Origin: Selaginella moellendorffii | Taxonomy: Eukaryota > Plantae > Lycopodiophyta | Length of the DNA: 64,000 bases | Direction of reading: 5' to 3' | Assembly (NCBI RefSeq): GCF_000143415.4 | Contig: NW_003314264.1 | Coordinates: 414,774-478,773, forward strand | Shown here: one piece after another, positions 1 through 64,000 of the stretch | Layout of the letters: the number at the start of each line of letters is the position of its first letter | Numbering within the stretch: the stretch's first letter is position 1 | Program-made: the position numbers and the translations under genes | Notes under the pieces: model-generated | What the model saw: only the letters and a program-made list of their open reading frames with translations | Database searches by the model: none | What the model was told of the DNA's origin: nothing

Positions 1-136
1 CCTATAGCTACAATCCCGACTTGTAAAGTACAGTGGAACTAACGCTTACCAGCCACAAAGAAAAAAAAAAGGAGGAACCGAAAACGAGAGGCAAATCTCC
101 TCACCCCACCAAAACCGTGTTGCTGCCTTTGCTTTT

Positions 137-2863
137 CTAAGTGTTGGGAACGTAAGTGCCAATGTAGCCAAAGCCCATGATGAAGAATGCGACCGCTTGC
201 AAGTAGAGATAGATGTAGTAACGGTCGCGCCCGAACGCCAAATCGTAAGACGCGCAAAAGAAGATGTACAGGCCGACGATCAGCTCCTGGACGAACAACC
301 TGCACGTAGCACATGAAACACATGAAATCGCCGAGATATGTATGCTTGCCTTTCTCCGATCTTCTGCTTTGGTTTTTGCTTTAGTTTTGCAAACTTTATC
401 TTGAGGGCGTCCCCGAGCTTCTCCGTCACAATCCACTCGTTGACACGGCCTATGTCCAGCAACCCGGTGATCGTCGCTTTGGTTCTGTGCATGGACATGA
501 CGTTCTCAAACAGGACCCAGAAAACTAGGAAGGGGAGTGACCTGTAGGGAAGCAACGTTAAGAATCAGATGTATAAGGGGATAACACTCACTTTGGAGTT
601 GCCATGCAGTTTAGCAGCGTTATCATCGACGGAAGATAAATGGAGCCCCACTTTGGTAAGTTGACCTCGGGCACCAGCACGCATGTTGGCACCACGACGC
701 AGAAGAATATGAATGTGACAAGGTGTGCTACAATCTTCCGCACCAGAAAGAAAGAATAAAGAATGCTGAACTTCTTGAGCATGCTTACTTTCTGCGAAAT
801 CAACAACGTGCCCCAGTGGTGAGAAAGAAAAACTAAAAGCCTGCCGTTTGCGTTATGCGCGTACGTACCTTAGCAGCCAAAACCCCCGGAATCATCTTCC
901 GAAAGAGGTTAGCCGGCCCACATGACCATCTGTGCTGCTGATAACGATAGGCCTTAAATGTACTGGGAAGCTCGTTCTTCACCTGAGAAACAGAGAAACC
1001 ATATTACTTACTCTAAGCAAGGAAAAGGTACCAAACGTACCGAGAGGTCATCTAGATAAACGAACTTCCAGCCCCTGAGCCCCGCACGGACTGCCAAGTC
1101 CATGTCCTCAACCGTGGTCCGACTGTTCCACCCTCCAGCTTCACTAATGGCCGCAATGCGCCAAACTCCAGCAGTGCCTGTTGTAGCAAGCAGCAAGCGT
1201 TTCGTAAGCGTGACCCTGTAGCTAGCTTATTACCTACCATTGAATCCAAAGAAAGCATAGGTTGCGGATCCCACAGATTGCTCCACGGTAAAATGGTAAC
1301 TCAGCGACATCTCCTGCATCCGTGTCATCATGCACTCGTCGGCATTCACTGCTCCACATTGAAAGAGAGGAAAAAAAAGAAAAGAATAACGTCAATATCA
1401 GATCATTCAAGGGGCTGCCTGCTGGCCGCGCCTGAGACTGTGTGTGAGTGGTGGGAGAAAGAGAAAGAGGGGGATTCAAGCAACCCAAGGCATGCATGCA
1501 TCATGCGGCATTGTTCTTGCAGGGAGCCGATGTTAATGAGCCCTAAAAATGAGCAATTGGCGCGCAAATGCAACGCGCAAGAACTCGAGGAATCGTCGTC
1601 GTCGTCGCGTCGTCAGGGAGAGAGTAATTGAGTTGAGGGGCCGACACCCGTGCTACGTGGCCAGAATCCAGAGGACTTGACGACTGGGACGAGGCCACGT
1701 GGTGCGTGTGGCACAGACTGGCGCCACTTTATAGCCAAGGAGAAGCTTCCCGGGTGGTAAATCTCTCTTGTGCTTTACCCCTGTGCCGCGTGTCGGCGAG
1801 GCAAATCTATCTTCCCTCAAATCAAACCAGGCAGCAAAAGAGACACTACTATCTCTCGCCTCACACACAGTCCTCTCGGGTCAACTAACTAATTCCTGGA
1901 TCAAGACAACAAGACACACAAAATCAGCGGATGATCATCCCAGGGGAGAATGGAAAATGCATCGCCCAGGTAAAATCAATCAATCAATCAGCCAGCCAGC
2001 CGGGTGAGACCAACGTACCGAATTTCCAGCGGGCTTGAACGAGACCAATGTCGGCGTTGTGCACCAGGTAGGGGATGGTCCGCCACAAGAAATCGGGCTC
2101 GGGCTGGAAATCCGCGTCGAAGATGGCCACATAGTCGCAGTCCTTGACGTAGCTGCGCTTCATGCCCTCCTTGAGCGCCCCCGCCTTGTAGCCATTCCTG
2201 TTGTCCCGGATCTCATACTTGATGTTCACCCCTTTGCTCGCCCATCTCTGGCACTCGAGCTCCACCAGATTCTGCGTGTAAAACATCCAATCACATCCAT
2301 CCACATAGTTCCAAGAGGTGGAAGCTCTAGGCAAACCTTGATGGTGAGGTCGGTCGAATCGTCCAGGATTTGCACAATAATGCGGTCCGAAGGCCACGAG
2401 AGGCCACAAGCAGCGCCAATTGAGAGCTGGTACACCTGGGAGGAGAATCCAGACCAAAAAACCAAGCTAAACTTCGTTAGCCACAGCGAGAGGGTGGGCT
2501 AGGCATCGAATAGATCACCTCGCGCTCGTTGTACATGGGCACCTGGACCAGCACCATGGGATAGGCCGAATTGCCCGACTCGAGGTCGTCCTTGATGGGC
2601 TCCCACTTATACTTGTTCTCGGGCCTCTTGCCCGACAGCTTGACCAGCACCATCACCAGCGCCATGTAGAGCCGCTCCACGAAGAGCATGAGCAGCATCA
2701 CCAGGCAGATGTTGACGCCCACCTGCAATGCCGGGGCAATGTATGGCGCTCGAATCTGGAGCCACATCGCATTGATCTGGTCGATCATGCTCGGTTCCCC
2801 CTGCACGCCCTGCATTGTCTCGGGCAGCAGCCCCTCTGCCTGCGCGTGCGCAGCCTGATCCAT
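137..2863 (-). CDS. CSLA: Cellulose synthase-like A (glucomannan 4-beta-mannosyltransferase, GT2), multi-exon
   Basis: Exon peptides [57 protein letters not shown] and EWIVTEKLG. Start taken as MDQAAH (2863); an in-frame ATG also exists at 2881. Confidence 0.95.
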
Positions 2864-3547
2864 TGCGGAATGCGGATGCAAACACCAAGATGGTGTCTAG
2901 CCTCTGCTGCTGGGTGGTTAATTCTCTCTAGCCAGCAGCTACCACTAGAGAGAGGGAGCTCCCGATCTGTTGGCTTATGCAAGCTGCATTGCGGCCCAGA
3001 GAAGTACTATAGCTTGTCTGGCTCAACCCAAAATTGAGCTGAGCAGACGCGAGCGAATCGATGTTCTAGTAACTAGCTATGCTGCTATACCACCAATTCA
3101 TTCTTGGACCCCCAATCTGAATCTCAACCCCCTGCCTGGAGCCAAGGATCACGTACATTTGGCTAGCTGCTGCATGAAGAATGCAAATCCTTGGAGGGAC
3201 TTCGTCACAGTGCCCTTGGCGACGGATATTCCCGGTCCCCAACTTCGCACGCTGCGGCAGCGGCACAGATCCAGTTGCCTGACGACGGACAGCGGCCTCG
3301 GTCAGCCGGCCTTGTCGCCAAAGAGTGGAGTCGAGTCGAGTCGAGTGAGACACAAGCCAAAGGAAAGCTGATCGGGAGCTGATGAAAAGCTGCAATGTGT
3401 GAATGTGAGTGAGGGAAAGTGCTCGTCCACTCCAAATGCAAATAGTGCGTGCTAGCTAGCTAGGCCTCCCTCTCTTCTTCCTCTTCTTCTTCTTCTTTTC
3501 TTCTTTCTCCCGTGAACTTGCGATCGAAAGAAGAGGCCTAAATTTGC

Positions 3548-3590
<43 letters not shown>
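3548..3590. repeat. (AG)n microsatellite; (CT)n tract in the probable CSLA 5' leader/promoter
   Basis: Direct reading of a long AG dinucleotide run upstream of CSLA. Confidence 0.9.
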
Positions 3591-3595
<5 letters not shown>

Positions 3596-6039
3596 AGAGG
3601 GTTTGATGGAGGAAAGAGGGGTGCTGTTGTCCGTGGACGAAGAAATGTATACTAGTAGTGTGCGCAGCAGGCAGCTTTTTGGACCGAGTTGTTGTTAGCA
3701 TGGAGCAATTAATCTACATTTTTAATCCCGCCATAGTTTAACCCTCTCCCCATGGCACAAGGTTGGTGCCGGTGGCCCCATTACCAGACTTTGATAGCTC
3801 GTCGGCAACACCACCACCACTGCAGCGGAAGCACAGCAGCAGCACCAGGCCAGGCCACCACAGTTTTGACGCACTTACCTACCATTCCGGATCGAATCGC
3901 GGCAAGAGCAACATCGGGCGGGCGATCAAGGAAGAAGAGAGGAAACTATGCCAATAAATCTGGCTCGTGAGTGACCCAGAGACCCCCGGACGGAGAATCG
4001 CGATTCAGCCACTCAAATCCACAGGAAAAGAATAGCAAAGCTGGATTCAACCAGCCAAGCCGACTTAACCCAGCTGTCTTTTCTTAGTTTACAAACTTAC
4101 CAGCGTAGGATTCACCATGCATAATACATAACAAGTATTTGATCGGGCTGGACTCTACTACTTGATCAGCGCTTGCTTGGATGTCAAAGCAGGCAGGCGC
4201 AGGAGAGACGACGCTGACACTCCAACGCCATCTCGCCCAAGCGCTTTAAAACGACTCGCCCAACAAACGAACAAACGAAACCAGTCTGAGAGTGGCATGA
4301 GCCCGAGGCCCACGTTTCGTGTTCTTCCATTCTCGTACGTTCAACAACATATTACAACATATAATGCCTTGGCTCATCCTATCACAACTTCACAGCTTAC
4401 TGAAAAGTTATTATTTTTGTATTTTTGTTATTAGAAGTTTGTGTGATTGCCAGCTTGAGTGGAGATTCCCCGTGACCTACCGACGGTCGTCGTGCTTGTT
4501 GCTCGGGCTAACGATAACAAAAGTGTGGGATTTGATTACATGCTCAAATCTCTGGTTTGTTGCAACAGGCTCTTCTTTAAACCATTAGGATGGCTACAAA
4601 GAAGCAACTTTTTCTTTTCTTTCCATGGGGGGGCTCCACGCTTGAACCAATTGATATAGATGGATACATGTATACGCGCTCATCCTGTGTAGTAAAGTTG
4701 TAAAACTCTTGGTAAACTCTAGATACAGCACAGAGTACGCAGAGCTTATGTGGGGGGTTGGACTGCACTACTGTGCAAACGGGGGATCAGAGGAGGGAGA
4801 GGAGAGGAGAGGAGAGGGGGATCCATCCTTTCTTAAATGGGACGGTGGTGATGTGAAGCTTTCCCCCAACGCCTTTTAATTGGTTTGCTACCTTCAGGTA
4901 GCTTGTCATGTCATGAAGACTCCAACTCTCTCTCTCTCCGTTACAAAGGCGATGTAAGTGAGATTTTCGCAGAACCAAAGGCTCTCTGTATGCTCTTGGG
5001 ATTCATCGATCGACTCGATCACATTGTGCTTGAAAGATTGGCAAAAGTAAGCAGGTTGCAGGCCGTGGATTACTGTCGGCGAGACTTAGAGGACGGGATG
5101 CGACAACGGACACTGGCCAACAACAGCAGTCAGTTCAAAGAGCTACTTTTAGACTCGGACGTGTGTCCATGAAATCAAAACACAACAGGACCACCATGAA
5201 GCAAAGTAGCACGGGCCGTACAGATCCATTCCAACTCTCTTTGAATCAACTTGAACTCCATCAACTTGAACCACCGAGAAAAACTAGAAAATGGAAAAAC
5301 TGGTGTGAAGTCCTAAGCGTCAAGTTTCGTGTGGTCGGTTGGAACTTGAGTCGCATCTGGTGGATTTATAAATTTCGAGCCAAGTCGTCGGCTCTGACGG
5401 AGGCTCGCGGCCTACCGCTCGCTCCGTAGCACACGGCTTCCAAGTGCTTCTTTCCATTTTCTTTTGTGGTGTATTGTAGATTCGAAGTCTGGTAGGCGGT
5501 CGCGAGCTGGTGGAAGAATCGAGCCACCGATTCGGGCCCGCCTCGTTAGAAAGAAGATCCGAAGCAGCGCTAGCTACAGTGCAGCGGCAATACGGCATAC
5601 GCTCATCAGAAAGAAAGGTAGAGTATAGGCTAGATTCAAGCCGTATGTTTGTACTGTGTATGCGATGGAGACCCATAACTTAACCCCGCTCCGGAAGATT
5701 TGCTAAGTTGGCCGACAAATGTATCTATAGTGAGTCTGGTGCTGGCCAGCTAGCTAGCCTTAATACTCATGCCTGGGAACAACAGCGTACCCACAAAAAG
5801 GAAGAAAATTGCAACTTCTTCTTCTTTGCTGTTCTTTCGCGTCCTCTCTCTCTCACTCTCACTCTCGCTCTCGCACAACTGAGCACAAACACACAACTTG
5901 AGCAATCAGATCGAAAGAGAAAAGAAAAAGGCGGACCTGCAATGTTTTGTCAATGGCACCGTACCACCGACTTACGCGACACGACATAGCAGCGTTGACG
6001 GGTATCGAACTCGCCTCCTCTAGAGCTGTTGTGACGTCG

Positions 6040-7531
6040 ATGGCAAAGTGGCGGAGGGAGAGAGGAGGCGTAGGCTATGGCAGCAACAGCGCTCTCCTCT
6101 TCCTCCTCCTTGTCCCGCTGCTTATCGTCTATGGCGTGTGGATCATCGCTGCGCCGTCACTGTCCGCCGCCCCCGGCGGCGGCGCCGGCATTCCCATTCC
6201 AGGGAAGTATATGTGGTACGCGCCACACAGCGGCTTCAGCAATCAGGTAGGCGAGCTCCGGAATGCTGTGCGCGTGGCGGCCATCCTGGGCAGGATCCTC
6301 ATTCTCCCCCCCGTCACCGATCACCATGCGCTCAGCCTCGGCAGCTGCCCTAAGTTCCGGATCGTGGAGCCTCGCCACCTCAGGGTAGCTGCATTGTCCC
6401 ACTTCTCCGATCTCGTCGCGCAATCCAGGTGAGTGCTTCGCCTGTTCTTTGGATTGGAAGTGATCCACCACCTGTAGGTACTACTCCATCGCCGACGTCG
6501 TCAACATCTCGGCCGTGAGCCAGAGCTTGGTGACGACGATCGACTTTCGAGTGTTTGCTCTCCTGCGGTGTGGAGCAAATCGAGTCGAGCCGCCATGCGC
6601 AGGTACTGCCACTCCATGCCCAAGCAAGGGAGGCTTCGATCGATGCATCGCGATGCTCAACCACGCGCACTGTGTTGGCAGTGATTGCGTGCACTGCGTG
6701 GACGAGAGCTGCGCAGACACAGTGTGGACGTACGCAGCGACCAGTCCGAAACGACGTTTGCTCGAGCAGCCCGTCAAGCTCAAGACGAAGAAATTCAGCG
6801 GCGCGCGGCGAGTCAAGCGCGACATCCTCCAAAGCCTCGGTGACGGAACCGTGGCTGGCGATTCCAAGCTCTTGGTGTTTGGGAGCCTCTTCTCCGGGGA
6901 GTATCAAGGCGCTCAGACCCACGTCGATCTCAGTGCTGCGTCCGGGAACGCGGCTTTCGACCGGGTGTTCCAGGCGAGCCAACACTTTCCACTGTCGCGG
7001 GTGGTAACCGACGCTGGACGGGCTTATATCCGGAGCCGGATGAACAAGCGGGAGTTTTTCTGTGCGCAACTCCGGCTGCTAGACGGGCAGTTCAAGAATC
7101 ACTGGAGCAAGACGTTTGACAGCCTGAGATTGCGGCTGGAATCCCTTGTTCCAGACGAAGGTGGTGGCGCCATTCCGGTGTTTGTCATGACGGATTTGCC
7201 ACGCGCAAATTGGACAGGGACTTATCTGCAAGAGCTCTCGGAGCGCAGCGAGTACCAAATCTTTCGGCTCGAGGAGGGCGACGAGATTGTGCGTGACACC
7301 GCGAGGAGAGTGTTGGCGCTCAAACCTGGGAGCGATGATCCATTAAAGGTGGTGGTGATGGAGCAGCAGACGCTGGATCAAGCGCCTCACCACCAAATGC
7401 TTCCAGACATTCTTTTGTACGTGGAGGAGGCGATTTGCAGCTGTGCTTCGTTGGGCTTCCATGGCACTGCCGGTTCCACAATCTCGGAAATGATAACGCA
7501 ATTGCGAAATGCAACACCGCAGTGTTCTTGA
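6040..7531 (+). CDS. O-fucosyltransferase family protein (OFUT30-like), 2 exons
   Basis: N-terminal type II membrane anchor, motifs YAPHSGFSNQ, CAQLRLLDGQFKNHW, FVMTDLP and GTAGST. GT-AG intron at 6429-6477. Confidence 0.85.
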
Positions 7532-7663
7532 GCTCTTGAGATGCTTTTTGGCGCGCTCCTTTGAATTCCTCCCGCTCTTTTTCATGTTTTGGCGGGCAAG
7601 GAGCCAGGCATTTAGGTCCCTTCTCGTGCCGCGTTGCTTAGCAAGCACTCTTCCAGCAGGGCG

Positions 7664-10258
7664 ATGGCGGATCAAGTGACTGCTCGCGGAGTTTCTCTTT
7701 TGCTCAGCGATTCTCCTGCCACTCCCGTGGTGCTTCAGGTGTGTGATCAAATCGATTGTCTAAATCCAGTTTGTTCACTCCTCTTTGCTTTGTTTGTGAT
7801 CAGGTGTTGGATGTCAAGTCTATTGCCAACGGCCGCTACACGTACGCTTTTGCTTTGCCGCTCCACGATCTTCGGTTTGAACTTTGGGGGTTTTCTTTTG
7901 TGCAGTTGCATGCTGTCCGATGGATCTATGAAAGCGAAGGCTATGCTTCCGACCCATATGTCGGCGGAGGTAGAGGCAGGGAAGATCCAACACTTGGGGC
8001 TCATCCGTGTTCTCTCTCATGCCACCAGCGTGATTCCAAATCTGCCAAACAAGTATGCGCACATTTTGATTTTTTTCTTCTTCTTTCTTTTCTTTGCGTG
8101 ATGCTCATGCTCGTATTGTCAACCATCCAGAGCTCTGATCGTCACCGATTGCGAAGTCGTCAGTGGGGCACTGGATCGTGAGGTTGGTAGTGAATCATCA
8201 TCTTCCGCACAGAAGACCCAGTGCGATGAAAAGCCAAAGTTTCTTTCGGCACCAGTTAAGTCGGCCGCTCAGATCGTTCAAGAGGAGCACGGAAGGTAGC
8301 TCTGTCTTGTGGTACCATGTGGTTTTCATTGAATTTCTTGCGCCATGAATGCCAGAGCCGCACCAGCTGCCAGGATGGGTGTGTCGAGGAGAGTATACCC
8401 CCTGGTGTCTTTAACCCCTTACCAAGGTAGTTGGACAATCAAGGTGAGAGTTACGAGCAAAGGTCCACTGCGGACGTATCGCAATGCCAGAGGCGAGGGA
8501 AGCGTCTTCAACGTCGAATTGACAGACGAAGATGTCAGTTTTTTTTCGTCTTGCGCTTTTTCGTCCGTGACGGTTTTACTGTGGAATGCTCTCTTTCAGG
8601 GAACACAGATTCAAGCTACCATGTTCAAGGAGGCGGCTGAAAAGTTTTACCCGATGTTTGAGCTGGGAAAGGCGAGTAATTCCCCTGCTGAAAGCATGCT
8701 GACGGTGTAGCTTCTTTTCTTTATCAGGTCTACTACGTTTCGAATGGAAATCTCCGCATGGCTAACAGGCGGTTTTCCGCTGTCAAGAACGACTACGAGA
8801 TGACCTTGAATGCAAGCTCTGGGGTAGAGGAGGTGACTGAGCCTGATGGAAAGCCTGGTGTGATTCCTCTGGTTAAGTACAACTTCGTGAAGATTGAGGA
8901 CTTGGCGGCGTATGTTAACAAGAGAGAGCTTTTTGGTACGTGTGGCATGGGTGATTTGTCATTTCAAACAGCATTTTTTTTTTTCGCAGATGCTATTGGA
9001 ATAGTGCAATCGGTTTCTTCGACAATGAGTGTAAGGCGAAAGGTTGACAACACAGAATTTGCAAAGCGAGAAATCGTTCTTGTCGACCAAAGGTACTGTT
9101 CGCAGTCAAAGACAGTGTTTTGGTTGAGAGAAGTGCGATGTTTTCGATTCACAGTCAAAAAACGGTTGCCGTAAGCCTCTGGAGCAGTCTTGCAGTGGAG
9201 GACGGAGCTAAGCTGCTAGAAATGCTCCCTGATGCGCCCGTAGTAGTAATCCGATCGGTGCGTGCTAATGACTTTCAAGGTAAGCTTCGTCTTAAGCGTA
9301 TCTTTCGTAGTTCTCAAGGTTTCAGCAGGTGTATCTCTGTCGACGTCTCCCAACAGTATGGTGTGGATAAATCCCGACATTCCCGAGGCCCGAGAACTTC
9401 GATCCTGGTGAGTGGCGCACACTGTTTATCGAAGTACGAAGAAGAAGGTCCTACTCATCGAATTGGTTGTAGGTATGACGAGAGCGGGAAAGATGCAACC
9501 TTGACGTCGGTGGGTGCTGGTTTGAGTCAAAGAGCAGGCCCGACGAACGACAACCGTGCGGATATCTCAGACATCACTGCCCCATCTGTTGGCGAAGGAA
9601 AGGTAAAAGAAAAGAATGAGAATCTATGGTGCTATAATGGTGATGGATGGTGCTTTTGCCAGGCCGCATACTTCACTGTCCGCGCTTGCATCAGCTACAT
9701 CAAGCCGGATCAAACCATGTGGTACACAGCGTGCAGTACATGCAATCGCAAAGTTAGCGAGGACAGCTCTCGATTCTGGTGCGAGGCCTGTCAGCGGCAC
9801 TTCGATACAGCCAGTCGTCGGTGAGTTCCATCGTTTTTTGACTCGGGAATGTTTGACACAGCAATCTTTCCGCATGGCAGATACATAATGCTGGCCAAGC
9901 TAACTGATCATAGCGGTGATGCATGGGTTTCGTTCTTCAATGATCAAGCCGAACAGATTTTGGGCGTGAGTGCCGACGAGCTAGCCACAATCAAGTCGCA
10001 AGTAAGCATGGGACAGATGAGCTTGTCGTTCTAGAAACGCTGGTGCTGAACTTGTGGTGACAGGATGATGATCAGAGGCAGTACTCATCGCAGCTGAGCA
10101 AAGTGGTGTGGTCGTCCTACGTTTTCCGTGTCAGCGTTGCTCAGACTGAGTACCTGGGCGAGAAGCGACAGAGGATCACGATTCGTGCCGTGAACGATAC
10201 CGACTGGGCCAGTGAGTCGAGGCTTTTGTTGGCCAAGATGAAGCTAGAAAGTTCTTAG
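7664..10258 (+). CDS. RPA1: Replication protein A 70 kDa subunit (RPA70B/D-like), multi-exon
   Basis: YPLVSLTPYQGSWTIKVRVTSKG, FNVELTDED, IQATMF, C4 zinc motif ACSTCNRKV...WCEAC, DHSGDAWVSFFNDQAEQILG. Stop TAG at 10256-10258. Confidence 0.93.
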
Positions 10259-10523
10259 TTTCTCATTAATCCTTCAGAGCATCTCTTTGTACATACCATA
10301 GTTCTGTGAGAAAATCAAGCCAAAACTACAACTACACTACCACTTGCGTTTATCGAAGGATGGCTGCTGGAAAAACTTCAATCTATCTACTTATAGTGCT
10401 CCTCTGCATCGGCCAAGGTAGGAATCGTATATATCTACAACACTGGATGATGTACTACTTACTTCCCCCCTCTCAAAATTTCAATTTTCTTCTGTCCTGC
10501 GCGCTCGCTCCCGAAGCCCACAC

Positions 10524-10889
10524 TCACTTGGCAATGATCTCGAGCTGGTTGAAGAAGAGATCCAGCTCGGGCGAAGTAAAGTAGGCGGCGGCTGGCGGCA
10601 AAAACCGTCTTTGCAAGTGTGGCTTCTTGGGCGCCGGTGGGCACACGAGAGCATCCTCGGGCAACCTGTATTGCCGCGACTTGGGTGTCTTGCAGCCATC
10701 CTCGTGATCGCCCAGCTGATCGTGATGATTGCCACCGCCCGATTCTGGAATCGCTGCGCCGCTGCTGCATTTGCTGTTGCTGAAGCTGTTCCCCCCCTCA
10801 CTGCGTAGCCTCCTCACAAACTCCTCGTCCCACGACTTCTGGCGATAGACGGTGGACACTGGAGCACAGCCCGATGGAATAGGCGCCAT
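10524..10889 (-). CDS. SMR: SIAMESE-RELATED cyclin-dependent kinase inhibitor
   Basis: The three SMR motifs are present in order: GCKTP, CPPAPKKP and YFTSPELDLFF. Confidence 0.85.
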   Translation of the reverse strand: MAPIPSGCAPVSTVYRQKSWDEEFVRRLRSEGGNSFSNSKCSSGAAIPESGGGNHHDQLGDHEDGCKTPKSRQYRLPEDALVCPPAPKKPHLQRRFLPPAAAYFTSPELDLFFNQLEIIAK

Positions 10890-11348
10890 ACTCTTCCTCG
10901 CTCGCTGCCCTAGCGGTCGCTATCCGAGTGCTCGATACCTGGATGGAATGGAGCTCTTGTCGGCGACTGCTGCCCGAGAGAGAGACACTTGAAAAGCTTT
11001 GCCGCCCTCGCAAAAAGCTTCGAGAAGAATCCCCACCGCTCAAGAGGGGGGGTTTTAAAGAGGACACCGCGCGCAAGGCCTTTCGAGCTCGACCGCTGGA
11101 TGGCTGCCACCTGGTGCCGGTTTGACGGCCACGGCGCGGCAAACGTGTCGGTGGGCCGACAGAGCGCCGCCGTGGTGCTTCTGGGATCTTTCGAATGGCT
11201 GAGAAATCGGGATTTTGAAATGATCAGCGGCTGGTTTTGGCGGGACGCCGCTGGATCGCCGCCACGTGGCAAAATGATCACCAGATTTTTGTTTCTAGTG
11301 TTTTTGATTTATTCCAAGTGGGCGCCGCGCCTCAGTCGATCAATGACA

Positions 11349-12383
11349 TCAAAAAATCAAACCAGAGGCACTGTTTTGGGCGGCCAAGGTGGTGTTAAAA
11401 TTGGAGCAAGTGGTCTGGTAGAAGAAGAGGATTCCGGTGAATCCAAACCGCTGCTTCTCCAGATCCAAGCGCACCAGATTGTGCATCTGCTGGAACGTTC
11501 CAACCACAGAAAGACCAGGCGATGATGAGCCGGCGTCCACAAACGCGAGGCAGGCCACCGTGGAATCTTTCAAAAACACCATGGTGTTGGCGCCAAACAG
11601 CGTCCACGTGGCGTTTCCCTCCAGCTGGAGCTCCACTGGCGGCACGGGGGGCCCCACGCGCGTGGACCCGAGCCCACTCGCGTTAAAGCACGTGTCAAAC
11701 GGGGCAACGGGCGCGACGCGCGGGACGGTCAAATTGCGGAAGGCGTCGCGGATCGCCACGTAGGCAGGTGTGACGAGGCGGGTGTACGGCACCGTGCTGC
11801 TCAGCGCCCAGGCGGCGGGCTTGACCGCCGGGAGCCGTTGACCATTGACCCTGACCGAGTTGACCCGGATGGCGTAGCTATGGCGGGCGGGCGGGGAGAC
11901 GAGAGGGGTGTACTGCAGCAGCGGAGAGATGGGGCGCTTGTTGGGCATGAAGTTGATGTCCTGCGCGCCGAAGAAGATCGGCGAGGATCCCTGCTGGGAG
12001 AGACAATAGGTGACGATCTTCTTGTTCCGGGGTGACAATCGAGCTGGAAGCGCCTGGCTCCCTCTCCCCAGCGCAGCCACTGGTGACCCGCATTTGAATG
12101 GGACCCCGGGGATTGTCACGGGACCAGTGGGATTGGAGCCATCGGTGGCGTTGAGACTAACCTGGTACGAGGATCTGGGAGAGGGGCCGCAGTTGATGGA
12201 GGACACGCGAGCGTCCAGATCGAGCTGCAGCAGCTGGGTTTTGGGTGGAGTGCCGATGCGCAGCGACAACCTGGTGCCGATGAGCTCGCCCACCAGCGGA
12301 CGAGATCCGGGCGTGGCAGCAGCCGCGAGAGAGCACAAGAGCATGCAACACAAGGCGACAGGAAATTTATTAGCCATCTTCAT
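11349..12383 (-). CDS. Secreted xylanase-inhibitor / EDGP / basic 7S globulin-like pepsin-fold protein (non-catalytic), single exon
   Basis: Signal peptide, LDL in place of DTG, LQYTPL, LSSTVPYT, VAPVAPFDTCF, GSTRVGPPVP, CLAFVD, TTCSNFN. Confidence 0.9.
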   Translation of the reverse strand: MKMANKFPVALCCMLLCSLAAAATPGSRPLVGELIGTRLSLRIGTPPKTQLLQLDLDARVSSINCGPSPRSSYQVSLNATDGSNPTGPVTIPGVPFKCGSPVAALGRGSQALPARLSPRNKKIVTYCLSQQGSSPIFFGAQDINFMPNKRPISPLLQYTPLVSPPARHSYAIRVNSVRVNGQRLPAVKPAAWALSSTVPYTRLVTPAYVAIRDAFRNLTVPRVAPVAPFDTCFNASGLGSTRVGPPVPPVELQLEGNATWTLFGANTMVFLKDSTVACLAFVDAGSSSPGLSVVGTFQQMHNLVRLDLEKQRFGFTGILFFYQTTCSNFNTTLAAQNSASGLIF

Positions 12384-12665
12384 CTTCTCCAAGAGCCAGC
12401 AGTAGAAAGAAACGTTGCAGTCTGTATATATCACATCTCAGATCTCCACACGTGACACGATGACATTTATCGAGATGGCGACCAGTCTACGTAACGTGCC
12501 GGATTTTGACACTGCAAGGCCACGATTGCGATGGAATTGTCAAATAGCTCCGACTTGATAACATAAGCTGTGCAGCGAGTACAAAATGCGAATATGCTGT
12601 GTTGTGTGCCTGCAACCTCAGCTCTTGGGTGACAAAATGGAAAGAAACCGGATTCTTCTTTCTCG

Positions 12666-15600
12666 CTACACCTCAGAGGCCGCCTCCTTTTTGAGCGAGG
12701 CCGAGAACATATCAACCTGGCTCTTGATGCCGCTCGCCACAAAGGCAATCTGGAATATCTCCTCATACTTGTCCACGAAATGGACGTCGAGGCCTTCTTT
12801 TACGTGCGGCAAGAGCTCGTCGTAGTCCCGCTTGTTGGCCTTGGGAAAAATGATCGTCTTCACAGCGCTCCTCCTGGATGCCACAGTTTTCTCTTTTACC
12901 TGTTCCAAGTTCCAACAGTCAGTATTGTCAAGAAGAAAAAAGGAAAAAAATCATCTGCTTACCCCGCCAATGGCAAGAACTCGGCCAGTCAGTGTCACTT
13001 CCCCAGTCATTGCTACATCGTCGTTGACAGGCTTGCTGAGAGCCAGCGACAGCATCGAGGTGATCATAGTGCACCCGGCGCTTGGCCCGTCTTTTGGCGT
13101 AGCACCGGCCGGTACGTGGAGATGTAGTTTGCTGTTTGTAAAAAACTGGTTTTGCGGATCAATCTCTCGCAGGTACTTCCGCGCAAATGTGTGTGCTATT
13201 GAGGCGCTCTCCTTCATCACATCCCCAAGCTGACCAGTGAGTTGGAGCCCGCCTTTACCTTCACCCTCCTCAATCACACTCGTCTCCACATAGAGCGTGG
13301 AGCCTCCCATTGCTGTCCAGGCCAGACCCATGACGACTCCAATCGGTGTCTTGTCGTAGAAGCGGTCGCTTACGAACACGGGACTTCCCACGAACTCGTG
13401 AAGATTGGTGTCGTTGATTTTGATCTGCTCTTCTGCCACCTTTTTCTCTGCCTCCTCCTTTTCTTTGGTTTCTGATGACGCAGACTCATCCGGTACCTTG
13501 TTGTCTGTTTCCGATGTAGTAGAAGCCTTCACGCCCGTCAATTTTTCTTCCGGCTCTGAACACGGCGGTTTCTCCAACGGCAACTTCTGAGCAATATCCA
13601 CCTTTTCTTTCTCTGACGGTAGCATGGTCTCGGCCTCAAGCGTTTCACCCTCCTGGACGGCTGAGTCGGTTAGCTTAATGGCCATATCCTCCTTCTCAGA
13701 TGTTGCATCGGGCAAAAGCTCGTCCGCAAGTATCTCCAGCTTTTCATTCAGAACCGGCGTTTCTTTGAGTTCTGCTTCCTCTATGCTATTGGAGTCGTCT
13801 TCCACAAGTTTGATGGCACCGTCATTCTGCAAGCAACGTTCAATACCATAGAATATGAGGTACGAAAAATACCTCGGCATTGCTTTTCGTTTCGGCAACC
13901 GTAACCAGGTTATTCTGTTTCATTTCCTCCTCCTTGGGAGTATCAAGCTCACGTCGGACTAGTTTCAGCGCTATCTGTAAATGAAAGCTGTTGGGATTCT
14001 AAAGAACTCACCAATACTGCTACCTTGCGATAAATCTTATCAATATGCTTCTGCAGATTTCTAACGCCAGCCTCGCGACAATAAGTTTCTATAAGACTGT
14101 GCATAGCACTGTCACTAAGCTCAACCTGCAACAACATTTGAGAAGACCTGTTAATATTGAAGGCGATTCTACCTGTTCTTTTTTTATCCCACAATTTTCT
14201 CGAGCTTGGCGTTCGAGATAGTCACGGGCAATGTGCATTTTCTCATCAGTAATATAACCGACCAACCGTATAACTTCCATGCGATCAAGTAGAGGTGCAG
14301 GAATGTTCTCAACCAAATTTGCAGTGCAAACGAACAAAACCTACAAGGAAACGAGCATTAGCTGAAAGTTGTGAAAAAACAGAGAGCTCACTTTTGACAA
14401 ATCTATGGGCACGTCAAGGTAATGGTCAAGAAAATTAGCATTCTGCTCCGGATCTAGAAGTTCCAATAATGCACTAGCTGGATCTCCTGCATGACCCCGA
14501 CCAAGCTGCAATGACAACGTCAGAACGAATTGTTAAACTAACTGTTCAAGATCCTTCACCTTATCAATCTCATCGATCAGCACCAAAGGGTTAGCAGTTC
14601 CTGTCGACTTCAGGCACTGAACCATTTTACCAGGCATGGCTCCAACGTAAGTTCTGCGATGCCCCTGAAAATAATAAAATAGTAGAAACCAAATGTAATG
14701 ATAGCTGCAATAATCACCTTAATCTCAGCAACATCACTAAGGCCACCAACTGAGAAGCGAAAGAATTTTCGATTGAGCGCCTTAGCAATTGATTTCCCTA
14801 TGCTTGTTTTCCCTACTCCAGGGGGTCCTGAAAGGCATATTATCTTTCCTGAAAAGAAAAGAAGAAAAACCAAATCAATTGTACGCATTGGCACCAAAAC
14901 AAAAATTCATACTGGCAAAATTTACCAACAGCGGTGCCCTTCAGCTTGCCAACAGCGATAAACTCAAGTATCCTTTCTTTTACATCGGACAAGCCATAAT
15001 GATCCTCGTCCAGAACAGTTTGAGCCTGCCGTACATCAAAGTTTTCCTTGCTGCAAGGAAAAATTGGAATCAATGACCGAGTGATAGAAGAAAAGAAAGA
15101 ACCTGTATTGTCCCCACGGTAGTGCTGTCAACCAGTCCAGATAGTTTCTTGTAACATTGAACTCGCTCGAACTGGACTCAAGGCCTTGCAATTTAGAGAG
15201 TTCCTCGTCGATGACTTGCAAAACGTGCTCCGGACACTGCTTTCTATGTGGCTCCAATCTCTCTTTAAACTTTACTGTATACGTGAAAGAGAGGAAGTCG
15301 AAACGGGATTAAAACTAGAGAAACAAATTTACCAGTAAGCGCTGTTTTATCATCTGCTTCAATTCCCAGCTCCTACACCAGAAATTCAGAAGCTTAAATC
15401 ATTAAGCTCATTAAGGTACCTTCTTAATAGCTTTCAGTTGCTCCATTAAGAAAAACCGGCGTTGATCACCGCTTATTTTTTCCTCCACGTTTTTCGCAAT
15501 AGTCGCCTGGGAAAGCTTTAAGAACGAGAATAGTCATAATTAGCATACCTGTAGCTTTGCAAGCTCAAGCTCTTTCTTTAAAAGTACAAGAGCTAAATTG

Positions 15601-17294
15601 AGTCGCTTCTCCACCTATAGCACAAAACAAGAACCGCCTTTTAGAAACGTTATGGTCAATCAGAAATTCTTACATCTAGTTGCTCCAACACTTCCTGTAG
15701 CAGAGGTTCATCAGCTGTAGTGAGCGCAGAGCCAAAGTCAGCCAGTCGGGCAGCATTGATATGCGAATTTCCCATATTCTGCATTCAAAAACGTTGTTCT
15801 GAATAACGTCATGAATTGAAAGAGCTGAAAAAGCACACGGACCTGCACGAAGACTTGAATAGTTTCTTTGTACAAAGGATTGTATCGCATTAGATCACGC
15901 AAAGAGGCGACAACCTCCATAAAAGTTGCTTTTATAACATCTGATGTCTCGTCATAAGATTTATCCTGATACCACAAGAATACTTTAGCAAGCGATCAAA
16001 TCACACCTAGAACGAACCTTGAGATGCTCAACCGAAACTGTCAAAGGATCATCGGATAGCTGCATCACATATTTTCAGAACATTTTTAACGAGGAATAAT
16101 ATCTATTACCATTCCAGTGAGTCGTAAGCGGCGATGGCCCATGAGAAAAACTTGAGCAGGACCATCCGAATTGACGCTTCTTATGACGTTGAGCACCTGT
16201 TTCAAACTTGAGTCAAAGGCGGCGGTGTTGTAGGTTGATGACTAACCTGTGCAAACGTTCCATATTCATGCAATCTTTTGTATAGAGCTTCTCCCTTCAA
16301 ATCCGAATCCTTGACCTCCTCGCCACTCTTCTCCCCAGTCTTCTCTTCACTTTTCTCGCCAGCTGCTCCACTCGTCTCGCGGGCATTTTCACTTTCAACC
16401 ACAACGCTCTCCTTCGCATCCTTGAGAAGAAATGCTCCAACATACGGCGTTCCTCTTGCTCGAAGCTCTACCAATGAGTCCGCAAGCTTGGGATCCTGTG
16501 GCACTTGATAAGAGTTGGTGACTTTTCAAACTAGTCGATTAAATACCTTACCTTGATGTGAATGGGAGCATAGAATCCAGGGAACAAAGGCCTTCTCGTC
16601 AGTGGTAATGCTAAAACCTGGAAGAGACGAATGGCAAACGTGTTTTTTAAACGACCAAAGTTACCTTGGGAAAGTTCTCGGGTCTCGGCCCAGCAGGAAC
16701 AATAGCCCCCGACTGTGCGGACTCTTCAGCACCTTCCTGATCTTCTTTTTCCTTCAAATCTTTTCCGTCTTTCCCATCCTTCCCTTCTTTTGCCTCCTTG
16801 GCTTCCTTGACGACCGTAGCTTCTGTGGCTTCCGCGCTGGCTTTGTTCGACTTATCACCTCCAGACCCTTTCAAAATCCTCTGGAATAAGCTCGGTTTCC
16901 TCCGACCACCACCACCACCGCCGCCGCCACCTTCTTTTTCCCCTTTGCCTTCAGTCTTGCTACCACCTTCTCCTTTTCCTCCGGATGATCCCTCACTTGA
17001 CTTAGAAGACACGACTTTGTCGGGGATAGCAGCTTCTTCAATGCTACTAGCGCTGTCAGCTTCGCTGGACTCTTTGCTACTACTATTGCTCCCATTCTTA
17101 CTGCTACCGTCGCTACCGCCCTTGCCGGCACCGCTGCCGGAGCAAAATGTGTGCCTGGTGCCATCGAACGACCGAGCGAGCATCGAGCCCCATGCCGGCG
17201 CCCGCGCCCCAGCAGGCCATGTAGCGGGCCGGATCGAGAGACGTCTCAAGCTGGGGGAATCCCGGAGCGCCGACGAGACAATGGCGGCGAGCAT
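12666..17294 (-). CDS. LON1: ATP-dependent Lon protease, mitochondrial type, multi-exon
   Basis: Arg/Ser-rich presequence, Walker [17 protein letters not shown], catalytic [17 protein letters not shown]. No C-terminal SKL. Confidence 0.95.
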
Positions 17295-17454
17295 AGATGC
17301 GAGGAAATCCCTACCAGGAAACGAAGATCGCCCCGCCTTCCACCGCGCCCCGACCGCGCTTCATGCCCTAGACTAGAATGACGGGTTTAGGGTTTATCAA
17401 AACGTAGAATAGTTAGTCAAAAACGAGGGAGGGGATTATATTAGTTTATCATAG

Positions 17455-21728
<4,274 letters not shown>

Positions 21729-21861
21729 AGCGCCCTCCCAAGCCCTAGGGGATCCCCTGTCAAAACCTAGGGCTTTAGCTCAGATAGATTCGTTTATTCC
21801 CGTAGAATATTCGAGAAATTGTTTGACATTCCCGCGTTTTGCAATTCTAAAAGAAGATTGA

Positions 21862-22984
21862 TCAATGGTTCGCAGTGAGCTTGGAAACATCTACTGCTGG
21901 GATTTCTAGGGTTCTTGATTCTTCCTTAATCTTCTCAAGCTCCAATTTGGCAGCATCGTCATCCATGGGAACTTGGGCTTTAGACAGCGCCTAAAAGAAA
22001 AAAGTTTAAAATCTAGATCTTAAAAGATTCCAAGGATAAAAGAGGAATAAGTACCTTCTCTAGATTGGAGATCCTCTGTGACTGCGATGCGATCCCAACC
22101 TCAAGCCTCTGAAGAACATGAAGCACCGCGAGCAAATGGCTGCTCACATTCCCCGCGCAGTGTACCTCCACCGTCCCCTGTGGCAGCCGGTCCACGCAGC
22201 CAACGTGGTGGAACGGACACGTCACCATCTTCATGGGGCACACGCTCACGCAGTGCCTGTCCATGTCAGCCCTGGCCACGCTCTGGCCACACCCCTGCTC
22301 GCACGTCAGCACCTTGAACGCACACCTGGCGTCGTGCCCGCCGCCCTGGACCGCCGAGTAGACGTCCGTACAGCCCTCGTTGGTACACGTGGTGGGGCGG
22401 AGCGCGCAGCGCGCCTTGTGCGCCGCCAGCTCCTCGCTCGACCCAAACCTCATCTCGCAGTGCGCCACCATGCTCCGGTCGATGCGCCGCAGCAGCGATC
22501 TGGCCAGCATCTCGCGCCGCCCCACCATCCAGGCGCCCGATCGATCCAGCTCGCCCACGAACTCCTCGATCTTGTCCTCCTTCTTGTCGTTGCTGAGGAT
22601 CCGGCTGGAGACGCGTGCCAGGAGATTGGCCTTGGAGCGCACGAATCCATCCAGGAACCCCTGCAAGATCTTCATGGGTTTTGGGGCCTGGACGCGATCG
22701 CTCAGGCTCCCCAGCGCCGCGCCGGCGTACTGCTGGCTCTGGCTCTCCAGGCTCTCGATCAGCTCCCTCTTCAAGTCGCCCACCACCGAGCCCGGCTGAT
22801 TGAACGGATCCCCAATCGTCTTCTCCACGCACGCCGCCGCCAGCGTCAGGAGCAGCAGCCCCGTCGCCTTGTGGAGCTGCTCCACGTCGTAGTAGCCGCA
22901 TTCCTGGAGGATGATCGGCGATAGCTCCTCCTCCTCCTTTTTCTCCTCCACCACTACACTCTTTTGTTCTTCCTCGCCAGCCAT
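21862..22984 (-). CDS. Plant TRAF-type zinc-finger protein, 2 exons
   Basis: Cys/His repeats CTNEGC, HDARC, CEQGC, RHCVSVCPMKMVTCPFHHVGC. Intron 22054-21991; second exon ends TGA at 21862. Confidence 0.8.
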
Positions 22985-23334
22985 CGCTAGATCCCCTTTC
23001 ACCCGATCTAAACTTTTAGGTGAAACGAAGCCTAGCTTTTAAGACGCAGAACAACGTGAACACAGAGAAAGTTGGCAGCACGACTTTTACTCGGCCTTCA
23101 TTCCAATGTGGACGCACGACCGTAAATACTCTTTGTTGTCAAGTCGCACTCCTCGTTTGCGAGCCAACGAGCGAGGAGATTCGATGCAACATAGTCATTA
23201 GAGTTGCCAACAAGTCAGTGTGAGTGATTTTCACTAAGTCCCACTGCATGCGACATTGTTTGGTCATTGAGAGATCATGAGATCATGATTTGTTTCACTT
23301 CCATCATCTTTGGACAAAAGATAGATACTCCTTC

Positions 23335-24444
23335 CTACGTACTCCGCTTGGGTCGAGAGCTCGCTCTGCCTGCCAAATTCTCGAACAAATCCATTTGCAT
23401 CTTGGTCCGCCGCAGCTCCAGCTCGCACAGCATCTCGGTCCGCTTGAGCTCCATCTGGATCAGCATCTCCGTCCGCTTGAGCTCCACCTCGTGCATCTGC
23501 GCCCGCCGCGCCTCCATCTCCATCCGCACCCTCTCGTTGTCCCTCTGCAGCTCCACCTTGCACTCCTCGATCTTGATCAGTGTCTCGCTCAGGTACTTGA
23601 GCGCCGCTCCCAGGTCCGAGGACGAGCTCTCCCGCCCGCGCTTCCGGCTGCCGCCGCCGCCAGACTTTGATCTCGGCGACGCCGTCTCGTCCCTGTCCGT
23701 GCTCTTCCCAGACTGCGATGTGTAGGAGGTGTCGTTCCTCTCGTCGTCGCCCATGCCATGAACGCTCCGGGCTTCGATCAGCTCCAGTCCGTGATGCTGG
23801 TGCTGCTGGTGATGATGCTGGTGCTGGTGATTGCTCATCACGACTCCAAATCCCACTGCTGGAGCAGTCGTGGTTGCAGTAGCACCATCCTCGTCAACAA
23901 CGTGAGAGTTGTGTTGGTGTCGATGAAACGCTGAGTGTTCCTGGCTGCTCTTCGCGTCGGCCGAGGCTTTGTCATTGGCATTGTTGCCTCCACCACCAGC
24001 AGCGCCGCCGCCGCCGCCGCCAAACATCATGTTGAGGCGATCATACCACGGCCATTTCGACTGCCCGAGCACCGCCACCACCTTCTCCTGCCGAAACTTG
24101 CCCCTCAGCTTCTCGATCTTGTGGCGGCACTGGTCGCCAGTCTTGGGCACCCCGCACCGATTGCCCAGCTCCGCCCCGACCTCGTCCCAGTTCTTGGCCT
24201 TGAGATTGCCCCGCCGCAAGCTGTTCCACTTCTCCTCAAACACATCGATGAGCACGTCGGTGGCGGCGTCCGTCCACGCGGACTTGCCGTTGATGGGGAT
24301 CTTGGACATGCGCTCCAGCTCGTGGAGATGGTGGTGGTGGTGGTGATGCGCGTGCTGGAGATCCTCCTTCATCAGCTGCGGCAAGCACGCGGCGATGGGC
24401 GTCGGCTGCTGCGGATTCGCCTCCGCGAATGGATGCAGCGCCAT
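23335..24444 (-). CDS. Trihelix (SIP1/ASIL-like Myb/SANT) transcription factor, single exon
   Basis: WTDAATDVLID...W...KTGDQCRHKIEKLR...WPWYDRL plus a C-terminal coiled coil with MELKRTEM repeats. Confidence 0.9.
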   Translation of the reverse strand: MALHPFAEANPQQPTPIAACLPQLMKEDLQHAHHHHHHHLHELERMSKIPINGKSAWTDAATDVLIDVFEEKWNSLRRGNLKAKNWDEVGAELGNRCGVPKTGDQCRHKIEKLRGKFRQEKVVAVLGQSKWPWYDRLNMMFGGGGGGAAGGGGNNANDKASADAKSSQEHSAFHRHQHNSHVVDEDGATATTTAPAVGFGVVMSNHQHQHHHQQHQHHGLELIEARSVHGMGDDERNDTSYTSQSGKSTDRDETASPRSKSGGGGSRKRGRESSSSDLGAALKYLSETLIKIEECKVELQRDNERVRMEMEARRAQMHEVELKRTEMLIQMELKRTEMLCELELRRTKMQMDLFENLAGRASSRPKRST

Positions 24445-24678
24445 CGCACCGATTCCAAAACCTAGACGCCGTCGATGCAGTGGCGATGGGATTGCCCGCT
24501 GGAACTGCTAAGTGATCTGAGCTCACCCGTACTCAAATTGGGCCACCGCTCCTCCGTGTCGCCACCGCCGCTCCGCCCCACCGCCGCCTGGAAACCGCGT
24601 CGAGCCCTAAATCACCGACTAATCTGGCGGCTGGCTCGTTTGACTACTGGCGCGCTTAGAGATTCCGGTCACGTGATC

Positions 24679-24760
24679 GTCGCTTTGGCCGAGTGGTTAA
24701 GGCGTGTGCCTGCTAAGTACATGGGGTTTCCCCGCGAGAGTTCGAATCTCTCAGGCGACG
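24679..24760 (+). tRNA. tRNA-Ser (anticodon GCU)
   Basis: GTCGCTT/AGGCGAC acceptor stem, A box TGGCCGAGTGG, anticodon loop CT-GCT-AA, long variable arm, B box GTTCGAATC, downstream T run. Confidence 0.96.
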
Positions 24761-24837
24761 CTTCTATTAATTATTTTTCTTTAACTTAAAAGACATTTTT
24801 TAAGTTCTTTTAAGGTCATTTGGGTTTGTTTGTAGCT

Positions 24838-27096
24838 ATGGCGCGGCACAGGCCGCCTTCTTTCTCTATGCTGCGAGAAATGCACGTCCACAATCGGAAG
24901 AAGCTGCAAAACGCGATGGCGGAGAAGCTCAAATCGATCGGCCAGCGCCTTGCTGGTGTGGTTCTTCTCCAGGTTAGAATTTCGTTTCTTTGATTGTTCT
25001 GATGATCGAAGCGTGATTTAGGGGGGAGAGGAGCGCTACAGAGATTGCACTGATCACCTCGAGCTCTTCAGGTATGCATGTACCTTGCTATGCTCGAATC
25101 AAAGATTGAGATAGCATGTGAGAATTTACAGGCAAGAGAGTTTTTTTGCGTACCTGTTTGGAGTCAGAGAACCGGGATTCTATGCTGCCATTGTATGTTC
25201 ATGCTCATTTAATTCTCTTCGTTTCGTACTGATTTGTTTGCTCCAGGACATTGCCACCGGCCAGTCGATTTTATTTGTTCCTCGGTTGGATCCAGATTAT
25301 GCTGTCTGGCTTGGAGAAATTCACCCTCCATCTTTCTTCAAGGTGATCGTCCTTTAAGAAACATTGTGCTTCCTTCTCTTTTTCTTTTTCTTTTCTTAAA
25401 GCAAGGTTTATCACAGGAGAAATACGGGGTGGATGCTGCTTACTACGTCGATGAGATGGTTTCTGTCCTTAGAAAATTTGACGCTTCGCTCTACTTGCTG
25501 CATGGTCTTAACACGGATAGCAATAGATACTGCAAGCCTGCGACGTTCCAAGTAAGTCAGGTACCAAGGCTTCTTATTGAGCTCTTTCGTCCAGGGAACA
25601 GAAGGATTCGAGCAGGACACCAAGGTTTTACATCCTGTTTTAAGCGAATGCCGTGTTATCAAGTCGGAACTAGAACTCGAGCTCTTGCGATATGTCAATG
25701 AAGTTAGCTCTGCGGCTCATGTCAAGGTTTGTTTTCTTCTTTCCTTGTAAAGACCAAGAACTCCTTTTCTGTCTCGTTTTACTGAAGGTAATGCGCTCGG
25801 CTCAGCCCGGTTTAAAGGAGTACCAGCTTGAGAGTACCTTTCAGCATTACTGTTACATGGAAGGCGGCTGTCGAGAGTGCTCCTATACATGCATATGTGC
25901 CACTGGCGAGAACAGGCAAGAAGTTCTTTCATTCTCTCTCAATACTTTTCTTGTTTTTTTATACAGTGCTGTTTTACATTATGGACATGCAGCAGCCCCT
26001 AATGACCAGGTTTGTAACTTAACCACTATCTCGTGACCACATGGTTGCTTTTGGAATGGTTATTTTTGTAGATTGCAAGTGATGGAGCTATGGCGCTTCT
26101 AGACATGGGTGCTGAATACCATTTTTACGGTTCGGATATAACATGCTCATTTCCTGTGAACGGGAAGTTTACAGAAAAACAACGATTGATCTATACAGTA
26201 CGATATTGCTTAAATCCATTTATTGTGACTAAAATTGTAATCTCGCAGGGAGTCCTGGAGGCTCAGAAGGCTGTTATCTCCAAAATGAAGCCTGGAATCA
26301 GTTGGGTAGCGATGCACAAGTAAAAACTCTCCATGTGTTATGGCTCATGAGTTTTTTTTTTGTAACTGGAGATGTGCTTCTTTGTAGGCTTGCTGAGACG
26401 AAGATTTTGGAAGCACTGAAAACTGCAGGCTGTCTAAAAGGGTATGACGGTGTTCTTCTTTTTCGTTTCTCATGCAGATGCTCGAATCGCTCTATGCAGC
26501 AATGTAGAAGATATGATGGAAAACAGGCTGGGAGCGGTGTTTATGCCGCACGGTCTCGGTCATTTTCTTGGATTGGATACTCATGATCCGGGTGGCTACC
26601 CGCAGGTATCTAGTGTCTGTGGAAACGAAGACAAAGAATCTAATTTTCGTGCTCTTTTTTGGTTGCCAGGGCATGTCAAGGATCAATGAACGAGGTCTTG
26701 CGTCCTTACGAACAGTTCGAACTTTGGAAGCTGGCATGGTGAGAGACTATATAGTTCGTTTCTCAAATCTGAACACGACTGCTTTTGTGGTATGAAGCTG
26801 ATCACCGTGGAGCCAGGCTGCTACTTTATAGACGCAGTGCTGGACCCAGCTCTGGAAGACCCGGTTCTCTCCAGGTTCCTAAACAGAGAAGCCATCGACA
26901 AGTTTAGAGGCTTTGGTGGAGTGCGACTCGAAGACGATGTGGTACCATTGGATTTACGACTTTTCTCTCCAAACACTGAAATATGTTTGGCTTGCAGATT
27001 GTGACTTCCGATGGCTGCGAAAACTTGACAAATTGTCCGCGCGAGATTTCGGACGTGGAAGACGTCATGGCTGGAGGACCTTGGCCTCGCACCTGA
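24838..27096 (+). CDS. Xaa-Pro dipeptidase (prolidase, M24B), multi-exon
   Basis: [28 protein letters not shown]...[35 protein letters not shown]. Confidence 0.93.
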
Positions 27097-27218
27097 TAGA
27101 GAGCGCGCATGTAAGAAGAAAGCAAACGAAAAAGAAAATTTACAACCAGGTATCACAGTGGCCAAGTGTTTCCAGGGTTTAGGGGTTCTTGCGTTAATGT
27201 GTGGATAAGGTTGTGGCG

Positions 27219-28246
27219 ATGGCGTCGGCATGCTGCGTCCACCAGGTACGAGAATGCATTGGGCTCGTAGAAGCGCTCCTCATCGTCTCTCTTTGCCGCT
27301 CTAGATTTCCAGTCTTTCGCTGGGCAGCAAGCTGCAAGAGTTTCAAGATAGGCGTAGTGGTGCTGCTACCACACATTCCTCCTCCTCGGCAGTGCTGGGC
27401 TCCAGGACATGGAAGTTTTGCTCGTACAACCATCGTAGATTAATGCTACAGTCGGCACCAACACCGAGGAGTGGCGCTTCTTCCATCGTCAAGAGCCAGA
27501 GACTAGCGGCGGCAGGCATGGTTAGAACGATTGCGACTACTCCGGATTCGGAGGTGGGAGCGTCCGACACCGAGGGAGACTCGACAACTTCGGAGGTAGC
27601 CGAGGTCATTGATGTGGAAGCGGAGGAAGGAGCTGAAGATACCGAAGAAGTAAAGAAGAGCTTGAGGCAACCAAAGGTGAAGAAGAAATCGCTGGTTCAC
27701 ATTCTAGAGGTGGGTAAGTTCTTCCAGTTCGATCATTCACTCTTATCATGTTTTCCCTGCTATCTTTTTGTCCTCCTCTTTTTCTTCGAGCAGGCACTTC
27801 ACAAGCAGGCAATTGAGGAAGCCACAAAGGATAGAGACATTCCAGACCTCAGACCAGGATATGTAGTGCAGATCAGACTCGTAAGTCGTCTCTCTCTTCT
27901 TTTTCTTCTTCTTTTTTTCAAGTAATTGGATCTTCAACTTCTACTGCAGGAAGTTCCAGAAACAAAACGCAGGGTGTCTCTCCTTCGAGGGATTGTGATT
28001 TGCCGCAGGAACAATGGAGTGAACACGACGTTCACAATCAGGAGAATCTTTGCTGGTGTTGGCGTTGAGATGGTCTTTCCTCTGTAAGTTTTTAACCTGT
28101 TTCCTAGTAGTGTGTGATCTCATGATCCATCTCTTTGCAGATACTCCCCCAACATCAAGGAGATAACCGTGCTACAAAAGAAAAAAGTGAGACGAGCCAA
28201 GCTTTACTATTTGCGTAAGAAGCTGGCCAGGTTCTCAACCTTCTGA
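27219..28246 (+). CDS. RPL19: Organellar (probably plastid) 50S ribosomal protein L19, multi-exon
   Basis: Transit-peptide-like N-terminus, [37 protein letters not shown]. Confidence 0.9.
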
Positions 28247-28349
28247 GTACCATGCTTTTTGAATGTAAATTCATCTCGTCAACGAGGCCAATTGCCAAGT
28301 CGAAGTAGCATTCCTTGTTAGCTCTCAAAATCGAAATCAACAGGCTTGC

Positions 28350-30895
28350 TCAGGTAAGTTTCTTCCCAAGTTCTTCTAAGACAACTCTTGCAGCGTTGCG
28401 ACCAGCCGCGGCCATGACACCTCCACCAGGATGGGCACCAGAGCCGCAAAGATAAAGACCGTCGAGAGGAGTTTTGTATCCAGACCTGTGATGAGTTAAA
28501 AGTAAGCTGTGGTTTCCTCAAAGCATATAACTTACCAGCCTTTAACAGGTCGTAGAAGAAAGAGCGAGTCCAAGCTCATGGCACCGTGAAAGACGTTCCC
28601 TCCCGTCAATCCAAAAATGCGTTCCAAGTCGGGTGGAGCCAGCATCTCAAAGTCAATGACAGAGGATTTAAATCCAGGTGCGTACTCCTCAACCAGATCG
28701 AAGCATCGGTTTGCAAAGCTTTCCTGTTTCATACAAAACTTAGCAGATATGAGACTTCCAAGAGTTTGTCACGTACTCTGGTTTTGGGGTCTTCCCAGCC
28801 TCCGTCCTTGAGATGATAAGGCGTGTATTGCACGAACATGTTGATGACATGCTTTCCTGTGGCAAAAAAGTATAGCCAGTGAAGAGTTTTATTTGATGGG
28901 TACCAGGTGGGGATATGGTTCCATCCAACGCAGACGGTATGGTCATCTCAATTACTGGTCTGGTTGATGAGTAACCATTACAGGCGTCCTTATGTGCTGT
29001 TAGAAGGTCCTGCATGCTACAGAACAGGCAACTTCGAGAATTTCTAGAGGCAAAGTTCTTACTTGTCTGCTCCAAGATGTATCGTTCCACGGTGTTCCGG
29101 CCCAGGGTCTTCTTGGCCTTTGCCGCTGCATGCTCGAAAGCGTGGTAACTCACTCACAGCCAGATTCAGCTTCGTTGTTCCCTGGATTTTCTACGTTTGA
29201 CAAGCAACGCAGGAATAAGTTGTTAAGACTTACCGATTGGTAGTCAATCTTACTGATCTCGTTGAGGAAGTCCTCACGAAGTACACCACTCGGAACCATT
29301 TTCTGTACCAAAAAAAAAAAAAAAAAACGCGTTTGGTTTCATTTCAACCATCATCGGGTCGACATACCAAGAACGTTGTCGCCGCTGTTGCATTTGAGAG
29401 AACTCGTTTGGCTTCGATGTGTGTGCCATCTTCCAGAGTCACCTGGCAAAGCAAAGCTCTTGAAGTTGGAGCTTGAAATAAAATAGAGAGTTCTTACTCC
29501 TGTCACAGATGCGCTATCACCGCTGCTTGCCTCCACAATAAACTTGTCAACCTTAACGTTTCCATCCCTGCCTGAGTGAGAAAGGATCACCCTACAAAAC
29601 AAGTAGAAAAAGAAAGCAAACGAACAAACCTTGGCATTGGTCACCAGAGTTGCTCCTGCTTCTTTTGCTGCCGCTGCTATGGCCATCGAGATAGATCCCA
29701 TCCCACCTTGAACATATCTAGAGTTTTTCTCCAGGAACTCTAGGATTAGACTCCAAAGACAAGGATGAATTCGACAACTTACGACCAGATTCCACGAGCT
29801 CCCTCGGTTTCTCCCATTACGTGGTGAAGAAGAACGTAGCCGCTTCCAGGGGTGTCAACACTTCCCTGTGGCATCAAAGAGTATGGAAATGATCCAACTT
29901 CTAGAGGTAAGTTTCATCTCACCATGGTACCAATGATGGCATCTGTAGCAAGCGTTACTTTGAGCAGATCTGACTGAAAGAAAGAAAACATGAAATCACT
30001 TCAAATCATTGTGATTTTACCTCGAACCAGTTGTCGAGGACTCTAGAGGCTGGAGCGAGCAGGAGTTCCATGAAAGCACTGTCAGGAAAGAACAGACAAC
30101 TCTGAACATAAACCCGCATGAAAACCTTACACCATGTCTGCTTGGCTCATTCCAAAGCTCCGGTTGACCATGCCAGCAAGAACTTTAAGCCGAGAGACAT
30201 GGCTTGTCAAGGATGCTTTGCTCGACACCTCGGGTGGAACCGTATCCACGAGAGGCGCAATGAAGGAACTGAACTTCTCGAGCCGTTGCTCATACCTGCG
30301 AGCTTTCATGGAAACGATGTTAGCTATCACGACAGTTTCTATACCACCTTGGATATGCATCAGCGTCCTTCTTTGAAAACTTAGAGATCTCGCTGTGATT
30401 CAAACCAGCATCCGGTCCCATGAGCAGATAACTCCCATCCAAACTGGGTGTAAACGACGAAGGGTTCCTTGGCAGAAGCTTCATGCCATGCTTGTGAAGC
30501 TCCAGCTCCCTGGGAAAAGAAAGATATAAAAACTAACTCTAGAGAATCGAGAAAAGCGAGAGAGAAAGAACCAACTTGATCACAGATGGACGAAGCAAGC
30601 TTTGGAGGTAGCTACAGCGAGAAAACTTAAATCCGGGAACAATCTCCTCAGTGACAGCAGCGCCGCCAAGGACATGCCTCCGCTCCAGCACCGCCACCGC
30701 CAGTCCCGCTCTCGCGAGATAGGCCGCCGCCGTGAGCCCGTTGTGACCACCTCCCACGACCAATGCATCCCATTTCCTAGATCATGTCGTGGATTCTTAG
30801 GCAAGAAACACGAAAAAAACGCGCTACCTCTGCGCAATCCAGCCGCTGCCCTTCTCCGCGGCGTCGCTCACGAGATTGGTGGAGAAATTCCTCAT
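28350..30895 (-). CDS. PYROXD2-like FAD-dependent oxidoreductase (phytoene dehydrogenase superfamily), multi-exon
   Basis: [62 protein letters not shown]. Confidence 0.9.
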
Positions 30896-31041
30896 CTGAG
30901 ACGAAGAAGAAAACTCTGAGAAAAGCGAGATCGAAGAGAACTCCGCGACTGACATCTTTTTATTTTATCTCCTTTTTAAACTCTATCAAACAAATGGTAA
31001 GGAGTGCTTAGAACTAGCAGTAGCAAGAGCAGCTCTTGAAC

Positions 31042-32350
31042 TTAGAGATTGGCCAGGGTCCGGACGTTCATCGGGAACGCGTATCTTAAGTCTCCCTGCC
31101 AGAACCTCTGAGCGGCGATGCGGTTGAAGGCATCGGTCGGGTGAGCCGTGTCCCAGAACAAGTATCCCGACGGCTGCTGGCAGAACGTATCGGACGAGTA
31201 GCACCAGCGGTTCTGGGGTCGGCTGAAGTTCGGACAGCACGGGTGTGTGACATTGCGCATTCCTGGAAAAACCAAGTAAGTTTCTCAGCTCTTCGTCCAC
31301 AAAGATCGATAGAACCACGACTTTCTTACCGTAGAAAAGTGGCTGCTGGTGGACGTCCATCATGACTTGGAAGGCGTTGGCGTAGACAATGACGAGGCCT
31401 CTGAGCGTGCGCTGGAGAGTCTGGAGGAGATCAAACAGGCCCTGGTTGTAGTACCTGGCGGCGTTCAGGCCGACCGGGTTGCACCTCCCGTAAATCTGGT
31501 ACATTGGCGCGCAGCCGAGAGCGTAGTTCGACGTGACGATCATCTTGCGAGCCCCGGCTCGGTAGAGTTGCTGAAAAGGAATAGTCAGAAGTTGGAAGCA
31601 GTCTTATTTGAATCAACGACAAACCTGGATCTTGGTTTGCATTTGGTACAGGAGGCTGGCACGAAAGCCGAAGGGAAGCGCTGTGGCATTGTGATCCAAA
31701 AGGTAGTCATTCACGTCGTTGTTGCCGATGTTTATGTAGAAGATGGATCTGGACACCAAGTACTCGGACAGCGTTCTTCCGAGCATCTGGTTCAGGTTCG
31801 TAACGTACATGTCGAAGCCGTTTACTTGGTCCGTGAACGTTAGAACTTCCCCTCCCTGTTCAAAGCGATCATGTAAGTAAGCTCCATTAAATTTTTTTCC
31901 AGTGAACTTACGATATGGGTAATGTTGAGGATTCCAGAGCCAGCCGAGCCGAAGTTTGCACCTCGAGTGATGTTGACGGAGTCCAAAAAACACGGAGGAT
32001 ACGACAGGCCGATGTAATCCGCTGCCACGAGAAGACGGGATAAGATTTCCATCCATCTCCTTGTCTACTTTGCAATAAGAAGAAAACTTACCCAGGTAGT
32101 CCGTTACAATCCTTCCATCGGACCATCTTCCGGTGGCACGCCTCTCCTCAAAGTTTATGCCGTAAGGCTGATGGTTTGCTCGAGCAGTTGTGTTGAGATG
32201 GTTGTTGTTTCCGGAGTCCACAAACGAGTCGCCAAACACGAACATCATCGGCACGTTGAAAGCGGAAGCGCATGTCATGAACTCGCCAATGCCGATGACG
32301 AGCAGCAGGAAAGCAGAAACAAGCGTCGAGAAATTCTGCGAGCGCCTCAT
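31042..32350 (-). CDS. GDSL esterase/lipase, secreted, multi-exon
   Basis: Signal peptide, FVFGDSFVDSGNN, GRWSDGR, GANFGSAGSG, IGNND, FWDTAHPT. Confidence 0.93.
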
Positions 32351-33504
32351 TTTTTCTGCTGGCGGATCTGCACAGCACGAGAGAACAGCGGCAGCGTAAG
32401 ATCCTGCCTCGAAAAACAATAACGATAAAAGGGAACACGTACCGAGTCTATGGCAGAAAATCCTGTTTCCTCTGTAGAGCGGTCTTCTTCCCTTCTTTAA
32501 AGACAAAGGGAGCATGGTTGGTTGCCTGGGACCGCCACCACCATCGCACCACCACCTTCTTGGCATGCAAACGGAACGAAAGCATCCGCTCCATTTTTTT
32601 AACTTACATATTCCAGGCATGACCTGACCCGATCTCTCCACGCCGGTCAGGAAAGTTGGCAAAGCTCCGGACAGGGAACACGGATTTCTTACGGCTGTCG
32701 TACTGTATAAATTCAATCTTCCTCCTCACCTTCGCAGCAGTCAGCCAGCCAGCCAGCCAGCCAGCACAAAGAAGTTCCTTGTCGGAAAGCACTTGAAATC
32801 TGTTTTGCGAATTCATTTCTCGTTGCTGCCTTTGTTTGTTCCAGCCTTTGTTCGTTCCAGCGTTCGTTTCTCGGACGGTTTGCCATGTTGCGCGAGACAG
32901 CTGCTGCAAGCTTGCTCGTCTTCTTTAAGAACGGGGAAGAAGCAGCGAAGCATGTATCTTGTGCTGAGCTGCCCATGAGGAGAGGAACTCCAACGGAACA
33001 TCGCTATCCGAGCTTCGCAAATCGACAAGTATCGGCCACCAGCAGAGGAAAATGGTTGTTGGCTCCAAGATAATCCAAACTTTCCTTCTTTTCCTTTTCT
33101 CCATGCTTTCTTTCTTTATCTTTTCTCCAGGACTGGTTGGTGCATCGCGGATGTGTATTCGTGCGCAACTCGCGGAAGCATTCCTCCCGTAAACAGTGGT
33201 TTCTGATTTGAGCCTGCCGAGTACCGACTTAAGTTACCTTGGAGCTCAAGTATATCTCGTGTCTTCTCTCTTTCGTTGTTGTTGTTGTTGTGATGAGTGC
33301 GAGGGGAAATTTCTGGCGATGTTTGGTGGCAAGGTTTGTTGAGGCAGGCCATGAAGTGTGTAGAAAACCGGGGCCTCAGCACTGCGAAAACCATCACACT
33401 TTCTGCGGCAGCGGTATGTATCTCCCCCGTAGTAGAATAGAGAACGTTTAGAGCTTCGGCGTAGAGGAATCCGTCCATGGGTTGAGCTGAATTCCGAAGA
33501 AGCA

Positions 33505-35266
33505 ATGCTTCAAAGTACCAGTAAACGGCAGCAGGATCGAGCTCTAGACAATGGCCGAGTGCCGTTTGCTCCTTCGCTCGAGGAGAACACCGGTTCAACG
33601 CAGCTCCGAAGGTCTCGAGTTCGGGAAGTTGCTTCCAGGTACAAACTTGCTCCTAGGAAAACTTCCTTGTCACCGGTTGGAACTTCATCGATTGATCTCG
33701 GCAGCCTGTCTTCTCCATCGTCATCTTCAAGCCAGCGAAGAGCTTCCTCTCGGCCGGACGGTCTGTGGCCTTCGCTCAACAAAGAAGAGAGCAGCAAGGT
33801 CGACGAGAAAGCTGTGCGAAGTAGCAGGAAAAATCTGGAGCAAGCCGAGAATGAGAAGCCTCGGGATAACCTCTTCGAGCAATCCACGACGTCAACGAAA
33901 GCGGTATTTGCTTGTAACAAGCCGGGGGCAATACCGATCTGCAAGAGCGTCAACTTATCTTCGACCAAAACTAAAACTTCTTCCCGAAAGTCGCCCGCAC
34001 CATCTTCTTCTCGAACTCATGCGCCAGCAGCAACCAAAGCATACTCCAATCCCAAATGCATGTCCCTGTCCGTCAATGGAAGCCTTGGATCACCTCAATA
34101 TGTGGTACAGAGATGGTCGGAGTCAGGAGGGAACTTCACGACGAAGAAGAAACCTTCACACAGGAAACTCCTGAGCTCCACCATCACTGGAAACGAAGTC
34201 GACGAAAATCTACACCACCACGAACCAGCTGCTTCTGATTCTACGCCGCTGACAAAAACAACACCGAGCTGTGAAGAGTTCCCTGTTCGTCCACGATCTC
34301 CATTTCGAACTCCATCTCCAGGGAAGTTTCCATCTCCATCAAGAACACTGCCAAGCCCACCAAGCTCGAGACCATCTTCCTCTCACGGAAGCCCCGTAAA
34401 ACGAGCAGCCGCAGAGCAAGACGAGGCTCAACTTCTCAAAGTTCTTCACAACCGCCACCTTCAGTGGCGATTTGTTAATGCTCGCGCTCACGCTGCTCTC
34501 AGCTCCCAGGAAGCAGCCGCTAAGGTACGACCTCTGCGTTCGACTTGTGCTAAATCCTTTATAGTACAGAGATTGCTGTTCAATGCCTGGGCTCGTATCT
34601 GTGACCTTCGTACCGTCGTTGCGATGGATCAGATAAAGTTGGACAAAGCCACAGAGAGCCTTAAGCTTGCGTCAGTCCTTGAATCCCATGTAAGCAGCGG
34701 AGTTTGCCTTGGTCCTTAGTCGTCAGTAAACTTGCAGGAGAAAGGCCTTGAAGAATGGTCCCGGCTGGAAGACAAGCTCTCGACTACACTGGATGAAATG
34801 GTTGGAGCGTTAAATGCCGATGTGCTGCGAGTTCCTCTGTGTCGGGGTGCAAAGGTACGCAGCAAAGTAAATCTTATCAGACGAACTCGTGAATGTTGTC
34901 TTTGCAGGGTGATGCTCTAATAATTTACGGAGCACTTCAGCACGCAAGCCTTATCTTGGAATCCGTCGAAGCATCCACTTATCACTTGCTTCCAAAGGTT
35001 TGTCGTTGCTCCCAAAGTTGCGAAGAATTGTGCGTTGGCCTCTCTTCCGCAGGCTCAAGAGCAAAGCCTTTTAGCACAGGACCTCGCACAGACCGTAGAA
35101 CTCGAGAAAGCATCTGTCCGGGAGTGTAAGCAACTTCTTGAGAGAATCGCGTCTTTGGAGGTGTGCTGCTTTTACTTGATAGCTTCTTGTTGGTCATCCT
35201 CGTTTATAGATCGAGGAGCGAAGTTTGCGAGCGCACGGGATCCAGCTTCAGCAGCGAAGTCCGTAG
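33505..35266 (+). CDS. QWRF-motif protein (AUG8/EDE1/SCO3 family, microtubule-associated), multi-exon
   Basis: REVASRY, Ser/Pro-rich middle, LHNRHLQWRFVNARA, terminal EERSLRAH. An upstream in-frame exon near 33294-33413 may extend the N-terminus. Confidence 0.85.
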
Positions 35267-35352
35267 CTCCGACTGTTTGACAACTCTTTTTGTCACAGCC
35301 ATACACCTGATACTGTACAGCCTATATAGAAATTCATTTCTACCTGGAGGCT

Positions 35353-36394
35353 ATGGCGGTGATGAGCAAGAAGGTAGCTACCACAGCTCCGCTCGTCATC
35401 CTTGGCTTGTGGACAGCAAAGTTGATCTTTGAGCAAGCAGAAGTCTCCATGTCTTCCATAGCTGCTGGCTGCCCGGATTCGGTGACGTACCCTTTCAGGT
35501 CAGTGGATGTCATGTTCTTGGCTACTCACTATTTTCTTTGTCGACAGGTTTGGCAACCACGCCATCGACAGATTTATCTGTGTTCTGGTATTTTTCTTCA
35601 AGACCGCTCTGGACAGTAGCCTCGGACTCTGGATCTCTGGCTACTTGCTTTCCGTCGCCATATCCACCTTTGCTTTCATAGCTGTAGAAGCTTCACGATA
35701 TGGACACGCCTGGCTCCTCAGCCTCACACCAATCTACGCCTTTCTCTTCCAAGTTGGTGGCATTTCTGTTGTCGTTCCGGCCCTCTGGCTCCCCATCTAT
35801 ATCCTTTCGAACGCAGCTGAGAGATCTCCTCGACATGCTTGTGATAAAACAATATCTTCTCACCGTGCAGTACTTATCCAGTTTGCTCTCCTATTCTTTG
35901 AGATTATTTCCGTAGCCATGGTGCTGCCTCTGAAAAATGTGAACAAAGACCTCGCCATCTTCCTCTTTCAATTCGCACCCATAGTTTGTCCAATATTCTG
36001 GCTCCCCATCACCACCACCAAAGACTCCGATCCAGCCAGTGGACACAAGGCCGTGGTCCATCTTCACTTCATGCAAGCTGGTAAAGCAGCCGTCTGGCAC
36101 ATTGTTGCGATCCTGCTCGTGCTGGACGATCCAGAAATTCCGTCCAAAACACTTCAACTCTTGTGGCACCACCCAGGAGACCTTTGGTGCAGCTTCTTCC
36201 TTTTGATAGACTGCCTCGTCCTTTTTGCTGCGATGGTGTACTTGACGGCTGTAGAGGACGGAACTACGGCTGCTCTTTGTATACTGCTTGGAGTGCCTAT
36301 ACTCGGACCAGGAGCCAGTCTGTCGATGTACTTCGCTTACAGGGAGGACAAGTTCCTGGAGACGACCATAAAAACGAAGAATAAGCACCAGTAG
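35353..36394 (+). CDS. Uncharacterised multi-pass membrane protein (~330 aa), motifs reminiscent of fungal CtvD/AurD-type proteins
   Basis: Two exons joined in frame across GT-AG intron 35499-35547; about 8 hydrophobic helices. The CDS is solid, but the family call is from recalled motif patterns only. Confidence 0.75.
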
Positions 36395-36516
36395 TCGGAG
36401 ATAGAACCGCACCCGTTCAAGCGAACCAGACTTGGAGTGAGTCAAGTCGATGTAGTAACCACGTAATAACAGTGTAGCTTATTGTTTGTCCTGCAGACAC
36501 TGACCCGTAATTTTTC

Positions 36517-38789
36517 TTAGTCGACCTCCTCCATTTTGTGGCTGCTGCTTCCACTAGGAGCATGCTCGGCACGCTTCTCAGGAACTGTCGTCGCATCGTG
36601 AAGGTTGAGTCCCAGCTTTAGCATGCGACTGATTCTGGCTCCAAATGCACTTGGATCTTCAAGGCTGAATCCAGATGTCAAGAGCGCCGTCTCAAAAAGC
36701 AGTAGCACCACGTCCCTCACTGCAGTATCCTTCTCGTTTCTGTCTGCTCTGATCCTCAGCGCGTTCATGATCGAGTTGTCGGTATTGATTTCCAGCGTCT
36801 TCTTGCTGGTCATGTAGTTGGACATGCTCGCATCTCGCAAGGCTTGCGCCTTCATGATACGTTCCATGTTTGCTGTCCACCCGTACTCGCCCGTCACAAG
36901 GCAACATGGAGAGCTCACGATGCGGTCGGAGACGACTACTTTCTCCACCTCGTCTCCAAGTATGTTCTTCATAACTTTGCATAGGCGCTCGTACTGTGCT
37001 TTCTTTTGCTCCTTGGCTTTCTTGTCCTCCTCAGTCTCTTCCATTGTGAGGCCCTCCTTGGTGATAGAGACCAGCCTTTTGCCGTCGTATTCCTTAAGTT
37101 GCTTAACGGCGTACTCGTCTATAGCATCAACCATGAAGATGATCTCGTGTCCCTTCTTCTTCAGCTTCTCCAGGAACGGAGAGTTTTGCACGGCGGTCTT
37201 GCTCTCTCCCGTGATGTAATATATCTCCTTCTGCCCGGGCCTCATTCGAGTCATGTAGTCTCTCAAGCTGGTCAACTCGTCCCCGCTCTTGGTCGAGTAA
37301 TATCGCAGGAGCTCGGCCAGCTTCGCTCGGTTCTGAAAGTCTTCGTGGATAGCAAGCTTGATATGTTTGGAGTAGACGTCGTAGAACTTGCGGTACTGCT
37401 CCTTGTTCTCGGCAAGATCTGCAAAGAGCTCCAAGCACTTCCTTGTCAGGTTCTTCTTGACCACTTTAAGAATCTTGTTCTGCTGTAGCATTTCCCGGGA
37501 GATGTTCAGTGGCAAGTCCTCCGAATCGACAATGCCTCGGACAAATCCAAGGTACTCTGGGATCAGCTCCTCGCAATCGTCCATAATGAACACTCTTCGA
37601 ACGTAAAGCTTGATATTGTTCAGTCTCTTCTTCGGATTGAAAACGTCGAAAGGTGCTCGCTTCGGAATGTAGAGCACTGCCTTGAACTGTAGCTGCCCCT
37701 CCACTGAGAAGTGTTTGACAGCCAAGTGATCCTCCCAGTCGTTTGTGAGGATCTTGTAGAAGCTAGCGTACTCCTGTTGAGTGATCTCCGCGGGGTTTCT
37801 CATCCAAATCGGCCTCTGATTATTCACGATCTTCCACTCGTGAGTGTCCTCCTTCCCCTTCCCTTTCTGGGCACCTGAAGTTCCAGAGGCCTTCGAAGTC
37901 CATAGAGAAATTGGATAGTTGATGAATTCTGAGTGTTTCTTGATAAGATCACTCAGCCTCCTCTCTTCGAGATATTCCAGCTGAACCATAGCGAGCCACT
38001 TGTATGAAACAAAAGAACCATCACCACCACCACCATCGCAGTTTCTACCTGGTCGTCTTTGAGATGCAAAATAACTTTGGTGCCACGGCTAAGTTTCTCC
38101 TTCGAAGTGTCCTTTGACACGGTAAAAGAACCTCCCGCTTCGGATTGCCAGACATACTGCTGGTCGTCAGTGTGCTTGCTTACCACAGTGACGCTGTTGG
38201 CAACCAGGAAAGCCGAGTAAAATCCAACACCAAACTGTCCGATGAGCGATATGTCCGCTGCTCCGGCAGCCAAAGCAGCAGCAAAGTCTCTTGTCCCCGA
38301 TTTCGCAATCGTTCCCAGATTGTGGACAAGCTCTGGACATCGAAAGAATCAAATCAGTTCCACATTTTTTTCTACCAAGGAAAAAAGGCGAACTCTCGAG
38401 ACTTGAAATGATCATCAACATGAAATCCAAAAGAAAACGCTCACCACAGCACACAACCGTACCGTATTTTGTCAATCCAATCCCACTGTCGATGATCGAC
38501 AGGGTTTTGTTTGCCTTGTCCGGAACAATGTGAATGAAAAGCTCCGGCTCGTCCTTGAGCTTGTTCTTATCGGTGAGCGATTGGTAGCGAATCTTATCCA
38601 GCGCCTGACGGCAGAGGGCATGAATCCATCAATGAATCTGGCAAAAAAGAAAACGAGAAACAAACGTACGTCCGAGGCATTGCTGATCACCTCCCGCAAG
38701 AAAATCTCCTTGTTGCTGTAGAATGTGTTGACGATGAGGCTGAGCAGCTGATTGATCTCTGCCTGGAACGCGAATTTCTCTGACTCCAT
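36517..38789 (-). CDS. HSP90: Cytosolic heat shock protein 90, divergent (~669 aa, 4 exons)
   Basis: [41 protein letters not shown]-terminal MEEVD. Exons 38789-38670, 38604-38463, 38332-38049, 37980-36517. Confidence 0.96.
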
Positions 38790-39269
38790 TGCCGCGTCGC
38801 GCCGCTGCAAAATCCCGCAAGAACCCTAGAAATATTTGAGACGCCACGCTAAACGTCGCGTGACGTGTCAAGTAAATAAAGGTAACTTTTCTTACCCTTG
38901 TTTAAAAGTGTCTAATGGCAGTTTTAATTTATTAACATTTAATTTTTTGCACAATTATGAGTATTTAAAGCTGAAATTAAATTAATAGAATTATCGCAAG
39001 ATAAAAAATATTTCAAAGGAAAATTTTCAGACAAAAAGCAACAATCTTTTGTAAGAGTTTAACGGCATCCCTTGTCAATCGAGTTTCCTTTTGTAGCTTT
39101 GAAAGGACACCCGCCGCATTTCCTGCAATGACTTTGTTGCTTATGTACGTCCAACCCAGCTGCATATCAAACCTTTAGAGTTTAAGATGTCCCGGAGAAT
39201 TTGTGCTTTCCACAAGGTCTTATTTTTTATTAATTCATATTTTGGTAGATAAGATTCACTACCATTCAC

Positions 39270-39945
39270 ATGGCAAACAGGAAACGCTTCAGGGCTTTTC
39301 GGACCAGGATCTCGCCAAGCCCCACGAGCTGACGCCAAATCCCACGAACATCTTCTACTGCAGGCACGTTATGTTCTCCCGATGTTTCATCATTCATGGA
39401 GGACATGATGGTTTCCAAAACCCAGTGCGATCCCACCGCAGACGAATCGAGTGATCCAAACGAGAAATCTCACAAAGTTGATCACAGGAGAGGAACTCTT
39501 TTCTGGTCTCCACGCCCTACCTCCAGTCAACCCTTCTCCACGTACGTTTCCCTAGCCGCCTACCTCTGGAAGGCAATCGGGGCCCAGTCCAAGAATATGG
39601 TCCTGTGCCCGGTCAACGGCCGCCGTGGACTCAAACTCCCGGCTCGCTTCTTCGGCAATGCAGAGTTTAGAGCACGGTCTGACTTGGCTTCGACAATTGA
39701 CAGGGGCTTGTTGCTTCCAGGAGGATTATTTGCAACCAGTTATGGATTTCTTTGAACTGAAGTAATAGCACGAGTACCAATAACATAATTCTCCCCAGAT
39801 GACAGAAGAGGTTCACAGGCGCTTGCTCTCGATCCAAACTTGGTCATCACTAGCTGGGCTCGACTGCCCTGCTATGAGCTCGGCTTTGGATTCAACCGTC
39901 CAGTTCTTGCCACGCCCACCAAGGGGGGTTGCGAAGGTTAGTGGT
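39270..39945 (+). pseudogene. Degenerate BAHD acyltransferase copy
   Basis: Collinear near-identical patches to 40531-41910 (QETLQGFSDQDLAK, QPFSTYVSL, LCPVNGRRGL, DPNLVITSWARLP) separated by large deletions, frameshifts and stops. Confidence 0.9.
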
Positions 39946-40530
39946 AGTGCTTACTTTAAGAAACTCTCATATTGTCTACTCGGGGTTTTATTATCAACTC
40001 GCTATCCTTTAGCCATTGCGGTGCCGTAGCCAAACGTTAAAAGAGCAAGTCTCTTGGAGTGTAGGATGATTTTTACACAGAGTTTTGAACTTACATTCTT
40101 CCGTTGCCATGAACTTTTGCAAGTATAATATTCAGCGGGATGGTTTATTTGCTCAACATTATTAATCAAAAGCCTTGGTATGTCTGCTCGAGCTGCTGAT
40201 GATTCTTGTGGAAGTAAAATTGATGCTCTGCTATAGCAACATTCTCATGGACAAAGGAAGGTGATTACTTACGCTACTTCTCCAATCAAATTGTTAAAAG
40301 CATGGGGATTCTGTCCCCGTGATAAACTTGCTCAGACCGAAATCGAAGCAGGAAGCTATGCATGTTTAAGGTTCTGCTCTTGTTTGTGGTTTGGCTAAAC
40401 CTCAACGTAAAAAATTTAGCGGCAGACAAAGCACCACAAAGACTCCAGTGACCACGTGGCAGATTTGGGATATTCGACAGATATGCGCGTTAATAATCTT
40501 AGTGTTTGACCTGACACAGCTATGTATAGG

Positions 40531-41910
40531 ATGATTGAGAGAAGCTCTTCGAGATGGGTGTCGTCGTCGATCAAGAATCCTCTCTCGACATGGTTTCCTC
40601 TCACCCCGATCGATATCCACATGCCACTAATTCACAGCCCTCTGGTCCTCGCATTCTCCTCCCCGGTTCCTGAAGGATTTGTGGCCGATTTGGAGCGCGC
40701 GATCCAGCAGGTGCTGTGCCACTACAGAGATTTAGCTGGGCGGATCCGGAGGAACGAGTCCGGGAAGCTTGGGATCTATCTCAACGACCAGGACGAGGAC
40801 TGCGGCGTCCTCTGGATTGAGGCTTCCACCCAGGAAACGCTTCAGGGTTTTTCGGATCAGGATCTCGCAAAGCTCCACGAGCTGACGCCAATGGCTTCGC
40901 AGGATCCCGTGAACATGGGAATCCCTCTTCTACTCCAGGTATGTTCTCCCGATGTTTCCTTCCATTGGCATACATGTGTGGTGTAGATCACTCGATTCGG
41001 TTGCGGTGGGATCGCACTGGGTTTTGGAGTCAACCATCGTGTCGTCGATTGCAACGCGCTCCCGGAATTTCTCCTCGACCTCGCAAAGTTGACCAGGGGG
41101 GAGCGGTCAATCGAGGAACTCCTGTCCGGGCAGCCCATTGACCGCTCCTGCATGATGCCCCGCCGCCCTCCACGCCCTAGCTTTGACCACTCTGACTACA
41201 CCACCAACATCATCACAATGCTTTCCAGCGACGAGGCCAAGTCGATCGTCACCCGCACGATCCACTTCACCAGAGAGCGTCTCGCGCTCCTCAAGTCCGA
41301 GTGTAACAAAGGTCGCTCCAATCAACCCTTCTCCACGTACGTCTCCCTGTCTGCATACCTCTGGAAGTCAATCACCGCCGCCCGGGAAGTCAACGTCCAG
41401 TCCAAGACGATAATACTGTGCCCGGTCAACGGCCGCCGTGGGCTCGCGCTCCCGGCTCACTTCTTCGGCAATGCGGTGTTTAGGCGGTGCGCATGCGCCA
41501 CGGTTTGCGATATCCTTGCCATGCCCTTGGGTGACTTGGCCTCGCTGATTGCCGCAGGCTTAGAGTCTTTATCGCAGGAGGATTATTTGCGATCGGTTGT
41601 GGATTTCCTTGCATTGAAGCAACAACACGAGGACCAGCAGCGTAGTTCTCCCCAGGCGGAAGAGATTCCCCGCTTTTCTTTCGATCCAAACTTGATCATC
41701 ACTAGCTGGGCTCGACTGCCCTTCTACGAGCTCGACTTTGGATTCGGTCGTCCGGTTCTTGCCACCCCCACGGAGGGCCCTTGCGAAGGTTACGTGCGAG
41801 TGGTGCCATCTAGCAATGGTGACGGAGGTCTAGCAGTAGTGCCCACTCTAAGAAACGCTCATATGGACAAGCTTGTCTACTCCATTTTCAATGACAACAA
41901 AGATGGTTAA
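40531..41910 (+). CDS. BAHD acyltransferase, intact (~443 aa, 2 exons)
   Basis: HxxxD motif (HRVVD), FFGNAV, SWARLPFYELDFGFG. Intron 40939-40986 at the usual Q|IT position. Confidence 0.93.
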
Positions 41911-42038
41911 CACTTTCCATTGATCAGCAATGGACAAGCCTGTCTACTCCACAGATGGTTAGTGAAGGGATCAAATCGCATCGACAAATTGTTAACCTGG
42001 CAGCTCTTCCATTGTTCAGCACAAATTCATTTTCAATC

Positions 42039-43361
42039 ATGGTCATCACGATTGAGCGGTTGCCGGAATGGATCCGGATTCAGAGCGACGACGGGAGCAG
42101 CGATCATTCTCCATGGCTACGTCTCAGCCCGATCGATTCCCTGATGCCAAGCTATCACGTCCCACTCCTCCTTGCATTCTCTTCGAAGCTACGTACCTCT
42201 TCTCGCTTGAAAGATTCGCTCGAAAAGGTGTTGGGCTACTACATGGAGCTCGCGGGTCGGATTGGAAGAGATGAATCTGGGGATCTGGCTATTCGTCTTA
42301 ACAACGAGGGAGTTTTTTGGGTGGAAGCCGTCGCAACGGAAACATTGGTCGAGTTTCTGGGTAGCGATGATGGTCATGGAAATATTCACAAGCTTACACC
42401 CATGTCATCATCGAACAATCTAGATTCAAGCAAGATTTCGATCAGTGAAGTTTACTCGTTCCAGATCACAAGCTTTAGCTGTGGAGGATTTGCGCTGGGG
42501 CTTGGAATCCAGCACCACGCCGCCGATTGCAACGCGGTCCCCGGCTTCCTGGCCGACTGGGCAGCACTCGCGAGCGGCAAAGCCGCGAAGTTTTCGGACA
42601 GTCGCTCGTCCGATCGTACCTTGATGATGCCCCGGGATCCACCCATGCCGGAGTTCGAGCACCCCGAGTACGCGCTCACGCCGAAGCACTACACAGTCCT
42701 CACCCCGGAGGAATCCAAAGCCCTCACCACTCGACGGATCCACTTTCGCAAAGGCGAGCTCGATCGGCTCAAAAACAGTGAAAGCGCTGGAGGATCTAGC
42801 TCCACATTCGTGTGCCTGGCAGTCCATCTCTGGCGGCTCATCACCATGGCCAGGGGAGTCAGCGGCGGCCGCCGCACGGTGCTCTACTGCCCGGTCAATG
42901 GTCGCCGTGGACTCTCACTCCCGGTTGACTACTTTGGCAACGCCGTGTTCCGGGCGCGCTGTGAGGTCAGCGCGGAAGATCTCACGGAGATCCAAAATCC
43001 ATGTCGTAGAAGGGCAATCGAGCCCAGCTTGTGATGACCAAGTTGGGATCGAAGCTGATCCTCGTGAATCCGGCGCTGTCGTGCTGCTCTGATTTGGGAG
43101 CTTCTCTCAGCTGGAGAGCCACGAAATCCACCACCGATCTCAAGCGCTCGGCCTCGGACGCCCTCTCGATACTCGCCGCGATGATCGAAGCTCCAAATTC
43201 CAGTGGGAACTCCAATCCTTGCCACACCCACGAATGGTCCCTGCGAAGGCTACGTCCGTGTTGTTCCATCGGGCCTCCAAGACGGGAGCTTGGAAGCCGT
43301 CGCTACTCTTCGCCAAGAACACATGGAAAACCTACTCGCTTTGATCGAAGCACACAAGTAA
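42039..43361 (+). pseudogene. BAHD acyltransferase disrupted by an internal ~220-bp inversion
   Basis: HHAAD and YFGNAV on the + strand; LRSVVDF...SWARLPFYDMDFG on the - strand at 42990-43209; PCEGYVRVVPS...TAA resumes on + in the original frame. Confidence 0.9.
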
Positions 43362-43409
43362 AAAAATTATCGATAGAGTATAGTGAAACATCCAAAGTCT
43401 TGGATTCGA

Positions 43410-43772
43410 TCACTCATCACCCGAGGGCCGAGTTCTCTTTGAAATATCATAGTTCGTCTTCTCCAAGCTCTCTTCTTCCTCCTCATCCCCATCCTTCTTC
43501 TTCTTCACCCTCTCCTTGTAGCTCTCGTCAGCAACATTGTGCCCGACTTTGCCATACCTTTTCTTCTTGCTATCATCATCCGGTTCTCCTCCACCTTTCG
43601 ATCCGCTCTGGCCACAAAACCATCGCTGCTGCTGCTGCTGATCCAAGCTCCAATTCTGCCCAAACCCAAACTCCAACGAAGAAGAAGACGCGACCAAAGA
43701 ACTCGTGCTACTCGCGCTCTGGCATTGCCCGGACAGGACAAACCTCCTCGTCAAATGGATCAATCGAGACAT
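43410..43772 (-). CDS. Small (120 aa) putative mitochondrion-targeted protein of unknown function
   Basis: ATG-initiated single-exon ORF with an Arg/Ser/Leu-rich acid-free first ~30 aa, an RWFC cleavage-like motif and a highly charged C-half. Confidence 0.6.
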   Translation of the reverse strand: MSRLIHLTRRFVLSGQCQSASSTSSLVASSSSLEFGFGQNWSLDQQQQQRWFCGQSGSKGGGEPDDDSKKKRYGKVGHNVADESYKERVKKKKDGDEEEEESLEKTNYDISKRTRPSGDE

Positions 43773-44280
43773 CGCTCGCTAGATCTAGCCCTAATTTTCG
43801 CTATTTGCTGGCCTTCTCTCTTCTTGCATGGGTGCCAAGTGTGGCTCACTAACTGCACCACCTCATGATCTGGCCACCTGGTAAAAAGACCTTTTACCGT
43901 TAGATTTGCTCTGGATAGGATTCGAACACATAAGGTGCTTATAAAATCCAATTATTTTCTACGACTTGGATACAAACGGTGTATCGAGGCCGATCTTTCG
44001 CCAAAGCCAATTATATTATCTGCTTTGCTTGAAATATTTGCTGGTAAAAATATATCACATGACTCTTACCTCCAAATATATCACCTTGAAAACCCCAACG
44101 TAGACAAATATTCCTCCTGCTACTCGCGCTGTATTCCGTGCGTACTACACCCAATACCAGCATTTTCCACACAACACAGTTGATCCTAGTTTTTGCTTGT
44201 TTTTACTTTGGACATTCCCTTCTCATCGAGCCTGGCTCTCCAAGAGAAGAATCTCTCTTTTACAAAAGCTTTCCCCCTTG

Positions 44281-46537
44281 CTACCTCCTCAGCCTGGAAG
44301 GTCTGCACCGAAACTCCGCCAGTAACGCTATATGATCTGACGACCACTCTGGAGAAGGGAGCGCTGTGTCTTTCCGCAAGCTCTCCTCGTCCAAAAGCTC
44401 GAGTAGTGAATCCACCACTATTGAATCCGCTGCAAACAGAGAAAAAAAAACGTTTTGCTTGTGTCAATCGCTTCATCTCCAGGAAGGCCAAACACTCACC
44501 GGTGTAGAATATGTAGTCCAGCGTACCAAGGAAATCTCTCGTGCAATTTGTGAAAAGGGGCTCGTTGCTACCATCACGCCGCGATAATGCTGAGTACGCA
44601 CTTACCTGTAAATATAACAAGCCAGTCAAGAGTGAACGAAGCTCGAGTTCTTACCAGAGGCAATTGGTGGCACAACTTGCTCGCAGGTCTTAGAATTCCA
44701 AGAGGATCAATGGCAAGCTCCGGGTGAGTTGGTTCGACTCTTCCTGTGGCCAGGAGGGAGTGTGGAGCGCTGAGAACAAAAAACAAAAAAGTTGGCACTC
44801 TCGGGAATCAAGAAGTAGAGACTGACCTGCCAGGAACAGAATTAAAATCACCAGCAACAAGCATGGGAATTTCCGCGCTTGCAGCAATCTTCTCCAGACC
44901 TTTAAGAAGAGTTTGCACCTGAAGAGAAAAACTCAGATCACGCGAATTGCTATTAGGGATACTCTACCTGCCATAGTTTCACGTCTTTCAGCTCAGGATT
45001 CGCATGAATATGAGTATTGGCCTGAAAAGGAAAAGGTGTTGGAAGTCGAGATCCCACTGCATGTAGCTTACCACACAGATCAATTGCTTTTTAGACGGGT
45101 CTGGATAATCCAAGACCTCCAGCACCACAATGAGAGCGACATTATCCTAATGCAGAGGCCAAGTCAGTATCAATGACACAGCGAACGGAGAAAACCTTGA
45201 GAAGGCGGGTGAGAGCTGCTTTTCTTTGAGCAGAGGGCATGTAAGCTTCTGAAAACGATTGTGCTGCCTTATTGAACTCCACCTGATCCAGTAATGTGTA
45301 ACCATTTGTAATGGTTTGGATTAGGAAATTAAAAATCTACCTCGTATTTTTTGACTTGTAAGAACCGATCATTGCGATAAAATGTAGCACAACCATCAAT
45401 AGTGTACACCCCCGCAGCATAGACCTGAACCCCATGGCATTAAGTTTGAGTGTCCTAGCACTAGACAATACCTCTGCAGTCTTTTTCTTGTAAACCGCCG
45501 AATATCCGTGCTTCTCAAGTTCCGGAGCAAAGAACTCGTCAAAGTGGTCGCTTTGAATCTGAAACAATCATGTAGAGATTATACGTAGAAGTCCTGTGAG
45601 AGCATACCTCTTGCAGACACAGGATATCCGCTCGATAGCCCACAATCTCGCGCAGCAGGTTTTGCCGTCGGTAGGCCCACGAGAGAGCCCACTGGGGGCA
45701 ATAGCTGTACATGTCGCTGGTGGCATACAAATCAGCCAGTACATTGTATGACAGAACCGTGAAAGATCCTGGAGCCCCCAGCCGACCATCCAACTCAAGC
45801 CCGTCAATGGTGTTCACTTGAACCATTCTCCTGGGTGGTGGACACGGAGCTGGAATAACCCGTTGTGTGAGAAGAGAGTTAGAGAGTCCCCCTGTTGGCA
45901 TTCCCGTGGCCGTCGACATAACCACGCACTCCAGCTTGAGAGCATGTCCTACGTCTTCTTCCGTCGGTGTATACGTTTTCACAGAGCCTACTTCCCATAT
46001 CTCTGTCCCGTTCTGGTCCTGTGTCTTCGTAGGCCCCCCTATGATACCGTTGCTCACTGGAGCACCCCCGCCTACAGACCCACCCCGTCCAAACAACTCG
46101 TCTTCCTCGGCCCCATTCTCTCGAGCAATGTTTGTGGCGTGTGCATGCATTGCCCGGTGATGACGCCATGAATCGGAGAAGCACTTGGACGAGCAGTGGA
46201 GGCTCTTGCTCACTGGCAGCTTAGCTTTCAAACAGCCTATACACTGAAGAGTCGCAGGCTCCGAGGGATGCACGCTACACACGGATGCTCTCTTGTCAGT
46301 TTGGATTCGGCACCTGGAAGATTGAATGCGTAAGAAAAAGTGAATAGAGTAGAGGAAAAAAAAAACACTTTTCTTTTACCATTTCCACCTAAGATAGTAT
46401 CCATCGATGGGAGATGTTACTGGAACGTCGTCAGTCGTGGTAGTCCCATCGGGAAGCCGTAGTTGGACGTAGGGAGAGAGCTCGCAGCCTACAATAGGAA
46501 TGTCCGACGGTAAATGCAAGCGCAGGACGCTCAGCAT
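44281..46537 (-). CDS. CCR4: CCR4 deadenylase homolog (EEP nuclease with plant N-terminal zinc-ribbon), multi-exon
   Basis: MLSVLRLHLPSDIPIVG, CSVHPSEPATLQC, FTVLSYNVLAD, ILCLQE, GTLDYIFY, SSDHIAL. Confidence 0.93.
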
Positions 46538-48178
46538 ACTGCCTCTATGGAATGACGATCCTGGACTAGAAAATCTACAAGCTTTCCCTGTGCGCTACCA
46601 CAGGCAGATGGGCCACTGGGCGGATCCGCCATCAGTAGCCCACCTGCCTTCCCCAGAGCCCTCGCCGATCCCCACGGCGGCGATTCAAGCTACAGCCCCC
46701 CTAAATCTCGGCAAACCAGCTACGAGAATGGCCGGCGCGTCAAATCTATTGATCCCCGCAGCTAAGATTACCTCGCGGCAGCCGGCGCTTGCGGCAGAGG
46801 GGACGAATGGGCTCCATCGCCTGCGCCATGCCTCTGGATACCCTAATCCCGCCTCAAAACCCTAAAATCCACTTTCTCCAAATTGTGGATGGACTCATGG
46901 ATGTGATCACGCATGCCCATACGCAACCGAGAATATGCCGGAAGCATATCCAGCGTGTCGAATCAAATGTTGCGCTGCGTGTGGTCCGTTATCCTTATCT
47001 GTTACGCTGGCTTTTAATCCCATCCCTCTCACAATCTTTATCACAAACGCCGGGATTTCGTGTCAAAACGATCCACACCAAATTTACTTGCACGGCATTT
47101 TCTCCTAGAAACTCCAGCCCGCCGCCACCTTTGTCAAAAAGAGAATCTACAACTCCAGCCTGTGCGTGCATGTGGCCGCCACCTAAGATTACATTGAAAA
47201 AATCCCACGCACCAACTTATCATACTCCGCCACCTTAGGGCTACAGGGGAGGCGTGAGGCACCCAAAGTTCTCACATTGCCCGCCACCTTTCTCGAATGG
47301 GCGCGAGGCAGCCATCCATTACCACACGTATAGTTAGTTCGTTCTTGTGTTCCAAATTCCCCGGGCCCGTACGCAATCTAACGGAATATTCTTGCGCCGT
47401 AAGGGTATATACCGGGTAAGAGAAAAACAGGAGCGAGGAGAAAATATATAGGGTGGGCAACGAAAACGCGGACCCCAAAATTGGCGATCCAATCGCGCTC
47501 ACTCCACCCAACGCTTCTCCACGACACTTACAAGAAGAGCACAAGGAGGCCTTTTCTCTCTGTCTCTCTCTCTTTTTTATTTCCTGGCCAGGAAAAGGGA
47601 AGAGGGCGATTCTCTGTGAGAGCGAGGAGCGCGATTCCACCACTCCACTCACATTGTTCTTGCGCGGTCGGTCACGCTGGCTACTGAGGGGCGCCTCCTC
47701 CATTTGCTCCCGGTCACGGGGAGAGCTGATCTCCTGTCCCCGAATCGCTCACAGGTGGCTCGCCCCGAATTCCCTCCATCGCCATCGCCGCGTGAACCAG
47801 GTCAGTCCCTCTCCGCGTTTTCCCAGATGGGTTGTGATCGCTTCCTTTCGATCCGGGGGATTTTGAGCTCCAATTGGAGTTCTTGGCGAGATCAGGTCTC
47901 CTTGCTTGTTCTTGGCTTGGGCGAGTGATGCGAGGAGCCTCTTTTCTTCTTTCTTTTTCTTTTCTTTTCCTTGGCTGCCAAGAATTCTGGATTGGATTCG
48001 TTGCTTCGCTCGCTTGCCCTGATTTTGGCTTTGCCTTGAATTCCTGCTTGAGACTTTAATGCCTTTTAATGCGCTGGAGTGGAGTCCTTCGTGTTCTTGG
48101 CGATTTTCTCAGTGGTTTCTTTGTGCTCGATCTCTTTCTCTCTCAGGTGGTGGTGGAGGAGGATACTTTGGGACGAGG

Positions 48179-49987
<1,809 letters not shown>

Positions 49988-50152
49988 TTCGTTGGGGCGT
50001 CGACGACGAGGAGAAAGAGGTGGGAGATTTTGTAATATAATTCCTTTGGTCAGCTTAGAGATAGTTCCCTGATAGCTGGAGATAGAAATGCTGGGGAATG
50101 GGGGGTTTAGCTTTACGGGACACAGGGATAAAGCAGATAGCAAAGACAAGAA

Positions 50153-50190
50153 CAAGCAAGAAGCAAGAAGCAAGCAAGCAAGCAAGCAAG
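50153..50190. repeat. (GCAA)n-like simple repeat in the UGE 3' region
   Basis: Direct reading of caagcaag repeats. Confidence 0.8.
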
Positions 50191-50711
50191 ATCCCATAAC
50201 AGTTTTGCAAGAAAAATGATGACCCATTCTTTTGTTGGGCTCGGGAGGGATGATGATCTCAGTTGATCCCTTTGCCTCAACTCACTTTTGTAGAGGACGT
50301 TTGATACTGGAAAGTTAAAAGGAAAAGGAAACCGAAAAAGCAATAAAGAAGAAGCTCGCCGATGGATGATACCAGACCAATCACTTGGTTGGAGTCACGA
50401 ATTATTCCGAGTCAGTCAAAATGCGTTGACTGCATTTGCCCTGACCTATTTTATAGTTGGGAAGAATCTAAGTCCATAGTTGCTTCCAGCCTTGCATGAT
50501 TGCTGGACAATATATGGCAAAAGTTCCAACAAAGGGGGAAGAAGTATTTAATTTAATCTCGTACGACATGTACTACTTAGGTCAAATTAACTTTACTACT
50601 TACTTACCATAAATAAACGACGAATTAGGTCAAATTAACTTTACTTCTTTACTTCGTTGTCACACATCTTTATTTTTTAAAAGCCACACTTTTTTTCCCC
50701 GAGTTTTTCTT

Positions 50712-52402
<1,691 letters not shown>

Positions 52403-52730
52403 TTAGTAGCTTCCGGCGGCAAGAGAAGAGATCGAACGAAGCTCCCAGGCTTTTCGTCTAGGCGTGTTCGAAGACGCCCGTCCGAAAATCCTGCCCTGCC
52501 GCTCAAACAATGAAATGCCCCTCTCGCGACTAGAGCTTTTTATGATATTTCACGTCGATTGGATTCTCATTACACGTCCGGATTCCACCGCTGTCAACGT
52601 GCGGCCAAGATCTCTGCATCGGCATGACATTCCGGATCACCAGATCCACGGCTGTCAATCAAATCATCCTCTCCATACGTCATTTTCTCTCTACCAAAAC
52701 TGTCAGGAATTGTTTGTTCTTTCTTTGCTG

Positions 52731-55609
52731 TCACGAAGTCTTTGCTGTGCCGACGAGGGGAATCTCCAAGGCCGGAGTAGAAACACTCGATTCATCGTTG
52801 GCGGTAGAACCGGTCTCCTTGAGACCCTTCTTGATGATCTCGATGAACTTCATTGCATCAGTTTTGTACTGCAAACGAAGAATCAGACTGGAAACGCTAG
52901 GACTTTTGTTTTCGCGTACCTCAGATTCAGCACCACTTCGAATCTTCGACGCCATGAACAGTCGCTTCTTGAAGTTAGTTCCTAAAATGTATCAAAGAGT
53001 TAGCAAGTGGAGCTCGTCCCAACGAGAGTTTCCGTACCAACTTTGACGCTCAGCTTGCACTTTGATTCCGAGAGCGTTTCCACTGTCCATCTTGCGTGGA
53101 TCTGTGCAAAGAAGTAGAACCAAAAACGAAAAATCGCATAGTCGAGTGATTACCTCGAACGAGGAACCGAATGGAACGTCATGCGCCTGTTGAATGCTTT
53201 CCCAATGCTGGAAGTAACAAGATCACGAGTTAGCTCTAACCGGCGTGGGCATATTTGTAAAAGCACCAGTAGTTTCTTCTCGCCCGAAAAGAAGATGTGC
53301 TGTGTGTCAGTCATTGCGGTGTCTGGAGGACACATTGGGCTGTTACACTTTGCTCGATACGTAACTTTCCGCAGAATACCGCTGTACTCCTCCGGATTGC
53401 GCCATGGTTCGATCTGAGCTGCAGCGAGTTAGCTAAGAAACGCACACAGAATTAAGTGAACCTGCAATTCAGTGTCTTCGCGCTCTGCTCGATAGCGCGT
53501 CGTAAAGTCCGACTTGTCGCTTAGTACGGAAGCAAAAAATTGCTCGGCAGAGCAAGGCAGCATATCCTGCAACAAATAATGTCAGCCAGCTTCAATAGAA
53601 ATTCACTAACCTCTACAATGTCAACTAGAACATCGTCTTTGATAAAAGGTTGCACCACTTTTGTTTCTTCAATCGGAGTAGTCTCATCCACACTAGACAC
53701 AAATGGTACGACCTGCTGCTCCTGGTACCTTGTGCTGTGAACTCGCATGAACTTATCCTGAAAATTGATAATCGATTAGTTTCTGCAATGCCAGAGGTCA
53801 CACTTAGCCAGACCTGCTTCGCGGCTTCCTCATTTCCTTGATAGTTTTTCACAGCGCGTTGGAGAACCCTGTGTGCATGATTCCGGTTCCAAAAGGATGC
53901 AAATTTATACTTCGCTCTACCTATATCCAGACAAGAATGTTGTTTAGATCGCTGTAGCTCAGCAGAAACAAACTTGATACCAACCATCTGGACTAGCAAG
54001 AGGAGGAACACCCTGACCACCTGTACCAGCCCTCAAAATGATGGTGATCGCGGGGTTGATGAAGGCGTGCTGACTTTTCTTGATCTATAAGCCGAACATA
54101 GATATGAAATGGACAAAGTGACAGAGTTTACCTCTTCTACGATATCGTAAGGCAACACGACCTAGAAAACAAAGTAAATAGCCTAGAAAAAAATGTCGCC
54201 GGTGACGTACCTTTAGTTGTTTAGCAAAGACATTCGAATGAAAGCATATGTGCCAAGCAGACACGTACATACGCCCATGGTACAAAAATGATCTCTCCAG
54301 CGCGCATGAAAACTTGTGCTCAACCATCTGCACGGACAATGTTTTTTAAGAAAATGAAGCAAAAATCATCGTCAAACCATACTTCATCAGGAGGCAGGTC
54401 AAAGATTGTCTGCAGCGGCCCCGGCTTTTGACGAACTTCTGTGCCAGTCGGCGATTCTAGAAATCGTCGTCGATTGGTTCCAGCAACAGTCCTGCGATGA
54501 GCTAGTATGTGTCATTTTCTCTTCGAAATAGAACATAGTTCCTACCCTGCTGTTGGCACACGGCGAGTACATGTTTGAACGCAAACCTGAAGAGAGAAAA
54601 AGTAGTAAGCACCACTAAAACAGGATTTAGCGTTTTGCCTGTCCAGAGGTGCCAACCAAAGAATGCCAAATAGCTTCTGTTTGTCCCTCCTCTTTGATCT
54701 CGATGGTTGTCGAGCCAAGTTCTGTGCTTTTCCAGATTATATCCCAGTCGTAAATCGCTATTATGATCTGAAAAAAGCGATAGAAACTCAGTGGTGGAAG
54801 AGAGAAAAAACTGTTAACTCACGTACTTGAGCTGGGAGGTCATCAATATAAAAGTCAAATTCTTCTCCCCACATGGGATTTCTTGAACCAGGAACCAAAG
54901 AGCTGAAGAAAACACTCGACTTATGCTCAAAACAACAAAAAATAAGTGTAGGTACCTGAAACGCTTTTGAGAACCATAGGTGAGTACCGCGTAAGGATCA
55001 GACGTTCCATTTAGATTCGCAGCTGCTATATTCTTCGCCGCTAGAAGTTCCAGCTGCAGGAAAATGAAGACGCTCGTTACGTTGTCACAATGACTACCTG
55101 GAAGGGAGCTCGTATACCTTAACGAAGTACATAGGCTGGCTTCCCGCGTCCACTTTCGAAGAGTTCTACAGCAAAAGCCCCAATGCTGCATGTCAAAGAA
55201 AAGAAAAGAATATCACATGTGCAAAGCTTAACATCCAGAGCATTACTTTGATCATATGCAGCATCCCAAGCTTTCCAAAGAGAAACAAAAAAAAAAAACA
55301 ACACAAGTACCAGAAAGAGAAACGAAAACGAAAGACCAAGAAAGGCAAAGAAAGCAAACAATCTTCCAAAGCGGGAGATAGGATTTTAAATACCTCTTTC
55401 GTTCTCTCCAGCTCCCTCTCGCGAATTCCCTCCACACCAAAGTCCTCCGCGGCGGAGAGAAAAAATCCCCCGGCAGCTTCTCGCAGACGTTCGACATGCC
55501 GCACAACACCAAAAATGAAGATCACCAGCACCGCCGCCGCAAAGGAAACGTTGATTTCTCCCCAGGATGGTAGCAAAACTTGCATCGCTATCTCGACCAC
55601 GTTTCTCAT
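52731..55609 (-). CDS. C2 + GRAM + VASt domain protein (BAGP1-like), multi-exon
   Basis: LLPSWGEI and TM segment, [22 protein letters not shown] (C2), [16 protein letters not shown] (GRAM), [13 protein letters not shown] (VASt). Confidence 0.88.
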
Positions 55610-56610
55610 TCTTCCTTTGTTGCTCGCTAGAGAAGAAATTTACCAAGTCCTCCACACATGAGCTCTCCAGATGCCTTCTTTTTCGTCGCTAGAGACCTTT
55701 CTTGCGGTCTTTCCCAGAGAACTAGCGCGAGGTTTAGGGCTCCCGGCAATCCAAACTGGCGTGACACCTCCTAGACCTGTTCCTGCCGATCCCGGTCAAA
55801 GCAATCCAATCCTCCCCGAAATTTCACTCGGAATCACGAGCCGCGTGTGACCGCCATTGCCTAGTCTACCGAGATCGCGCGCGGCGGCTGGAGCAGCACC
55901 ATCCTGACCTACGAGGAAAGCCCGGCCGCGGCGCGAGAGATCATCGCCCGGGAGCAGCAGCGCCGCGCGGATCGTGGAGGAGGCGGGGGAGGAGAAGATC
56001 AAACATACCTCTCTCGCGCGCGATTCGCGAAGAGCACACGGCGGAGAGACGCGAGGCGCCCAGTCTCTTGCGTGTTTGCGGCCCCTCTTTAATCTTAAAC
56101 CGTCCCATTTTTCCCATTTACATTCCCCGGCCCCCTTTTAAACGCTCGCGGATCGACGGCTGCGATCGCCCGGCCGCGAGTTACGAAAGAGAGGGAAATT
56201 CTTTCGTTGATCGGACATAGCTAACATTAGCGAGAAGAAAGATTTTTTATTCTCTCTCTCTTCCACGAAGAGGGAAAAGTCCCTGCGTATTTGACTTTAG
56301 AAACTTCGACGTGTTAACAAGTGGTCAACCAGTTCTCAGTAACTTTACGAGTTTTTTTTTTTTTTTTTTGTTCTTTTTTCGCTTTCTCTCTCCATTTTTT
56401 TCAAGGCTTTGCTTTGTTTGATCGATCGACACTGCAAAAGCGAAAGAGACTATCATCAGCAGCTGTCGCTAGCAACAGTGTTGGATCAGAGATGAGATTG
56501 ACAGAGAAAAGTACCCGTGGGTTCGATTTTGTTCCTTCATCTTTGCCAAATCTTTGTCACTCAGTGCTGGAGATGATCATTTAGCACAGCATTAGCAACA
56601 GTAGTGTTCT

Positions 56611-58112
56611 TCAGCTTTCACTTTTGCTTTGATCTTCTAAAGGCAAAAAGCCAAAGCAAGAGGACGTACGTACCTTACCTCCAACGCGCAAATGGAACGA
56701 GTCAGTCAGTCTTCGTCGGATTCGCTGCTGCGCACAAGACTTCCGCGTTAGAATCATAGAAACAAAACAAAGGAGAAGAACAACAAAGAAAACGCAAACC
56801 TTCCAAGCAAGTCGGCCATTCTCATGTTTCTTCTCTGCAGGATTCGCATTGCCGGGGGCACTGTGTCCTTGACGCTGGCCGACGCTTCGGAGATGGACTC
56901 CACTTGTGTGCTCGGGCTCTGGGACTCGCTCCGAGACAAGTTGTTTGCCTTTTTGTGGTGCTTGCTGAAAAGCTTTGCCTCGTTTCGGATGGAGCTCATT
57001 AACGAGGATGTGGGAATGTGGATGAGAGGATCCTCGTGACGTTGATCCTTGCTCGTTGATTCTCGTGGAGTCGGAGCTACCAGGAGTTTTACGTGTTATT
57101 TGAGATTGTAAAAATGAAAGAAGAAAAAGAAGAAAAGCACGCTCACATTCTCGAAGCCATCCACGAACAGCAGCAACGGTTCGTTGTATGTGTTGCGGGC
57201 TTGTGTAGATGACAACATCCTTTCTCTGAGCTTCAACTACAAAGATCAAAACGAAGCTTTAGAATGGAACGAGGAAGAGAAGAAATAATCGAAAACTTAC
57301 CATTGTGAACATCCGAAGAGCAGCCATTGATGGTATGACTGCCAAAATGAAAAACTCTCAGCTTGTTGAAAATGCGTTCTTCCATCAAGAAACGATCGCC
57401 TTACCTCTTTGTTTGGCCGATGTTTCGACTGGACGCATTTGACTTCCTTAGATTTGGCGAGCTTGTCGACGCTTGAGTCCCTGGCAAATCCTTCAACAGC
57501 AACGCCTTAGAATTTGCTTTTCCTTTTACCAGAGAGATTATCAGCCTGGTTAGAGGATCAAACCGGACGCTAGAGGTGTACCTCTCCTCGTAGCGATGCA
57601 AGGCTCCTTTGAAACTCCTCCATCAGAACAGTGAAACGCTTCTCCATGTCTAACGCTGTCCCTTTAGATTCCTGGACAAAAAAAGAAGAAAAAAGAAAAA
57701 TCACATCACGCACAGAGCTTCCTCTTTGAAACTTACAGCCTCGAGCTTCTTTGCTGCGTGAACTTCCTCTGTGAGCTTTTCCAAATCGTTCCTCATCTTA
57801 GAAACCTCTGAAGACAAGAACAAAAAAACGTGTGGGAAAAAAACTTTCGATCGAGCTCTCAAAACTTCCAATCGGTCGTTACCAAGCTTTAGATCATTGA
57901 GGGCGCTTTGCGTCGCGGTGCTGAGCTTCTTAATCGGATCATTCTCTACTTCCGAGCACCCTGGGATCGCATTTTCTCGCCTAAGATGAATGAATAAAAT
58001 ATCGCCACTCACCGGAGAGAGTAGGGGAGGCGCGCTTGCTGCCTAAAATCTTCTGCAGCCTGCGAATGCGCGTCTCGTCGGCCTTCCTTTCGCCATTGCC
58101 TTCGATACCCAT
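56611..58112 (-). CDS. Unknown multi-exon protein with N-terminal coiled coil and disordered C-terminus
   Basis: Regular GT-AG exon/intron pattern, ATG at 58112 (MGIEGNGERK), heptad-rich exons (NDLKLGNDRLEVLR, RNDLEKLTEEV). Boundaries are uncertain. Confidence 0.55.
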
Positions 58113-58220
58113 GACAGTTTGAGCCGTTAAGAACCCTAGAATTTGAGCTAACCGAAAAAACTATACTTTCCCCTTTGTACAAAACCTTTAAAAACTTACA
58201 AAGATCATCAAAGCTATATA

Positions 58221-58980
58221 CTATTGCTTGTCTTTGGATTCGTTTTGTTGGAGCCACTCCATCTGAATCACCATAGCCGAGTCAAGAAAAATATAACCAT
58301 AGAAAGACGAAAGAACTCACCTTCCATGCGTAGATTGCGAAAAATACCGCAACATCGGCTGACCACACAGCCGCGAACGATTTCCACACAAACGGGAGCA
58401 AAACGTTGACAAGCGGAAGTGCCAAGAACAAATAATTCAAAGCATCCTTCTCTTTAGACGAGCAGTCTCTTGCTCGAAGCGATGGAATTGCTACAAACCC
58501 AGCAGAAAAGTTTTCATCAGATAACGAAAAAAAAAGAGAGAGAGGATGGTAACTTACTGAACATCCACACGGACCACATTCCCATCAGTCTCGCAATATC
58601 AGGCTCGTCTGAAGGGAACAAATAGTTGTACGCGAGGAGACCTCCAACAGCCATCGAGAGATAGCCCTGGACTTCGAAAACGGTGTACAAAACGCTGCCT
58701 GGGACGGCCGGGTTTTTCTTTGCAGTGGACGAACGAGGAGCGAAAGTAGCGGCTGTTTTCTTCACTGCCTGGCGAAAAAACATGAGAGCGCCATGAATTT
58801 CAGACCAATCTTTCTGCTTACCTTGGAGAGTTCCTTCTCAACATTGGGACTGGAGCTCGCCTTGGTCTTTTCCTCTGTCTCGACTGTGTCGGGAGGAACA
58901 GCGTTCGCTCTGCATGATGGGAATACTCGGCTCCGAAATCTTCCGGGCGCCAAGCACGGCAGTGTTGTTGCCATAGCCAT
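58221..58980 (-). CDS. RPH1: RESISTANCE TO PHYTOPHTHORA 1-like chloroplast membrane protein, 4 exons
   Basis: Transit peptide, KTAATFAPR...KNPAVPGSVLYTVFEVQGY, RLMGMWSVWMF, TIPSLRARDC, KSFAAVWSAD. Confidence 0.85.
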
Positions 58981-59023
58981 GCCCTCCACCGCTGGTTTAT
59001 CTGACGTGATAGTTTATTATACG

Positions 59024-62000
59024 TTATCCTGTTTGCTTAGAGTATGCACTCCCTGCAACTTCAATTCCCAGAAGTTCTTTGTCGTCATCGGTTTCTGAAA
59101 GTATCTCCTCCTGTAAATTGCAAAGTGGAGCCCTTGATTGATGATCTCCCTTTCGGAGGAAGCCATACCTCTGATTTTAGTCGCTTACTGTCAAGGAGTC
59201 TCTCCACTGTGAACTGTAAAGCTCGTTGCGCTTTGCGAAAGGACGCATGCCTTTTCCGGCATTGCTCGCTAGTTACCTGTGCATGACAGACTACACAGAG
59301 AGTCCTCATGTTTTCCAGGTCGCATTCTCCTGGAAAGCAAGGCTGTAAGTATTTCATACTGACTGTCTCTAGCCTCTTACCTCCGCCAGCAAACACTGGT
59401 ACAATGTGATCGGCATGCCAAGCGTTCCCCTCGATTGGATCTTCGACAAGATTTTGAAGCCTGCAAAAATGCATAAGAAGATGGGGAACAAGAAGAAACA
59501 GTAAACGTACAGCGTTTCGTGTGTGCCAAAAGCCGGGGCCTTTTTAAGAATGTAGGCTCTTCGCAAGTTCACATCGAGATTTCGGATGCACTCCACCAAG
59601 GCATGACAGTCTAGATTGCAAGTCACGCATACGCCGCGTTCCAGTCGGAACAGTTTCTGCAAATGGTAGCTCCAACGTCAGTAGGTAATAAATGTTCACT
59701 CCACGTACCTCACGCATAAAGTGACTGCTAGTCTTCGTCATGTATTCTTCGAAACAATCCGATTTGCAGAACAAGTCCTCCAACGTCGTTGGCTCCCTTG
59801 AATCTTGTCTCCTGTGATGAGCTTTATAAGCGTTGCAAAATTGCGTGGGACACTTACGTGCATGGCCTGTGACAGAGTTTGCACAGAGGATTGTCATCTG
59901 CCGTCCAAGCTTGCAAGATCGGTCTGGAAGACATATTGCCGCGTAAATAAATGTCTCTCCACGATGCTCCGTCTGGTAACGGGCAAGCCAGTTCACCGAT
60001 TGGCCTTCGCCGCCTTTTGCTTCCTCCTTTCACCAATCCCTGAGAAAAAAAGGTGAGAAAAGTACATCCTTCTGCTAAAACGTAAGCATACCCCTTGAGC
60101 TTCAGTTAAGCGGCTGAGTGCCCTTGATAAAGGTAGCTGCAGTGGTCTTCCATACAGCCTTTTTCGATGAACCGGTCGTAATGTCTTCCATTCTCGAATG
60201 AAAGCCATTGAGGCGTCCACAAGAGAAGTATTCTCAAGGAGACAGGTTGGCAGCAACAAATTCCTCTCGGTGCTTGGTATCTGTTCCAGCTTCTCTAAAT
60301 CCTCGGGTTTGAAATTCTCACTTAAGGCGGTCACGACAGGCGGCTCTTCAAGCGACTTCTTGTACAGATGAACTCGGCCAGTGTTCGAGCTTACCTGGAA
60401 AAAAGCCGGTGACATTTCAATCACAACGTGATACCTGTTATGTACCTCAAACATCAACAAGTGTGCATCAAAATTCCAGCTTTCATTGGACGCATTTTGT
60501 TGCGCGGTTTCAGACACAACCCGTCTTCCTTCTGGGACTTCATCCGGCAGCAGACTGTTCTGACATCTCCGTAGCAAACTGCACGCTTTCGTATCACCTG
60601 ACTCTGTTTGATCCATAAGAGTTTCCACCTGGACCAAACAAGCACGTCAATAAACAGCCATGCCAGGAGAGAACTCTAGACCTCTAAACCGGGTATAGCG
60701 TCTTCTGATCCGTTCGTCATTGTAGTTACCCTTTCAAGACTTTTACTGAGTGATTGCCAGTGGCATTCATCTGATGTCTCCTGCAGCATGCAAATTTGAA
60801 CCTCGACTAATAAGTTCAAGAGAAATATACCTTAGCGCAAAATATATAAATGTTAACTGCGCTTTTCTGACCTCTTCGATGTGCTCTGTCCTCCGCCTGC
60901 TAACGAACCGATTGTTAATGCAAATGACTTAAAATGCAACTGACCTGTACAAGTTCTGATGCAGTTTTCGGCAACTCCACAAACACCACATTGCGTGCAG
61001 CAGACAGATCAAGACCAACACCACCCGCTGTGACCCCGACAATAGCCACCTTTACCTTCAATTCCAGTAACGTGTCAACGGGAAACTAAATAAAACATTT
61101 TACCTCATCTTTTTGCCGGAAAATCTCTGTAGCCTTTTGACGGTCTTTCGCATCGGTGTGTCCATCTATCCGAATAAACTCAATTTCTTTTCTTACGATA
61201 AATTCCTGTTGCAGCAACTTATAAGCTAAAGTTTACTAATAAGATACAAACCTGTAGCGAGTTCATAACTTTATGGTGATGACAAAATATGATTAGTTTC
61301 TGCATTTCTTCTTTCACGGCAGAAAAGGGATTGTTTGAGAGCCAGTCCGTCACACCCTTGAGCTTTGCGATTCCAATTTCTTGCGTATTCAGCTGTCTTT
61401 CGTCTGTAGAATTTGATAGTCAAGACAAGTCGACACAAATTTAGAGTGTACAACTACCTCCGTCAGCATCAATAGAAGCCTTCGCTTCCAACATATCGCC
61501 GGAGCTTAGTCTCAATCGTATAATTTGTCTTCGCTTTGGAGGCAGCTGCGTCAGAATCTGATCCTTCAGCCTTCGTATCTAGGAGAAACAAACAAATTAA
61601 AAACTTCAAACAAATTAAAAACTAGTGGCATATATACCATAACTATTTCTCGTAACAAAATGTTTAGCTCCTCCAGCCGGACGCCTCTTTGGTAATCCTG
61701 AAAATAATGGTGAAACTACGTCATAAAATAACACAGTTGACACCTTGTACGCTGCATCACTACTTGAGCTGCAGTAGTTTCGCGCAAAATTATACTTGTT
61801 TTTTCCCAATATGCCCGGCCTGTAAACAAGGCAGATGAGCTTTCTTTGTTAAATATTAAAGAAAAAATTCTTACCACAAAGCGTTAACTTGGTTAAAAAT
61901 ATCGAAAGGCCTAGAGAGTGATGGAGTACCGGAAAGAAAGACCGCCCTTGGCGCAGCTCGAGCCACTTCCATCAGCGCTGTAGTCTATAGTTACTATTCA

Positions 62001-63110
62001 GCCGATATAAAAAATAAAAGTAAACTCGTACCTCTTCGGAATCAGTAGGACGCTTCGAGCATCGGATATTGTGTGATTCGTCAACGATTACCATCTCCCA
62101 GCTGCAACGAAGTATGCTCTCCCGAAGCCGTCTTAGCATATTGTAAGATATTACAACAACTTTTGGTGTTTTCAGATCTTTTAAATCGTCTTCTCGTCCA
62201 AACACTGCACAGGTAGACAGAGTCAAACGTTTGGAAAGAGAAGTCATCAACGTACCAAGATGAACGTCTGAAGGTGAGAGAAATGGAAGCCATCTCTCTA
62301 GTTCTTCGGCCCAGACCAGACGTAGACTAGCGGGACAAACAACAAGTAAAGATCCGTCGTTTAGATAGCATGCCGCGATGGCGATGGCCTGTGTCAAAAA
62401 ACAAGCCATGAGAACAACAGAAACCGTACTCGAAGATTGATTACCTGAAGAGTCTTTCCGAGCCCCATCTCGTCGGCAATTAGCACGCGTCCACCTCTTC
62501 GCAAACCATATCGAATACCATCCCACTGAAAAGGCAATAAGTATTGCTTCAACTTCCAAGGCAGGCCTAGCAAGAGCTTGTCCACGACTGAGTCTGGAGC
62601 ATGCCTCGGGTGGAAGGGAAGCCACTGGTCAGCGTTTCTTAGTTGATGAGAGCAGCTCCTCAAAGAATTGCGTGTGCTCAATGGTATGTGCTCCAACTTC
62701 ACTCCAGGCAACCTCTGCAAAACGTCTGTCACGACCTCGTAGTCTCTCAGTCTATAGACTGGACAGCGATTATAATCGTTGCATGATTTCCAGCACACTG
62801 GTGGCACCTACAAAGGGGGAAAAAACCATGAACTTTGAGAAGGAAATTCTTTTTATTCTCAAACGATAGCTAGACTTACCGATTCCAGCCAATGGTGCAC
62901 TCGGCGAAGTACATCAGAGCAACAGGAATGCGGTGGCACTACGAAAAACTCGCGCGCCGAGCAAATCTCGAGAGAAACCAGATGTGTCTTGCCGCATTTC
63001 TCACCGGAATTCGCCAAAGCTTCCGCATTTTGAGAAGATCTCTGGCGCCGGGCCAAAGCGGCCGCCCGATTCGCCTCCATTCTCCTGCGCTGCTCCTCGC
63101 TGATCTCCAT
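59024..63110 (-). CDS. ZRANB3: SNF2-family annealing helicase with HNH endonuclease (ZRANB3-like), multi-exon
   Basis: SEEQRRRMEANRAAA, LIADEMGLGKTLQ, VDESH, LSGTP, WHADHIVPVFAGGGECDLENMRTLCVVCH. Last exon read as ELLGIEVAGSAYSKQTG-stop at 59024. Confidence 0.92.
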
Positions 63111-63251
63111 GCCCTACTAGGGCTTGAGGAATTGTGACCGTTTAAAACTTTAGGCCTTTGTATTTTTTGTAAGGAATATTCAGTTACTTCAAGACAATAA
63201 TTTCTGGTTTTATTGATCTACAAATGATGGAGAGGATCCATCCTTTTTACA

Positions 63252-63617
63252 CTAAAAATGGAACCCTTTCTTGTCCTCCTTGTCCTTGTTCTTTGAATCT
63301 TCATGATTCATAGACTTCTTTCTGCAGATGTTGATATTGATGTTGATGTTGTTGTTATTGTTGTTGCTCCTCCTGTGCTTGTGAGACCCATGGACTGGAG
63401 GACCTCCATCTTCATGATCATGAACTTCATTTCCATGATCATGATCATCCATCTCAGGAGGATGCATTAGAGAACTGGATGATGGCTCCACTGATGAGTC
63501 TTGATCAGCAACACCATTGCCCAAAGACAAGAGCTCCCTTCTACCCAAAGAAGAAGACACTGCTACCTGAAAACTCGCAAAGGCAAAAACTAGGAACAAC
63601 ACCAAAGCAGCCTTCAT
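63252..63617 (-). CDS. Small secreted His/Asp- and Asn-rich protein (121 aa)
   Basis: Clear signal peptide MKAALVLFLVFAFASFQVAVSS, TATA-like ATATATAA about 70 bp upstream, single exon. Confidence 0.8.
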   Translation of the reverse strand: MKAALVLFLVFAFASFQVAVSSSLGRRELLSLGNGVADQDSSVEPSSSSLMHPPEMDDHDHGNEVHDHEDGGPPVHGSHKHRRSNNNNNNINININICRKKSMNHEDSKNKDKEDKKGFHF

Positions 63618-63788
63618 TTTTGTAGTAGTGATTAATGGAGCTCAATCAACTCTTACTGAATAATCGCTAGACCTTCCAGGCCTTATATATTATGTTATAC
63701 TCCAGCATGCATTGCCAAGTGGTTGAATGCTTCATGCATTCAACCATTGCTTGATAAAAATCAAAATCTAATATTGTGAACATATAAT

Positions 63789-63872
63789 GTCAGGATGGCC
63801 GAGCGGTCTAAGGCGGCAGACTCAAGTTCTGCTCCTCTCACGAGGGCGTGGGTTCAAATCCCACTTCTGACA
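63789..63872 (+). tRNA. tRNA-Leu (anticodon CAA)
   Basis: GTCAGGA/TTCTGAC acceptor stem, A box TGGCCGAGCGG, anticodon arm GCAGA-CT-CAA-GT-TCTGC, B box GTTCAAATC, downstream TTTT. Confidence 0.96.
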
Positions 63873-64000
63873 TGAAAATGTACCCTTTATATTTATACAT
63901 TCACATTCAAGAACAAAAACTATATCACTTTACCTTTACGTTTTGCAGTTTATCGCGTCAAGTCATTGTTTCTCGACTTTGGCAGCATCATCCGATCCTG

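Follow-up and report, generated by a model that had tools for sequence, protein, structure and literature searches.

The stretch of Selaginella moellendorffii DNA analysed here (64,000 nucleotides, the window) holds, between a QWRF-family gene and a convergent HSP90 gene, a two-exon gene on the plus strand at 35353-36394, whose 330 codons specify a product of 330 amino acids. Its parts are as follows.

35353-35498, plus strand: exon 1, 146 nt, the ATG at 35353 being the first in frame after a TGA at 35308; it encodes the first predicted membrane helix (residues ~8-26) and then a loop with a conserved cysteine, C40
35499-35547, plus strand: intron, 49 nt, GT..AG, phase 2; the junction codon, AGG, is Arg49
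35548-36394, plus strand: exon 2, residues 49-330, with about eight predicted membrane helices and all of the family motifs; the stop codon, TAG, is at 36392-36394

Codon 49 is interrupted by the intron after its second base. Hydropathy places a single hydrophobic segment in the first exon and about eight in the second, for about nine helices in total, and the two-exon reading frame encodes the multi-pass protein of ~330 amino acids described in an earlier note on this DNA. Searches and folding were performed on each exon separately (35353-35496 and 35549-36391) rather than on the joined protein; a full-length residue number, as used below unless otherwise stated, is the exon-2 number plus 49. 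Exon 1 is recognizable in its own right, as its residues 9-48 match the N-terminus of a relative, P0002, with 47.5% identity (E 2.6e-12). Neither exon has a Pfam match even at E 10, a sequence search of the PDB gave none at E 10, and no paralogue is found within the 64-kb window. Neither a word search of 5.8 billion proteins nor an exhaustive search of cluster representatives yielded any protein with at least 50% identity to the product, the window's own included, although spliced contigs of the gene occur in public runs; either public annotation of this genome may lack the gene, or matches of the gene to itself may have been kept out of the results. The GC content of the gene is 0.50, and both this and the size of its intron agree with the neighbourhood.

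33505-35220, plus strand: QWRF-family gene (Pfam E 3.9e-18), its 3′ end within ~150 nt of the ATG at 35353
34853-34905 (53 nt) and 34996-35050 (55 nt), plus strand: the last introns of the QWRF gene, spliced out in contigs of sequencing runs X1 and X2
36517-37989, minus strand: HSP90 gene (Pfam E 1e-213), convergent, its stop codon ~120 nt from the TAG at 36394
40522-40986, 41089-41910 and 41955-43034, plus strand: open reading frame pieces of tandem BAHD acyltransferases ('Transferase', PF02458)

The QWRF family is, as far as known, plant-specific. Loose contig ends at 35160 and 35208 suggest that the QWRF gene has a further intron, of 47 nt. On the other side, unstranded contigs span both the studied gene and HSP90, so that the 3′ ends of the two probably overlap. 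A GDSL lipase gene lies ~3 kb upstream and the BAHD copies ~4-7.5 kb downstream; an open reading frame adjoining the BAHD pieces (43031-43852, plus strand) has no Pfam match, and no oxygenase is present among ten open reading frames scanned from ~31 to 48.7 kb. A biosynthetic cluster, for which the proximity of the lipase and BAHD genes might speak, was dropped as a reading since there is no adjacent oxygenase and the immediate neighbours are the QWRF and HSP90 genes.

Transcripts and variation

Contigs of four public runs (X1, X2, X13 and X9) were compared with window positions 34700-37200. In those of X1, X2 and X13, three runs from three studies, precisely the 49-nt intron is absent, and in those of X1 and X2 the QWRF gene likewise lacks its 53- and 55-nt introns. 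With introns of all three sizes skipped, the contigs derive from RNA and the predicted splice is in use. The seven differences in coding sequence between runs comprise five that are synonymous and two Thr>Ala replacements. What is encoded in the window is an intact, transcribed and spliced plant gene and, since it is expressed, host-like and flanked by plant genes, it is resident in the plant genome.

Contigs of X9, a run with another organism label, retain the 49-nt intron, with A>G at 35524. This run may be DNA-derived, and its source is probably a close relative or a different haplotype. It also has an in-frame GAG insertion at window position 36372, which gives one extra Glu in the C-terminal tail. 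A single low-depth X9 contig is without the 57 nt at 36355-36411, whose ends, CT..AC, read as a GT..AG intron when taken on the minus strand. The skipped segment takes in the TAG that ends the studied gene, and it may correspond to the spliced 3′ UTR of an HSP90 transcript, though the evidence from this contig is weak (side 28, depth 6).

A family across eukaryotes and its conserved residues

Though the protein had been taken for an orphan, an exhaustive phmmer search of 1.84 billion cluster representatives returned 123 proteins at E<=1e-3, 35 of them at <=1e-10 and 6 at <=1e-30, and an orphan it is therefore not. The best match, P0001 (335 aa), has 40% identity with E 4.7e-55 over residues 6-279 of the query, and the second best, P0002 (350 aa), 44% identity; both are aligned end to end. 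Detection depends strongly on the method. A word-index protein search with exon 2 gave no match, though the relatives with 40-44% identity sit in the same collection. With a 55-sequence profile the same type of search gave at least four matches, including one from Monosporascus at E 4.6e-24, and with an Ascomycota member, P0131, it gave 36, none carrying the name AurD, CtvD or AscI, and with the Ascomycota matches entered as 'hypothetical'. The nearest look-alikes by protein language model are large Ascomycota clusters, with scores of 0.94-0.95.

Organism names could be attached to 22 matches through cluster look-ups and the word search, and are distributed as follows.

Streptophyte algae: Spirogloea muscicola (two), Klebsormidium subtile, K. 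nitens
Chlorophyte: Chromochloris zofingiensis
Amoebozoa: Luapelamoeba hula
Oomycete: Achlya hypogyna
Chytrids: Cladochytrium, Rhizophlyctis
Mucoromycota: Rhizomucor, Fennellomyces, Absidia, Jimgerdemannia, Podila, Umbelopsis
Basidiomycota: Mucidula, Termitomyces, Mycena
Ascomycota: many Xylariales and others

No land plant is among these 22, in keeping with the prior remark that no characterized seed-plant family resembles the protein. The best of the organism-labelled matches are those of Spirogloea (E 3.9e-24 and 2.1e-23), ahead of every named fungus, and fungal members have ~25-35% identity to the window protein. The ten best matches overall (P0001-P0010) come from run assemblies and metagenomes without an organism label, and their 90% clusters include no NCBI or UniRef entries. 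One of the ten is an uninterrupted open reading frame on metagenome contigs of 24-51 kb (L001-L003). On another metagenome contig (L006, 1604-3300) a homologue 52% identical to P0001 is split by an intron of ~600 nt, located at approximately exon-2 residue 117-120 and so elsewhere than the intron of the window gene; its two exons have been called as two proteins, which fall in the P0010 and P0006 clusters.

Conservation was scored by column in a 113-sequence family alignment (a 55-member alignment was also made). All the motifs that had been picked out from the window sequence in the earlier note are present in the order given for them, and they do not reflect chance, since every one of them coincides with a column that is conserved in the family.

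35552-35599, plus strand: G-x4-D-x3-C-x4-FF, GNHAIDRFICVLVFFF, in the helix after the intron; D56 in 67% and C60 in 77% of the 113 rows
35684-35698, plus strand: VEASR, at the end of a membrane helix; E96 in 96% and R99 in 88% of rows
35747-35779, plus strand: FQVGGISVVVP, the first part of the next motif
35747-35794, plus strand: FQVGGISVVVPALWLP; G120 in 81%, P126 in 73%, W129 in 88% and P131 in 81% of rows
35966-35980, plus strand: FQFAP; P193 in 82% of rows
36095-36100, plus strand: WH, the H being a conserved family column
36200-36211, plus strand: LLID, inside a long membrane helix; D270 in 88% of rows
36302-36316, plus strand: LGPGA, at the start of the last helix; G302 in 86%, P303 in 89% and G304 in 74% of rows
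36338-36346, plus strand: YRE; R314 in 83% and E315 in 88% of rows

The family signature reads G-x4-D-x-F-x-C-x4-FF / E-S-x-R / L-x-Q-x2-G-I-S-V-x2-P-L-x-W-L-P and continues F-x3-P / H / F-L-x2-D / E-x-G / G-P-G-A-A ... R-E. The most conserved of its columns is the E of VEASR; expressed in exon-2 numbering the leading columns are E47 (96%), P254 (89%) and R50, W80, D221 and E266 (88% each), followed by C11 (77%) and D7 (67%). Every near-invariant residue of the family is retained in the window protein. In an Ascomycota profile, FQVGGISVVVPALWLP is aligned with YQTVGGA.I.PL and FQFAP with WQPAPL. In typical members the corresponding residues are numbered D~61, C~65-66, E~101-106, D~279-310 and E~340-354.

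The structure prediction called for in the earlier note was carried out on exon 2. With the 113-row alignment, AlphaFold2 gave an all-helical model with mean pLDDT 96.3 and pTM 0.93 (from the single sequence alone, pLDDT was 45). Foldseek comparison of the model with the PDB gave no match at E<=0.001, and in an exhaustive VIA-align search the best Z was 5.4, to spectrin-like helical repeats only and well below the value to be expected of a true helical-bundle relative. As modelled, the predicted fold has no solved counterpart in the PDB. The family, ancient, pan-eukaryotic and uncharacterized, is represented in all major fungal groups and most expanded in Ascomycota, and has neither a Pfam model nor a solved structure; membership in it is one component of the joint reading, set out below, to which we incline.

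Descent of the spikemoss copy

A maximum-likelihood tree was built from 92 near-full-length rows, with fragments and long or gappy rows left out. In it the window protein clusters with P0001, P0002 and P0007 (100/100), and the neighbours of this group along the backbone are three clades with named streptophyte algae, an amoebozoan pair and P0003, though backbone support is weak (45/83). A single clade (100/98) takes in all the rows of Mucoromycota and Dikarya and leaves the window protein outside. In AU tests, for both of which the clades were chosen after the tree had been seen, forcing the window group together with Dikarya was rejected (lnL loss 33.4, p 0.0025), whereas placing it with all alga-bearing clades cost 1.2 lnL and was not rejected (p 0.47). 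Because the window protein stands outside the Mucoromycota and Dikarya clade, and in view of the AU results, ancient inheritance is favoured over fungal import. If the joint reading is right in its other respects, it is highly probable that the spikemoss copy was inherited down the green lineage, with no recent import from a fungus.

Two origins had been put forward at the outset, transfer from a fungus to the plant, and an ancient gene lost in seed plants. The latter fits the data. The former, attractive as a story, has to be corrected as unsupported: the tree, as far as its 92 rows reach, speaks against it, as do the streptophyte algae that head the named matches, and this is the kind of outcome that the earlier note had given as refuting a fungal import. 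To be set in favour of horizontal transfer from a fungus into the spikemoss lineage, with the host-type intron gained later, are the richness of the family in fungi, the lack of a land-plant homologue among the organism-labelled matches, the closeness by E-value of chytrid sequences (P0013, 3.9e-19) and the weak backbone, which leaves room for a donor among early-diverging fungi or other eukaryotes. However, the rank of Spirogloea above any named fungus, the exclusion from the well-supported fungal clade, the contrasting outcomes of the two AU tests, the host-like composition and intron size, and the low identity to fungal members all weigh against it, and transfer is accordingly judged very unlikely. 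A still more remote alternative is that the open reading frame is non-functional, being a pseudogene, a mis-assembly or contaminant DNA. The failure of either protein search to find a protein at least 50% identical is what might recommend it, but the intron is correctly spliced and the reading frame stays open across it, three studies have spliced contigs, variation is mostly synonymous, the family-invariant residues have all been kept and there are contigs on which the gene is physically linked to plant genes, so that this alternative is scarcely credible.

Fungal counterparts and possible function

A series of motifs similar to that in fungal polyketide-cluster membrane enzymes (CtvD, AurD and relatives) had been pointed out in the earlier note, with a profile comparison proposed. 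When a profile from the green-lineage side of the family (19 sequences) was compared with a Dikarya profile (15, mostly Ascomycota), they matched with 97.5% probability and E 8.1e-12 over 273 columns, and in register at the D, V-E-A-S-R, Q-x-G-G...P, A-P, H, D, G-P-G and R-E-D columns. Given this, the Monosporascus match and the Ascomycota look-alikes, a profile match to fungal proteins does exist.

Several characterized fungal proteins are pertinent. AscI, a membrane-bound terpene cyclase of the ascofuranone pathway in Acremonium egyptiacum, has eight transmembrane segments and no Pfam motif, and requires D61, E103, D296, E353 and D355 for activity (PMC6486709). AurD and CtvD are 27-29% identical to AscI, with D61, D296 and E353 common to all three (PMC6486709), and have been reported to convert bisepoxides to tetrahydrofuran rings in the membrane. 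In PaxA, D279, called the equivalent of an AscI Asp, is essential by mutation, and a conserved C66 is near the substrate in a model (PMC12038925). Kinship of the present family to AscI, AurD, CtvD and PaxA is indicated indirectly, by residue numbers and descriptions rather than by alignment: the conserved D, C, E, D and E of typical family members, at the numbers given above, agree strikingly in number, though unaligned, with AscI D61, E103, D296 and E353 and with PaxA C66 and D279.

Both AscI and the window protein are multi-pass, of ~330-380 aa and without a Pfam motif, and D56, E96, D270 and E315 of the window protein are on columns numbered near four essential acidic residues of AscI; AscI D355, however, has no conserved counterpart in the family. 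The AscI gene is in a biosynthetic cluster beside a P450 gene, whereas the window gene is not, and is from a plant. Compared with the window protein by description only, AurD, CtvD and AstD are epoxide hydrolases that are bound to the membrane and encoded in fungal clusters for alpha-pyrone polyketides, where they are accompanied by a flavin monooxygenase partner, unlike the window gene with its QWRF and HSP90 flanks. PaxA and IdtA are indole-diterpene cyclases that form tetrahydropyran rings, and their likeness to the family is by residue numbers only, with the Cys of the family D-x3-C motif at ~65-66 to be set beside PaxA C66, and the Asp at ~279-310 beside D279. PaxA belongs to Eurotiomycete clusters and acts on 3',4'-epoxyemindole SB, in contrast to the plant setting of the window gene.

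All things considered, we lean, with rather less than firm conviction, towards a plant-resident gene of an ancient green-lineage family whose product is an acid-catalysed epoxide-opening membrane enzyme. For the specific proposal that the protein works by protonating an epoxide, by analogy with AscI, AurD, CtvD and PaxA, the probability is put at slightly below even. In the putative reaction, a lipophilic substrate within the membrane would have its epoxide opened by acid catalysis, after which attack by an internal hydroxyl would yield an ether ring, or attack by water a diol. The proton relay would be made up of the predicted-buried, near-invariant D56, E96/R99, D270 and R314/E315, as in AscI, AurD/CtvD and PaxA.

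The main competing possibility accepts the same ancient family but has it non-enzymatic with respect to epoxides, its members being transporters, lipid-handling factors or structural membrane proteins, with the likeness to AscI, AurD and CtvD only distant or coincidental. That this likeness is one of residue numbers and not of alignment is in its favour, as are the location of the window gene and the examined Ascomycota members outside biosynthetic clusters, a wide eukaryotic spread suggestive of a core cellular role, and a fold without a solved counterpart to anchor function. Near-invariant buried acidic residues are, however, a pattern typical of catalysis, and here four predicted-buried acidic residues are near-invariant, as are one Arg and one Cys, in a set of over 100 divergent sequences, while the conserved positions coincide, by number, with mutation-tested residues of AscI and PaxA. 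A non-enzymatic role is on these grounds considered unlikely, though appreciably less so than either transfer or a defunct gene, and the epoxide-opening enzyme continues to be the reading preferred.

If the link to AscI, AurD and CtvD is true, membrane epoxide-opening cyclases are a branch of an old eukaryotic family that is represented in green algae and in at least one vascular plant, rather than an oddity of fungal secondary metabolism, and there is a candidate enzyme for the ether rings in lipophilic metabolites of non-seed plants. Structural biologists would also gain a confidently modelled fold without a solved relative. A bolder version, regarded as speculative and improbable, is that the family comprises unrecognized ancient membrane enzymes of eukaryotes, with a fold that the PDB lacks, that open epoxides on endogenous lipophilic molecules. 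AscI, AurD, CtvD and PaxA would then be late recruits, and the spikemoss copy the first land-plant member, making lipids with tetrahydrofuran or tetrahydropyran rings by a route lost in seed plants. Epoxy-terpenoids, sterol or carotenoid epoxides and epoxy fatty acids would be the candidate substrates.

A different sort of resemblance is to Pfam DUF2834 (PF11196), to our knowledge a family without known function. Weak matches to it are present in 8 of the 55 family members (best E 1.3e-4) and by language model the distant look-alikes of the window protein include a DUF2834 cluster (0.80-0.81), but the window protein itself does not match DUF2834 at E<=10.

The surroundings of three Ascomycota members consist of genes of housekeeping type (kinesin, FtsJ, OST3, a choline-transporter-like gene and PDCD2). 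No polyketide synthase is near any of the three, and a gene with FAD-type domains is nearby at only one of these loci. From the housekeeping surroundings and the lack of a polyketide synthase it follows that most family members probably serve an endogenous role, and the cluster enzymes would be specialized offshoots. The homologue in Seiridium cupressi (L015, 10001-11217) is labelled 'FAD binding domain-containing protein' though without such a domain, and it shares with that in Pestalotiopsis fici (L013, 10001-11310) a conserved synteny that includes the choline-transporter-like gene and PDCD2_C.

What the first reader, a model, noticed from the sequence alone, without database searches (positions are those of the whole stretch)
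42986..43213. 220-bp inversion inside BAHD copy 3; flipping it restores one uninterrupted ORF
Seen: the segment 42990-43209 encodes the BAHD C-terminal part (LRSVVDF...SWARLPFYDMDFG) on the opposite strand. It is bounded by 8-bp inverted repeats, GGAGATCC (42986-42993) and GGAACTCC (43206-43213), with one mismatch. Re-inverting gives a stop-free 440-aa ORF 42039-43361, but with DFG(S/T)P rather than the DFGFGxP of the paralog, a net 6-bp loss. Inference: most likely a recent microhomology/template-switch inversion that knocked the gene out. A segregating or reversible switch allele, or a mis-assembly, are alternatives.
Basis: partly seen in the sequence, partly recalled or inferred. Interest (0 to 1): 0.75.

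Follow-up and report, generated by a model that had tools for sequence, protein, structure and literature searches.

The report
Small heterozygous inversion breaks spikemoss gene
One of the two chromosome copies of the spikemoss Selaginella moellendorffii has a 218-base piece of an acyltransferase gene flipped in place, the other copy has it the right way round but is broken elsewhere, so this is a real but ordinary gene-killing mutation and not a switch.

Summary
The window is Selaginella moellendorffii scaffold GL377568.1. BAHD copy 3 (42039-43361) matches Pfam Transferase positions 13-316 on the + strand and 316-383 on the minus strand.

I fetched the plant's other haplotype (GL377614.1). 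There the same segment lies in gene orientation, 99.5% identical. So the inversion is derived and heterozygous in the sequenced plant.

- The true breakpoints are 42987|42988 and 43205|43206, so 218 nt are flipped.
- The motif is an intact DFGSGTP, split by a breakpoint.
- The 6-nt loss (GCAAGC) lies at the other junction.
- The left arm of the 8-bp inverted repeat was created by the junction itself. Junction microhomology is 0-1 nt, which argues against repeat-mediated or reversible inversion.

The likeliest cause is a one-off flip after two breaks, rejoined by end joining. Template switching is the main rival.

The other allele is also dead (+1, -23 and -12 nt indels). A second 72-nt in-place inversion lies in copy 1 on the same haplotype. 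About 32 kb of flanking haplotype comparison has none.

The scan has noted similar micro-inversions elsewhere in this genome.

The parts
42039..42987 (+). 5' part of BAHD copy 3 coding sequence (codons 1-316 plus 1 nt), up to the left breakpoint. The annotated 359-aa product (41955-43034) reads on into the flipped DNA and stops at 43032-43034.
   Evidence: Pfam PF02458 positions 13-316, E 4.9e-46. The exact 359-aa ORF is an annotated protein of GCA_000143415.2 GL377568.1. Collinear with L002 up to 12416.
42513..42527 (+). HXXXD catalytic motif of BAHD enzymes (His-His-Ala-Ala-Asp, codons 159-163), intact in this allele. The other haplotype has HHVAD.
   Evidence: Translations. The codon 161 Ala/Val difference is listed.
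42988..43205 (-). The flipped 218-nt segment. On the minus strand it codes ...LEFGASIIAASIERASEAERLRSVVDF...SWARLPFYDMDFGS, the last part of the BAHD fold up to the fourth residue of the DFGSG motif.
   Evidence: Pfam positions 316-383 on the minus strand. Window 42988-43206 equals L002 12640-12422 on the minus strand, 99.5% identity with 1 mismatch. Allele alignment.
43206..43361 (+). 3' part of the copy 3 coding sequence (GTPILATPTNGPCEGYVRVV...EAHK and stop), in original orientation.
   Evidence: tblastn to copy 2 residues 214-266 of its C-terminal ORF. Collinear with L002 from 12641.
42986..42993 (.). It is GG from the left flank plus AGATCC, the flipped end of the segment. It is a product of the junction and is absent from the other haplotype.
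   Evidence: Sequences; alignment.
43206..43213 (.). These are the Gly-Thr-Pro codons just after the right breakpoint, unchanged in both haplotypes.
39399..39470 (-). A second in-place inversion (about 72 nt) on the same haplotype, inside the BAHD copy 1 pseudogene. It flips the F-A-C-G-G coding stretch.
   Evidence: Window 39399-39470 equals L002 9080-9010 on the minus strand, 95.8% identity. The L002 orientation is collinear with copy 2 protein P0008.
40522..41910 (+). BAHD copy 2, the intact paralog with one short intron at the family's usual position after Gln. Motif DFGFGRP.
   Evidence: Annotated 443/446-aa 'BAHD family acyltransferase, clade IV' proteins on both haplotypes, differing at 11 of 443 residues.

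Best explanation
BAHD copy 3 on this haplotype of Selaginella moellendorffii carries a derived 218-nt inversion (42988-43205) in place, with 6 nt lost at one junction. The plant's other haplotype keeps the ancestral orientation.

Most likely mechanism (inferred): the DNA broke at two points 224 nt apart, the fragment was re-ligated backwards by non-homologous end joining, and a few bases were trimmed. Neither homology nor a recombinase was involved.

Consequence: the mRNA would read 316 correct codons, then 15 junk codons (EIQNPCRRRAIEPSL) and a stop. The product would lack about 120 C-terminal residues including the DFGSG motif, so the allele is a null.

The other allele is also a null through separate indels, so the sequenced plant has no working copy 3. 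The gene has probably been under relaxed selection.

Shown: the inversion, its breakpoints, its polarity, its heterozygosity, and the lesions of both alleles. Inferred: the repair pathway and the loss of function.
For: - The segment is collinear with the family profile only when read on the minus strand.
- The other haplotype (L002, GL377614.1) is syntenic: HSP90 upstream, the same 570-aa gene downstream, 97.6-98.6% identity in the flanks. It has the segment in gene orientation with 1 mismatch in 219 nt.
- The flanking alignment blocks end and start at 42987 and 43206.
- L002 has 6 extra nt (GCAAGC) that match the Pro-Leu of paralog copy 2, so the window allele is the derived one.
- Junction microhomology is 0 nt on the left and 1 nt on the right. 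There is no inverted repeat at the ancestral breakpoints.
- The flipped ORF is stop-free over 440 codons.
- There are no N gaps within 8 kb, so this is not a scaffolding error.
- The second inversion, in copy 1, has the same style of junction: about 5-7 nt lost at each side and 0-2 nt microhomology.
- The alt allele carries -12, +1 and -23 nt indels and no gene is called there.
- Allelic dN/dS is about 0.6.
Against: - No sequencing reads or independent assembly could be examined, because the look-up of encoding contigs closed.
- End joining and replicative template switching leave overlapping scars, and small junction deletions fit both.
- Two in-place inversions 3.5 kb apart on one haplotype are not what two independent rare two-break events would predict. 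They may instead point to one complex replication-based event.
- Expression of copy 3 was not tested.
- dN/dS rests on only about 26 differences.
Confidence: 0.5

Rival explanations
1. The same real, derived, heterozygous inversion, but made during replication. The nascent strand switched to the opposite template, copied about 218 nt backwards and switched back (short-range template switching, FoSTeS/MMBIR). The same faulty replication episode possibly also produced the 72-nt inversion in copy 1.
For: - In-place inversions with small junction changes are the signature of template-switch events (PMC5453318; PMC8755829).
- Two such inversions lie 3.5 kb apart on one haplotype, while 32 kb of flanking haplotype comparison has none.
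- A 135-nt insertion (40280-40414), a roughly 600-nt deletion and a 6.3-kb indel lie in the same 4.5 kb.
Against: - Microhomology at the switch points is only 0-1 nt.
- The ancestral allele has no flanking inverted repeats, whereas all 59 definite human-chimpanzee microinversions were flanked by them and were 17-33 nt long (PMC8755829 abstract).
- 218 nt is long for this class.
Confidence: 0.33
2. Assembly or cloning artefact. The flip exists only in the consensus of the Sanger assembly (for example from a rearranged clone) and not in the plant.
For: - Per-haplotype Sanger coverage was modest, and no reads could be checked.
- The scan has flagged several small in-place inversions in this same assembly. 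That could mean a property of the assembly rather than of the plant.
Against: - A 218-nt (or 72-nt) flip is shorter than a Sanger read, so an assembler cannot create it by mis-orienting pieces.
- There is no gap within 8 kb.
- The flipped allele has its own SNP and a 6-nt junction deletion.
- An earlier follow-up in this genome reported checking sequencing runs at another micro-inversion locus (note s1-431164, unchecked here).
Confidence: 0.08
3. A reversible or programmed inversion switch, or recombination between the 8-bp inverted repeats, as the first reader offered as an alternative.
For: The derived allele does show GGAGATCC and GGAACTCC at its ends. Nominal chance is about 2.5%.
Against: - The ancestral-type allele lacks the left arm, which the junction itself created.
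- 6 nt were lost, so flipping back would not restore the ancestral sequence.
- No recombinase gene was seen among the called genes near the locus.
- The other allele is a decaying pseudogene, so there is nothing to regulate.
Confidence: 0.02

Closest known systems
Micro-inversions / short-range template-switch mutations (human-chimpanzee microinversions, PMC8755829; template-switch mutation clusters, PMC5453318)
   Same: A short DNA segment is replaced by its own reverse complement in place. It is seen as a difference between two closely related sequences, with the ancestral state known from an outgroup (here the paralog).
   Different: The definite human-chimpanzee cases are 17-33 nt long and all flanked by perfect or near-perfect inverted repeats. 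This one is 218 nt, has no flanking repeats in the ancestral allele, has 0-1 nt microhomology and lost 6 nt.
Two-break inversions repaired by non-homologous end joining (as seen after paired nuclease cuts or radiation; my own knowledge, not looked up here)
   Same: Blunt or near-blunt junctions, a small deletion at a junction, and no requirement for homology.
   Different: Here the breaks were spontaneous and their cause is unknown. No direct evidence for the repair pathway exists.
Other in-place micro-inversions noted by this scan in the same genome (RNase T2 duplicate with three flips, PPR-DYW 158 nt, NUP214 duplicate about 360 nt; notes s1-431164, s1-353469, s1-431154, s1-394699)
   Same: Same species and same size class (tens to hundreds of nt). 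They sit inside duplicated or dispensable genes. At least one is also confined to one haplotype.
   Different: The RNase T2 flips were reported at short inverted repeats. Here the ancestral allele shows none.
BAHD acyltransferases, clade IV (agmatine/hydroxycinnamoyl transferase-like), as NCBI names copy 2
   Same: Pfam Transferase fold, HXXXD motif and a DFGxG motif near the C terminus.
   Different: Copy 3 is only about 44-52% identical to copy 2, has DFGSG instead of DFGFG/DFGWG, and is disrupted on both haplotypes.

Membership tests
BAHD acyltransferase family (Pfam PF02458 Transferase) | Significant match to the family profile over the whole fold | tested here: met
   Pieces were searched apart. 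The + strand piece covers profile positions 13-316 (157.7 bits). The minus strand piece covers 316-383 (25.8 bits, above the 22.7 cut-off). The last 52 aa are too short to score alone but align to copy 2 at 58% identity.
BAHD acyltransferase family (Pfam PF02458 Transferase) | HXXXD catalytic motif in mid-protein | tested here: met
   HHAAD at codons 159-163 (42513-42527) in the window allele and HHVAD in the other allele.
BAHD acyltransferase family (Pfam PF02458 Transferase) | DFGWG-type motif near the C terminus, contiguous with the rest of the protein | tested here: not met
   In the window allele the motif is split. D-F-G-S lies on the minus strand at 42999-42988 and G-T-P on the + strand from 43206. 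It is contiguous (DFGSGTP) only in the other haplotype. So this is a BAHD-derived pseudogene, not a working member.
Inverted-repeat-flanked microinversion (template switching at inverted repeats) | Perfect or near-perfect inverted repeats flanking the segment in the ancestral sequence | tested here: not met
   The ancestral-type allele L002 has ACGGGCAAGCCACTGG at the left and GGATCTGGAACTCC at the right, with no complementary arms at the breakpoints.
Inverted-repeat-flanked microinversion (template switching at inverted repeats) | The inverted segment is an exact reverse complement with no loss | tested here: not met
   218 of 224 nt are retained and GCAAGC is lost.
Programmed invertible DNA switch | Recombinase plus conserved inverted-repeat recombination sites, with both orientations functional | tested here: not met
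   The ancestral allele has no repeats. None of the neighbouring called genes has a recombinase Pfam domain. The inverted state truncates the protein and the other state is a frameshifted pseudogene.
Heterozygous structural variant between the two assembled haplotypes of S. moellendorffii | The second scaffold is syntenic at haplotype-level identity and differs in the orientation of the segment | tested here: met
   GL377614.1 matches the window at 98.57% over 22.6 kb and at 97.6-98.2% in the near flanks, with the same gene order. That the published assembly contains two haplotypes is stated in PMC3095285.
Heterozygous structural variant between the two assembled haplotypes of S. moellendorffii | Both junctions supported by independent reads | not testable with these tools
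   No read data were available, and the look-up of encoding contigs closed before the Logan look-ups.

The most novel reading that the evidence does not exclude
The BAHD cluster is one instance of an unusually frequent mutation class in Selaginella moellendorffii: in-place inversions of about 70-370 nt without ancestral flanking repeats. They sometimes occur several to a locus on one haplotype (two here within 3.6 kb, three reported in an RNase T2 duplicate). That pattern would point to a lineage-specific repair or replication habit, or to single multi-break events, rather than to independent accidents.
Probability: 0.2. Interest if true: 0.55.

Novelty: new member of a known kind. Interest (0 to 1): 0.3.

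Why it matters
As a single locus it matters little. It is a dispensable tandem duplicate of a plant acyltransferase, dead on both chromosome copies.

Its value is as a clean, polarised example. The ancestral and derived junctions are both in hand, so the mutational scar can be read base by base: 218 nt flipped, 6 nt lost, 0-1 nt microhomology, no flanking repeats. It also shows that an apparent terminal inverted repeat can be a by-product of an inversion rather than its cause.

If the several micro-inversions now noted in this genome prove real and frequent, the two-haplotype assembly of this plant would be a good data set for measuring how often such events arise and by which pathway.

Tried and rejected
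- A word-index protein search with the 359-aa truncated product found no allele or close relative, only itself and proteins at 36% identity or less. The allele is simply not annotated on the other haplotype.
- The route that worked was indirect: copy 2's protein cluster, then its allele on another scaffold, then that locus with flanks.
- Exact look-ups of the minus-strand ORF, the 52-aa tail and other window ORFs found nothing.
- P0013 had no gene position on record.
- I tested whether two substitution clusters between the alleles (41982-42001 and 42401-42413) are further tiny inversions. By eye their reverse complements do not match, so they stay unexplained complex changes.
- Two further minus-strand hits in the haplotype comparison (15042-15062 and 47580-47595) are palindromes identical in both haplotypes, not inversions.
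- The large HMMER search, structure prediction and fold search were not used. The family is clear from Pfam and nothing rests on an absence of relatives.
- The joined (flipped) protein was built only in a local script for translation and alignment.

Full report
**What the window is.** The exact 359-aa ORF at 41955-43034 is an annotated protein of Selaginella moellendorffii assembly GCA_000143415.2, scaffold GL377568.1 (4.34 Mb). Window position 41955 is record position 456728. The locus is a tandem group of three BAHD acyltransferase genes downstream of a cytosolic HSP90 gene.
- Copy 1 (about 39254-39938) is a fragment.
- Copy 2 (40522-41910) is intact and is named 'BAHD family acyltransferase, clade IV' by NCBI.
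- Copy 3 (42039-43361) is the subject of this finding.

**Checking the observation.** I searched the pieces apart, by reference.
- The + strand piece 42039-43031 matches Pfam Transferase (PF02458) at profile positions 13-316.
- The minus strand piece 42985-43227 matches positions 316-383, taking over exactly where the + strand stops.
- tblastn with copy 2 shows the same break in strand.
- A local script that flips the segment gives a 440-codon ORF without stops from 42039 to 43361.

The 8-mer repeat is weak evidence by itself. 2.5% of random 218-nt segments of this window have an 8-mer inverted repeat with at most one mismatch touching both ends, and the region holds many chance inverted repeats of that size.

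**The other haplotype.** The published assembly of this plant contains both haplotypes (PMC3095285) and was made with Sanger reads (PMC5750206).

The truncated copy 3 has no annotated allele. Copy 2's 90% cluster, however, holds a second 443-aa protein on scaffold GL377614.1. Fetching that gene with 10-kb flanks gave locus L002. A second look-up gave L003, further along the same scaffold.

The two scaffolds are syntenic. They are 98.57% identical over 22.6 kb (window 11859-34439) and 97.6-98.2% identical in the near flanks.

Across copy 3 the alignment breaks into three blocks:
- Window 40415-42987 equals L002 9879-12416 on the plus strand.
- Window 42988-43206 equals L002 12640-12422 on the minus strand, with 1 mismatch in 219.
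- Window 43206-50000 (extending to 51270) equals L002 from 12641 on the plus strand.

In L002 the gene reads straight through...EDLTGKPLEFGASII...FYDMDFGSGTPILATPT.... Copy 2 and the family profile are collinear with L002. The L002 orientation is therefore ancestral and the window allele is derived. The sequenced plant is heterozygous.

**Corrected anatomy.**
- The flipped stretch is 42988-43205 (218 nt). One G is ambiguous at the right junction.
- The ancestral interval is 224 nt. The window lacks GCAAGC (L002 12417-12422), which turns Thr-Gly-Lys-Pro-Leu into Thr-Ala-Leu in the flipped reading. Copy 2 has Pro-Leu at that place, so this is a deletion in the window allele.
- The C-terminal motif is DFGSGTP, with all five residues. 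One breakpoint falls between its Ser and second Gly codons.
It mirrors the right flank GGAACTCC only because the ancestral sequence had the direct near-repeat GGATCT-GGAACT (Gly-Ser-Gly-Thr). The ancestral allele has nothing like it at the left breakpoint. So the repeat is a consequence of the inversion, not its cause.
- Microhomology at the two junctions is 0 nt and 1 nt.

**How it most likely arose.** A repeat-free inversion with blunt junctions and a 6-nt loss fits two double-strand breaks, a fragment rejoined backwards, and end joining. I rate this at about 0.5.

Replicative template switching can give the same product and stays a serious rival, at about 0.33. It gains from the second inversion described below. 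It loses from the near absence of microhomology and of the flanking inverted repeats that mark the well-studied microinversions (PMC8755829).

Recombination between inverted repeats, or a reversible switch, is contradicted by the ancestral junctions and by the lost bases.

An assembly artefact is unlikely for four reasons. The flip is shorter than a Sanger read. No gap lies within 8 kb. The flipped allele has its own SNP. The junction deletion is specific to it.

**Consequence for the gene.** The window allele would give 316 correct residues (331 aa counted from the true start), or the annotated 359 aa from an upstream ATG. Either way the product ends in 15 junk residues and lacks the last ~120 residues of the fold. 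From what is known of BAHD enzymes this should be a null. That is inferred, not tested.

The other allele is also broken:
- a 12-nt in-frame deletion (window 42238-42249);
- a +1 insertion inside a cluster of substitutions (about 42401-42413);
- a 23-nt deletion that removes part of the conserved DYFGNAVF stretch (window 42923-42945).

In each case the window allele agrees with copy 2, so these lesions are derived on L002. No gene is called there.

The two alleles thus descend from an intact gene and were disabled independently. Their coding differences give dN/dS of about 0.6 from some 26 changes. That is compatible with relaxed selection but not decisive.

**A second inversion.** In copy 1, window 39399-39470 equals L002 9080-9010 on the minus strand at 95.8% identity. 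L002 is again the collinear, ancestral orientation. About 5-7 nt are lost or replaced at each junction, with 0-2 nt microhomology.

The rest of the roughly 36.6 kb of haplotype comparison has no in-place inversion. The two remaining minus-strand hits are palindromes shared by both haplotypes.

The same 4.5 kb also differs between the haplotypes by a 135-nt insertion, a roughly 600-nt deletion and a 6.3-kb indel. With only two events the clustering is not statistically secure, but it is noteworthy.

**Relation to earlier notes.** The scan has noted other small in-place inversions in this genome: an RNase T2 duplicate with three, a PPR-DYW family, a NUP214 duplicate and one more. I did not re-check them. 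They suggest that this kind of lesion is recurrent in this assembly, whether for biological or technical reasons.

**Verdict.** This is a real, derived, heterozygous micro-inversion that disables one allele of an already dispensable BAHD duplicate. The breakpoints, the motif reading and the microhomology mechanism needed correction. It is a new member of a known kind and of modest interest.

That step was left out, and the flipped sequence was used only in local scripts.

Noticed in passing
window 39399-39470 (BAHD copy 1): A second in-place inversion of about 72 nt on the same haplotype. The other haplotype (L002 9010-9080) has the gene orientation. A few nt are lost at both junctions.
   Followed up: yes
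L002 11499-12796 (other haplotype's copy 3): The uninverted allele is itself a pseudogene. Relative to the window allele it carries -12, +1 and -23 nt indels and an Ala-to-Val change inside the HXXXD motif.
   Followed up: yes
window 42401-42413 vs L002 11852-11865; window 41982-42001 vs L002 11442-11464: Two dense clusters of substitutions plus small indels between the haplotypes. The first creates a 7-nt stem (ACAAGCT...AGCTTGT) in L002, which could be a short template-switch scar. Neither is a simple reverse complement of the other allele.
   Followed up: partly
window 38957-38981 vs L002 1728-8012; window 39265-39278 vs L002 8295-8891; window 40280-40414: Further structural differences between the haplotypes around copy 1. 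There is a 6.3-kb AT-rich segment only in L002 with no long ORFs, about 600 nt holding the N-terminal part of copy 1 only in L002, and 135 nt only in the window.
   Followed up: partly
window 40960-41090 (copy 2) vs 42440-42470 (copy 3): Copy 2 has a short intron right after the Gln of ...LLLQ, the position typical of BAHD genes. Copy 3 reads through the equivalent point (..YSFQITSF..) without an intron.
   Followed up: no
window 51271-51387: A run of 117 N (assembly gap). It is the only gap in the window.
   Followed up: no
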